Source: Podarcis muralis
Taxonomy: Eukaryota
Direction of reading: 5' to 3'
Length of the DNA stretch: 64,000 bases
Assembly: GCF_964188315.1 (NCBI RefSeq)
Contig: NC_135656.1
Span: forward strand, 116,002,001-116,066,000
Shown piece after piece: positions 1 through 64,000 of this stretch. The position numbers and the translations under genes are program-made. The notes under the pieces are model-generated. The model searched no databases. It saw only the letters and a program-made list of their open reading frames with translations, and was not told the DNA's origin. The first letter of the stretch is position 1, and each line of letters begins with the position of its first letter.

Positions 1-1
1 T

Positions 2-622
2 AAATGCCCAAACTGTGGGAAAAGCTTCAGGCAAATATCTTACTTTATTAAGCACCACCAAACCCACCTTGCAGATGAGGGGATGCATGTGGAAGAGAAA
101 CCATATAAATGCTCTGATTGTGGGAAAGGTTTTGGTGAGAAAGCGAGCCTCGGCAGACACCAGAGAATCCACACTGGAGAGAAGCCCTTTAAATGCTCGG
201 ACTGTGGGAAAAGCTTCTGCCTGAAATCGAATCTTGTTGTCCACTTGAGAATCCACACCGGTGAGAAGCCATATAAATGCTCTGAGTGTGGGAAGAGCTT
301 CAACCAGACGTCAAGTCTTCATAATCACGAGAGAACCCACAAAGGGGAGGAACCATATAAATGTTTAGAGTGTGGGAAAAGCTTCAACAGACCTTCGCAA
401 CTTAAGGCACATGAGAGAATCCACACTGGAGAGAAACCATACCGGTGTTCACTGTGTGGGAAAGGCTTTATTTACAACCACCACCTTGTGAGACACCAGA
501 GAAATCACACAGGAGAGAAACCGTATAAATGCCCAGGTTGTGGGAAAGAATTCAGCCTCAGATCGACCCTTATTAAACATCAAAGAATCCACATGGAAGG
601 GACACAATTAAAAAATACGTAA
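2..622 (+). CDS. Gene A: 3' part of a C2H2 zinc-finger exon (7 fingers in window), 5'-partial
   Basis: Frame open from base 2 (KCPNCGKSF...) through ORF 83..622; CxxC-x12-HxxxH repeats with TGEKP linkers; TAA at 620-622. Confidence 0.93.
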
Positions 623-1762
623 GGTGGGCTTTGAGCCTACTAAACAGTTGAGAATCCATTAAGGTGTCAGAAATCCCATTCATAGCAGGCCTTGAAAGTG
701 GGCCTGAGGGGGATCAGGTTGGGGATGTTCAACCTGTATGGCAACATCGCACTTTGGTCAAAGGACTGAACCAGAAAGGCATTTACTTGGATGACACTTC
801 TTATGCTCTGAATAAATTGGTCAGATAGATAAAGGTGGGCTGGGGCAAGCCTTTAATTCTGTGGTGCATGAAGATATTTTAATTATTTTAAGGTTTTTCG
901 TTTGGCTCTTTGAACAATATTCATCCTTTTGGATGCACTTGGATCCTTTAAAAAAAGTGTTATTCATATTGTGTATTAAGTAAACTCGAAAATTATTCTA
1001 ATGTATTGATGGAAATTGCTGTGGCCTGGCCCTAGGCTAATGTGTAAAGTCAGTGAAATGAACTTTGAGCATAGGAAATTGCCTTTTACTGAGGCCTTTT
1101 CATTCTCCTTTATTTATTCATCTTCTTACATTTATAGACTGCTTTTTCCCCATAGCCTTTGGCAAGGTGGCAGTTTAGGATGTGGGGTGGGGGGTGGGGG
1201 GAGTCCAGTAAGTGGGGAATATGGTAAAGGTTTATAAACTTGTGCATGATGTGAAGAAAGTAGATGGAGAGAAATTCTTCTCCCTTTGTTGTGATACTAT
1301 TGTGTGCTATTCATTCGCCACTGAAATGAAAGTACAGCAACTTTCCCTCATGTATCCCTTGCTACTCTTTCCCTGCTTTCCTGATCCCCTTTCTTCTCTT
1401 CTGTCCTACATTCTCAACGTTTAGTTTGTAAGCTCCTCGGGGCACAGATCTTTACTCCTCCTCCATGCCCTGCCCTGCCCGTGACACATATGCATATACC
1501 CTGCTTACATTGCTCTGTAAAGTGCTTTGCATAGAAGGGGCAGAGCATCTCTTTTGCACACAGAAGGTCCCAGGTTCAGTCCCTGTGTCAGACGTGAGCC
1601 AGCAGTAAATCACACTGTGCAAGTTAGAGTTAACTCTTTATTAGCAAAAACACGATCTGCACAGGAGTGTCAGGCCCAGTGGGCATATTAATTCATCTCT
1701 GGTTGGTCTAGCCTCCGTGAAGTACTTGCTGAGATTGAAGGTCCCCATCTCCCCACAGCTGC

Positions 1763-2257
1763 TGTCAGGATGCTGTCAGCGGCTCCTGGCTGGTTGCCCA
1801 GGAAAGTATAAAGACAAGGAAAAGTTTCTTAACGTCCTTTTTTATTTCAATCCTTACAGAGAGAGGCTATAGAACCCAGCCTTTGTGAAAATGGCGTTGT
1901 CCCGAGCGAATCTGCCCCCCCACCTCCCTCTCTTCCACATTCTCATTCACCATTCTCATTGTCTCCTCTATGGGTGCCACTAAGTGCCCTCTGTCTTTCA
2001 GCTCTTTGCTCTCCTACTTTTAAGGCTCGCCGGGTTCTGGGAGATGGCGGGTCTGGAATGCTTTCTAATGACATGTTGGCTGGGTGTTGTTCCAGCTATC
2101 CCATGATTTCCCCGCTTTCCTCCTCATCTGCCTCTGAGCTGCTACCTCCCTCAAACCCCCCCATTGTAAATCTGTACTGTCTTCCTCTTCCTCCTCCCTG
2201 GAAGGGTCAGGATGGGGACGCAGTCTCCACCACTCCTCCACTGCCCAGTCCCTGACA
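1763..2257 (-). mobile_element. Solo LTR B nested in LTR A
   Basis: Perfect terminal inverted ends TGTCAGG...CCTGACA; TSD gctgc/actgc; minus-strand AATAAA near 1842. Confidence 0.7.
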
Positions 2258-2399
2258 ACTGCCTAAGTTCCCTCCTCTCCAGGGTTTTTATCCAAGCAAT
2301 TGGAGACGGAGTCTGCACGTTACCAACCTTTTCATGCCTCTTCTGGTTCTGGGAGACAAGGGGGTCAGGGCAGGAGACCCCCTTGGGGGGGGGTGAGGC

Positions 2400-3049
2400 T
2401 GTTAAGATATTCCGTTCCACCTTAAGAGGAACAGGCTGTTGTGTATCACATGTCTGTTTACACTCCAGCACAGCACAGCTTGCTGGGACTTCTGTTATGT
2501 GTATAGCTTTTGCTTATGCTGTTTGCTTGGACACGAAGGGGAGCAGACATGTTTCTCCTTTGTCCTGATGCTGAATAAAATGCCTGTAAATACGCTTTAC
2601 ACAGCCTCTAATCTGCTCTTCTGTTGCAAAGAGTTCTTATCTCTGCTGGCTTGCATGCTCAGCTTCTGAGGGTTTCTGAAGCTTGAGTCGCAGTTACATG
2701 CTGTTCCAAGGACCGGAGTTCTCCCGGCTGCCGGACGGTGGGCTGCAGCCAGCTGGGGGCCTGCCAATTGCCCCCGTTCCCTTGGACGCTGTTAAGTTGT
2801 GGGTGAACATATCAGACGACACAGCGATTCTTCCAAAGCAGCTCTTTATTTGTAAGCTGGTACAGAACTGAACTGAAGGGCTCAGTCAGCCTGCTTATAT
2901 AGAGCTCCAGTACCACGTTACTGTAACAGCTTTCTAAAACTATCCAATCACTGAACATCACTTTCGATCCTTCATTTGCATAACTATCTACAGTATCCCC
3001 CTGCTGGCCCAGGGTGAGAACTTCAGTACATAACAGATGCATCCTAACA
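2400..3049 (+). mobile_element. Solo LTR C nested in LTR A (contains LTR D)
   Basis: TGTTAAG...CCTAACA ends; AATAAA near 2574; aggc repeated at both junctions. Confidence 0.62.
2790..3035 (-). mobile_element. Short solo LTR D nested in LTR C
   Basis: TGTTA...TAACA ends; TSD gacgc/gatgc (CpG decay); minus-strand TATATAA near 2895 followed by AATAAA near 2845. Confidence 0.72.
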
Positions 3050-4429
3050 GGCATCCCTGACTCTTCCCCAGCCTGACTCCTCTCTGCCTCTTGGTCTCCC
3101 TCCTCTCTTGCTTCAGCTTCTGCCTCTGATTCTGGACTTCTCTCTGACACAAACTCCCCCAGCTCACAAAACCCTGTTATCCCTTTGGCTCCCAACACCT
3201 TTCCAGTCTTCTCTCTCTGACCACTCATTGTCGTCCCATTACCACTCCAGCTGAGCTTTCTTTCCTTGGGGGGTCCCCAGCTGGTTCCTCCCACCATTCC
3301 TCTGCATCCAACCGGTCCATGGCAGCCTGGCATCTCTAGGTAGGGCTGGGAATATCCCCTGCCTGAAACAGTCAGTGTTGACAATACTGGGCTAAATGGA
3401 TGCCTGGTCTGACTCAGTACAAGGCAGCTTCCTTTTTTCCCATTGGTAGTGATATATGAATTATAATAAATTCCTGTGAATATTTAATGGGTGTTTCATG
3501 AGTTCTTCTGATTCTTTGCTGCAACTTCTTCCTTTTGCTGCCATGGTATTATCCCTATTTCACCAGCAGTGCCATAACTATGCAGATTTGAGGTTGGAGC
3601 CTTGCTGCAGAAACTTATTTGTGCTCCAGCCCTGAAACAATGAACAGGTTAAATGTTTTAGCCCACCCCCAACTGCTGTTTGCTCTCATCCTAAATGCAG
3701 CCGCTCTCTGCACCTCCCACAGGATGCAAAGGATGTTAAATTGTTTGGCCAAAATGGCCCAGTCTATTTTACAAACAGTCAATTTCCCCAAATGCTCCAG
3801 CCAATTTCAGAAAGCACATAAATGTTTGTCCAACTGCAGCTAGTAGCTGTAGCGCAAGAGTGAGGTCAGAGCAGGAAATGTGACTCTATGAACCATAGAC
3901 CACAGTGTAGCAGAAAGTAAACCCTGGTTAGATTAATGCCTAATGAAGCCTGCCATATCTTCCAAATACTAACACAATAAAAAGTTGATTGCATGCTCAT
4001 ATATTCACATGGGCACATGGAGTCCCTTGTTGACTGCAACATCCGAGGGCAACCATGTGAATGAGACACTGCAAATCAAATATTAGGTATTCTACCAGTG
4101 TATATAGATTCTCCCTGCAGAAAGTTCTCTCATGCACCTGAGCCCAGCATTGAGCAACATCCTTCTCCCTTTGCATCAGCTGATAAAGAGGGGAAAGCCA
4201 TCCTACATAGTGCTGGGTTTCTGCTTTGCACAACACTTCAAAGGCTCCACCAGCTGGTCCTCAGGTGCTTTGGGAGCTTCACCAGGCAGGTTTGGCTCAA
4301 GCCCCACCCTTACCTGTATGACATCAGCTGTAGGGTAAGTGGAAAGGGGCTTGCCCGAGACAGCCTCATAGGTCCTTCCAATATTGACCAACAACTAGCT
4401 GCAAGAAGATAACAAATTAGAGGTTTGAA

Positions 4430-4790
4430 ATGACAACCCGTTGTTTCAAAAAAGGTTTTGCAGGGCTAATTCTGGATGTTTCAGTAATTGCTGTCCTGTC
4501 ATTTTAGTAATTCCTGTAAAGACCATAGTCCAGAACTGGGACACCTTTCCACAATCCACCACATAAATTGGAATGAACCTGATTCCTTACATCTCCAACA
4601 CAGTCTCAAATATCTTCATCTGAAACAGTCTTATAGGGGTCTTATATAATATCATTGCTATTTTTAATGCTTGTTCCCTCATAGTAGATGATACTGATTT
4701 AAATTGGAACTTTAACCATGTCGAATTCCAGCAATTTTTCTTCAATCAAAATATTCTCACGTGACTTCCACATTCATTTCAGGCCCTCTG
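4430..4790 (-). mobile_element. Degenerate L1 ORF2 C-terminal fragment
   Basis: Reverse translation gives ...DCGKVSQFWTMV..., resembling the C..V..FW motif after the L1 C-terminal Cys/His region. Confidence 0.4.
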
Positions 4791-5649
4791 CAGAGCCCGT
4801 GTCAACACTAAGAAGTAAAATATAAAAACGAGCCCCCCTACTTGCCCTCAGAGATAAGAAACAACAGCTCAAGTGGTGTGAGATCTTGCAGGGCTTGCTG
4901 CTTAATCTGCTCCTGTCTAATAAAGAAACGTGCTTGATACCAACTCAACCAGGTTATGTCTGAGTCCTGTAGTCCCTTTCAAATGTCTTGGTAACGGTTG
5001 AGAGTCTGGATAAAAATCCTTCAAATGAAAGAAACCACCCAGCCTTCGGTCTTCACAGTTGTGAGGGCACCTCAGTAGTGATTTGTTTTATTATTAAAAA
5101 TATTTATAGCTCACCCTTTGTATGAACTGATTCCAGGGCGAAGGGGCACACCATAGACACAGAAGAAGTTAGAATGGACACTACGGCTAGTTGTACGTAT
5201 TTAGAAATGCATTTATTTATTAAATATAAGCTGCAATTCTCTTAATTGCTAATAATAAAAATACAGCAGTTATCAGGAAACGCAGCTTGAAACAAGTCTT
5301 TATTGTCCATCTGGCTTGTAAATAAACACGGAATGGTGGGAAATCTGAAGGAGGAGTTTCTTCTAGTTCTAGAGGGTTTTTGTGGGGTTTTTTTTTTAAA
5401 AGGCTGGCCATCTGCCATGGATGCTTTAGTTGAGACTCCTGCATTGCAGGGGGTTGGACTAGATGACCCTCGGGGTTCCCTCCCGACTCTACAATTCTAT
5501 GACTATGTTTTTATTTACTTTTTAAATTAATAATGCACGCATCTGTGACCCAGCTTAGAAGCCATACAAAAATTAAAGGGCAGCTACAGTCACAGAATAG
5601 TAAACAGACGAGCAAACGAGAAACCCCAGCTTTAAAATTCAGCTCAGCT

Positions 5650-5827
5650 CAGGCAGCCAAAGAGCCGCACGCAGAACTGAACTGAACCCGCCTCCTACGA
5701 GTTAAATCGACTGAGCGCAGGTTCCTAGAGCGGCATGGTCTCTTTCTCGTCCTCTTCTGTTTAAAGGGGAAGCTCCTTTTGTCTGCGCCCGTCCCTTCTC
5801 CACCCCGTGGCTGCCGGAGAGGTAAGT
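5650..5827 (+). promoter_or_regulatory. Putative promoter and non-coding first exon of gene B (donor G|GTAAGT at 5821/5822)
   Basis: CpG-enriched; GTTAAA (5701) plus GTTCCTAGAG (5721) motif shared with the other genes; strong donor. Confidence 0.6.
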
Positions 5828-6200
5828 CGGAGGAGCCCAAAGGTGCCTGCGGATCTCCCGTAGCAGAGCAGCGTCCCCTTTATGTACACGGCTGGATAAT
5901 GCCGCTTGCAGACGCGACTGGGCACGTGTGCAGGGGTTGGGGGTGTCAGGCAGAGCAAGCCCCTGCGCATTTTACCGAAGAGTAATCCCACTTCAACCCA
6001 GCGGGCTTCATTTCAAAGCAGGTATGCCTGTGGTTTTCGGTGGGAGGGAACAACCCCCTGTGCATTTTACTGAGAAGTAAGCCCACTTAATTAAGTAGGG
6101 TGCATTTCCATGTGAAGGTGTATAATCTTGCAGTCTCGCGTATTTATTCAGGATCAGTCCCACAACTCGGTGGGGGCTTGACTTCCAAGTAAACACAGAT

Positions 6201-6348
6201 AGAACCATAGAATTCGTAGAGTTGGAAGGGACCCTTGAGGATCATCTAGCCCAGCCCCCTGCAATGCAGGAATATACAGCTGTCCCTTGTGGGGATCGAG
6301 TCTGCAACCTCCGTGTCATCAGCACCACGCTGTAAGCAACTGAGCTCT
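6201..6348 (-). mobile_element. SINE: tRNA-Ile-like head plus CR1 3' tail
   Basis: Reverse reads agctcagttgcttacagcgtggtgctgat...gatccccac, then cctgcattgcagggg...cccttccaactctacgaattcta. Confidence 0.7.
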
Positions 6349-6664
6349 CTAGTGAATGAGATCGGTACAGTTTATTGGCACCCTTTCAGGGTGGCCAAAT
6401 GCTAAGGAGAACAGGGTTCTGGCATCTTTAATAGTTGTACAGAGGAAGGAATTTCAGCAGGTGAAGTGTCTTCGGCTATTTGGGGGGGTGGGGTGAGGTA
6501 GGAAGTCAGAAAAAGAGGCTCCCCCCCTGTTGAACAATTGTGGGTTTGAACTATTTAAGGTCATTTGTTTTGTTTTGTTTTTTTGTTTTTTGTTTTTTTG
6601 CACAGCATTTAAAAACAGCATCAAAACATTGCAATCCAGAATATTTATACATGGGTGATAGGTA

Positions 6665-6945
6665 GAAGAAGAAGAAGAAGAAGAGTTTGGATTTGATATC
6701 CCGCCTTTCACTCCCTTTAAGGAGTCTCAAAGCGGCTAACATTCTCCTTTCCCTTCCTCCCCCACAACAAACACTCTGTGAGGTGAGTGGGGCTGAGAGA
6801 CTTCAAAGAAGTGTGACTGGCCCAAGGTCACCCAGCAGCTGCATGTGGAGGAGCGGAGATGCGAACCCGGTTCCCCAGATTAGGAGTCTAGCGCTCCCCA
6901 GATTAGGAGTCTACCGCTCTTAACCACTACACCACACTGGCTCTC
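6665..6945 (-). mobile_element. Squam3-like tRNA-derived SINE with (CTT)n tail
   Basis: Near-identical to 44930-45186; tRNA-like A/B boxes on minus strand; aggta at both flanks. Confidence 0.8.
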
Positions 6946-7709
6946 AGGTAACGTTAGTTAGAGCTGAAAACAATTGATTTATTTAGGGCATTGATTTTAA
7001 TGGCTTGACATTATATATTGCTGATAATGAGGAGGATTAAATGTGAACAATTTCTCTTCCCAGCATGTTTTGACATAAGCCTGGCTATGACTGCCATTAT
7101 GTACAGACTAACTTGGGAGTATGTGCCACAATCCTATGCATGTCTCTTCAGATGTGAATCCCATTGAACAAGAGGAGATTAGAGAGAGCTAAATAAGTGG
7201 TTTACAGAATTTTTTTATTTCACACACAAACCAGACAAATGTGCAGTAATCTCCCCATATCTGGCAGCTTTTAAAACTTGGAACTTATAAAATCCAGCTT
7301 CAGGGCTCCCATAGCTAGCTCCCTTGGCACAGCTGAGAGAGAAGAGCAAAATAGCAGTCTAATTACTAACCTTATAATCAGGATTGTGCATCGTAGTAAC
7401 CAAAGAGCTATAATGATAGGATTTCCTTTCTTTTTTATTATGATTGTGAATCTTGTGCTTACTTTATATATTTTGTACAATATAATATGCTATTTGTATT
7501 GTATTGTATTGTATTAATTAGTTGCTTTGGTGAGGAGTGAAAGAAGAGAGTGGCTTTGGTGAGGATGGTTGGTGGACAAGTTAAGTGAGCAGGGAACAGA
7601 GTCTCATATTTGATTCATTACATGCTTTATTTTGTAGCTCAGTTAACATTATCATCAATCATCATGTTTCAGGCATGATTCACACTGTCTCCTCTCTTCC
7701 TTCCATCAG

Positions 7710-10183
7710 ATAATGGAGATGTGAAGAATAATCTCAAGGTAGAAATGTCTGAACAACAGAAACAGATTGAGATATTGGTGAAACCACTGGAAGAGAACGT
7801 GTCTCAGTGCCATGTCAAGGCAGAAGCCGCTGAACAGCAACATGGATTGTCAAGCCAACATGGGAAGCCCATGGGGTTGGGAGTGGGTGAGTCCACCCAG
7901 GGTGAGGAAAGCTTCAAGGACCAAAGCGAAATCTCGGCCCAGGGAGAGATGGAAAAAGACAAGGGACTAGTAATTTTAGAAGAAGAGAAGAATGCAAATC
8001 TCGTTACTTGTGGGAGGAACCTTACGGCAGTGAAATTGTATGGATGCTCAGACGGTGGAAACTCCTCTTGTATGACCTCTGAAAATCAATGGGATCATAC
8101 TGCAAGCGAGGAAATATACACATCTTTGGACTTTGGGGACTCCTTTGGTATGGATGCTGCCTTTATCAAGCATTGTGGAACCCACACAGGAGACAAAACG
8201 TTTCAGTGCTTGGACTGTGGGAAGAGCTGTGAAACAAAAAGCCAGTTGCTTGCGCATATGAAGATGCACACAGAGGGAAACCCACTTAGATGCACCATCT
8301 GTGGGAAGAGCTTCTCTCAGAACAGAGACCTCTCTACTAATGAGAGAATCCACACAGAAGACAAAATGTTTATGTGCTCAGAATGCAATAAATCCTGCCC
8401 CAACAACACTGAGCTTGGACGTCCCCAACCCCAGACAGGGGAGGAACCATATAAATGTTTAGACTGTGGGAGATCCTTCACTCTGAACTCTGACTTTCGT
8501 AAACATCACAGAACCCACACGGGAGGAAAACCACATAAATGCCCAGACTGTGGCAAGACTTTTGATAAGAAGTTTAAGCTAGTGACGCATGTGAGAATCC
8601 ATACTGGGGAGAAACCTTTTAAGTGTTTGGACTGTGGGAAAAGCTTTGCTCAGAAGGGGAACCTTGTGGTTCACGAGAGAAGCCATACTGGGGAGAAACC
8701 ATACAAGTGCTTGGATTGCGAGAAGTCCTTCAGTGTGAATGCAGACCTTATTAGACATCACAGAATACACACAGGGGAAAAGCCATTCAAATGCCCAGAG
8801 TGTGGGAAATTCTTCAGGACACACTCTGAAATGTTCAGACATCAGAGAACTCACCCAGGAAACAAACCATACGACTGCTGGGACTGTGGCAAAACCTTTA
8901 GTCAGGAAGCCCACCTCGTGGCACACCTGAGAATCCACACTGGGGAGAAGCCCTACAAATGCCCAGACTGTCGGCAAAGCTTTGCCCAGAAAGGGAACCT
9001 TATTCTTCATCAGAGGACCCACATGGAAGAGAAGCCGTATAAATGCTTGGACTGTGAGAAATCCTTCCGTGCAAAATCTAAGCTCATAGAGCACCAGAGG
9101 CTTCACACCGGGGAGACGCCCTATGATTGCTCAGACTGCGGTAAAAGCTTCAGCCGGAAAGGGAGCCTCCTTGCCCACATGCACTTCCATTCCGGGAAGA
9201 AGCCGTATGAATGCTCCATTTGTGGGAAATCCTTCATTATGAACTCTGATCTCCTTAGACATCAGAGAACTCACACAGGAGAGAAACCGTACAAGTGCTC
9301 AGATTGCGAGAAAAGCTTTAGTCGGAAAGACGGCCTGCTCAAACACCTGGTAATCCATTCTGGGACAGAATTGCACATTCAGGAAAAGCCATACGAATGC
9401 TTGCACTGCGGCAGGAGTTACAATTACAAACAGAACCTCATTGTGCATAGGAGAACTCACACTGGAGAAAAGAGATTTAAATGCACAGACTGCGGTAAAA
9501 CCTTCAACACAAACTCTGAACTTACCAAACATCGGAGAATGCACACGGGGGAGAAGCCGTACAAGTGCTCCGATTGTGGGAAAAGCTTCGCCCAGAGGGG
9601 AGGCCTGGTTGCCCACAAGAGGACTCACACGGGAGAGAAGCCGTACAAATGCACCGTTTGTGGGAAATGTTTTAGTCTGAGCTCTTGCCTGATTAGACAC
9701 CAGCAAATCCACACAGGGGAGAAACCCTATCAGTGCCCAGACTGCGGACAGTGCTTTACTCACAAAAGGAACCTTGTCAAACACGCTGCCAGCCACCAAG
9801 AAGAAAAACCATATAACTGCTCAGACTGTGGGAAAAGTTTTGGGATAAGTTATCACCTCGTTCAGCACCAGCAAATCCACTCAGGAGAGAAACCATATAA
9901 ATGCTTGGAATGTGGGCAGAGTTTCACTCGCAAGAGAAACCTTGTGGTACATGTGAGAAGCCACACGTCAGAGAAGCTCCACAAATGCCCAGACTGTGGG
10001 AAAAGTTTCCCTCACAAAAATAATCTTGTCGAGCATATGGGAATGCATGCAGGGGAGAAACTGCAGGAGTGCCCGGAATGTGGGGAAAGTTTCACTGATC
10101 TCCTTGTTCTTATTAAGCACAGAAGAATCCACACAGAGACAGCCTTGGAGGAATCTTCCTATTGGGAGAAGATACTTGGTTGA
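7710..10183 (+). CDS. Gene B zinc-finger exon: acidic spacer plus 23 C2H2 positions (21 intact)
   Basis: ORF 7721..10183; acceptor ctcttccttccatcag|AT at 7709/7710 (phase 1); first in-frame ATG at 7745. Confidence 0.93.
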
Positions 10184-10261
10184 AACGTGCATGAACTTTT
10201 ACTGCGTATTAGAGAAATTATACTGTAGGAGATGCTTAGACTCAAGAAGGCCGTTAGGAAG

Positions 10262-11150
10262 TGTGAAATCGGAACCAGTGAGGGTGGTGAATGTCCTGCA
10301 TGAGTGTCTGGAGGAGGATGGAGGAGGGATGGTGGTTGGTGGGTTGAGGTTGAATCCCAACAAGCTAGAAGTGCTGTTTCTAGGGGCCAGGGAGCAGGCG
10401 GATGTGACAGACTCCCTGGTCCTGAATGGGGTAACTCTGCCCCTAAAGGACCAGGTGCGCAGCCTGGGGGTCATTTGGTCTCACAACTGCTCATGGAGGC
10501 GCAGGTCAATTCTGTGTTCAGGGCAGCTGTCTACCAGCTCGATCTGGTACCCCGACTGAGACCCTACCTGCCCGCCAACTGTCTTGCCAAAGTGGTATGT
10601 GCTTCGATTATCTTCTGCTTGGACTACTGTAATGTGCTGTACGTGGGGCTACCTTTGAAAGTGACTCAGAAACTACAAGTAATCCAGAATGTGGCATCTA
10701 GACTGGTGACTGGGAGCAGCCGCCGGGACCATATAGCACTGGTTCTAAAGGATCTACGTAAGCTCCCAGTAAGTTTCTGAGCACAATTTAAAGTGTTGGT
10801 GTTGACCTTCAAAGTCCTAAGCAGCTTCTGCCCTGTATACCTGAAGGAACATTCCATCCCCATCATCCAGCCTGTAAACTGAGGTCCAGCATGGAGGGTC
10901 TTCTGGTGGTTCCATCTCTGTGAGAAGTAAAGTTACAGGGAACCAGGCAAACGCCCTCCCATCAGATGTCAAGGAAATACACAGCTATATGACATTCAGA
11001 AGGCACCTGAAGGCAGCCTTATATAGGGGATGCCTTTACTGTTTGATGTTTTACTGTGTTTTTATATTCTGTTGGAAACTACCCAGAGTGGATGGGGCAA
11101 CCCAGTCAGATGGGCGATGTACAAATAATAAAATAATAATTATTATTATT
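10262..11150 (+). mobile_element. 5'-truncated L2 LINE (ORF2 3' end, frameshifted) with AAT/ATT tail
   Basis: DQVRSLGVI...EAQVNSV...LDYCNVLYVGLPLKV..KLQ matches the L2 RT C-terminal region; homologous to 20167-20840. Confidence 0.85.
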
Positions 11151-12836
11151 AGTGCTCCATGTACACAGTCGTATAAACATGTGTATGCATATATTTCCTT
11201 GGTTAATGATAAAATCAAGTAATATAATTTGCCTCCCACCTTTGAGTCCTAATGGAGTTCTGCTGGTGGTTTATATGGTGCAGGGATTGGAAACCTATAG
11301 CCCTCCAGATATGGTTGGCCTCCAACTCCCATCTGCCTCATCCATTAACCAGAGATGATGGGAACTGTAGATGTCTGTCAATATCTGGTGGGTTCATGAT
11401 GCTTGATAAAGGAAATATTATACACATTGAAACTGCTGTCCTAGGCATGTCTACTGAGAAGTGAGCCCTGCTGGGCACAATGGGGCTTACTCTCAAGGAA
11501 GTGGGTAGAGGATTGCAGCCAAACAGTATTAATTAAAACCCTTTAATAAAGTACATGCAGACATGCTTTAATCTTTTTTTCTTTTTTTTTTTAAAGTAAG
11601 CGTCTTTATGGCTTATGTAGAACACATTTCTGTAATAATGTGCCAGATGTTTTTGTGAGTGGATCTATCCTATATTGTCATCCCTCGTCTTGAAATGTTT
11701 TAACAGCGGGGTCAGGGCTGGTTCCATCAGAAATTTACGGAGTGGGGAAGGTTGGGGGGACCTCTGATTCGGAAAAGGGATTGGCCTTCATCACTGCCTC
11801 CTGTGGCAGTGAGTTCCATAGTTTAACTATGTGCTTTGTGAAGAAGTGTTTCCCTTTCTCTGTCTGGAATTACCTTCCCTTCTGCTTTATTGGATGCCTC
11901 CAGTTTTCAGTGTTATGAGAGAGGGAGAAAAAATTATCCCTAGCCAAATTTCTCCACACCATGCCTTTTTTCTAAACGAAGAAGCAGAAATCATTTCACC
12001 TTTTGCTCTGGCCTCTTGACCCTTTTGATTGTGATTTTCTAAACCTCGTCCACCTCTGCTATAGCCTTTTTTTGGTGAGGCAACCAGAACTGTATGCAGT
12101 ACTCCAAATGCAGTCACACCACAGATCTGTATGACCGTGTTGTGATGCTAGCAGTTTTATTTTCAAAATCTTTCCTAATGATCCCTAACATGGAAATCAG
12201 CCATACACTGGGTTGACATTTTCATTGAGATATCCTAATTTCCATTTCATCATCTTCATTTGTCTTGAGTCACCTTCTCCAGAATGTCTCCTGCGCATAC
12301 TCCTGCCTTTTGGGAGTGGGGTGAAGAAGAAGACTATGATGTGGAATAATTTTAGCAGTTGCCATTTGTCGTACTTAATTCTTTATTTGTATGCAACCTT
12401 AGTTGCAACATCAACAAAATGCTCAATTTTTTGCTCGATAGCTTGCAGCGTCAGGGAAAAAATAACGCAATTCACTCTCACCGTCACAAAAACATAACAA
12501 AATTTAAGAAGCCGTAAGTAATAAATGAAAATGTATCAATAAATGTACAGTAAAATGAATCCTTGTGTAATTCCAAATTAGGTACAACAATAAAAATACA
12601 AAGCAATAAAAATGCCAAGCACAGCAAAAATCAATCCTCCCCTAAATTAAATCTTTACCGCCAACAAAAACTCCCAAACCAAATTCCACTGTGATAGCTT
12701 GGTGATAGGTATAGGGGTCTCTCAGCACCCTTAACAAAAACTTGGATTGTTTGGGGGAAGCCGTGACTGATTAAAAGTGGAATAATACTGCTTTAAATGT
12801 ATAGTGCAGATGGGGGCCTTTGAGACCCTGAAAAGA

Positions 12837-12957
12837 GTTAAAGTGACAGAGGCTTGTTCCTAGAGAGGCTTTGGAATGCGGGATGGGAAAAGAGCCTCTT
12901 CCTGGCCCCGCCTCCTTGGTCCAGGCAAATTTTGAACAGCTGCAGGAAGAGGTGAGT
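12837..12957 (+). promoter_or_regulatory. Putative promoter and first exon of gene C (donor GAG|GTGAGT at 12951/12952)
   Basis: Paralogous to 22370-22515; GTTAAA...GTTCCTAGAG, GC box ggccccgcctcc. Confidence 0.62.
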
Positions 12958-13516
12958 TGCACAGCAGGAGTCTATTTAGGGAAAGCAGGGGGGAAGGGTG
13001 CCCAGAGGGGACAAACTTAGAAAGGGAGTGAAGGTGGGTGATCTTCTGGAACACAGGTGCTGGCAGTGGGTTTTCCTCCTCCTTGTTCTTCTGGATTCCA
13101 AGTCCTGCCAAGTGAGTACATTACATTTACTTCGGTTCCCAGGCAGTTTAAAAATAAAATAAATCCAGGGTCTTGATATCCATTGTTTGAAAGTCCAGGA
13201 GTAGGTGCTGCTGAACTCAATGGGGCTTCCTTCTGCGTGGACACGTATAGGACTGCCTTGTTTTGTTTTGGGTTTTTTTTGCAATATATAAAAAATTTCA
13301 AACAGTTTCACAATTGTCCTCATATCAATAATTACATTATTTCATAAATTGACTTCCCACCCCCACTTCCACAGTGTTTGTTTTTACTCATACCTTTTCA
13401 CAGCATTATATCTTTATCTATTACAAAAACTTTCTCTAAACAAAAAAAATTCCTTCCAGTAGCACCTTAAAAAATTCCTTCCAGTAGCACCTTAAAGACC
13501 AACTAAGTTAGTTCTA

Positions 13517-13556
13517 GGTATGAGCTTTCGTGTGCATGCACACTTCTTCAGATACC
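13517..13556 (-). ncRNA. Minimal type I hammerhead ribozyme motif (mirror copy)
   Basis: Exact reverse complement of 13558-13597. Confidence 0.75.
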
Positions 13557-13557
13557 T

Positions 13558-13597
13558 GGTATCTGAAGAAGTGTGCATGCACACGAAAGCTCATACC
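13558..13597 (+). ncRNA. Minimal type I hammerhead ribozyme motif
   Basis: GGUAU-CUGAAGA-A-GUGUGCAUGCACAC-GAAA-GCU-C-AUACC: stem I 5 bp, complete catalytic core, palindromic stem II, AGCU mini stem III. Confidence 0.75.
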
Positions 13598-15611
13598 TAG
13601 AACTAACTTAGTTGGTCTTTAAGGTGCTACTGGAAGGAATTTTTTTTGTTTTGACTATGGCAGACCAACACGGCTACCCATCTGTAACAAAAACTTTCTC
13701 TGTTTACCGTTATCTAGGATTGCCCTGTTAAGATGCTTACATTTAGAGGTAGGGGGCATATTTTGGATTGGATTGTTTTCCTCATTTATATTTGGCCTTT
13801 TCCTCCAAGGAACTAGTGGTGGAGTGTTCATTTATTTTTATTTATTTATTTAATTGAATTTATATACCGCCCTTTCCCCGGGGGTCTCAGGGCGGTTCAC
13901 AGAATAAAATCAAGATATAAAACCACAAAATACATAATAAAAATGAAAACAACAACCCAATAGCCACCCCCTCTGTTTTCTCCTCACAACAACCCTTGCA
14001 GCGGTTCTCAACCTTTGGGTCCCCAGATGTTGTTGGACTACAACTCCCATCATCCCTGAGCTCTGGCCTTGCTAGCTAGGGGTGATGGGAGTTGTAGTTC
14101 AACAACATCTGGGGACCCACAGGTTGAGAAAAGCTGCTAGAGGAAGGCCAGAATGAGAGATCGTGACCGAATGAAGGTCACTCAAGCCCCATCTGCACTA
14201 TACTTTTATATCGGTAGGATACCACTTTAAACAGTCATGGCGTCTCTCAAAAGATCATTGGAACTGCATTTTGTTAAAGGTTCCGAGGGTTGTTAGAGTA
14301 CCCACAGAGCTAAAATCCTCAGGGTGGTTTAAGGAGAAACGCTTCTTCCCAAGGAAGGGCCTCCTCCAGATGCCGTCTTACCTGGAAGTCCACTCCTGTG
14401 GTGGTGGTGCAGTTGATGGAGAGCTGGACTAAGACCTTGGAGACCACTCAGCCATGATACTCACTGGGTGAGCTTGGGCTCAGTCACAATCTCTCAGCCT
14501 AAATTATCTCACAGGTCACACCCCTTGAACTTCTTGGGGAAAGGTGGGATAAAAATGTAGCAATAAAAGAGGAGGAATAATGAAGGAATTGGGCCTTTAG
14601 TGTTGTGGCACCTACTGTTTGGAATGCCCTCTTGTTGATTATTATAAAGGTGTTGCCTCTGTTGTCTTTTCGGCACCTACTCAGTCTGCCACTGGATTGG
14701 ATTTTTTTGGGGTGTGCGTATCACTTGTTGTTTGCTGCCCTGGGCTCCTTTGGGAAGAGGGATGGGGGTATAAATTTAATAAAGCAAAAAATTAAAATAA
14801 ATAAATTCTTCAACTCAGCAGGTTATGAAAGATGACAACATGAAAGAAGTTAAAATGGAGAACCATGAAAAAGGAGCCAGGTTTCCATGAGGTCTGAGGC
14901 TGGTGAGGGTGGACAGACTCTTGCTGGGAGGACAATCTCATGTCCCCTGACCAAACTGCAGTCTGTGCAGGTAAGGGAACAGGGAGAACCCACAGCTATT
15001 TCTCAAATATTTTCTGATGCCACAATATTTATAGCTGTTAAGAGATTCTGTTCAAGAGACTAGGGCTGTGTGAATGCTACACCTTTAAAGCACAGTCTTT
15101 CCCTCAGTGAATTCTGGGCACTGTAGTTTGTTAAGGGTTGCGGATAATTGTAACTGTGGGGTGGAAACTGCAATGCCCAGAATTCTTGTGAAGGAAATAA
15201 CGTGTTTCTCCTGTTTAGTGTATACACAGCCATATGCAATAAATGCCCCTTAGAGAGCCCTAAAGACAGGCTGCATACACACCATACGTTTAAAGCACCT
15301 TTAAAGCACACGACTCCCTCCAAAGAAGTCTGGGAATTGTAGTTTGTGAAGAGTGTTGGGAATTGTAGCTCTGTGATGGGGAAATTACAGTTTCTGCGAT
15401 TCTTGGGGGGAAGCCGTGTGATTTAAATGTATGGTGTGTCTGTAGCCTTTAGGTGTCTTAGTACCATTGGCTTTGTTTAAAGATATACAAGCAGAATCAT
15501 ACTAAAGGGTTATGCCTACAAGGAACTTCCAAAAGGAACAGCTGTGGCAGAATCATTCTCCAAGTCTTCAATCTCACTTTCAGTTAATTCCAGCTAGAAA
15601 CCTCCCTTGCT

Positions 15612-15615
<4 letters not shown>

Positions 15616-15692
<77 letters not shown>

Positions 15693-15697
15693 ACACA
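15616..15697. repeat. Compound (TC)n(AC)n microsatellite
   Basis: Direct reading. Confidence 0.95.
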
Positions 15698-16802
15698 AAC
15701 AATCTATCAAATAGATATAGAAATAGCTCTGCAAACACGTCCCATCTAGCCACAGTAGGAAGCACCACTTCGGCCTCTGAACACCACTTGTTGGGAATCA
15801 CATCTGGTGATCACTGTGAGAACAGGATGCTAGACTAGATGGATCACTTAACTTTAAAAATAAGTAAGTCCCTAACTGGCATAATAAAATAACACGAAAA
15901 CAATAAAATAGCTTTATGAGAACAGCAAATCAACAATACTGAAAGAGGAATGATAGGGACTGATCTTATGGGTCAAGGAAAGTCTGGGCAAAAAAGATAT
16001 GTATTTGCAAGATTCCACCTGTTTAGAGATAATGAAGTCTTATATAAATTGATTTGGCTTGGTTTCCCCAGCCACGCTGGTGACTTCCAGCAAAATATAA
16101 AAAATAATAAAGTGTCAGAATTATGCTTCATGTGTGGTGGGGGGAAAGTCTTCCACAGTGCAGGGGCAAAGTCAGAAAATGTACGTCTTTGGCACACTGC
16201 CGTGTGATACTCTGTAGGGTGCAGTGTCGTGAGTAAAAATTTCCTCAGATCGTTGATGTGTTATTACAGGGTCTCTTCAGCGGTAGGCAGTCTTTCAGGG
16301 CTCCAAATTATTCAGGGCTTTTATGTGTGTGTCACAAAAGACCTTGAATGTGGCCTGGTAGCTGATGGACAGTCATTGCAGCTCCCTTAGTGTGGATATA
16401 ATATGTATAATAATAATAGTATTGTGAAGCTGCATGACACTGGTGTTTTATACCTGAAGGCTGGTATAAAAAGTACTTAAAAACAAATAAATAATAAATA
16501 CCACTCAGCAATAGTCCCTTCAGCGTAGCTTGACTGTCTCACTTTGCCTCAGGCTTCATGGTCGCTAGGCCAAGGCTGCGGGCACATCATTTAAAGCACA
16601 GGGTCCTACACACCACAAAGAATCCCAGGCTGATAGGAATTGTAGCTCTGTGAGAGGCAAACTGAAGTTCCCAGGATTTTTTGGAGAGGAAAATGTGCTT
16701 TAAATGTATGGTGCATATTCAGTCTCTGTCTCTCTTTGGTAATTGTTTCATGACCTCTGGATGTAGGGTGTCGACTCACAGTTGAATCTCTCTTTCCTTC
16801 AG

Positions 16803-18640
16803 ATATGGAGTCTATGAATGAGGAAGCGAACAAGACCCCAGAGCTGAAGAGCTCTGAGCTGAGGGAGCCACTCCAGGCAGCAGTGCAGACAGCCAAAGAG
16901 CAAGATACCCAGTGCGTTGCGAAGGTGGAAGCTGTTTTGAGACAACGGGTGGGAAATCCAGGCAGGATAGTAAATAAGACGATTAGATGTTCAGAAAGCA
17001 GCAAAGACTTGGATGAAATCTCAGCCAAGGAGGCAAAAGGGAAGGATGAGGGACAAGTAACCTCAACAGAATGTGAGAACAGCTCCTCCATTGCAGAAGA
17101 GAGGCCGTATAAGTGCTCAGACTGTGGGAAAACCTTCTGTAGGAATGCTAACCTTATTAGACATTATAGAACCCACACAGGGGAGAAACCCTATGAATGC
17201 ACCGTATGTGGGAAAAGCTTCTCTCAGAAAGGAAATCTTGCTATGCATGAGAGAATCCATGCAGAAGAGAAGCCGTACAAGTGTTTGCATTGTGGGAAAT
17301 CCTTCTGTAAGAACGCCGACCTCCTCCGACACCAGCGCAATCATACAGGGGAGAAACCGTATCAGTGCTCCGTGTGCGGGAGAAGCTTCAGCATGAATTC
17401 TGACTTTATTATACATTTCAGAACCCACACAGGAGAGAAGCAACATGAATGCTCAAAATGCGGCAAAAGCTTCAATAAGAAATGTAACCTGGTTGCACAC
17501 GCCAGGACCCATAGCGGGGAGAAACCGTACAAATGCTCAGAGTGCGAGAAATCTTTCTCTACAAACTCGGAAGTCTTTAAACATTACAGAACCCACTCAG
17601 AAAACAAACCTTACGACTGCTGGAACTGTGGCAAGAGGTTCAGGCAGGAATCGCATTTAGCCGCACATAGGAGAATCCACACTGGGGAGAAGCCATACGA
17701 ATGCTCAGGCTGTGGGCAGAAATTTACTCGGAAAGGAAACCTCACTCTTCACGAGAGAATCCACACAGAAGAGAAACCATACAAATGCTTGGAATGCGGC
17801 AAATCGTTCCAAGCAAACTACAAACTTATTGCACATCAGAGACTCCATGCAGGAGAGGCTCCATATGAATGTCCGGACTGCGGCAAAAGCTTCATCCGAA
17901 AAGGGAGACTCACAGCACACCTACAGTTCCACTCAGAGAAGAAACCATATGAATGTTTGGATTGTGGGAAATCCTTTCTTATGAACTCCGATCTCCTTAG
18001 ACATCAGAGAACCCACACGGGCGAGAAACCATATGAATGCTCAGACTGTAAGAAAAGCTTTAGCCGGAAAGACGGCCTTCTCAAACATATAATCATCCAT
18101 TCAGGGGAGCAATCGCAGACGTATGAGAAACCCTATGGATGCTTGCACTGTGGCAGAAGCTACAATTACAAGCAAAATCTCATTATCCATATGAGAAACC
18201 ACAGCGGAGAAAAGCCCTATCGGTGTTCAGACTGCGATAAGGCCTTTAATACAAACTCCGAGCTTACTAAACATCGGAGAATGCACACAGGAGAGAAACC
18301 GTACAAGTGCTCTGAGTGCGGGAAAAGCTTTAGCCAGAAAGGAGACCTCATTGTCCATGTGAGGATCCACACAGGGGAGAAACCATATAAATGTACCGAT
18401 TGCGGCAAATGTTTTAGCCTTAGTTACCTTGTGATCCGCCACCAGCAAATGCACACAGGGGAGAAACCGTTTCTGTGTTCTGAATGTGGGAAATGTTTTG
18501 GTATACGCTCAAAACTTATTCGGCACCAGTTGACTCACACAGGAGAAAAACCATACAAGTGCCTGGACTGCGGTCAGTGTTTCACTCGTAAAACGAACCT
18601 TTTCAAACATATGGCAGCCCATTCAGCGAAGAAGCCATAG
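16803..18640 (+). CDS. Gene C zinc-finger exon: spacer plus 18 C2H2 fingers
   Basis: ORF 16805..18640; acceptor ctctttccttcag|ATATG at 16802/16803. Confidence 0.93.
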
Positions 18641-18902
18641 AAATCCCCTGGAGCAGGCATTGAGTTGATCCATGATTGCTATAGTTGTATTCCTCACAAG
18701 TGAATGCACACAGAGCAAAGCAGTGTTCCTAATGGGGGAAAGTTTCAATCTCTCATCAGCCTCAAAGTAGCTTATATGGCACAGTTAATTTTCTAAGAGC
18801 AATAAGATCCTTCAGGAAGCACTTAATAAGCAAGGGTCAATTAAGGAATTGTGTACTCCAAAGGGAGGTAATTGAAATACAGAGCATAATCATAATAAAA
18901 TA

Positions 18903-19140
18903 CAGTCGTACCTTGGAAGTCGAACGGAATCCATTCCAGAAGTCCGTTTGACTTCCAAAACGTTCGGAAACCAAAGCGCGGCTTCTGAAACTCTGGAACT
19001 TCCTGCAGCCAATCGAAAGCCCCGTTGGATGTTCGGGTTCCAAAGAATGTTCACAAACCAGAAGACTCACTTCCAGCTTTGTGGCATTCGGGAGCCAAAA
19101 CGTCCGAGTACCAAGGCGTTTGAGATCCAAGGTACAACTG
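18903..19140. mobile_element. Tigger/pogo-like (TcMar) MITE
   Basis: TIRs CAGTCGTACCTTGGA / TCCAAGGTACAACTG; TA on both sides. Confidence 0.8.
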
Positions 19141-19142
19141 TA

Positions 19143-19288
19143 TGTTCTATAAAGATGAAAATATAGATCTTAAAACTGAAATATTTGTGTGAAAATGAAT
19201 GAGAGTTATTCAGCAGGAACTAGCTTTGGAAGGCTACAAATGGATCTGGGCTAGGAGACCACCACAAATTATATCTGTAGATTGGAAG

Positions 19289-19346
<58 letters not shown>

Positions 19347-19630
19347 ATGCAATATCAATAGTATCTGATTCTTTATTGACTTTCTCAGACACACACATTG
19401 GTAATTCAAACTTATTGCTTTACTGTCCAAAATGTTGTCTTAGAATGACCGGGTATTTATTACCAAATGATCCAAAAATATTATTATTGATCTATTTACA
19501 AGGGTTAGTAGTGGAGATGGATCTGGCTCTGGTTTCGTATTTGCTGAAAGCAGCAAAAAGAATAATTACTAAAGCGTGGAAGATGAAATTGGCACCATCG
19601 ATTCTGACTGGTCTGGAAAGTTAGTGAATA
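19143..19630 (+). mobile_element. L1 ORF2 C-terminal fragment interrupted by (TA)n
   Basis: CPKC...P.ILLL...LL.AAK..I.KAWK pattern of the L1 ORF2 end in ORF 19199..19624. Confidence 0.6.
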
Positions 19631-20166
19631 TCGTAATACTGTTATTACCGGTCATTTATTACTTGCTCTTCACCAGGACCAAGGGTAGGTTACAACAATT
19701 TAAAATTCTGAAAAACAGTCAAAACAGATTGCAATCACAGGAGTAGGGAAAAACACATTTTGAGTGTCCAAGGCTGGTGTAAAGAGATGGTAAGGAAATA
19801 CATGAACAAACATTTATAAAGAAAAAGGGCCCCTCCCAGAAAGAAGAGGGCAAGGAGAAAAAGGAAGTGCAAAGCCCGCTGAGGGGGAGTTAGGGCTGGT
19901 CCTCACCCCAACCAGGGCTGGATTAACCATTAAGCAAAATAAGGCCATGCTTAGGGCATCAAGGTTAGAGAGGCATTACAGAAATTACACATTACACAAA
20001 GAAGGCTCTTGCAACAAATGGAAAAAAATTCATATTATATATACAATAATAAAAAATAAATATAAAGTGGAAGTATGCAAAAATAAACATTATTCTCCAT
20101 CTTACTGTAGGCTTTGTTTCATTTCAGAATTATTTTTTTACAGTTTATTATTGTTCATATTGTTTA

Positions 20167-20840
20167 TGAAGGACCAGGTGTGCAGCCTGGGAGTCATTTT
20201 GGACTCTCAGCTGTCCATGGAGGCGCAGGTCAATTCTGTGTCCAGGGCAGCTGTCTACCAGCTCCATCTGATATGCAGACTAAGACCCTATCTGCCTGCG
20301 GACTGTCTTACCAGAGTGGTGCATGCTCTGGTTATCTCTCACTTGGACTACTGCAATGCGCTCTATGTTGGGCTACCTTTGAAGGTGACCCGGAAACTAC
20401 AACTAATCCAATGCAGCAGCTAGACTGGTGACTGGGTGCGGCTGCCGAGACCACATAACACCGGTCTTGAAAGATCTACATTGGCTCCCAGTACGTTTCA
20501 GAGCACAATTCAAAGTGTCGGTGCTGACCTTTAAAGCCCTAAACAGCCTCGGTCCAGTATACCTGAAGGAGCATCTCCACCCCCATCGTTCTACCCGAAC
20601 ACTGAGGTCCAGTGCCAAGGGCCTTCTGGTGGTTCCCTCAGAGTGAGAAGCCAAGTTACAGAGAACCAGGCAGAGGGCCTTCTTGGTAGTGGCGCCCTCC
20701 CTGTGGAATGCCCTCCCACCAGATGTCAAAGAGAACAACTACCAGACTTTTAGAAGACATCTGAAAGCAGCCCTCTTTAGGGAAACTTTTAATGTTTGAT
20801 GGATTATTATATTTTAATATTTTGTTGGAAAGCCCAGCCA
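20167..20840 (+). mobile_element. 5'-truncated L2 LINE
   Basis: DQVCSLGVILDSQLSMEAQ...HLDYCNALYVGLPLKVTRKLQL; same family as 10262-11150. Confidence 0.85.
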
Positions 20841-22369
20841 AACGGGCGTCCTGTTCTCATGGTGGCCAACAATATGACTCTGGGAAACCAGGAAGCAGGA
20901 CCTGCCTGAGCACAAGGGCCTTCTCGCCTGCAGTTTCTAGCACTTTGCATTCAGAAGAATTAGTGCCTCTGACAGTTGAATGCAGAGGACTTTGTGGAGG
21001 AGTCTGGTTGGCTGTGGTGAGAAGCAGGATGCAGGAATCAAGAGGTTTTGGGTTGGATCCAGCAGCGCTCTGGACACATATCCCACCCCCCGAATTCTTA
21101 CCTGTGTTTTTGGGGACTGCCGTGCCATCTCACTTTCTTGTGTCCTTTATTTATTTATATGTATCTGATAAATATGGTTATTTATCTCCTGCCTTCCAAG
21201 ACAGCTCATGATGATGATAGTAGGCTTCAATAATATCAAAAGTTGAAAACCTGTGGAGGCAAAACATCTAAAACCAGCAAAAATGATTCATAATAGCCTT
21301 GGAGAAAAAGGAAGAATCTCCCATGACCTTTTTTAAAATCAGGAAAGTTGAGAGTTTCACATGAATGAGGCCGCCATTGAGAAAGATTGCTGCCTGTCAA
21401 GCTAATATTGAACGGAATAGTAAGGCAACTTCTTATGCTCTAATGCTACATATCTCTTATTCTGATATTTTATCAGATTCATTAAGTATGAACTTCTAAG
21501 AATTGTTGTGAAAAAATAATAAAACGTTTGAATTTGCAGCTTTAAATTACGACCGCACAAAAGTGGTGACATATTAAAGTGTGTTTATGATGCTGGTCCA
21601 CTCTTTATTATTATTATTAAAGTAAAGTCATTTCATAATGTTTTGCAACATTGGCAGACCTGGTCAATCCAGGATTGTCTCCCCGCAGTCCCACCCCAGA
21701 GACTCTGTAATACTGGAACCCTTGGAGATATGTATTCAAAATCCCACAACGCCATTAAGCTCAGTGGGTGACCTTGGTCCAGATGCAGAGTCGCAGCCTG
21801 GCCTACCTCACAGGGTTGTTGAGTGGATAGAGTTGGGACAGAGCATGAACCTCAGGCTTGTTGTAGGAATGGTCTATTATCTGTCTGTCATCTATCTATT
21901 CTGTAAACCACCCTAAGACCCCCAGGTGTAGGATGGTATATAAATTCAATATCTATCTATCATCTATCTATCTATCTATCTAACAAATAAATGCAGTGAA
22001 TCTTAATTATGTGCCTTAGGTCGACATAAGGTGTGTTTTTTAAAAAAAAACAACCTAGACTTTCCCCTTTTGCTTGTGATGCAAGAGTTTAAGGCATTTT
22101 TGGCTGCAGAGTTGTATACACAGGCAAGAAACTGCTCATGCAGCCCAGAGGGTCACAGAATCATAGAACTGTAAAGCTGGAAGGGACCCCAAGGGTCATC
22201 TAGTCCAACCCCCTTGGCAAAGCAGGAATCTCAACTAAAGAAAAACAAAACCAGCACTTCTGAATTTTGCTTGGTTTTTTTGGGACAAGCCATAGACAAA
22301 GTAGCACAGGGCACTGAGTGACAGCAGCGGCAGCGGTGAGCTTTTTTGCCATGCAGACTTCCAGAAGGC

Positions 22370-22515
22370 GTTAAAGTGAGAGAGAGGCTTGTTCCTAGAG
22401 AGGCCCGGGAATGCTAGGAAAGGCAGATGGGGAAAGGGCCTATTCCTGGCCCGCCTCCTTGGTCCAGGGGAGGGCAACCTTTGAATGGCTGCAGGAGGAG
22501 GAGGAGGAGGTGAGT
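22370..22515 (+). promoter_or_regulatory. Putative promoter and first exon of gene D (donor at 22509/22510)
   Basis: Paralogous to 12837-12957; shared motif, GC box, GAG|GTGAGT. Confidence 0.62.
22485..22509 (+). CDS. Putative coding end of gene D exon 1 (MAAGGGGG, phase 1)
   Basis: ATG at 22485 leaves a phase-1 donor matching the phase-1 acceptor at 25432; the joined frame is open. Confidence 0.5.
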
Positions 22516-23054
22516 TGCCCTGCTCCAGGAGCCTTAGGCAATGCAGAGCAAGAGGGGAAGGGTGCCTGGAGGGGACAAATTTAGGAGGCGAAAGAGCTGC
22601 ATTCTGGTTTCATATCGATAGGGAATAGGCGCCTCTCTCCCCTCTTTCTTTTGTAAGCCAGTGGCAGAGCATCCGCTTTGCATGCAGAAGGTCCTGGTTC
22701 AAGTCCCAGGGGCACATCCTGGTAGGGTTGCCTGAAACCCTGGAGTGACCTTGCCAGTCATTGTCCTTAGCTACGTGGACCGGTGGTCCTGTGGTCCTTA
22801 TCAGGGTTAGAAACTCCGATATATAAGCTAGGTGCCAAATGGCTCCTTAAACCAAGGTTGCAGTTGCCAAAATGGAATGTTTTAGTTGCCCTTTTGGGGG
22901 CAAGAAGCCTCTAAAGTTTTATTTTTCAAATGATGAACTGACTGTGACTGATTCTCAAATAAACATCTGGCTAGTTCAAATGACAGGCTAGGTTAAGAGC
23001 TTTGAGAACTTAAAGAAGAAAAGGCGTTTGATCCAGGGACAGGCCACAGAGATA

Positions 23055-23284
23055 CAGTCATACCTCAGGTTACAGACGCTTCAGGTTGCGTTTTTTCGGG
23101 TTATGGACGCACTGAAACCCAGAAGTACCGGAACAGGTTACTTCCGGGTTTCAGCGGCCGCGCATGCGCAGAAGCGCTGAATTGCAACCTGCTCGTGCGC
23201 AGACGCAGCACAGTGGGTTGCGATTGCTGCTGGTTGCGAACCTGCCTCCCGCATGGATCACGTTCACAACCCAAGTGTCCACTA
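23055..23284. mobile_element. Tigger-like MITE, diverged
   Basis: TA+CAGTCATACCTCAGGTT left TIR; weak right TIR. Confidence 0.55.
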
Positions 23285-24275
23285 TATTGGTCTATTCCGA
23301 CCTCTTTTTCTTAAGGGTGACTGCTCCTGCTCAGGCTGCAGGGTTCCAGAACGTCACTCCGATTGTGCAGATAAAATATAACTGATAGAAGTTCACAGGG
23401 TTGGGTGAAAACAGTCCCTATCCAATGATCCCCAGGTGGTGGAGATGTCAGGCACCATCTTGGTGCCCATATGTTGTTTGTTTGCTTGTTTGTTCCATTT
23501 CTATACTGCTTTATATTTTTAAGAAAAATCTCAAAGCAGTTTACAGCATATTAAAACATCAGTAAAATAATCCAGAATCAAACATTTCAGAAGAAAGTCA
23601 AATATAGAGTATACAGTCAAAGCAACATAATTAACAGAACTAAAATATTATCTTAAAGATTTCAAAATAAAACATTACAAAGGAGGTCAACTACAGAATA
23701 CATTTAACAGAAACAAAGTTAACAAAACTCTTATTTTTTTTTAAACCAATGCTAAGTGAAGTCAAATATAAAATGCAAATTTATTACAGCATAACTAACA
23801 AGAGAATAAAATATTATCATAAGCATGGCATGGCTGTTTGGCAGGCACAAAAAGATGGGGCAAAAGAATCCAATAGGGGTTTGTTGTCAGGCATAGCGAT
23901 GTTCCTCCGGTCTCACCAGGCGCCTCTTTAGTAGAGCTGGTGAGTCTGGGCCCTGCCCCTAGGCTAGGTGGAAAGGGCCTTGCAGGGAGTGGCCTTCAAG
24001 ACTCAGGGCCAGGCGATGTTGTTGTGACTACAACTCCCATCATCCCTGATCACTGGTCATGCTGACTGGGGCTGATAGGAATTGCAGTTCAAAGCCTCTG
24101 GAGGGGAAGGGTGCTAGCTCAGAAAACAGAGAATGAGCATCTCCTTTGCATTCAGAAGGCACCACGGTCAGTCCCAGGTGGGGCTGGGAATGTCCCCTGC
24201 CTGAAGCTCTGGGGGGCAACTGCCACTCACACAACAGCACTTGTGAAGCAATTGGCATTGTGTCTTTGGCTAGAG

Positions 24276-24492
24276 CAGGGGCAGGCAACCTAAGTCCTTC
24301 TAAATCCGGCCCAGGAATCAGCGTGTTTTTACATGAGTAGAATGTGTCCTTTTATTTAAAATTCATCTCTGGGTTATTTGTGGGTCATAGGAATTCGTTC
24401 ATTATTTTTTTTCTTCAAAATATAGTCCAGCCCACCACATGGTCTGAGGGACGGTGGACCAGCCCACGGCTGAAAAAGGTTGCTGACCCCTG
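24276..24492. mobile_element. hAT-like MITE
   Basis: CAGGGGCAGGCAACC...GGTTGCTGACCCCTG ends; interior matches 59126-59377. Confidence 0.65.
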
Positions 24493-24625
24493 GGCTAGAG
24501 GCAAAGCATAGCCATCAGGGTGAGTAGCTACTGATAGCTTTATCCTCCCTGAATTTACCTAACCCTCTTTTAAAGCCATCCAAGATGATCCTACGCATAT
24601 TAACTTGGAAATACCTCCCAGAGCA

Positions 24626-24968
24626 GGATGCGGGTGGCACTGTGGGTTAAACCACAGAGCCTAGGACTTGCCGATCAGAAGGTTGGCAGTTCGAATCCCC
24701 GTGATGGGGTGAGCTCCCGTTGCTCGGTCCCTGCTCCTGCCCACCTACCAGTTCAGAAGCACGTCAAAGTGCCAGTAGATAAATAGGTACCGCTCCGGTG
24801 GGAACGTAAACAGCGTTTCCATGTGCTCCTCTGCTTCGCAAGAAGTGGCTTAGTCATGCTGGCCACATGACCCGGAAGCTGTACGCCAGCTCCCTCGGCC
24901 AATAAAGCGAGATGAGCGCCGCAACCCCAGAGTCGTCCGCGACTGGACCTAATGGTCAGGGGTCCCTT
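24626..24968 (+). mobile_element. Sauria SINE, full length
   Basis: tRNA-like head ggatgcgggtggcactgtgggttaaacc...; 14-bp TSD tacctcccagagca (24612-24625, 24969-24982). Confidence 0.9.
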
Positions 24969-25182
24969 TACCTCCCAGAGCAATTTCCCAAGTTCTCTGG
25001 GAAGGAAGATTGATAGTTCTAACTGCTCGGGAAATTGTAGTTCTGTGCGGGGAATAGAGGGTCTCCTCTAACAGTTCGCCTCACCATGAGGAGAGGACAG
25101 TTCCCATGATTCTTTGAGAGAGGCCACAGCTGTTAGGAGTGGCATGTATGGTGTGGATGTGGCCTCCAACTCCCATCATAGC

Positions 25183-25315
25183 ATCATAGAATTGTAGAGT
25201 TAGAAGGGACCACATAGGTCCAACCCCCTGCAATGCAGGAATCTTTTGCCCAGCGTGTGTCTTGAATCCCTGACCTTGAGGTTAAGAGTCTCATGCTATA
25301 CCAACAGAGCTTATC
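25183..25315 (-). mobile_element. SINE: tRNA-Lys(CTT)-like head plus CR1 tail
   Basis: Reverse reads tagcatgagactcttaacctcaagg..., then gattcctgcattgcagggggttgg. Confidence 0.65.
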
Positions 25316-25431
25316 AGCATTGCCAATGATCAGGGGTGACAGGAGATATAGTTAGCAACATCTGGAGGACCTTTGGTTTTGCAACCTCCAGATTTAGGAC
25401 TCACTCAGGAATTTTTTTTTTCTTCTATAAG

Positions 25432-27251
25432 GAAACTCTGAGCAGAAAAGATGGCCAGGATCATGTGCACAAAAGCCCTTGGCTAAGGAAACAAACTGGG
25501 ACCAAAGAGAGGGTCCCTCAGCATGGAGTGAAGGCAGAAGGCAAAGGCATCCAGAAACAGACATGGATGAGCCCATTCTGTGTGCAAAAAACTTCAAAGA
25601 TTTAGATGCCATCGCAGCCAAGGAGGAGATTGAGGAAAATGACAAGCAGGTGGCATTGACCAAATGCGAGATGGACTCTCCAAGGTCTACATACACCCAC
25701 ATGGAAGGGAAACCACATAAGTGTCCAGACTGCGGAAAGTCTTTCAGCATGAATTCTCACCTTATTAGTCATCAGAGAACCCACACGGGGGAGAAACCGT
25801 ACGGGTGCTCAGCGTGTGGTAAGAGCTTCTCTCAGAAAGGGCACCTTGCGGTCCACGAGAGGATCCACATGGAAGAGAAACCATACAAATGCTCAGAATG
25901 TGGGAAGTCTTTCTGTAAGAACGCCGACCTCACCAGGCACCACCGAAACCACACCGGGGAGAAGCCGTACAAATGCGCCGATTGCGGGAAGTCGTTCAGC
26001 ATGAACTCCGACTTCGTTAGGCATTACAGAACCCACACGGGAGACAAAATGTACGAATGCTCGGACTGTGGGAAGAGCTGTGGAACGAAAAGCCACCTGG
26101 TCGCACACCTGAGAATGCACACTGGAGAGAAACCGTTCGCCTGTGCGGTCTGCGGGAAGAGCTTTTCTCAGAAAGGGAACCTTGTCATTCATCAGAGACT
26201 CCACACCGAGGACAAGCCCTATAAGTGCTCGGACTGCGGGAAGTCCTTCTGTAAAAACGCCGATCTTGTCAGACATCGCCGAAACCATACAGGGGAGAAA
26301 CCGTACACGTGTCTGGAGTGCGGGCGATCCTTTAGTATGAACGCTGACTTTATCAGGCATTACAGAACCCACACGGGGGAGACGCAGTACAAATGCTCCG
26401 AGTGCGGCAAAAGCTTTAGCAAGAAGTGCAACCTGGTGACACACGTGAGAAGCCACACGGGTGAGAAGCCCTACAAATGCTCAGCGTGTGGGAAAAAGTT
26501 CTCCCTCAAAGGGAACCTCGTAGCCCACGAGAAAACCCACACGAAAGAGAAGCCGTGCAAGTGCTTGGACTGCGGGAGGTCCTTCAGCGTGAACTCTAAA
26601 CTCGTTGAGCACCAGCGACTTCACACACGAGAAAAACCGTACGAATGCTCAGACTGTGGCAAAAGATTCCGCTGGATCGGAAACTTCATGTCACACATAC
26701 AGTTCCACTCGGGGGAGAAACCCTACGAGTGTTCGCTGTGCGGGAAATCCTTCATTATACAACACGACCTTGTTCGGCACCAGAGGACCCACACGGGAGA
26801 GAAGCCCTACAGGTGTGCAGAGTGTGGGAAAACGTTCAGTCAGAAGGGGAGCCTTGTTGTACATGAGAGAATCCACACGGGAGAGAAGCCGTACAAGTGC
26901 GCGGATTGTGGGAAATGTTTCAACCTCAGCTCTTGCCTCATCCGACATCAGCTAACCCACACGAGGGAGAAACCCTACAAATGTGCAGACTGCGGGAAAA
27001 GTTTTGGCGTCAGCTCTCGCCTCCTCCAACACCAGCAGATCCACACGGGAGAGCGGATTCATAAGTGCTCGGAATGCGGGAAGAGCTTCGCTCACAGAAA
27101 AACTCTTGTCAAGCACATGCAAACACACACACAGGAGGAGAAGCCACAGACTTGCTTGGTGTGTGGGGAAAGTTTCATGGACCCCACAGCTTTTAGCCAG
27201 CATAAGAGAGTCCACGCTAAGGAGAACTCCTATGAAATCGCCATGTTGTGA
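25432..27251 (+). CDS. Gene D zinc-finger exon: spacer plus 18 C2H2 fingers
   Basis: ORF 25479..27251; acceptor ttttttcttctataag|GA at 25431/25432 (phase 1); frame open from the acceptor; first internal ATG at 25563. Confidence 0.93.
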
Positions 27252-29708
27252 CAAGCATTTGCGTATCGGCCTTTATAGAGGAAATAACCCAGAGGAAGAA
27301 TGAGGATATCACATCAGATAACATTCATTAGAAGGGAGGACTTTTAAATGCTCTGATTGTGGAAAGAGATCATGAGGGATTTATTTATTTTTTACTTATT
27401 AGGGAACAAGTATCTTTTCTGTGAGATCATAATTCTTTCAATCTGCTCCCTCACCTGAACGCCACCACAAGGGCTAACGGAGAACCACCTTGCCCTGAGG
27501 GGAGAAGGAAGAAAATAGCCTGAGGACTGCTGTTACTCTGGTCAGGGGAAGCTATGGTTTGAAGCTGTTGCGTCAGCAGTGATTCCATTTGGACTTAATT
27601 TAGATATTTTGCTAAACATCTCAAGTACTGTCTGTCTTGTTAGAAATGACAAACTGGTGGTTTTAAGACGACTTCTAAGGTATTCCTGATATTGCTGTGG
27701 CATAGGAGCCAATTTCTAGGGGCCAAGGTGTCTTCTCCCCCCCCCCACTCCATAAAATATTTCAGGGGCCGGGTCCCCACAAAGTTGATGGGCATCGCCA
27801 TTCAAATGGTGTGTGCACACCACATCATGTGATCAATTATGTAAGGCAGGGCTTACCTGCCTCTACCATATTTTATTCAAACTAGAACCCCTGTGCTACG
27901 GCGAGAAAGCCCTGAGGCTACATATTTGAAAAAAATATGCTTTTTATATTACAAGACTGCCTTCTGAAATAGCTTTGTTTTTACTCACTTTTACAGGTAG
28001 TTGGGGTGGTTCAATTTTAGGTAACGTCCAAAACCTTACCTGTTTTAATCTGTTATTTGTGTGGCTTGTGTGTACGTTGACACAATTTAGTTCAGTTTAG
28101 GGAAAAAGAAATTGGATGCCACAGGAAAGATGTTACATTAAATAATTGGGTATAATGTGTCCTGTAACACCATTAAAAGCTTACTTCCTTTTTTATGAAT
28201 ATCAAGGGTCATTCTAGAGATCAGGCTGCAATCCTATACACCAGGGCTTTCCAAACAGTGTGTCGCAACACATTGGTGTTTTGGCTGCAGTGTGTAGGTG
28301 TGTCGCATGAACGCTCCCCGCACTCCTCCCGGGGCTGGAAAAGGGTTAGTTTAACCTCCGGTTTGCTAGTAAAGCTGAATAATCATATCACAAAATGATG
28401 CATGTCTCAAAAGTGTGTCGCCAACATGAAAAGTACACATGTATCTGGAAAAACATTCCATTTCAGAGTCTTTACCTCTGAGTAGAAATGTAAAAAACTT
28501 GGAAAAAACAAACAACCCTTCAGCCACTTTGAAGAACTGAAAGGAAAACAGAGAGGAGGAGGAGGAACGACAGTTTCACTGACTACGGACAATATAGCTT
28601 AAATTTCTGGTGAGGGCTGGGGAACCTGTGACCCTCCAGATGTTGTTGGACTACAATTCCCATCATCCCTGACCATTGGCCATGCTGGCTGGGGCTGATG
28701 GGAGCCTTTGTCCATCCTCTGTAGTTTGTTAAGTATGCTTGAGAGCTGGTAGGAGACCCCTCACATAGCCACAATCCCCAGCACCCTTAAACTACAGTTC
28801 CCAGGATTCCAAAAGAGAAGCCATGACTGTTGAAAATAGTGTAAGAGGGTTTTAAAGTCATGGTTGTGGATGTGACCATTGACATATTAGCAGTGAGATT
28901 ATCTTGGATCACTCCATAGTATAAGTTGTTCTGGGATACTTCCCCAGTGTTACTGCATTAATGCTGTTTGGAGGGGCACTTGCAAAAAGAAAAGAATGGG
29001 CTCCGAAAATAAATCAGAACATATTGCAAAAAATTATTATTATTATTATTACAGGATTTCAGCAGGAATCTGTGCCTACCGTATTTACCCGAATGTAATG
29101 AGCACCTTTTTTTTGCCAAAATACGTCGCAAAAATTAGTGTTTGATGGAGCATTTACATTCGCTAGCAAATACTTTTTGAGTTTCAAAGTTTTGAAAATT
29201 GAGGTGCGCATTAGATTCAATATCGCATTAGATTTGTGTAAATATGGTATTCCATATGCAGCAGTATGTCTACCCCTAAACCTTTGCTTAAGCTTAAGTG
29301 AAGATGTGATCGTGTTTAACCACCCAATACCATCATGAGCAGAAATAATCAAGAATGTGCAATAAGGAGGATGGCTGGAAGGGGTCCTTGTTCTTGGCTT
29401 ACCACTCATGCTTTGCTTGAGGGAAACAGTGAGCCAGAACCATGGTTTGTTTCCCTGGCAGCAGCTGGGATGGTGGAGGAGCAAAGCTCCTGTTGTTTAA
29501 ACCATAGTTTAGTTTAATTGTGGTTTAAAGGAATGTGTGAACCAGGCTGCCAGCAATCCCTGGCAGACAGCTGATATTCTGAGGTCTATGGCATCTGAAT
29601 CCGGAGTTGGCAAAACCATTGTCTTCCATTGGCCCTCCAGATGCTGCTGAACAACAAGGATGAATCTGAGGTGAGTTGGATCCTAACAAGAGCCTCACAC
29701 TGGGCTTA

Positions 29709-30068
29709 GGTAAAGGTAAAGGTACCCCTGCCCGTACGGGCCAGTCTTGCCAGACTCTAGGGTTGTGCGCTCATCTCACTCTATAGGCTGGGAGCCAGCG
29801 CTGTCCGCAGACACTTCCGAGTCACGTGGCCAGCGTGACGAAGCTGCTCTGGCGAGCCAGCGCAGCACACGGAAACACCGTTTACCTTCCCGCTAGTAAG
29901 CGGTCCCTATTTATCTACTTGCACCCGTGGATGCTTTCGAACTGCTAGGTTGGCAGGCGCTGGGACCAAGCAACGGGAGCGCACCCCACCGCGGGGATTT
30001 GAACCACCGAACATGCGATCGGCAAGTCCTAGGCGCTGAGGTTTTACCCACAGCGCCACCCGCGTCCC
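29709..30068 (-). mobile_element. Sauria SINE, second subfamily, full length
   Basis: (ACCTTT)n tail; TSD actgggctta (29699-29708, 30069-30078); near-identical to 41812-42130. Confidence 0.9.
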
Positions 30069-30304
30069 ACTGGGCTTAAAGCTCCTGAATGGTCAGATGC
30101 CAAGAGGGTAATATTAAGTCTTTGTATAAATGCATGAAATGTTTCTTGTTCAAGCTAAAGACCAGGCAAATGCCTACAGGTACAAACACAAACATATTTA
30201 CCCCCATCCTTTCTTCTGAGAAGCTTACAACCACCCTGTGAGGTAGGTCAGGCTAGGAGAGACACAATGACAGATTTGGTGAGCTTTCCCCAGGTCCTAG
30301 GCTC

Positions 30305-30630
30305 CACCTATACTATACATTTAAAGCACTACCATGCCACTTTAAACAATCATGGCTTCCTCTAAGGAATCCTGGGAACTGTAGTTTGTTGAGGGTGCTG
30401 AGAGTTGTCAAGAGACACCCTGCTCCCCTCACAGAGCTACAATTCCCAATGTGTCTTAACAGTCAATTCCTCTTCCCAGGGAATTCTAGGAATTGTAGCT
30501 GTAAGAGGTGAGCCAGGGTCTCCTAACGCAGCATCCTTAACAAACTACATTTCCCAGGATTCATTGGGGGAAGCCATGCCTGTTTAAAGTGGTATGATAC
30601 GGATTTGAATTTACAGTGCAGGTGGAGGCC
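30305..30630. mobile_element. Palindromic MITE (atttaaagca...gggaactgtagttt family)
   Basis: Internal inverted symmetry; further copies near 12680, 14225, 15060-15450, 16590, 28700, 40050, 40700-40990, 49955 and 62700. Confidence 0.65.
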
Positions 30631-30667
30631 TTATTAGTGCAGCCCTGTAACCTTGACTTTTTAAATA

Positions 30668-30890
30668 CAGTGGTACCTCGGTTTACGAACTTAATCTGTT
30701 CCGGAAGTCCATTCTGAAACTGAAACCGTTTTTAAACCGAGGCACGCTTTCCCTAATTAGGCCTCCCGCTGCTGGTGCCCTTCCACCTTTTGGATTCCGT
30801 TCTTAGACCGAGGTAAAGTTTGCAAACCGGGACACTACTTCTGGTTTTGCGGAGTTTGTAAATCGAATTGTTCCGAACAGGACTGTTCTG
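30668..30890. mobile_element. Tigger-like MITE, right end missing
   Basis: TA+CAGTGGTACCTCGG left TIR. Confidence 0.6.
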
Positions 30891-30980
30891 TACAAAGTTG
30901 GCAGCCTAAATCCTGCATCATGACGTGCACAGATCACAGAGGTGCAGAGAAGCAGACTTTAATACAAATTAAAATACAAA

Positions 30981-31494
30981 TTATTCTGCCTTGGTCAAAA
31001 CATACCTGGAATACTGTGTCCAATTCTGGACACCACAATTTAAGAAGGTTGTTGACAAGCTGGAATGTGTGCAGAGGAGGGCGACCAAGATGGTCAAGGG
31101 TCTGGAAACAGCCTTATGGGGAACGGTTGAAGGAGCTGATTACCTTCAGCCTGGAAAAGAGGAGACTGACAGGAGATATGATAGCCATCTTCAAATATCC
31201 CAAGGGCTATCACATGGAGGAGGGAGCAAGCTTGTTTTCTCCTGCACTGGAGAGTAGGACCAATGATTCAAGTTATAAAAAAGGAGATTCCAACTAAATA
31301 TCAGGAAGAACTTTCTGACAGTAAGAGCTGTTAGACAGTGGAAAGGCCTCCCTCAGAAGTTGGTGGACTCTCCTTCCTTGGAAGTTTTTAAACAGAGGTT
31401 GGAGGGTCATCTGTCATGGATGCTTTAGCCGAGATTCCTGCAGTGCAAGGGGTTGGATTGGATGACCCTTGGGGTCCCTTCCAACTACGATTCT
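30981..31494 (+). mobile_element. CR1 LINE 3' fragment
   Basis: [32 protein letters not shown], then CR1 3'UTR ending ccttccaactacgattct. Confidence 0.9.
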
Positions 31495-31520
31495 GCGTTT
31501 CACTGCAGCAATTGGCAGCA

Positions 31521-31524
<4 letters not shown>

Positions 31525-31583
<59 letters not shown>
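31525..31583. repeat. (TC)n microsatellite
   Basis: Direct reading. Confidence 0.95.
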
Positions 31584-31586
<3 letters not shown>

Positions 31587-31741
31587 AGACCTAAACCGCT
31601 TTTGGAGGAGGCATCACAACAAGCAGTTGTGAAATGCAAACGAAAACAAACCCATGCGCCAAAACGCATCCGTGAAACAGGCAGGAAAAGAACCACCTGG
31701 GATCTGGCCCACACAGAGAAGGAGCTTCTTGTGTTTAAATG

Positions 31742-31800
31742 GTTAAATCCAGCAGTCGAGATCGGGGTTCCTAGAGAGGAAGGGGAGGGGGGAATTTGGG
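31742..31800 (+). promoter_or_regulatory. Putative promoter motif of gene E
   Basis: GGTTAAATCC...TCGAG...GTTCCTAGAGAGG, as at the other five genes; first-exon donor not identified. Confidence 0.45.
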
Positions 31801-31976
31801 GAGGGGGGAGTAGGTGGGATGTCGCTACCATAGAGAGGTCGGGGGTGGGGAGCTCGTGCCTTTTCCGTCCCCTCTATCCGGAAAGCGAAATGGCTCTCTG
31901 GATGCAGGCAGGAGTTGGAGACTGCTGAAATCCAAGCAGCGGTGGGCTGAAGGTGCAAAAAGAGAAATTATGTCCG

Positions 31977-32050
31977 ATATATATATATATCCATATATAT
32001 ATGGATATATATATGGATATATATATGGATATATATATGGATATATATCC
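31977..32050. repeat. 12-bp ATGGATATATAT tandem repeat with inverted flanks
   Basis: About 4 units, bounded by atatatatcc. Confidence 0.85.
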
Positions 32051-32444
32051 AGCTTTTATATGGGGGGGGGAGCGTGGGGATGCAAAGAGGTTGGAGGGTG
32101 GAAGAACAGAGAGGGGGACCTTTGCAGACCCTCCGCCTAAGGGATAGGAAGCTGGGGAGACTGGCTCTGGTTGTAACCTGCCATATGCATATTCTTGCAT
32201 TGCCGGGGGTTGGACTAGATGATCCTCAGGGTCCCTTCCAACTCTGTGATTCTATGTAGAAGTCAAATTACTTGTCCCTCCAGCCCCTGCCTTCGCCAGC
32301 CTGGTGTCTTCAGCTCCAGGCGTTTTGGGCTACAACTTCCATCAGTCCAAAATCCCTTGACAGAGGACCGGTCTCCCTTGGGAGGTTGTGTGTGTTCACA
32401 TCTTTAAAAAACCCATTGGAAAGTAGGATCTCGATGATTAATTG

Positions 32445-32812
32445 CTCCTTATTGCCCTATGCGGCTTAGGACCCACGTACCTACGGGACCGCCTCTCCTG
32501 CTATGTCCCGCGGAGGACCTTAAGGTCCACAAATGACAATATTTTGGAGGTCCCAAGTCGCAAGGTGGTTAGATTGGTCTCAACTAGGGCCAGGGCCTTT
32601 TCAGTACTGACCCCGACTTGGTGGAATGCTCTGTCACAAGAGACTAGGGCCCTGGGGTACCTATTTATCTACTTGCAGTTTGACATGCTTTCGAACTGCT
32701 AGGTTGGCAGGAGCAGGGACTGAGCAACGGGAGCTCACCCCGTTGTGGGGATTCGAACCGCCGACCTTCTGATCGGCAAGTCCTAGGCTCAGTGGTTTAA
32801 CCCACAGCACCA
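32445..32812. mobile_element. L2 fragment (+, 32445-32655) joined to the 5' part of a Sauria SINE (-, 32655-32812)
   Basis: LGPTYLRDRLS.Y.P.R.LRS...RAFS...WWNALSQE, then reverse-complement Sauria SINE head. Confidence 0.65.
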
Positions 32813-33224
32813 CCAGTCATAGGTATATCAGCATTCAAATCTGAATTGTCAAATTGTGTTATTAGTGATATTATCGTTTTTATTGTATGTGTCTTTTGCG
32901 GTTGTTGTTTATATTGAAAAAATGATTAAATAAATTTAAAAAATAATATTAAAAACAGTTTGAAACAACTTAACAGATTTCTCTTGTTTTGTTTCGGCAG
33001 AAAGCACTTGGATATCCCATCCGCGGCCAAGGGTAGCTCCCAAGCGCCGTTGCGGAGATATCTCTGCCCTGTATCCCTCTGAACTCTCCTTGTCATACCG
33101 CAGTAGCTGGGTGCACTAATCCGCTTGGCTGGATTCCTCTCCTGCATTAGCTGTCAGGGCGGAAGCGCTGCTCTGAGTTCGAATTCCATCTACCCTTCCC
33201 AACTTCCAGAGCTCCAGTTCCCAA

Positions 33225-33983
33225 ATGGCGGAAGGGAGGGAGGGGGAGCTGCCGGCCCCAGATCTCCGCTTCCAGGCGGTGCTGGATCAGGAATTGAAGC
33301 TGGGTGTGAAAACAGAGAGGAAGGACCCAGCAGGTCCGAAGTCTGAGATGGGATCCAAGGGACTGAGGAAAAAGCCCCACCTTTCTGCTCAGGCGGGACC
33401 TGCGGGGTGCGAGGGCCTGCAGCAGGTCTGGGAGGCCCAGTGGCAGGCCTTCCTCAAGGCGATGGAGTCACCCCACTCTGAGGCGGGGAGCTCGCAGCTG
33501 GCGGAGTTGGCTCCCTGGGCGGACCTGAGGACTTCCCTAGCCCCTTTTGAGGCCATCACTGCAGCCAGCCAGCCTCCAAAGGAAGGGTACGTCCTTCCGA
33601 TCCTCAACGGGCCGAGCCACCAGGTCCACGTCAAGCTTGATCTGAGAGAAAAGGGCCCCTACACCAAAGTAAAGGAGGAGAAGGAGGCGCTCAGCACAGA
33701 GGGCCACCGGCAGCGCTTTAGGCAGTCGCACTGCCACCAGGCTGAGAGCCCCCACCAGGCCTGCAGCCGGCTCTGGGAGCTTTGCCGCCAGTGGTTGAAA
33801 CCGGAGAGACGTAGCAAAGAGGAGATCCTGGACTTGCTGGTCTTGGAGCAGTTCCTGGATGTCCTGCCTCGAGGGATCCAGAGTCGGGTGAAGGATCAGG
33901 CTCCTGAAACCTGTGCCCAGGCGGTGGCCCTGGCGGAGAATTTCTTGCCGGCTCAGGGAGAAGCAGGGAGTTGGGAAGAGCAG
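33225..33983 (+). CDS. Gene E coding exon 1: SCAN domain with eroded Gag N-terminal region
   Basis: RQRFRQ...LWELCRQWLKPERRSKEEILDLLVLEQFLDVLP...QAVALAE; acceptor at 33000/33001; donor CAG|GTGAGG, phase 0. Confidence 0.9.
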
Positions 33984-34842
33984 GTGAGGCCGTATCCTTT
34001 CTTTTTTAAATAATAATAACAATAATTTGTACTTTGAAATATGCACAAATCGAAGTCAACAAAGTTCCCAGTCTAATATTTCCAAAATTTGTGTTGCAGT
34101 GATTCACAAAAAACGCCCACCTCTCAACAAATGTGTTGTAAAATATACTGCTCCTCTTATGAGTCAAATCAACTGATTTGTGCATTTTTGCAAATTTAAG
34201 ACATTTCCTTAGTCATTCACATATTATTGGAACCTGATAATCTTTACACTTTCGAGCCCAGACTGCTCTGGCTGCTATCACAAGGGTTGCTTTTGTTTGT
34301 TTGTTTGTTTGTTTGTTTGTTTGTTTGTTTGTTTTTTAAAGGCTGTTGTTTTGCAGATATTTCCCCCTCAATCAAATAAAAAATAATCAACTGGGGGAGA
34401 GTTTTCTCCTGTAATTGAATTTATATGATGCAGGATTTGTCTCCAAAGGCATGCTGACACTCCCACAGCATATACGTTATAATTGCATTGTCTGTTAAAA
34501 CAACTTCAGACATTTAAACCAAGTATCCTTATAGGAGCCTGTTTTCATCCTGGGATTCCTGGTAGCGAGATCAAGAACCAAAGGAAGCTACCTTATGTCA
34601 TGTCAAACAATTAATACATCTTGCCCAGTTATTACAGTGTTCTTCAAAACTTGGGCCTCGGATGTTGTTTGGACTACAAATCCCATCATCCACAGCCATC
34701 TTAGCCAACAACGAGGGATGATGGGATTTGTATTCCAACAACTTCTGGGGACCTAAGCTTGAAGAACACTGGTCTACACAAAGTGTGTCTAAATGCTGTG
34801 AATAACACAAATCATTGAACAACATGACCCCTGCTGTTTCAG

Positions 34843-34966
34843 GGCCCGGGTCTCTTTCAGAAGGTGATTGTGAGTGTCCCAGATGAGGCAACTACTTTGG
34901 GAGATGCAGGCAGGCAGATCTGGAACGTGGTGAAACATGAGTGTGGAGGAAATGCCAGCTCAGGGG
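34843..34966 (+). CDS. Gene E coding exon 2: degenerate KRAB-A-like exon
   Basis: ctgtttcag|GGC...GGGG|gtaagt; 124 nt, phase 0 to 1, joins SCAN and ZF exons in frame (1701 nt total, 566 aa). Confidence 0.72.
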
Positions 34967-34974
34967 GTAAGTAA

Positions 34975-35025
<51 letters not shown>

Positions 35026-35304
35026 TTATACCCTGCCCAGCTGGTCTGGCTGGGTTTCCCCAGCAACTCTGGGTGGCTTCCAACAGATTAAAAACACAAT
35101 CAAATATCAAACATTAAAAACTTCACCAAACAGGGATTACTCCATGCTAACTGTAGAGCATTGTATAGTCGGGGAGCTACCACAGAAAAGGCCCATTTTC
35201 TTGTTGCCACCCTCCAAACTTCTCTGGGAGGGGGGACATAAAGAAGGGCCTCAGCTGACAAGTGCAGGGTCCAGGTTGTTTTGTGTGGGAAGAGGTGATG
35301 ATGA

Positions 35305-35512
35305 TGAAGATGATGATGATTTATACCTCGCCCATCTGGGCGGCTCCCAACAGAATATTAAAAACATAATAAAATATCAAACGTTTAAAAACTTCCCGAA
35401 ACAGGGATACTTTCAGATGTCTTCTAAAAGTCAGATAGTTGTTTATTTCCTTAACATCTGATGGGAGGGCGTTCCACAGGGCAGGTGCCACTACCGAGAA
35501 GGCCCTCTGCCT
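35305..35512 (-). mobile_element. L2 3' fragment (another at about 34980-35125)
   Basis: [23 protein letters not shown] on the minus strand. Confidence 0.75.
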
Positions 35513-35577
35513 GGTACAATACTTGATACTTAAGGTGTTGATGTTGTTATATTTCATCTCTCTCCTTCTTCCTTCAG

Positions 35578-36395
35578 GTAAGCAGTATGTGATGCAGAAA
35601 GAGGATCACGGGCAAGAAAGCTCTGAGCAAGAACCGCAAGGGATGCTGGAGGAGAGAGAGACAGCCAACGGTCTCAAGCACTGCAAGCAGGCGGGGTCGA
35701 ATGAGGGTCTGTGTGGGCCATGGAGGCAACAACAGGCAAGCTGTCCAAGGCAGAGGATGGATCAGCTCATTCCTAGCATGGGCCTTTACCAAGGACTGAG
35801 TGGACTTCTTACCGGGGAGAGGCCTGTGACCCTGACTGAATACAGACGGACTTCCAACTCCAAGGCGAGCGAGAGGACCGAGGCAGAAGAGAAACCCTTC
35901 AAATGCGTGGAGTGCGGGAAGGCCTTCCGCACAAAGGACAAGCTCATCCGACATCACAAGACCCACACGGGAGAGAAGCCGTACGGTTGCTTGGACTGCG
36001 GCAAATCCTTCAGCACTAAGTACGGGCTTTTCCGGCACTACCGAATCCACCGGGGAGAGAAGCCGTACGGATGCTCGTACTGCGGCAAGTTCTTCCGGAT
36101 GAACTACGACCTCATCCGCCACCACCGGGTCCACACGGGGGAGAAGCCCTTTGAGTGCTCGGACTGCGGGAAGTCCTTCGGCATGAACTCCGACCTCGTC
36201 AGACACCAGAGGATCCACACGGGGGAGAAGCCCTTCCAGTGCTCGGACTGCGGGAAAACTTTCAACGTCAAGGGCAGCCTCGTCTCCCACGTCCGGATAC
36301 ACAAGGGCCTGAAGCCGTACAGGTGCGGCGAGTGCGGGAAATGCTTCAACCAGAGTTCGAAACTGAAGGCCCATGTGAGAATCCATGCGAGGTAG
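35578..36395 (+). CDS. Gene E coding exon 3: 6 C2H2 fingers
   Basis: Acceptor cttcttccttcag|GT (phase 1); ORF 35439..36395. Confidence 0.92.
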
Positions 36396-36719
36396 AAACA
36401 TGGAACAAACGTCCCGGACTCTGGTAGTCCTGGACCTTCAGCAGTCACTCGGGTCTTTGCACAATCATCTCCTCCTGTATGGATTTTCCCGGATGCGGAT
36501 GGAGGCATTACTCCGAGCCCTTCTAGGAAGTGAAGTGGTGCAGTGCTGGGATTCAGACCATGGCAACTGGGAAGCACTCTGCCTCAAGAAACCTCTTTGC
36601 CAGCTAGCTTTTTTAGACGGTCCTATTTCCGAGAGCTGGTGCCAGTGGAGACTAGTCCATCAGGGCGAATGGGGCACTGTCCCACCAACCTCAGTCTATC
36701 CTTTCTCATGAGAACATAG

Positions 36720-37265
36720 TGTCAGGAGCGAGCCAGCAGTAAATCACACTGTGCAAGTTGCCATTAACTCTTGAATAGCAGAAACATGATCTGCACCAAC
36801 TTGGCAGAGTGTCAGGCCTCATGAGCCCAGCGATGCATCCCTGGTAGGTCTTGCTCCCATGAAGCAGTTGCTGAGACTGAAGGTTTCTGCCTCCCCATAG
36901 CTGCCAAATCCAGGGTTTTCCCCAAGCAATTGAAGACTGAGTCTGTGCATCACTACTCTCTCCTCCACCCTTTTTGTGCCTCTTTTGGTTCTGGGAAACG
37001 GGGGGAAAGGAGCTTGTTGCAGCAGGAGGGGGAGAAACCTGTGACACTTCCCCAGCCTGACCCTTCTTGGCTTCCGTCATCCCACCCTCCTGCTTCAGCT
37101 TCTGCCCCTGATTCTGGACTGCTCTCTGCCTCTGCCTCTCCCAGCTCACTAAGCCCTGTTGCTTCCTCAGCCTCTGACACCTTCTCTTCCCAGTCTTCTC
37201 CCTCTGACTGCTCATCGTTGTCCCACCACCACTCCCCAGGCTCTGGGCCTTCTTCCCACTACTGG
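36720..37265 (-). mobile_element. Solo LTR family A, uninterrupted copy (right boundary approximate)
   Basis: TGTCAGGagcgagccagcagtaaatcacactgtgcaag... colinear with the three pieces of 1586-3324. Confidence 0.7.
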
Positions 37266-37434
37266 GCCATCCTGTTTCCCAAGCGGATTCCACCGGGAAG
37301 CCCATCAGCCCTCTTCCAATTGTTGCTTCCCAGCAACTAGTGTCAACCAGAGGCATGCGGCCTCTGGTGATGGAGGTGGCATGCAGTTATCATGACCCCC
37401 GGGAAATGAATTCATGTCTATAAGAACAGTTATC

Positions 37435-39148
37435 TTTTTATATATATATATATAATCATATTTATTAAAATTTTCAGAATACAGAAAAAATAAAAATAAA
37501 AAATAGAAATAAAAATAAGACAAAATTGAAATACTTTTAGAATCTAATTTTCATTGCCCACTTTCCAGGACTTCCCCCTCCCCCTCCCTACTGTATTCCC
37601 CTTTCATAATGTTGGTTCTACAAGCTCTCACTCCCAATTTAAACCTTAAATTATTTAGCCCCAAATTCCAATTTAAATTATACAATCATCATCTTTCCCT
37701 TAACAAAGAAAAAATATAAATCACAAATTCTCTCCCCAAGGCCCCCTTGGTTTCATTCCACGAATTCCCTTTTTCATTTACTAATAACACCCCAGCATAA
37801 TATAAAAAAAAGATTAAAAAAAAAATAGTTACACAGCCTTTGGATTCTGATTCTCCCCCCCCCCCAATCCCCAGTTCGCATTCCCCATGTCCATCAATCT
37901 GTCTGTCTGTTGTCTGCCTGGAAATCTTTAATCCATACACCAATCTGTTCCACCTTGCCAGTTTCTTTTCCTTTTTTCCCTTTTTAATTTAAATATTATT
38001 TTTGTAATGTCAAATTTCAAACATCCAATCCAAAACAGACCCCAAAGGGGTTCCCCCCATTGTTCTGTTCCATGTTGTTGTCAAGTTTCTTGTCCTGTTC
38101 TGCTGCTAAAACGTTCTAATTCAAAAATTTGATGCCTCTGCAGGGGTTTGTTATTCAGGAACAAAAACTTACGTCCAGTCCCTTCCTTTCTTCAATAGAG
38201 AATTCTATTGTCTCCCTTAATGTAAACACCCCTGTAGACAAAATACTTTTTCAGTTTTGCAGCTTTCTCAAGAGATAGCAAGTCCTATTCAGTTCCCAGA
38301 GTATTTTTCCGCTTGTAGTTCTTGTAATGTCCCGAAACTCCTCTAGGGGGGTTGCAGTAACTTTGTTTCCTCTTGTCCAAAAGTCCAATTTGTTATTCCA
38401 TATTTTCAACATTGTATCCAAATCGTAACCAATTGTAACGAAATTAACTAGCAAAGTCCTCATAGCAAAGTCCTCTTTACACTTTCCGACTTTGACAGCC
38501 ACTTTGACAGCTGTCAAAGTCTGCTTCTCTTTTCCCCAGGCTCTCTCGCGGGTCGCCCCGGTTCCCGGGGGGGGGGGTTACGTTTCCCTTCTCACCCCAC
38601 TCTTCTCCTCCAGCACAATTCTTGTAATATCCCATCGTGAAATTCTTGGTTTTTATCCGAAATACGCTTCTCTTTGGACCTTGGTTACTCAGTCCTTGTT
38701 TTGAAATGCTTACAATAGGGAGGGGGGACTGACTTCCTTTTTAGATCCCCCCCGCTCGTGCCGAATCCGAAAAAAAATTCCTTTTTTTCTCCTTTAAAAC
38801 CCGGTTGCCAGATTACTCACGGGTTGTTGTTAAAAGTCCGAATTTTCAATGGAAGAAGTCGGCGCTCTCCACCGGATGGCATGCGGCTTCGCTCGGCAGG
38901 GGAAGCAGAGGACTCAAAGCACCACGCCACTCCCCGGCACCCGATCCGTAGCCTTTAAAAAGGCTCCTTCACGAGTCGGGAGGGCGCTAACGGTGCCAGC
39001 CGAGTCACCCATGTCCACGGTCTCCGTGCCCGTGGTTTTTAAGGGTCCCCGCGTCGCCGGCGTGGTAGAACCCGAGCCCTGCCGAGCAGACTCCCTCCGG
39101 AGCTCGGAGGGAGTCCGCCATTCGGCGATGGCGCCAACCCAGAAGTCC
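37435..39148 (-). mobile_element. Non-coding L1-like retroelement, 1714 bp, apparently complete
   Basis: 13-bp TSD aagaacagttatc (37422-37434, 39149-39161); CpG-rich 5' end GGACTTCTGGGTTGGCGCC; AATAAA plus A/AT tail; no long ORF. Confidence 0.78.
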
Positions 39149-40398
39149 AAGAACAGTTATCCATAACAGCACCTTGAGCAGCATACATCCTGAAGTAGCA
39201 TTGATTGGGGAAATCCTGTGGCAGGGGAGCCATCACTTACTAAGGCCAGGAGTGTGCGCTAATAGGTGGCCCTTCAGATGCTAAGAACATAAGAAGAGCC
39301 TTCTGGATGAGGCCAGAGTGGCCAATCTTAGTCCAGCATCCTGTTCTCTCAGTGGCCACCCAGATGCCTGTGGGAAACCTGCAAGCGGGATTGGAGCACA
39401 AGAGCTGTCTGGTAGCCTTGTCAATTTGTACCATCTTTTAAAGCCATCCATTTTGTTGTCCATCACTGCCTCCTGTGGGAGCAAATGTCATAGTTCAGCT
39501 ATGGTGGGATTCAACTACTGAAGTTAATGGAACTAACTTAGTCATATTTATTCATTTTAATAGGTCTGCTCTGAGGGAAAGTGAATGCCAACCATGTATT
39601 TTTAACTCCTGGTTTAAAAAATAAATAAATGCTTGGGTGTGGTTGGTGGTTTTTTTATGTCAACTTGTTTTTGACTACTGACTTTGGCTGCTAATTGCTT
39701 TTCATGTTCCATGTAAATCACTTAGAGGTTTCAACAATTAAGTGACTTTTCATTTTTAATAAAGAAACAAATACAATGTTCCTGAGCCTTTTTTTTTTTT
39801 AATATCCAATATGCTTGAATCATGGTTTTTTTAATGGAAGTTGCCTTATGTATATGTAAGGTGATGAATAAATCCAAAATAAATAATAGGTGGAGAAATA
39901 ATAATAAAAAATAAATAATGGATAATTCCAGCATTTTTTCTTAGGGCTTGTCAGTATAGTTTTAATTCACAATCTTGCCACTTTGGTGGCAAGTCCCCTT
40001 TCTGAAGTTATCCTGAAGGATGAGAGATCTCTGGTCCTTTAGATGATGTCTGGCTCCACACTACACATTTAAAGCACTATGTTCCCACTTTAAAGAGTCA
40101 AAAAAATACTGGGAACGGTAGTTTGCTGAAGACACTGAGAATTTGTTAGGAGACCCCCTATTCCCCTCACAGAGCTACAATTTCCAGAGTTCCCTGGGGA
40201 GACAATTTGGTTGTTAAACTGCTCTGGGAATTATAATTCTCTGAAGTGAATTGGGGTCTTGCCTGGAGACTCAGAACCCTGAAGAAAACTACAGTTCCTG
40301 GAATTCTTTGCAGACGAAGACTTGGCTATTTAAAGTGGGTCATTGTGCTTTAAATGTATGGTTTTGAATGTGGCCCTTAAGATGTGGGAGAAGAAAGA

Positions 40399-40533
40399 GG
40401 GATAGCTCAGTCGGTAGACCATGAGACTTTATCTCTGGGCTATGGGTTCAAGCCCCGTGTTGTGTTAAAGATTCCTGCATTGCAGAGGGTTGGGCTAGAT
40501 GACCCTCACGGTCCCTTCCAAATTTATGGATCT
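40399..40533 (+). mobile_element. SINE: tRNA-Lys-like head plus CR1 tail
   Basis: ggatagctcagtcggtagaccatgagact...gggttcaagcccc, then attcctgcattgcag; others at 42445-42560 (-) and 57232-57357 (+). Confidence 0.7.
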
Positions 40534-40717
40534 AGGAAATAAACAAGAAGCCATCATGCAGCAATGAGAGGGCCTTTCCCTGAGCTGGACCAGCAGAGGG
40601 CTCTAGTGCAGAGGAGCCGGAGGATAATTTGGTTCCCTCTGTTTGACAGCTCCTCTTTCACCCATCTCCTGCCCCAGCTTCCTAGGTCAACCCCCCCAAA
40701 GAATCATGGGAACTGTA

Positions 40718-40853
40718 TACAGATAGGTAGCCGTGTTGGTCTGCCATAGTCAAAACAAAAAAAATATTCCTTCCAGTAGCACCTTAAAGACCAACTAAGT
40801 TAGTTCTTGGTATGAGCTTTCGTGTGCATGCACACTTCTTCAGATACACACAG
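40718..40853 (-). mobile_element. Single Penelope pseudo-LTR with hammerhead motif, inserted in a MITE
   Basis: Nearly identical to one arm of 13438-13686; 12-bp TSD atgggaactgta (40706-40717, 40854-40865). Confidence 0.8.
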
Positions 40854-41079
40854 ATGGGAACTGTAGTTTGCTAAGGGTGCTGGGAATTGTAGCTCCATGA
40901 AGGGGTAAACTACAGTTCCCAGGATTTGGTGTGTGCGTGTGTTGAATGTGCTTTAAATGTGTCTTAAATTCATGGTATGTATGTAGCCCTGGGCACAGCT
41001 TTTCATAGCAAAACATAATCCAGTTCTGTAGCAAATCACAGGGGGGCATTTTTTAGTGCAGGGGAGATGCACCCAAAGG

Positions 41080-41353
41080 GTTAAACCTATCGAGTTCTGC
41101 TCTGAGCCCTAGAAAGGAAATTGTGGGGGAGGCGAGGAAGGGAAGGGAAGAAGGAATCCTTTTTCTTTGTTATGGAAGAAAACGTGCTGGGCGACATCAT
41201 TTCCGGTGCCCTTTCTCCCCTCCTCTTCCTGGTGGGAATCTGACTTTTGAAATTTCCTCCTCCTCCCTTCTTTGTCAAAGCACTGTGGAACTGCAGCAGG
41301 TGCTGCCCAGGCAAATTGGCGGTGCACTGCTTAGCTTATAGGGAGAGGTGAGT
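41080..41353 (+). promoter_or_regulatory. Putative promoter and first exon of gene F (donor GAG|GTGAGT at 41347/41348)
   Basis: GGTTAAAC...TCGAG...CCCTAG; ETS-like ttccgg; exon end resembles 51100-51130. Confidence 0.55.
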
Positions 41354-41356
41354 TGT

Positions 41357-41372
41357 ATTATTATTATTGTTG

Positions 41373-41426
<54 letters not shown>
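41357..41426. repeat. (ATT)n microsatellite just after the gene F exon 1 donor
   Basis: Direct reading. Confidence 0.93.
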
Positions 41427-41811
41427 GTTCCAGAGTGCTGCAGAGAAAAAAAGAAATTGCAGGTAAAGTAGGAGAAACCCTGCTTCAAATAATAATAATA
41501 ATAATAATAATGAATGTGGACTCTGAGCTGGAGGCGGGCAGAGTAAGCTAAAAGCCAGTTAACTTTTAAAAGCTAAGCTGTTCCTCATCACGATCTCAAA
41601 GGTAGCTTGCTTCTGGACTTGGAGGTTCTATGGAACACAAGAGCAGCCCTTCTGGATCAGAGCAGTGGTCCAACTAGTCCAGTACCTTGTGGCCAACCAG
41701 ATGCCTCTTGGAAAGTGCTTAAGTAGGGCCTGAGCTCATAAGCCACTCTCCCCAGCATTCTTGCCTCTGGGCACGAAGGCAGTGAATGGTCCTCATAGCT
41801 TGTAGCCTTTA

Positions 41812-42130
41812 AAAAGGTAAAGGTACCCCTGCCCGTACGGGCCAGTCTTGCCAGACTCTAGGGTTGTGCGCTCATCTCACTCTATAGGCCGGGAGCCAGC
41901 GCTGTCCGCAGACACTTCCGGGTCACGTGGCCAGCGTGACAAGCTGCATCTGGCGAGCCAGCGCAGCACACGGAATGCCGTTTACCTTCGCGCCAGTAAG
42001 CGGTCCCTATTTATCTACTTGCACCCGGGGGTGCTTTCGAACTGCTAGGTTGGCAGGCACTGGGACCGAGCAACAGGAGCGCACCCCGCCGCAGGGATTC
42101 GAACCGCCGACCTTTCGATCGGCAAGTCCT
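41812..42130 (-). mobile_element. 5'-truncated Sauria SINE
   Basis: 12-bp TSD ttgtagccttta (41800-41811, 42131-42142). Confidence 0.88.
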
Positions 42131-42271
42131 TTGTAGCCTTTACCTCCATGAATTTGTCTAATCCTGGGCCGCTTTCAGGTCAGTCTCAGTACTATAGCCA
42201 GGTCCTCCTCCTCTTCAGTTGATTTGATTTGTTATTATTCTACGCCACTTTTCATTCAAGTGAATCAGTTG

Positions 42272-42317
<46 letters not shown>

Positions 42318-42987
42318 TTATTATTTATACCCCGCCCATCTGGCTGGGTTTCCCCAGCCACTCTGGGCGGCTTCCAACAAAACACTAAAAATACAATAAC
42401 CCATTAAACATTAAAAGCTTCCCTAAACAGGGCTGCCTTCAGATGGGAAGGTACCACGAGGTCATCTAGCCCAACCCCTTGCAATGCAGGAATCTTTCTG
42501 CCCAGTGTGGAGCTCGAACCCACAACCCTGAGATTTAAGACTCTCATGCTGAGCTATCCCATGGATAGATAAGTAACAATAACACAACAGAATATCACAA
42601 ATACGTTCCATATAGAATGAATAACAAACCACCAGCAAAAGAATTACAAATAATCAGTAAAACAATTACAATATATAAAATACTATTAACACAGCACAAT
42701 GGCAGCAAAAGTCTTATAGAATTCACAAAGTACTACAGCAGTCATAATCTATAAAACAATATTGACAACACTGACAAAGTAACAAGCAAAAAATAAAATA
42801 AATGTTTCCTCTCATTTATTTTTTGTTTCTTGCTGTTAGGAGGAGGAGCCTCCCTCGCTGGCTTGGCTCAGGAATTTCTGGCCGTCGCTTAGAAATAAAC
42901 CACTTCTACTGATTTTGCAGACCCCCTTGAGGGTCTTGGACCGCCTCCATTTTTGACAAGAGACGGGAGAGAAAGCGAGAGGAGGAG

Positions 42988-43151
42988 NNNNNNNNNNNNN
43001 NNNNNNNNNNNNNNNNNNNNNNNNNNNNNNNNNNNNNNNNNNNNNNNNNNNNNNNNNNNNNNNNNNNNNNNNNNNNNNNNNNNNNNNNNNNNNNNNNNNN
43101 NNNNNNNNNNNNNNNNNNNNNNNNNNNNNNNNNNNNNNNNNNNNNNNNNNN
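42988..43151. other. Assembly gap (164 N) inside the predicted 5'UTR part of the gene F SCAN exon
   Basis: N run; candidate acceptor at 42839/42840 lies upstream and ATG at 43265 downstream. Confidence 0.97.
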
Positions 43152-43264
43152 GACCATCCCAGATAGAAGGAGTGTACCGTTCTTCGGTCAAGGGTATACG
43201 ATAGCCACGCTCCCCTGCTAAAACCTCCAAACAAGCTCAAGGAAGGGGCAGTCCGGTTCTCAAA

Positions 43265-43990
43265 ATGGACATGCGGAACGTGACAGGCTCCAAAGCATGG
43301 GAAGAAATGGAAGGTGTAGCAAAAGCCCCACATCACAGGGGCACGGGGCAGTTCCTTATTGGGACACCTTCCCATTATATAAAACATGAGCCGGAAGAAG
43401 GGGCGCTGGAACGCTGGGAAGCCCAGTTGCAGGAGTTTCTGAGGATGCTGCAGGCTCCCAACTCAGGATGCAGGAACCTACAGATATCTGAGGAGCCCTC
43501 CCCATGGGAGGATGCTAAGGCCTTCCTGGCCTCCTTTGAGCAAGTAGCCTCGGCCTGCCAGTGGCCTCGGGACAAGTGGGTGGCCCTCCTCCTGCCGGCT
43601 CTCAGCGGAGAGCCTGAGCAGGCCTTCAGCGGCCTCAGTGCCCAGGACAAGGGAGACTACAGGAAGGTGAAGGCGGCCATCTTGGAAGGGGAGGCCATTG
43701 CGAGGGAGAAGCAGCGGCAGCACTTCAGGCAACTCCGCTATCGGGAGGCGGAGGGTCCCAGAGGCGTTTATGGACGGCTCCGAGAGCTTTGTGGCCAGTG
43801 GCTGAAAGTAGAGAGGCACACGAAGGATGAGATTCTGGAGCTGCTGATCTTGGAGCAGCTCCTGAGCATCCTGCCGGGAGACATGCAGAGCTGGGTCAGG
43901 GAGCGAAAGCCAGAGACCTGCGCCCAGGCGGTGGCCCTGGCGGAGAGCTTCCTCTTGGGGCAGGACGAGATGGAGGGTCCGGAACAGAAG
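43265..43990 (+). CDS. Gene F coding exon 1: extended SCAN (Gypsy Gag capsid NTD-like plus SCAN)
   Basis: FLASFEQVASACQWPRDKWVALLLPALSGE...KVKAAIL precedes SCAN RQHFRQ...ILEQLLSILP; donor AAG|GTGAGA, phase 0. Confidence 0.9.
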
Positions 43991-44452
43991 GTGAGAAATT
44001 CTGAAGGTGTACAGCAGCAGTGGGGAAGCTCTCTCTGGCAACTCGGCCCTCCAGATGTTTTGGGACTACAACTCCCATCATATCTAGCTAACAGGACCAG
44101 TGGTCAGGGATGATGGGAATTGTAGTCCCAAAACATCTGGAGGGCAGAGTTTGGGGATGACTGATTTAGACCTTCCAGGACTCTCCATTGGGCCTGTGTT
44201 CAGCTAATGGTGAGTGTTTGCGAATGACGATCACCTGGTTGTTAGAGCTTGCACACGGCTGCATGTGTGGGCACCTCATCATGTCACTGTGATGTCGAGG
44301 GATTGACAGGTGGGCAGCCCCGCCTACCTGCCAAATTTCGCCTGTGGGGTGGGAGGGGGAGATAAGTATCCAGACTGCTAGACACATCTAGTTCTTCACC
44401 TGCTGGCATATGGTGTCTATGATATGGTGCTGAAATGGATTTCTATCGGTTA

Positions 44453-44807
44453 CCGTATTGGCCTGAATATAAGCTGCACTTTCCCCCCCAAATTCAGATT
44501 GTGAAAAGTCAAGTGCAGCTTATATCTGCAACCTTTCGCTGCCAGCAAAGCGGTGCAGCCCTCCCACCCCCCCAGGAAGGGGCAACGGCACCCAGCCCAG
44601 CCCGCCGGCCGCTCCCAAGCCTCCCCCGAGCCATCAGAATAAAAGGGGGTAGGGGCAAAGTCCGCTGGCAAAGCAGCCTGGCTCCTCCCCTCCAAGAGCA
44701 GCCCGGGGGCAATGGGGCACATCCCGTCCGCTGCTCCAAGCCTCCTCTAAGCCGCTGAATTTTAAAGGGCTTATTTGCAGGTGCGGCTTATATTCGAGCC
44801 AATATGG
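44453..44807. mobile_element. TcMar (Tc2/pogo-like) MITE
   Basis: TIRs CCGTATTGGCCTGAATATAAGCTGCA / TGCGGCTTATATTCGAGCCAATATGG; TA flanks. Confidence 0.8.
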
Positions 44808-44929
44808 TAATTTGCTATTTCAAGTGTCTGGGTGTTAAGTAACCCATGGAAATTAATGTATTTGGAGGGATTTGCTGTAGCCCAGATCTTGGTGGCCAGA
44901 AAGTGTATGTCATGTCGGGTTCCTTTGGA

Positions 44930-45186
44930 AGAAGAAGAAGAAGAAGAAGAGTTTGGATTTGATATCCCGCCTTTCACTCCCTTTAAGGAGTCTCAAAGCG
45001 GCTAACATTCTCCTTTCCCTTCCTCCCCCACAACAAACACTCTGTGAGGTGAGTGGGGCTGAGAGACTTCAGAGAAGTGTGACTGGCCCAAGGTCACCCA
45101 GCAGCTGCATGTGGAGGAGCGGAGACGCGAACCCGGTTCCCCAGATTACGAGACTACCGCTCTTAACCACTACACCACACTGGCTC
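44930..45186 (-). mobile_element. Squam3-like SINE with (CTT)n tail
   Basis: Near-identical to 6665-6945; ttgga at both flanks. Confidence 0.8.
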
Positions 45187-45197
45187 TTGGACCATTA

Positions 45198-45415
45198 CAG
45201 TGGTACCTCGGGTTACATACGCTTCAGGTTACAGACTCTGCTAACCCAGAAATAGTACCTTGGGTCAAGAACTTTGCTTCAGGGTGAGAACAGAAATCGT
45301 GTGGCGGCGGCAGCAGGAGGCCCCATTAGCTAAAGTGGTGCTTCAGGTTAAGAACAGTTTCAGGTTAAGAACGGACCTCCAGGACGAATTAAGTTCTTAA
45401 CCCGAGGTACCACTT
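45198..45415. mobile_element. Tigger-like MITE
   Basis: CAGTGGTACCTCGGGTTA...TAACCCGAGGTACCACT; same family as 50240-50459 and 54661-54886. Confidence 0.82.
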
Positions 45416-45491
45416 TACTTGTTATCCAACTTCAGGCTGGCGGAAGCCATATGGCCTTTTCTGTTCATGATCTTCCTCACTGCTGTTTCAG

Positions 45492-45621
45492 GTACCTGTG
45501 CCTTTTGCGGTGATGGCTGCGGATCCTTCTGAGACGGGCCAGCTTCTGCCACGGGACACCTGGGCTGGGAAGGTCATCAGAGAAGCCGCGGACAGGCAGA
45601 GTGAAGTGACGAGATTGCCGA
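45492..45621 (+). CDS. Gene F coding exon 2: degenerate KRAB-A-like exon
   Basis: ctgtttcag|GTACCT...CCGA|gtaagg; 130 nt, phase 0 to 1; in-frame gene of 1710 nt (569 aa). Confidence 0.68.
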
Positions 45622-46562
45622 GTAAGGATTCACCATGCTCAGGTTTTCATGAGGCGGTTTCTCCTCTCACTCCTCCCCCCCCCTCTGGCAAATATGCACT
45701 TGTCTGTCATTGTTATTATTATCATTATCCCGCATTGGTCCCTACAGCCACAGCAGGCGCTGCAACTTCCGACAGGTTGACTTCACCCTTAAGGCGAATT
45801 TGAGGGGAGTCCCTCCCCCAAGTTGACGGGTGTTGCCATTCAAATGGAGTAAGTGCACTGCATCTATTATGTGGGGTGGGGCTTACCTGACCCCCCTCCC
45901 CAATATTTTATTAAAGTTGGCACCCCTGTCCACAGTTCTCCCTCACCACGACACTTCCCTTGTCACTCAACCCCCTCACTGCCACAAGCCCTTGTTCAAT
46001 TTCATTCGATGTCTCCAGATTCTAGTATTATGAGATAAGGTGGAAAATGTCTCTGTTCACTTTCTCCATATCACAATCACATCCCTTCCCTTACTCCTCT
46101 TTCTTCTTAACTAAAAAGTCCTAAAAGCTGTAACCTTTCCTCAAGCTGGGTTTATAGGCCTCAGCCCTCTATTTTCTGGGTTTTGTTATTTTTACTCTAG
46201 CATCTGATATTCAGAGCTGGACAATTTTTGACTAGAGAAATCCAGTACAACACGACCGACCTGTTTTCCATGAATTTCTCTAATCCTTAAAAAAAACAGA
46301 AGACTCCCATAAACTAAGGCAGCAGCCATTGCCTTGTCTAGTAGTTTTAAAATTTAATTAGAAGTGCTTTCTATTGTCTGCGCTGAAGCTACAACTACAC
46401 AATTTCAGCCGAAGACTTTAATTCTCGTATTATGAGGGGGGAAAGAGAATATTCTCACATATTCTGCCTGCAACAGCTCTGATACTAAAGTCTGTTGATT
46501 TTCTGTTTGGAATAATTACTCCAGAACAGATAAGATTCTCTGGGGTTTTTTTATTCCTACAG

Positions 46563-47416
46563 GTAATGAGCAGGTATTGGAGGATGAGACAAATACACTC
46601 CACCAGGAAGGTTCTGTGCAAGGAGAAGCAAACAATGCCTGTCTGGGAAGAGAGGATGAATTCCATGACCATCAAAAGCAAATAATGTTTGAGAATCAGC
46701 CAGGGCTGTTGAATGATGAGAGAAGCTATGAGAGTGGTCTGGTGGAAAAATCCACTTTCTATGCAGACGTTAGCAGAGAAGAGAGAGAATCCGCTGAATC
46801 ACAAAGAACAGAGTCTACTGAGGTACAAAAAGCATCAACTGACTGTCAAAGAAACTTTGAACGGAGCTCAGACCTTATGGTACAGCAGAGCATTCACATC
46901 AGAGAGAAGCCGTACCTGTCATTCTATTGCGGAAACAGTTTCATTCAGACGCAGGGCCTTCTTGCACATGAGAGAACCCACACAGGATTATGGAACATGT
47001 ATAATTACCCTAATGGTGGGAAAAACTTCAGTTGCAGTTCAGGCTCCATGCAGCACATGAGAATCCACACAGGAGAATCTCTGTACACGTGCTCTCACTG
47101 CGGCAAAAACTTTGACAATTGTTCAGTCTTACAGGAACACGTCAGGCTGCACACACTGGAGACACCGTACAAGTGCTCAGACTGTGGGAAGAGCTTCGAC
47201 AAAAAGCGTTACCTGAACAACCACGTGAGGAAGCACAGAGGGGAGAAGCCGTATGAGTGCCTACAATGCGGGAAAAGCTTCCCTATAAAGTCCAAACTTG
47301 TAAAACACGAGATAATACACATGAGGGAGAAGCCATACAAGTGCGCCCTCTGTGGGAAAACATTCGTTCGGAAGACAGACCTTTGTGCACATGAGAAAAT
47401 CCACACAGTACAGTAG
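46563..47416 (+). CDS. Gene F coding exon 3: 3 decayed plus 4 intact C2H2 fingers
   Basis: Acceptor ttattcctacag|GT; ORF 46577..47416. Confidence 0.9.
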
Positions 47417-48216
47417 ATATTTCAAAATTTATCTGGCAGGGGAAGAAGCCAAGAATAAAACACAAATTATTAATAGATTCTAAGGATAGAGGCGGCTTTT
47501 CCCTGCCAGATTTAAGGTTATATTATGAGGTGTCCTGCTTTTGCTGGCCCCGAGAATGGATAACATTACAAAATACAGATACTTTAGATTTGGAGGGTCA
47601 CGATAATAGATTTGGTTGCATTCATATTTATGGTATGAAAAAGTCAAAAGTACACAGAGATTTCCTGAACCACTTATTAAGAAAGTCACTATATGTCGTA
47701 TGAGAAAAATACAAAAATCTCTTGGAGCAGAAAAGACCATGGTGGCTCTCCCCACTAGAAGCGATTTATGTGAAAAAATTGAATATGAGAAAGGGTTGGG
47801 CAACATATAAGGAATTATTAGTAGAAGAAGAGCACCAGTTGAAATTGAAAAAAATTGAGGGTATACGAGATCTTTTAACGGATTGGTTACAGTATCACCA
47901 GTTAAAGAGATGTTTTTAAAACAGATAAAAGAAAGGGATTTTCTAATGAGGTATTGAGGTCTGAGAATGGTTGGAGAATAATGTGAAATTACTCTCTAAA
48001 ATGTATAAATTATTATTGGAATGGTTTACTAAAGATGAAGAAGTTAAACTCGTTATGATACAATGGGCAAGGGATTTTGGATACAACATACAGCTTTCAG
48101 GATGGGAAAAACTATGTAGAGAAGATTAGAAATTTACAGTGTGTTATACATTAAAAGAAAACTATATGAAAATGATGTACCACTGGTATTTAACGCCGAG
48201 TAAATTAGCAAAATTA

Positions 48217-48709
48217 GGGACGCGGGTGGCGCTGTGGGTTAAACCACAGAGCCTAGGACTTGCCGATCAGAATGTCGGCGGTTTGAATCCCCACGATGGG
48301 ATGAGCTCTCGTTACTTGGTCCCTGCTCCTGCCAACCTAGCAGTTCGAAAGCACATCAAAGTTGTTGTTGTTTAGTCATGTCTGACTCTGCGTGACCCCG
48401 TGGACCAGAGCACGCCAGGCACTCCAGTCTTCTACTGCCTCCTGCAGTTTGGTCAAACTCATATTGGTAGCTTTGAGAACACTGTCCAATCAGCACATCA
48501 AAGTGCAAGTAGATAAATAGGTACCGCTCCGGCGGGAAGGTAAACGGCGTTTCCATGCTCTGCTCTGGTTTGCCAGAAGTGGCTTAGTCATGCTGGCCAC
48601 ATGACCCGGAAGCTGTACGCCGGCTCCCTCGGCCAATAAAGTGAGATGAGCGCTGCAACCCCAGAATCGGTCACGACTGGACCTAATGGCCAGGGGTCCC
48701 TTTACCTTT
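48217..48709 (+). mobile_element. Sauria SINE inserted in the L1
   Basis: Full head and tail; aaattagcaa repeated at both flanks. Confidence 0.88.
48363..48491 (-). mobile_element. BovB 3' terminal fragment inserted in the SINE
   Basis: (CAA)n tail; matches the 3' end of 51366-52049; 13-bp TSD agcacatcaaagt. Confidence 0.88.
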
Positions 48710-50239
48710 AAATTAGCAACAATGTATAGGACAAGCTCAAATATTTGCTAGAAATGTAAAGAAAAGGAAAGCACCTTTTACCGTATGTAGTGGAATTGTA
48801 AAGTAATAAAGGAATTCTGGGAAATGATATACAACAACCTGAAAAAAATGTTTAAAATAATGTTTGTTTAAAAAACCAGAAGCCTTTTTGTTAGGAATTG
48901 TAAGTGCAGAGATACCGAAAACACTGTTTATGTATGCTACAACAGCGGCAAGAATGCTGCTTGCCCAAGGTTGGAAAGAAAGCAAGGTCCCTACCAGAGT
49001 GGACTGGCAGAGCAAAATATTGGCTTATGCAGAGATGGCAAAAATGACGGGGAAAATCAGAAACCAGGAGGATCGAAACTTCAACAAAGAATGGGAGAAA
49101 ATTATACTATACTTGACAGACCACTGTAAACACCTGAACACTTTGGAAGGTCTTAAATGACTCTTGTAATGTTATATAGACTGGACACAATGGAGGGATG
49201 AAAATTTGGAGGACTTCTAGTATGCAGTTGAAAAAGTTATCTAAAGAACCCACAGAGGGGAGCAGGGAGGTCTTGAGGTTCGGAAGAATCTTGTGTATTT
49301 TTTATTATCTGTGATTTTGAATGTGAATCAATTTGTAAAATCAGATAAAAATTCTTCCCCCCCCCCCCCAACAAAAATCCACACAGGACTGGAAAAAGGT
49401 TATAACACTGGTTGCGCAGCTTGTGCCTTGAAAGCGTCAGCAAATTTTATTTTATATATTTAGGATATAGAAAGAAATGCCTTTCCTTGGGGGTGGAGAG
49501 TGTGGAAATCAAGGCAACTAAAAGAAGTAATTTTCAACAATTAAAGCTTTTAAAATAAAACTAGTCTTACAGAAATAACTATGCAGCAGTCAACCCCTCC
49601 ATATCGGTGAGCAAAAGCAGTGAATGCTATCGCCCATCCCCAGAATGTTCTGAAAAAGCCTGTGTGATGGGCAGTGAGCAGTGGCATAGCCACATCTGTT
49701 TCTCTTGGGAGGGCATTCCACAGCGAATGGTGCCACACTCAAAAAGACCCCGTCTTTCTCAACCACCCGCCCAAACTCAGGCAGCATGGGGGGATAGGAA
49801 GAAGGGAATGGATTCAGCAAAGCCAGAGCCTCACCCCACAAGAATGATCCCACACAGAAGGAAACGTGGTGTGTAAGTGCTTTCATTTTGGGAAGGCAAA
49901 GTTGATAACTTGAGTCATGATTTAAGATGCTGGGTTGCAGAGAAGATACAGGCCACATTCACACCATACGTTTAAAGCACTGTGATGTCACTTGGAACAG
50001 CCATGTCTTCCCCCAAATAATCCTGGGAGTTGTTACGGGTGCTGGAAATTGTCAGGAGATGTCCTAGTCCCATCACAGAGCTACAACTCCCAGAGTGGTG
50101 TAACGGTCAATATCTCTTCACAGGAAGCCTTGAGAATTGTAGCTCTGTCAGAATAGTCTTCTCAGGAGTTTGGACATACTCCTTTTGCATGGTGGCAGCA
50201 GGTTTAAATTCATTCAAATGAAGTTGGGAAATAATAACA

Positions 50240-50459
50240 CAGTGGTACCTTGGGTTAAGTACTTAATTCGTTCCAGACGTCCGTTCTTAACCTGAAACTT
50301 TAACTAATGGGGCCTCCTGCTCCCACCACGCCGCCGGAGCACAATTTCTGTCCTTATCCTGAAGCAAAGTTCTTAACCTGAAGCACTATTTCTGGGTTAG
50401 CGGAGTCTGTAACCTGAAGTGTATGTAACCTGAAGCATATGTAACCCGAGGTACCACTG
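50240..50459. mobile_element. Tigger-like MITE
   Basis: CAGTGGTACCTTGGGTTA...TAACCCGAGGTACCACTG. Confidence 0.82.
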
Positions 50460-50856
50460 TAATAATAATAATAAGAAGAAGAAGCAATAAAAACAATGGC
50501 ACAATTTTATATTCAGACCATTACAATGTTTCATTGTTGGGTCTCTGGACCGTAGTAAAGATTGTTTGATTTGACAATGATTAAAAATATATATGTAAAA
50601 AACTCTTTCATCTCCAAAAACAATTTTGAATCCGATACAGATGCAGGGAGGGATAGAAGCCCAAGAACAGCTCTTTCCAGTGGCCCTCCAGGTGTTAATG
50701 AACTACAACTCCCATCACCCCCCAGCAGGCGCGGCCCAATGGCCAGGAATTGTGGGAGCTGTAGTCCAAGCAACATCTGACGACCCGCAGGATTCCCCAG
50801 CCCTGTTCTTGCCCGAGAAAGCTCACAGAAAAGCAGCCCAGGCCTGTTTGGAAAAG

Positions 50857-51130
50857 GTTAAATCTACCGAGTGCGACCGCGATTCCTAGCAACGCCTGGC
50901 AATGTCAGAAGGGAAGTATCAGGAATTGCGAAGCCACTTCCTCCCCCCTCTCCACAAACCCCACTTTCTAAGAGAGCCCTGGTGGGAAACTGGCTTTTTA
51001 AAAAAAAATGAAATAAAATATAAATATATATTTCTCAGCTGCTGAGAGTGAGTCTGGATCAAAAGTGCCCTTATTCATGGGCCATGCACAGCGCAGAGAG
51101 CATTGCTAAGCCAGCCAAGGAGAGGTGAGT
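50857..51130 (+). promoter_or_regulatory. Putative promoter and first exon of gene G (donor GAG|GTGAGT at 51124/51125)
   Basis: GGTTAAATC...CCGAG...TTCCTAGCAAC; exon end paralogous to gene F. Confidence 0.55.
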
Positions 51131-51365
51131 GCAAAAAGTGGGGGGCGGTGGGCATTGAAAGCTGAGAAATAATTTCCAGGGGGACACAAAGGAACAGCAC
51201 GAGCTGCTGCAAAGGAGCGAAACCACTTTTGCAAGGGGAGAGGGGGAGAGAGGAGAACAGCCTTCTGAGAGATGCAACAATAGGGGCGGGGGAGGAACAC
51301 AAAACCCTGACACTTCAATTTTGTTTGGGTCTGACCTCCACATCTGTGGCTTCTTGCTAGTAAGG

Positions 51366-52049
51366 GTTGTTGTTGTTGTTTAGTCGTTTAGTCGTGTCCG
51401 ACTCTTTGTGACCCCATGGACCAGAGCACGCCAGGCACTCCTGTCTTCCACTGCCTCCCGCAGTTTGGTCAAACTCAGCTAAGTAGCTTCGAGAACACTG
51501 TCCCACCATCTCGTCCTCTGTTGTCCCCTTCTCCTTGTGCCCTCCATCTTTCCGAACATCAGGGTCTTTTCCAGGGAGTCTTCTCTTCTCATGAGGTGGC
51601 CAAAGTATTGGAGCCTCAGCTTCACGATCTGTCCTTCCAGTGAGCACTCAGGGCTGATTTCCTTCAGAATGGAGATGTTTGATCTTCTTGCAGTCCATGG
51701 GACTCTCAAGAGTCTCCTCCAGCACCATAATTCAAAAGCATCAGTTCTTCAGCGATCAGCCTTCTTTATGGTCCAGCTCTCACTTCCATACATCACGACT
51801 GGGAAAACCATGGCTTTAACTATACAGACCTTTGTTGGCAAGCTGATGTCTCTGCTTTTTAAGATGCTGTCTAGGTTTATCATTGCTTTTCTCCCAAGAA
51901 GCAGGCGTCTTTTAATTTTGTGGCTGCTGTCACCATCTGCAGTGATCATGGAGCCCAAGAAAGTAAAATCTCTCACTGCCTCCATTTCTTCCAGTTCTAT
52001 TTGCTAGGAGGTGATGGGACCAGTGGCCATGATCTTACTTTTTTTGATG
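51366..52049 (-). mobile_element. BovB (RTE) LINE, 5'-truncated
   Basis: LDSILKSRDISLPTKV.IVKAMVFPVVMYGSESWT...LQYFGHLMRREDSLEKTLM; (CAA)n tail. Confidence 0.93.
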
Positions 52050-52547
52050 GTGGAAACCTGCAAAGGCGAGATTTTGCCCCCCTTGAAAACCAGTGGGATA
52101 GGGAGCTGGAGTCTAGGAGACAGTGACACTTGGAGGGCTTCAACAGAGGATTAGACAGATTCATGGAGGAGAGGGTCTTGCTTGAAACCTGCAGGCATTG
52201 TGTGAGCAGTGTTAGAAATTAGCTAGCTGCCTGGCGCAGTTTGCTACTGGCTTAGGTCCAGTCATGACTATGTGGAGATCTCTGGGTGCCAGGCTGACGA
52301 CTGACATCTCCATCTGGCTGCCCCCCCCCCCCAGCTTTCTTAAGGAGAAGATCTTGTTTATTGCATTTATATCCCACCTTTTTATCCAAGGACTACATGG
52401 TTCACACACACACCCTCAGTTGATCCTCACAACGACTCTGTGAGGTAGGTAAAGAGGCTGCGACTGGCCCAAGGTCACCCAGTGAGCTTCATGACTGAGT
52501 GGGGATTCGAACGCTGATCTCCCAGGTCCTTTTCCGACACTCTAACC

Positions 52548-52683
52548 CAGTGTCTCCCAAATTTTGGTCTCCAGCTGTTTTTGGACTACAACTCCCATCA
52601 TCCCTAGCTGGCAAGACTAGTGGTCAGGGATGATGGGAACTGTAGTTTGAAAGCAGCTGGAAACCTAAGTTTGGGAAACACTG
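52548..52683. mobile_element. hAT MITE
   Basis: CAGTGTCTCCCAAA/TTTGGGAAACACTG TIRs; 8-bp TSD ctctaacc/ctctaatc. Confidence 0.78.
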
Positions 52684-52838
52684 CTCTAATCACAACAACA
52701 TCCTGGCTTCCTGGAGAACTTCTGCTATGGGGCAGATCTATAAATTAAGTTGGTAAATAAATATGGGCAGAACAAAATGTCATTTAGAGAAGGATCTGAA
52801 ATACTTTCCTTGAAGCTTGGATTTGTTTTACTCTGGAT

Positions 52839-52975
52839 CGGGCATAGGCAAACTCTGGCCCTCCAGATAATTTGGGACTACAATTCCCATCACTCCTAGC
52901 TAACAGGGTCAGTAGTCAGGGATGATGGGAATTGTAGTCCCAAACATCTGGAGGGCTGGAGTTTGCCTATGCCTG
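52839..52975. mobile_element. hAT MITE
   Basis: GGCATAGGCAAACTC/GAGTTTGCCTATGCC TIRs; perfect 8-bp TSD ctctggat. Confidence 0.85.
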
Positions 52976-53415
52976 CTCTGGATTGGTTTATTTGGTGTTT
53001 TAATGTGTTGTAAACCAGAGCAGGACTCTCTTTTTTAATTTTAATTTTTGATTTTCGGCTTTTACAAACACTTTAGCCAGAAAAACAAAGTCTTTACAAA
53101 TGCACTTCTTATGTTCTTTTGCTCTGCAGCTATCACTGCCCCGTGGGGCTTACTATTTACCATTCTTATTCTCCCTCTCTCTCTCTCTCTCTCACACACA
53201 CACCCTGGCTTTGTCTCTCTTCCTGTTTAGGACAAGCCCATCTTCCTACTTGAGAACCGGACGGGAGACCCTTGATTGTGACTCCAAGAGAAGCCCCTTA
53301 ACTCTAGAGGGTTAAGACATCGGAGGCTGTCCCGCGTTGGAAGCGGGAGACTGGAATAGTTTGAAAGACAAGCAGGGGGACGCAGCTAGCTGCAGGCACC
53401 CCAGAGCCTCTGAAA

Positions 53416-54126
53416 ATGGAGGAGCAGGACACGGCTGGCTCCAAATTGTGGCAGGGGATGCAGGGGGAAGGAAAGAGAGTCCCGCAAGAGGTCCATGTGG
53501 GGAGCATTGGGACCTTCGTGAGCAAGGATCTCCCACCACAGATCAAGCGGGAGCCAGAGGAGGGGCTGCTGCAGCAGCACTGGGAGACCCAGTGGCAGCA
53601 GTTCTTGCAGAGCGTGCAGGCCCCAGACTCCAGGTCACAGCCTCATCCCGCCTCCAGAGAGGAAGCCAAGGAGATCCAGGCCTCATTCCAAGGTGTCACT
53701 AATGCCTCGCAGTGGTCGAGGGGTGGCTGGGTCACCCAGGCTGTGCCGGGCCTCGGCGGGGAAGCCCAGAAGGTCTACCGAAGCCTGGACTCCTTTGTGA
53801 AGGTGAAGGAAGAGGCCGCAAGCGAGGGGGCCCTGCGGCCGGAGACACGGCGCCAGCGCTTCCGCCACTTCTGCTACCAGGAGGCCAAAGGGCCCCGCGA
53901 GGTTTGCCAAAGGCTCCGGGAGCTGTGCTGCCAGTGGCTGAAACCGGAGAGGCAGACCAAGGAGCAGATCCTGGAGCTGCTGATCCTGGAGCAGTTCCTG
54001 ATCATCCTGCCCCTGGAGATGCAGAGCTGGGTACGCGAGAGCGAGCCGGAGAGCTGCGCCCAGGCAGTGGCCCTGGCAGAAGGCTTCCTGATGGGGCGGC
54101 AAAACGGCAAGAGATGCGGCCAGCAG
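53416..54126 (+). CDS. Gene G coding exon 1: SCAN with partly deleted Gag N-terminal region
   Basis: [48 protein letters not shown]; acceptor at 53230/53231; donor CAG|GTGAGA, phase 0. Confidence 0.92.
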
Positions 54127-54660
54127 GTGAGAGGCCTCGATGGCGGGCAGATTGCAAGAAGGAGTGTGGGTTGGGTTTGGAGGCGATCCACTTTGTGTGA
54201 TGCTTGATTTTATCTTATTATTTATTTATTGGTTGCTTTTTTGCCGTAGAAACTCAAAGCAGCTTGCAGCATTTTAAGCAATACAACGAAACATCCCTCC
54301 CATGCATAAAGGCCATAGACAGTGAAAAGTCAAAGGCCTGGGGAGAGAGAAATGTTTTTGTCTGGTTCCCATAGGAGCCAACCTCTAGGAGCCAAGGTTT
54401 TTTTGCCCCCCCATAAAATATTTCAGGGGTCCGGGCCCCCCCAAAGTTGATGGGCATTGCCATTGTGTGATGTCTTGTGATCGATTATGCAGAGCAAGGC
54501 TTACCTGGCACCCCCCACCAATATTTTATTCAAGTTGGCACCCCTGCTGCCACATAAAGATATGTAAGGAAGGCACCTGGCGAGCCTCCCTGGGGAGAGC
54601 ATTCCACAAGCGGGGAGCCACCACAGAAAAGGCCCTCTTCTAGTGTTGCCATTATTACTA

Positions 54661-54886
54661 CAGTGGTACCTCGGGTTAAGTACTTAATTCATTTCAGAGG
54701 TCCGTTCTTAACCTGAAACTGTTCTTAACCTGAAGCACCACTTTAGCTAATGGGGCCTCATGCTGCTGCCACACCGCCAGAGCACAATTTCTGTTCTCAT
54801 CCTGAAGCAAAGTTCTTAACCCGAGGTACTATTTCTTGGTTAGCAGAGTCTGTAACCTGAAGCGTATGTAACCCAAGGTACCACTG
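54661..54886. mobile_element. Tigger-like MITE
   Basis: TA-CAGTGGTACC...GGTACCACTG-TA. Confidence 0.85.
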
Positions 54887-55359
54887 TATTATAGTAACAC
54901 TCACACATAACAGGCAAAATGTGGGTTAGCATCATCATCTGGTTCCCCATCTTATTTATTAACAGCCTGATGGCCACCAGGGAGTGGGGGTGGGCAGGCA
55001 AATAATGGCTGTGGTGGTGAAGGCGCCACACGCAAAATGGTTGCTTTCCCAAATGTGGCCTCAACAGTGTTCACAAACAGGCCCATTGGAGCTGACTACC
55101 AGTGCAGCCAAAGAAGCAACGGTGTAACAGTTCTAAATATCACTTCATTATTATTCACATACTGCTGGTTGTAATGAGGAGAGGCAGAGGGCTCTTGTGT
55201 TCGAATCCTTCTTGCCGGTTTCCCACAGACATCTGGTTGGCCTCTGTGAGAAGAGGATGCTGGGCTTGGATGGGCCACTGACCTGGTATCTAGCTGCGTT
55301 CTTAGGTTTTTAATGTATGTTCTTAATGTCTGTCCATCCGCCTCCCCGCTCTCTTTCAG

Positions 55360-55486
55360 CTGCCAGCACCTTTTGCGGAGGTGGCTGTGAATTCCTCCAA
55401 AGTGGACCAGATCCTGTCCGACACTTGGAACAGGCAGCTCTGCAGAATAGCCAAGCAGGATCAGAGCAAGGAGGAAAACCAACTCA
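55360..55486 (+). CDS. Gene G coding exon 2: degenerate KRAB-A-like exon (donor at 55486 or 55492)
   Basis: ctctttcag|CTG...PFAEVAVN...; both candidate donors are phase 1 and in frame. Confidence 0.68.
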
Positions 55487-55614
55487 GTAATGGTGAACAT
55501 GGAGGGTCTGATCAGGGGGTGGGAAAACCTCCAGCCTGGGGGTTTGAAATCTCTCCTGGGCAACCTCCTGAGAGCCGCATGCCAGGGGTGGGTGGTGCCA
55601 GTGGCAAAAGAAGT

Positions 55615-55650
<36 letters not shown>

Positions 55651-56224
55651 GGCATCCCTTCATCTGTAGATCTCTGGGCAGTTCACAACGTAAAATTACG
55701 ATACATAAAAACACAAAATATATAATAAAAAGAACAACAAAACAAACCAATAATCCCTGCTTTTATCTCAGATTTTAATCTTTAAGATGTTGTTGTACAG
55801 TGTTTTAAATGTGTGGTTTTTTATTCTTGTGAAAGCTGTCCCAGTTGTGCTTTTTGAGCTGGTCTTTGCCCTTAATATAATTATATATGCATGTAATCCC
55901 CGCTCCCACAACACATTTAAAAGGGCATCGGATGTCAATCAGCCAAAGTCCTGGCTGAAGAGGAACATTTTTACCTGGTGCCTAAATATGCATAATGAAG
56001 GCACCAGGTGAACCTCCCTAGGGAGAGCACACCACAAACAGGGAGCCACCACAGAAAAGGCCCCTTCTCATGTTGCCACCCTCCGGACCTCTCATGGAGG
56101 AGGCACACAAATAAGGGCCTCAATTGACAATCACAGGCTCCGGGACGGTTCATATGGGAAGAGGTGGTCCTTGAGGTATTGCAGTCCTGAGCCTCTATAT
56201 AATAAGCTCTTCTTATCTCCGCAG

Positions 56225-57039
56225 CCGACGAGCAGGTGGGAGATAACCTTCATCACCAGGAAGGCTCCGACCAGGTGGAGCCGCATGATGCATCGATGAG
56301 AATCGGCTTGGTCTTCCAGAATTACGAGGAGGGAACTGTGTTGTTGGGTCAGAAGGCGCTGGCAGGCAAACAGGACCCCGAAAGTAGAACGGGTGGAGCT
56401 GTAGCCTGTTGGGAAGGCGGCTTCCGCAGGAAGGAACCCAAAGCCCAGGATTGTGTGGAGGCGAAACCGCACAGCGACACCAACGGAAGCTTCCGGCCGA
56501 GCCAAAGCGTCCTTAAGCGGGAAGCAGTCTCCAGGGACGAGAAACCGTTCAAGTCCTCGGCCTTTCCTCCGAGCCCAGGCCTCCTCGTCCCCCACGAGAG
56601 GAGCCACGCGGGGGACAGGCGATATAAATGCTCTGAGTGTGGGAAGAGTTTCAACCAAAAGCGGTACCTGGCGGGGCACCGGAGAATCCACCGAGGGGAG
56701 ACCCCATACAAATGCTCAGACTGCGGGAGGAGCTTCAACCGGAAGTGGAACCTCATTGCTCACAAGAGAATCCACTCGGGGGAGAACCCGTACAAATGCT
56801 CGGACTGCGGGAAAACATTCAGCCAGAAGGGTAACCTTATGACCCATGTGAGGATCCACACGGGGGAGAAGCCCTACAAGTGCGCCGAGTGCGGGAAGCG
56901 CTTCAGCCAGAGGGCAGGCCTCACCTCGCACAGGAAGAGCCACATAAAAATCAACAGCGTAGGGAAAGCCACCTTGGGGTATCTGATTTTCCTAAACCTC
57001 AGCGAATCTGGGCAAGAGGGGAACCCTGTAGAAGATTAG
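56225..57039 (+). CDS. Gene G coding exon 3: 1 decayed plus 4 intact C2H2 fingers
   Basis: Acceptor cttatctccgcag|CC; ORF 56236..57039. Confidence 0.9.
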
Positions 57040-57922
57040 GAGTTGGGCAGGAAGCTCCGTGCAGAGCTCGAAATCATCCTTTGTCCGGGGAAAAGGAAAG
57101 GAAAGAGGAAACCCTTAGAATTCCCAGCTGTGATAGAAACAGGCTGCAGACGCGTAGGATTGAGAAGAAGTTCTGTAAATGCTGTGACTGAATGACACTG
57201 GGACAGAACTATCACTCGCAGCTCATCAAACGGCAGGCTGTGTGGCACGAGACTCTTAATTGTAGGTTCGAGCTGCATGTTGGGCAAAGGGTTCCTGCAT
57301 GGCCGGGGGTTGGACTAGATGACCCATGTGGTCCCTTCTGACTCTGCAATCCTATGAAAAGTGTTCTGGGCTATATGGGAAGGGCTGCATCTCAGTGGTA
57401 GAGCGTGTGCGTTCAATTTCTGACATCTCCAGTTAGCGTCAACGATGCTAAGCTCGATGGACCAGTGGTCTGCCACAGAATGAGGCAGCGTCCTTTGTTG
57501 AAGCAGCTCTCATTTAGAAGGACTGGAATCTCACTTAGTCTTTAATAGACCAAAACTCAGAGGTAGAGCATCTGTTTTTACATGCAGAAGGTCTAAGGCT
57601 CGATCTCCGGCCTTTCCAGATAGGGCATTCATCTGCAGAACCAATGCTCAGTAAAGGCCAGACGTAGTCTGACCTCCGTGTAAGCGTTCTGCAAGCAAAA
57701 TGGAATGAATGCTGAAGAAACAGGTTGCCTGGAGGAGCCCAGGTCTGACCAGGGTTTACGTGGGTGGAGGTGGGCAGCTAAACTCGGTGGTCCTGTGGAC
57801 TTTGCTGCAGAACAGCATGTCCTAAAGGCACACCAACAGGCTGCTTCAAAAGTTGACAGTCGTAGTTTATGGCCCTGAGGGTCTTGATTCAGCATCAGAA
57901 GGCCCTGGGTACTTTGGGGATA

Positions 57923-58164
57923 CAGTGGTACTTTGGTTCTTGAACTTAATCCATTCTGGGAGTCCATTCGACTGCTGAAACCGTTCAAAAACCAAGGCAC
58001 AGTTTCCAATTGGCTGCAGGAGCTTCCTGCACTCAAGCGGAAGCCACATTGGATGTTCAGCTCACGAAAAACTTTCACAAACCGGAACACTTACTTCCGG
58101 GTTTGCGGCGTTTGGGAGCCGATTTGCTCGGGAGCAAAGCCGTTCAGGAACCAAGGTACCATCG
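57923..58164. mobile_element. Tigger-like MITE
   Basis: TA-CAGTGGTACTTTGGTTC...GAACCAAGGTACCATCG-TA. Confidence 0.75.
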
Positions 58165-59125
58165 TATTCTTCCGCAAGCCAGCTGCTATGTTTTCTGCAA
58201 GGCATTAACATAGTCGAGGGCACCCTTGGAATCTTTAGGCACCCCACACAATTATTCTCTAGGCTGCCTCCATGGTGCAACCGGCGCAGACCATTTGTTT
58301 GTGTTGCATTCAAAATGATTTTCGTTTTTGATAAAAAAATTAAAAGCCAGAGCACAGCTTCAAAAGGTTAGTGGGAAATGATTTGGGGTTTTTAAAGAAC
58401 CACCTTCTAGAATCCAGTGTTTTTGGATTGTAGTTATACGTACCAAATAATTACAAAAACAATCTATGCAGACCATGAGAGGGTTCCATGCGATTAATGT
58501 GCCACAACATTCACCAGCTTGATGCTGTCCATCTCTCATCAGCCCCAGCTGTAGTCCAAAACATCTCAAAGGTGCCTGGTTGAAGAAGACTGACACACTG
58601 AACAGATTAGACTGGCCTCTGTGCTTTGCCTTCCCAGCCTCCAAAACTCACTTTCCCCCCAGAGCTTCACACCATTCCTGTTCCCTTGGCCCCAAGCTAG
58701 AATTTTCTTACAGCCCAGCCGACATCCTGTTCATCATCTCAGCAGAAGTTTGCTTATTGCCAACGTTCTGTGGCTGGTCAGTCCCCCCTCTGTGACCTCA
58801 CAGGGGCTCAGCCAATGGCTGCAAAGAGGGAACGGGCACCAAAAAAGCAAAATGGGACACTGGGGGAGGGAATAATAAAACCCCAGGAAGATGCTTTAAA
58901 AATGAGCAACGTTTTACTTAATTGGGAAAGGGCACAACAAAGAAAGGGAAAAAAACCTCAGTGTTATAAAGCTTAGCTCTCAAAAGTTTGCTCACATTGC
59001 AATAAAATTTGTTTGCCTCTTTGTTTTTCTTGTGTTGGTGGATTAACACATCTGCTTTTATGGAATCAATATCTGGGCAAGCTCCACGTTGCAGTTTTCT
59101 AGTATTCCCTTTCTAAGCCCTAGAT

Positions 59126-59377
59126 CGTGGGTAGGCAAACTAAGGCCTGGGGGCCAGATCAGGCCCAATCGCCTTCTAAATCCGGTGCGGACGGTCCGGA
59201 AATCAGCATGTTTTTACATGAGTAGAATGTGTCCTTTTATTTAAAATACATCTCTGGGTTATTTGTGGGGCGTAGGGATTCATTCATATATTTTTTTCCA
59301 AAATATAGTCTGGCCCTCCACAAGGTCTGAAGGACAGTGGACCGGCCCCCTGCTGAAAAAGTTTGCTGACTCCTGCC
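59126..59377. mobile_element. hAT-like MITE
   Basis: gggtaggcaaac...gtttgctgactcctg; interior matches 24276-24492. Confidence 0.65.
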
Positions 59378-59645
59378 CTAGATTCCAGGACCGTGCAAAG
59401 GAATTGATTGGCAGAAAGAGTCCAAAGCAGAAAAAAACTTCAGAAAAGTGGAGCACCCATATTCCAAGAAAAGTGGAGCACCCATGTACCTCTGCTGATT
59501 GGTTGATGCTGTAGCCCAAGAGGGCGGGAATTTTCTCCGCCTGGAGGGCTGAATTCCCTTATGAGCAAATTTATCAGGAAGTCACATGCCAGGGGTGAGT
59601 GGGGCCAGAGGCAAAAGTGGGGGGGGGCGAGTAGGCTAGTTTCTA

Positions 59646-59783
59646 CAGCTGGTTAGAGCGAGGTGCTGATAATGCCAAGGTTGCAGGTTCAATCCCCATC
59701 AGGGACAGCTGCATATTCCTGCATCACCGGAGGTTTGACTCAATGATCCTCAGGGTCCCTTCCAACTCTACAAATCTATGATT
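59646..59783 (+). mobile_element. SINE: tRNA-Ile-like head plus CR1 tail
   Basis: ggttagagcgaggtgctgataatgccaaggttgcaggttcaatcccc, then cctgca...cccttccaactcta. Confidence 0.7.
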
Positions 59784-59987
59784 GTAAGACTTACACCCCA
59801 CTCTAGCCTCCTTCCAGGGAAGCAAGCGACATCGTCCGAGTTCAAGGACACATTCCAGCCAGGCATAAACACTCAAGGAGGGTGTGGAGCAGGAAGGGTC
59901 AGGGGTGTGTTGAGAGTGTTCAGAGCAGCAGGTGGAGAGGCCTAGCAAGCCACCTTTGCCCATCTAGCATGAGGATGCAGCCAGAGA

Positions 59988-60343
59988 ATAATAATAATAA
60001 TTTATTATTTGTACCCCACCCATCTAGCTGGGTTTCCCCAGCCACTCTTGGGTGGCTTCCACAGAGACCAAAAATACACTAAAATGTCACACATTAAAAA
60101 CTTCCCTGAACAGGGCTGTCTTCTGAATGTCAGGTAGTTTTTTATCGCTTTGACATCTGATGGGAGGGCGTTCCACAGGGCGGGCGCCACTACCAAGAAG
60201 GCCCTCTGCCTGGTTCCCTGTAGCTTTGCTTCTCGCAATGAGGGAACCGGCAGAAGGCCCTCGGCTCTGGACCTCAGCGTCTGGGCAGAATGATGGGGGT
60301 GGAGACGCTCCTTCAGGTATACTGGGCTGAGGCCGTTTAGGGC
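59988..60343 (-). mobile_element. L2 3' fragment
   Basis: [25 protein letters not shown] plus ATT tail. Confidence 0.8.
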
Positions 60344-60526
60344 AAGGGAGAGCTTCCACCTGGAAGCCTTGCTTGCAAGTTTCCAGTTACCTGCGTCTTT
60401 GCTCTTGGAAGGAAAACCATGGCAAGGTGTGCTCCAGAAGGGCTTTATACATTTTATCCCTTTGTGGGCACCTCACAGCCCCGAAGTAGACCTGACCAGG
60501 GCTTCATTCATGCCACAAATCTCATA

Positions 60527-60527
60527 A

Positions 60528-60569
<42 letters not shown>

Positions 60570-60959
60570 TATTATTATTATTATTATTAATACCCCACCC
60601 ATCTGGCTGAGTTTCCCCAGCCACTCTGGGTGGCTTCCAATCAAGTGTTAAAACAATACAGCATTAAATATTAAAAACTTCCCTAAACAAGGCTGCCTTC
60701 GGATGTCTTTTAAAGATAAGATAGCTGCTTATTTACTTCACATCTGAAGGGAGGGCGTTCCACAGGGCAGGTGCCACTACCAAGAAGGCTCTTTGTCTGG
60801 TTCTCTGTAACCTCACTTCTTGCAATGAGGGAACCGCCAGAATGCCCTCAGCGCTGGATCTCAGTGTCTGGGTTGAACGATGGGGGTGGAGACCGAGGCC
60901 GTTTAGGGCTTTAAAGGTCAGCACCAACACTTTGAATTGTGCTTGGAAACGTACTGGGA
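60527..60959 (-). mobile_element. L2 3' fragment with expanded (AAT)/(ATT) tail
   Basis: FPVRFQAQFKVLVLTFKALNG...[15 protein letters not shown]. Confidence 0.8.
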
Positions 60960-63345
60960 AACGTAACTTCCGGCAGGGAGCTTTAAAAATTGTCATTGAT
61001 CCTATTGGTAAGGGGTTTGTTTTCATAATAAAAATACAGCATTTCCCCCTCCGCTACTCTGTGTGTGGAGCATTATTTTAGATGCATCCAGCAACCAGGG
61101 GTTGGGGAACATCTGGACCTCAGGTCTAATCCAGCTGCCCAGGTTTCCTTGTTTAGCCTGCCGGGTCTTTGGAGCCCCACCCAGCTGTCCTAGAGCGGAT
61201 GTCTACCATGGAACAGGTAAGAGGGTGGGTAGCTGGGAATGACCTAAAGGGGTTTTCCAAAGCTCTGTTGCCCAGCTCTGCCCCGAACCCAACTGGATGT
61301 TGAGCATTTGGGAAGAGCTGTGCAAAGGACTTTTAGCAGGTGTCAATCACCTGACAACATTATGACATTGGGTGATGGAGCGTTGAGTTTTCCCTAAGAG
61401 GCAGAAGCCAGCAATGGGGAGAAAAGTCTATAGGACTGGAAGCTTAAAAGAAATGCTGAGCTAATAGTAAGGACAGTTTAGATAAATGCTTTTATTATGC
61501 TCAATGCATGCATATAAAAATTGAAGACAGCAAGCGCCATCTTTTGAGAGACATTCCTGAAATGCCTCATATATATGAATAATCTCAGAACAAAGATTGT
61601 CTTTCCTCCCTTTACAATATTTCTTTTTCTATTCACATTTATTTGATGAATGTGATTCATTGAACAACTTTGCTTTAAACTCTTCGCTCTGCACCACCCA
61701 AGTGCCAATTTATGAGGTAACACGGCCCTTGCCAATGGTGTGTGACCAAGTGCTTTCGTTTACATGCCCCGAATCTTTCTGCGTTCAGCTTCCTTAGATC
61801 TTGTGGATAGAGAAACGAGGCAGAACACTAAGAAGCAGAAGCTTTACTTTGACATTTCCAGAGCCCAAATCACTTTAGATCAGGGTCTGCGGAACCTTTT
61901 GGCCCCCCAGATGGTGCTGGGACTCCAACTCCCATCAGCCCCTGCAGCCACCATGGCCAATGATCAAGGAGGATGGGAGCTGGAGTCCAGCAACATCTGG
62001 GGCGCCAGGGGTTTCCCGTCCCTAACTTACACTATACTGGTGGTCAGGTTAATGGAAATAAAAGCTATTAGTTTGGACTGGGGGAAAAGCAGTGTTTGTT
62101 ATGCCTGTTATACGGAAGTATCTTTAAGCCAGGGACGGGGAATCTGCAGCCCTCCAGCTGTGGCTCCTAGTTTCCATAATGCCAAACTGCAGGTTATGCT
62201 GCCTAGGGGCAGATGGGAGGGCTGTCCCATCCATGAGTCTTGCATCAGGATAGGAGGCTCAGAGGTGGGGCAGAAGATCCAGGCCCACGAGGAGTGAACC
62301 ATTCTCCTGATCTGCCACTGTTGCGGCCTACTCCGTTGTGCCCCCTCCGCCACAGCCTTTTCAGTCTCCATTTTCTTCCCTTTGTCTTGGGGCAGGGGGG
62401 GGGGGGAGGAATGGCACCATTGGAGGTGGCAGTGTCATCTGTGGGGGACACAGGGAGTCACCCTCAGCAGGTGTGTGGGGCAGGACTCGTTGAGGGTGCA
62501 GCAGCACACCTGTTTTGCCTCAGCGGCAGAATACCCCGGGCGAGCCAGCCCTGGAAGTCCAAATATCATCTGGAGGACTACCAGCCCCTCACACCCACAA
62601 GCCATACCACACTACTATACCCATAAGAGGCTAAACCAGACGTGGCGCCTGCCACAAAATGTCGTACTGTGTAGTGTGGGTATTCCCTCCCGTTTGCAGA
62701 CCTACAATCCCCTGAGTATTATAAACACTCAGTCCCTCTTGGCAGAAAACTATGGGCATGGTAGTTCTGTGAGGGGGTTCATGGAAGCTGGCAATGTCCT
62801 AAAATGACAGTTCCCAGGATGCTTTGGGGCAGCCAGTGTCAACTCTGGAAGTGTGCACTTGATTCTCACCAAACCAAGCCTCCTGGAGCACAATATACTC
62901 CCATCAAGTCCAGTTTGGTTGAACAGATCAGGGGCTGGGGATCGAGGAGACTGGGCGAGGAGCTTCCACGGGTTGTTGGGATGCCAGCTCCCATCAGCAA
63001 CACCCAGCACAGCCAATGGCCAGGGACGATGGGAGCTGTACTTCAGCAAACACCCAGAGCTGCCTGTGCTCTACCTATTGCCACCCAGGAGGAGGAGGTG
63101 GAATTTCCATGGGGGAAATTTCCAGCTCAAAATTGACACGAGAAGAATCCTGTAGGATCAGAGCAAAGGCCCATCTTCGTGAGAATCTTGTTCCTCACAA
63201 TGGCCAAGCAGATGACCCAATGAGAAGCCCCAAAGCAGGACAAAGCAACAACAGCTCCCTGAAATCATTCCCCAACCACTGGCATTCAGAGTCATGCAGT
63301 TTATCCTCTCACAAATTTGTCTTGACCTCAATTCTCCTACAAAAC

Positions 63346-63999
63346 CTACGTTGTCCCCTCTGTTGTACCAAATGCTTCGGTATGCATTTTTTCGTGTACA
63401 AGGAGTTTGGCCCTCTGAGAGAAGCTTTTCATGCAAAGCAGGCACTTGAAAGGCTTCTCTCCGGTGTGGATTCTCATGTGTGTCCTAAGGTTCCCCTTTT
63501 GGCTGAAGCTTTTCCCACACTCAGGGCACTTGAAGGGAGTCTCTCCCGTGTGGGTCCTCTCATGTATGACGAGCTTGGACTTCTGGGAGAAACTTTTGTC
63601 GCAGTGACTGCATTTGTACGGGATTTCCCCCGTGTGGCTCCGCTCGTGGGCAATGAGGCTGGCCCTCTGAGAGAAGCTTTTCCCGCAATAAAGGCACAGA
63701 GGCGGGTTCTCCCCCGTGTGGATTCTCTCGTGAGTGATAAGGTAGCGTTTCCGGTTGAAGCTCTTCCCGCAGTGCGAACACTTGTAGGGCCTCTCACCCG
63801 TGTGGGTTCTCACGTGTTCCCTGAAGAGTGAACCGCGGCTGAAGCTTTTCCCACAGTAGGAGCACTTATATGGGGCCTCCCCGGTGTGGATCCTCGTGTG
63901 TACCAGGAGGTCCCACGTCCGAGTGAAGCTATTCCCGCAGAAAGAACACTTATAGGGTTTCTCTCCAGCGGGGATTCTCTGATGGTTAAGAGTGGGCCT
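63346..63999 (-). CDS. Gene H: 3' part of a C2H2 exon (7 intact fingers), 5'-partial
   Basis: Frame open from 63999 through ORF 63346..63813; TGEKP-type linkers. Confidence 0.92.
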   Translation of the reverse strand, partial: RPTLNHQRIPAGEKPYKCSFCGNSFTRTWDLLVHTRIHTGEAPYKCSYCGKSFSRGSLFREHVRTHTGERPYKCSHCGKSFNRKRYLITHERIHTGENPPLCLYCGKSFSQRASLIAHERSHTGEIPYKCSHCDKSFSQKSKLVIHERTHTGETPFKCPECGKSFSQKGNLRTHMRIHTGEKPFKCLLCMKSFSQRAKLLVHEKMHTEAFGTTEGTT

Positions 64000-64000
64000 G

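What the first reader, a model, noticed from the sequence alone, without database searches (positions are those of the whole stretch)
43265..43990. Gene F keeps a near-complete Gypsy capsid (NTD plus SCAN), while E and G show stepwise erosion
Seen: F has PWEDAKAFLASFEQVASACQWPRDKWVALLLPALSGEPEQAFSGLSAQDKGDYRKVKAAIL directly before SCAN. G has a shortened version ([38 protein letters not shown]). E is more eroded (PWADLRTSLAPFEAIT..LPILNG..YTKVKEE). Established: SCAN derives from the capsid C-terminal domain of Gmr1-like Gypsy Gag, with extended homology in lizards (Emerson and Thomas 2011), and two-domain capsids of Arc, PEG10 and PNMA can oligomerise. Inference: the cluster captures domestication in progress. 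F may form higher-order capsid-like oligomers coupled to a DNA-binding array. This is the best candidate here for an undescribed system.
Basis: partly seen in the sequence, partly recalled or inferred. Interest (0 to 1): 0.7.

Follow-up and report, generated by a model that had tools for sequence, protein, structure and literature searches.

The report
Ordinary extended-SCAN zinc-finger gene
Gene F is a well-conserved lizard/snake zinc-finger gene whose first coding exon keeps both lobes of an old retrotransposon capsid (the "extended SCAN" domain described in Anolis in 2011). Its neighbours E and G keep the SCAN lobe but have let the other lobe decay, so this is a known kind of gene and not a new system.

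Summary
Window 43265-43990 (+) is one open exon of 242 codons ending at an AAG|GTGAG donor. It holds a Pfam SCAN domain (aa 148-234) directly preceded by the quoted segment.

That segment is a conserved domain. 83 squamate proteins carry it, from geckos to snakes, Anolis, Varanus and Elgaria. It is at least as conserved as SCAN. F keeps 35 of 35 near-invariant positions and scores 128.5 bits, against a family median of 131.

AlphaFold gives a confident four-helix lobe. After the SCAN structures, the whole-exon model matches two-lobe Arc, Ty3 and MLV capsids, but only weakly, and no gag sequence family matches.

This is the ESCAN (extended SCAN) domain that Emerson and Thomas (2011) described in Anolis zinc-finger genes, so F is not an undescribed system.

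E and G have decayed N-lobes (28 and 36 bits; 17 and 14 of 35 positions) and intact SCAN domains. On a SCAN tree they lie outside the intact group, each next to a Varanus protein, and other squamates show many similar or worse decays. Three old paralogue lineages sit side by side here; this is not a stepwise series within the cluster.

Capsid-like oligomerisation was not tested.

The parts
43265..43990 (+). Gene F, first coding exon (242 codons): N-tail, pre-helix, capsid-NTD-like lobe and SCAN. Together the last two make the ESCAN domain.
   Evidence: ORF and donor AAG|GTGAGA; Pfam SCAN; relatives.
43394..43456 (+). F pre-helix (aa 44-64, motif like WEAQxQEFL). It is predicted helical and is kept even in relatives whose N-lobe is gone.
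   Evidence: AF2 helix 45-63; 6 of 6 conserved positions kept in E, F and G; pre-helix HMM positive in eroded relatives.
43499..43705 (+). F capsid-NTD-like lobe (aa 79-147), four helices. This is the N-terminal half of ESCAN.
   Evidence: HMM 128.5 bits and 35 of 35 conserved positions; pLDDT 78-92 with helices 84-98, 102-112, 115-129 and 132-147; Arc N-lobe TM 0.65 at 2.7 A over 62 columns, and two-lobe Arc, Ty3 and MLV capsid matches.
43706..43966 (+). F SCAN domain (aa 148-234), the homologue of the capsid C-terminal domain.
   Evidence: Pfam PF02023 at E=3e-36; PDB ZNF24, PEG3 and ZNF174 SCAN structures.
46563..47416 (+). F zinc-finger exon: 4 canonical C2H2 fingers preceded by 2 degenerate ones. 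The join to the SCAN exon was not established.
   Evidence: ORF; finger count and the acceptor ...cctacag|GT. The phases do not fit a direct join with the phase-0 donor at 43990.
42988..43151 (.). Run of N (164 bases), 113 bases upstream of the F start codon. It was left as it is.
33225..33983 (+). Gene E, SCAN-bearing exon. The decayed N-lobe remnant is at 33510-33698 and the intact SCAN at 33699-33962.
   Evidence: Pfam SCAN; N-lobe HMM 27.6 bits and 17 of 35 positions; donor CAG|GTGAGG.
35439..36395 (+). Gene E zinc-finger exon (6 canonical fingers).
53416..54126 (+). Gene G, SCAN-bearing exon. The decayed N-lobe remnant is at 53641-53838, with a 5-residue deletion, and the intact SCAN at 53839-54099.
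   Evidence: Pfam SCAN E=7e-42; N-lobe HMM 36.4 bits and 14 of 35 positions; donor CAG|GTGAGA.
56236..57039 (+). Gene G zinc-finger exon (4 canonical fingers).

Best explanation
F is a normal, selectively maintained member of the squamate ESCAN-zinc-finger family, a DNA-binding protein. Its N-terminal module is a domesticated two-lobe capsid protein of a Gmr1-like Ty3/Gypsy element: a four-helix N-lobe (aa 79-147) fused by a continuous helix to the SCAN domain, which corresponds to the capsid C-terminal domain (aa 148-234). Shown here: the domain layout, the fold prediction, family membership and strong conservation of the N-lobe in F's lineage. Inferred: SCAN mediates dimerisation with itself or with paralogues, as solved SCAN domains do; the N-lobe supplies a second protein-contact surface that is kept by selection; and the short finger array tethers the complex to DNA. 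E and G belong to other, older paralogue lineages in which the N-lobe is no longer constrained and is decaying towards the SCAN-only state that mammals have. The short pre-helix and SCAN stay conserved in all three.
For: Pfam SCAN is present in all three exons. The N-extension of F recovers 83 proteins, all squamate and nearly all with SCAN directly after it; they include Anolis carolinensis at 56-61% identity. Mean conservation of the N-lobe is 0.80, against 0.76 for SCAN, 0.51 for the linker and 0.41 for the N-tail. Between F and its nearest kin, N-lobe identity is 68-89% and always at least equal to SCAN identity (59-81%), with no gaps. F keeps 35 of 35 near-invariant positions. AF2 gives four helices with pLDDT 78-92. 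In Foldseek, after the SCAN structures come two-lobe Arc (7r24_A: 155 columns, probability 0.97, E=0.04), Ty3 capsid 6r24_B, MLV capsids, and the Arc N-lobe (6tno_A: TM 0.65, 2.7 A). The Ty3 capsid N-domain is a four-helix 'CA fold' shared with SCAN (PMC6525542). ESCAN is defined as a full-length Gmr1-like capsid fused to zinc fingers in Anolis (PMC3406341 citing Emerson and Thomas 2011). For E and G, N-lobe identity to their nearest kin is only 22-33% with gaps, against 56-82% for SCAN. On the SCAN tree, 61 of 62 intact forms fall in one group, F sits with Elgaria, Candoia and Varanus proteins (96*), and E and G lie outside that group next to Varanus proteins.
Against: No sequence-level match of the N-lobe to any gag or capsid family was found. 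This covers Pfam on the N-terminal parts of E, F and G, Pfam on all 62 aligned sequences, and PDB searches with a profile and with the single sequence. Foldseek with the N-lobe model alone gave nothing significant (E>=1), although MLV capsid N-domains, the Arc N-lobe and PEG10 capsid populate the list. The viral structure library gave only weak hits. I could not compare F directly with a Gmr1-like Gag sequence, and the primary 2011 paper is not held in the library. The predicted continuous helix between the lobes differs from the flexible linker of true capsid proteins. The exon join to the finger array is not established.
Confidence: 0.85

Rival explanations
1. One reading: because it keeps both capsid lobes, F assembles into higher-order capsid-like oligomers (hexamer or pentamer lattices) coupled to a DNA-binding array.
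For: Both lobes are present and the N-lobe is under strong constraint. Two-lobe relatives such as Arc, PNMA2 and Ty3 appear among the structural matches and are known to form capsids (established knowledge).
Against: Nothing here tests oligomeric state. Solved SCAN domains are domain-swapped dimers (PDB 1y7q title). The model shows a continuous helix joining the lobes, unlike the hinge that capsid lattices use. The N-lobe may equally be a peptide-binding lobe, as in Arc.
Confidence: 0.1
2. Capsid-targeting reading, the speculation of Emerson and Thomas as I recall it from the abstract: the ESCAN module binds Gag or capsid of related retroelements, bringing or trapping the host protein there as a restriction-like factor.
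For: The module derives from capsid. The literature reports that lizard SCAN-ZF proteins are predicted to bind Gmr1-like elements (PMC4592553).
Against: There is no experimental evidence. Gmr1-like elements are reported as depleted in reptilian genomes while SCAN-ZF genes have expanded markedly in squamates (bioRxiv 10.1101/2025.03.03.638093). It was not testable here.
Confidence: 0.1
3. The N-terminal segment is a host-born helical extension unrelated to capsid, and the capsid resemblance is generic helical similarity.
For: There are no gag family hits. The N-lobe-only Foldseek search was not significant.
Against: Whole-exon matches to Arc (155 columns), Ty3 (159) and MLV capsids (232) are long enough to take in both lobes. 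Helix count and size fit the four-helix capsid fold. Published ESCAN homology to Gmr1-like capsid exists. It is not a duplicated SCAN: hhalign between the N-lobe and SCAN profiles finds nothing.
Confidence: 0.07
4. F is a decaying gene whose first exon merely happens to be still open.
For: Two of the six finger units are degenerate, and the splice phases of the two exons do not fit directly.
Against: F keeps 35 of 35 conserved N-lobe positions and 25 of 26 SCAN positions, has an intact donor, and has orthologue-like proteins in several families. Degenerate leading fingers are common in such genes (own knowledge).
Confidence: 0.03

Closest known systems
ESCAN (extended SCAN) zinc-finger genes of Anolis (Emerson and Thomas, J Virol 2011)
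   Same: A SCAN domain preceded without a break by the rest of a Gmr1-like capsid, at the N-terminus of a C2H2 finger gene. Anolis proteins carry the same extension at 56-61% identity.
   Different: None in kind. F is another species' copy, with a short array of 4 canonical and 2 degenerate fingers.
Mammalian SCAN zinc-finger proteins (ZNF24, ZNF174, MZF1, PEG3, Zfp206)
   Same: The SCAN domain: F aa 150-229 aligns to them at 42-48% identity.
   Different: Mammalian, monotreme and alligator hits cover only the SCAN part and have about 36-57 residues before it. They show no N-lobe and no pre-helix signal.
Two-lobe domesticated capsids: Arc, PNMA2, PEG10; and the Ty3 capsid
   Same: N-lobe plus C-lobe, each a small helical capsid fold. 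The structural matches are weak but recurrent.
   Different: There is no detectable sequence similarity. F has no nucleocapsid or coiled-coil parts and is fused to zinc fingers instead. The lobes are predicted to be joined by one continuous helix. Assembly is unknown.

Membership tests
ESCAN-zinc-finger family | SCAN domain (Pfam PF02023) | tested here: met
   E=3e-36, aa 148-234
ESCAN-zinc-finger family | Conserved N-terminal extension contiguous with SCAN and shared with the Anolis proteins | tested here: met
   83 squamate hits including Anolis carolinensis and A. sagrei; N-lobe HMM 128.5 bits, family range 115-141
ESCAN-zinc-finger family | The extension is homologous to the N-terminal part of Gmr1-like Gag capsid | tested here: inconclusive
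   Structure only: four helices, and two-lobe Arc, Ty3 and MLV capsid matches at E=0.04-0.5. No Gmr1-like Gag sequence was in reach, and no Pfam gag hit was found.
ESCAN-zinc-finger family | C2H2 finger array downstream in the same gene | tested here: met
   Finger exon on the same strand 2.6 kb downstream. The splice join itself is not established.
Ty3/Gypsy-type two-domain capsid protein | N-domain with the four-helix capsid core fold | tested here: inconclusive
   AF2 helices 84-98, 102-112, 115-129 and 132-147 at pLDDT 78-92. Arc N-lobe TM 0.65, but the E-values are not significant, including for the N-lobe alone.
Ty3/Gypsy-type two-domain capsid protein | C-domain with the capsid/SCAN fold | tested here: met
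Ty3/Gypsy-type two-domain capsid protein | Sequence match to a gag/capsid family (Retrotrans_gag, Ty3_capsid and the like) | tested here: not met
   0 families for the N-terminal parts of E, F and G at E<=10. None among the 62 aligned sequences.
Ty3/Gypsy-type two-domain capsid protein | Self-assembly into hexamer/pentamer lattices | not testable with these tools
Ty3/Gypsy-type two-domain capsid protein | Part of a Gag or Gag-Pol with protease, integrase and reverse transcriptase nearby | tested here: not met
   The only other Pfam matches in 62 aligned sequences are C2H2 fingers and KRAB in a few relatives. Relatives match only SCAN and finger exons in the window.

The most novel reading that the evidence does not exclude
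Intact ESCAN modules such as F's use the conserved N-lobe to build higher-order, capsid-like or lattice-like assemblies on DNA, or to bind retroelement capsids. That function would be lost in E, G and all mammalian SCAN proteins. The cluster would then offer natural intact, half-decayed and decayed versions for comparison.
Probability: 0.1. Interest if true: 0.7.

Novelty: new member of a known kind. Interest (0 to 1): 0.22.

Why it matters
It matters little as a discovery, because ESCAN zinc-finger genes have been known in lizards since 2011. Two points are useful. First, in lineages that keep it, the N-lobe is at least as conserved as SCAN from geckos to snakes, so it has a function of its own, and nobody has determined what that is. 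Second, squamates hold a natural series of intact, partly decayed and fully decayed N-lobes with SCAN and a short upstream helix always kept. One 21-kb stretch here carries three of these states. That makes convenient material for biochemical comparison of what the second capsid lobe adds.

Tried and rejected
- Pfam on the N-terminal parts of E, F and G, and on all 62 sequences of the family alignment: only SCAN, plus fingers or KRAB in a few relatives.
- NCBIfam: nothing.
- PDB sequence searches with the whole-exon profile and with the N-lobe alone: only SCAN chains or a designed protein.
- Foldseek with an N-lobe-only model: no significant match.
- Foldseek against viral predicted structures: only weak hits (E>=0.05), among them caulimovirus coat proteins, a metavirus ORF1 and retroviral Gag.
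- hhalign of the N-lobe profile against the SCAN profile: no similarity, so the N-lobe is not a duplicated SCAN.
- Nei-Gojobori dN/dS among E, F and G: synonymous sites are saturated (dS 0.7-2.2), so the ratios are uninformative. dN is 0.55-0.65 in the N-lobe against 0.19-0.31 in SCAN.
- Word search with G's N-terminal part: blank, but limited to proteins of 141-448 aa.
- The primary 2011 paper could not be read.
- The large representative search was not run. An N-lobe-only profile could not be built by reference, and its 150-row output would be filled by squamate ESCAN proteins. The family identity was not open after the word search.
- No contig that I take for human was fetched. Human SCAN structures appear only as rows that the PDB tools returned.
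- The N run at 42988-43151 was left untouched.

Full report
**What is there.** The window is a + strand cluster of C2H2 zinc-finger genes of a squamate reptile; every close relative found is from lizards or snakes. Three genes have a SCAN-bearing exon: E (33225-33983), F (43265-43990) and G (53416-54126). Each ends at a homologous CAG/AAG|GTGAG donor in phase 0. Each is followed 1.5-2.6 kb downstream by a finger exon. tblastn and a six-frame HMM scan find no other SCAN or N-lobe remnant in the 64 kb. Pfam places SCAN at F aa 148-234, E aa 159-246 and G aa 142-228. The F segment is therefore directly in front of SCAN, as stated. The 164-base N run at 42988-43151 was left as it is.

**The segment before SCAN is a real, conserved domain.** A word search restricted to F aa 40-147 returned 83 proteins. 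All are squamate: geckos, snakes, Anolis, Pogona, Phrynosoma, Varanus, Elgaria, lacertids, Rhineura and Tiliqua. Identity is 50-81%, and nearly all carry Pfam SCAN right after the match.

In an alignment with 59 of them (A2), mean conservation by region is as follows:

| Region of F | Mean conservation |
|---|---|
| N-lobe, aa 79-147 | 0.80 |
| SCAN | 0.76 |
| Linker, aa 65-78 | 0.51 |
| N-tail | 0.41 |

An HMM of aa 79-147 built without E, F and G gives F 128.5 bits; the family range is 115-141 and the median 131. F keeps 35 of 35 near-invariant positions. Against its nearest kin, F's N-lobe is 68-89% identical, never less than SCAN (59-81%), and has no gaps. This protein-level pattern shows purifying selection on the N-lobe. 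Among the three paralogues synonymous sites are saturated.

**Fold.** AlphaFold2 on the whole exon with the family alignment gave mean pLDDT 70.5. The model has:
- a disordered N-tail;
- a helix at aa 45-63;
- a confident lobe (pLDDT 78-92) with helices 84-98, 102-112, 115-129 and 132-147, the last running straight into the first SCAN helix;
- the SCAN helices.

In Foldseek against the PDB the SCAN structures come first. They are followed by:
- two-lobe Arc capsid domains (7r24_A: 155 columns, probability 0.97, E=0.04);
- immature and mature MLV capsid;
- the Ty3 capsid (6r24_B: 159 columns);
- the isolated Arc N-lobe (6tno_A: TM 0.65 by target, 2.7 A over 62 columns);
- PNMA2 and the PEG10 capsid.

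The Ty3 paper describes each capsid domain as a four-helix 'CA fold' shared with SCAN (PMC6525542). That matches the helix count here.

The support is moderate, not decisive:
- An N-lobe-only model (pLDDT 68.5) gave no significant match, although MLV capsid N-domains, the Arc N-lobe and PEG10 recur in its list.
- The viral library gave only weak hits.
- No gag family is detected by sequence in F or in any of the 62 aligned sequences.
- The N-lobe is not a copy of SCAN (hhalign).

**What it is called.** The literature already has this object. Emerson and Thomas (J Virol 2011) reported that SCAN derives from the C-terminal part of the capsid of Gmr1-like Gypsy/Ty3 elements. They reported that the ancestral host form was a full-length capsid, ESCAN (extended SCAN), and that Anolis has zinc-finger genes with either ESCAN or SCAN. 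I could not open the paper. I rely on its description in PMC3406341, PMC4592553 and the 2025 preprint 10.1101/2025.03.03.638093, and on my memory of the abstract. Anolis proteins are among the relatives that share F's extension. F is therefore an ordinary ESCAN-zinc-finger gene and not an undescribed system.

**E and G.** Their SCAN domains are in the family range (119.6 and 146.2 bits; 24 and 26 of 26 conserved positions). Their N-lobes score only 27.6 and 36.4 bits and keep 17 and 14 of 35 conserved positions. E has deletions of 3 and 3 residues; G has a deletion of 5. The decay is real, but the two are about equally decayed, so they do not form an ordered series.

The decay is also not a local, recent process:
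- On a SCAN-domain tree (106 rows, 87 columns, quick search, so poorly resolved), 61 of 62 intact forms fall in one group (SH-aLRT 87).
- F sits with Elgaria, Candoia and Varanus proteins (96*).
- G pairs with a Varanus protein (96*) and E sits near Varanus proteins (88). Both are outside the intact group.

Scoring all fetched relatives gives three classes. Intact N-lobes score 111-141 bits. Partial ones score 15-72 bits. A third class scores 5 bits or less although 110 or more residues still precede SCAN. The nearest kin of E and G are only 22-33% identical to them in the N-lobe, with gaps, against 56-82% in SCAN. Decay is still going on in G's lineage: its closest Varanus relative keeps a recognisable third-to-fourth-helix stretch exactly where G has its 5-residue deletion. 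Mammalian, monotreme and alligator hits cover only the SCAN part. The cluster thus places three old paralogue lineages side by side in different states. This is a useful comparison set, but it is not domestication caught in the act.

**How it most likely works.** Shown: the architecture and the constraint. Inferred: SCAN dimerises, as the solved domain-swapped SCAN dimers do (PDB 1y7q). The N-lobe adds a second, selected interaction surface, and the fingers bind DNA. F has 4 canonical fingers plus 2 degenerate ones. Nothing here tests either. The predicted continuous helix between the lobes differs from the hinge of assembling capsids.

**Limits.**
The phase-0 donor at 43990 and the best acceptor before the finger exon (about 46562/46563, which needs phase 1) do not fit, so a small exon is probably missing from my view.
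- The large representative search was deliberately not run (reasons under Tried and rejected).
- No human contig was met.

Noticed in passing
window 43394-43456 (F aa 44-64); E about 33396-33464; G about 53533-53613: A short helix upstream of the N-lobe (motif like WEAQWQEFL) keeps all 6 of its conserved positions in E, F and G. It is still detectable in most squamate relatives whose N-lobe has decayed beyond recognition. It is absent from the mammalian hits. Its role is unknown.
   Followed up: partly
window 43664-43672 (F), 33666-33674 (E), 53800-53808 (G): The tripeptide KVK at the end of the N-lobe is kept in E, F and G and in most, though not all, of the decayed relatives aligned here. 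Its codons read AAG|GTGAAG (AAA|GTAAAG in E), which looks like a splice donor. In decayed forms it reads VKEE, a sumoylation-like motif. Sixteen gene models from other squamates have the N-lobe but no SCAN, and most of these break off within a few residues of this point.
   Followed up: partly
proteins P0001 and P0004 (Naja naja, Gekko kuhli); P0030 (Thamnophis sirtalis): Some database models carry two tandem N-lobes without SCAN. One carries an N-lobe after pogo/Tc5-type HTH domains (precomputed Pfam PF13384, PF03221, PF04218). These are probably merged or mis-spliced gene models, but this was not checked.
   Followed up: no
window 46563-47416: In F's finger exon the first two finger units have lost their cysteine pairs, leaving 4 canonical fingers. 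E has 6 and G has 4. The three upstream genes (finger exons at 7721, 16805 and 25479) have 18-21 fingers and no SCAN exon anywhere in the window.
   Followed up: partly
window 43990/43991 and about 46562/46563: The SCAN exon ends in phase 0, but the best acceptor of the finger exon needs phase 1. A small intervening exon, or another splice site, is unaccounted for. tblastn with relatives found none.
   Followed up: partly
window 44040-44151; core also at 14032, 24022, 34668, 52580, 52872, 52926, 61917: A 42-nt inverted repeat (95% complementary, 28 nt between the arms) lies just inside F's intron. Its core occurs 9 times in the window, against 0 expected by chance. It looks like a dispersed palindromic, MITE-like repeat.
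   Followed up: partly
window 63346-63813 (- strand) and 83-622 (+ strand): Further C2H2 finger exons lie at both ends of the window. The one at the far end is on the opposite strand, so the cluster continues beyond the window.
   Followed up: no
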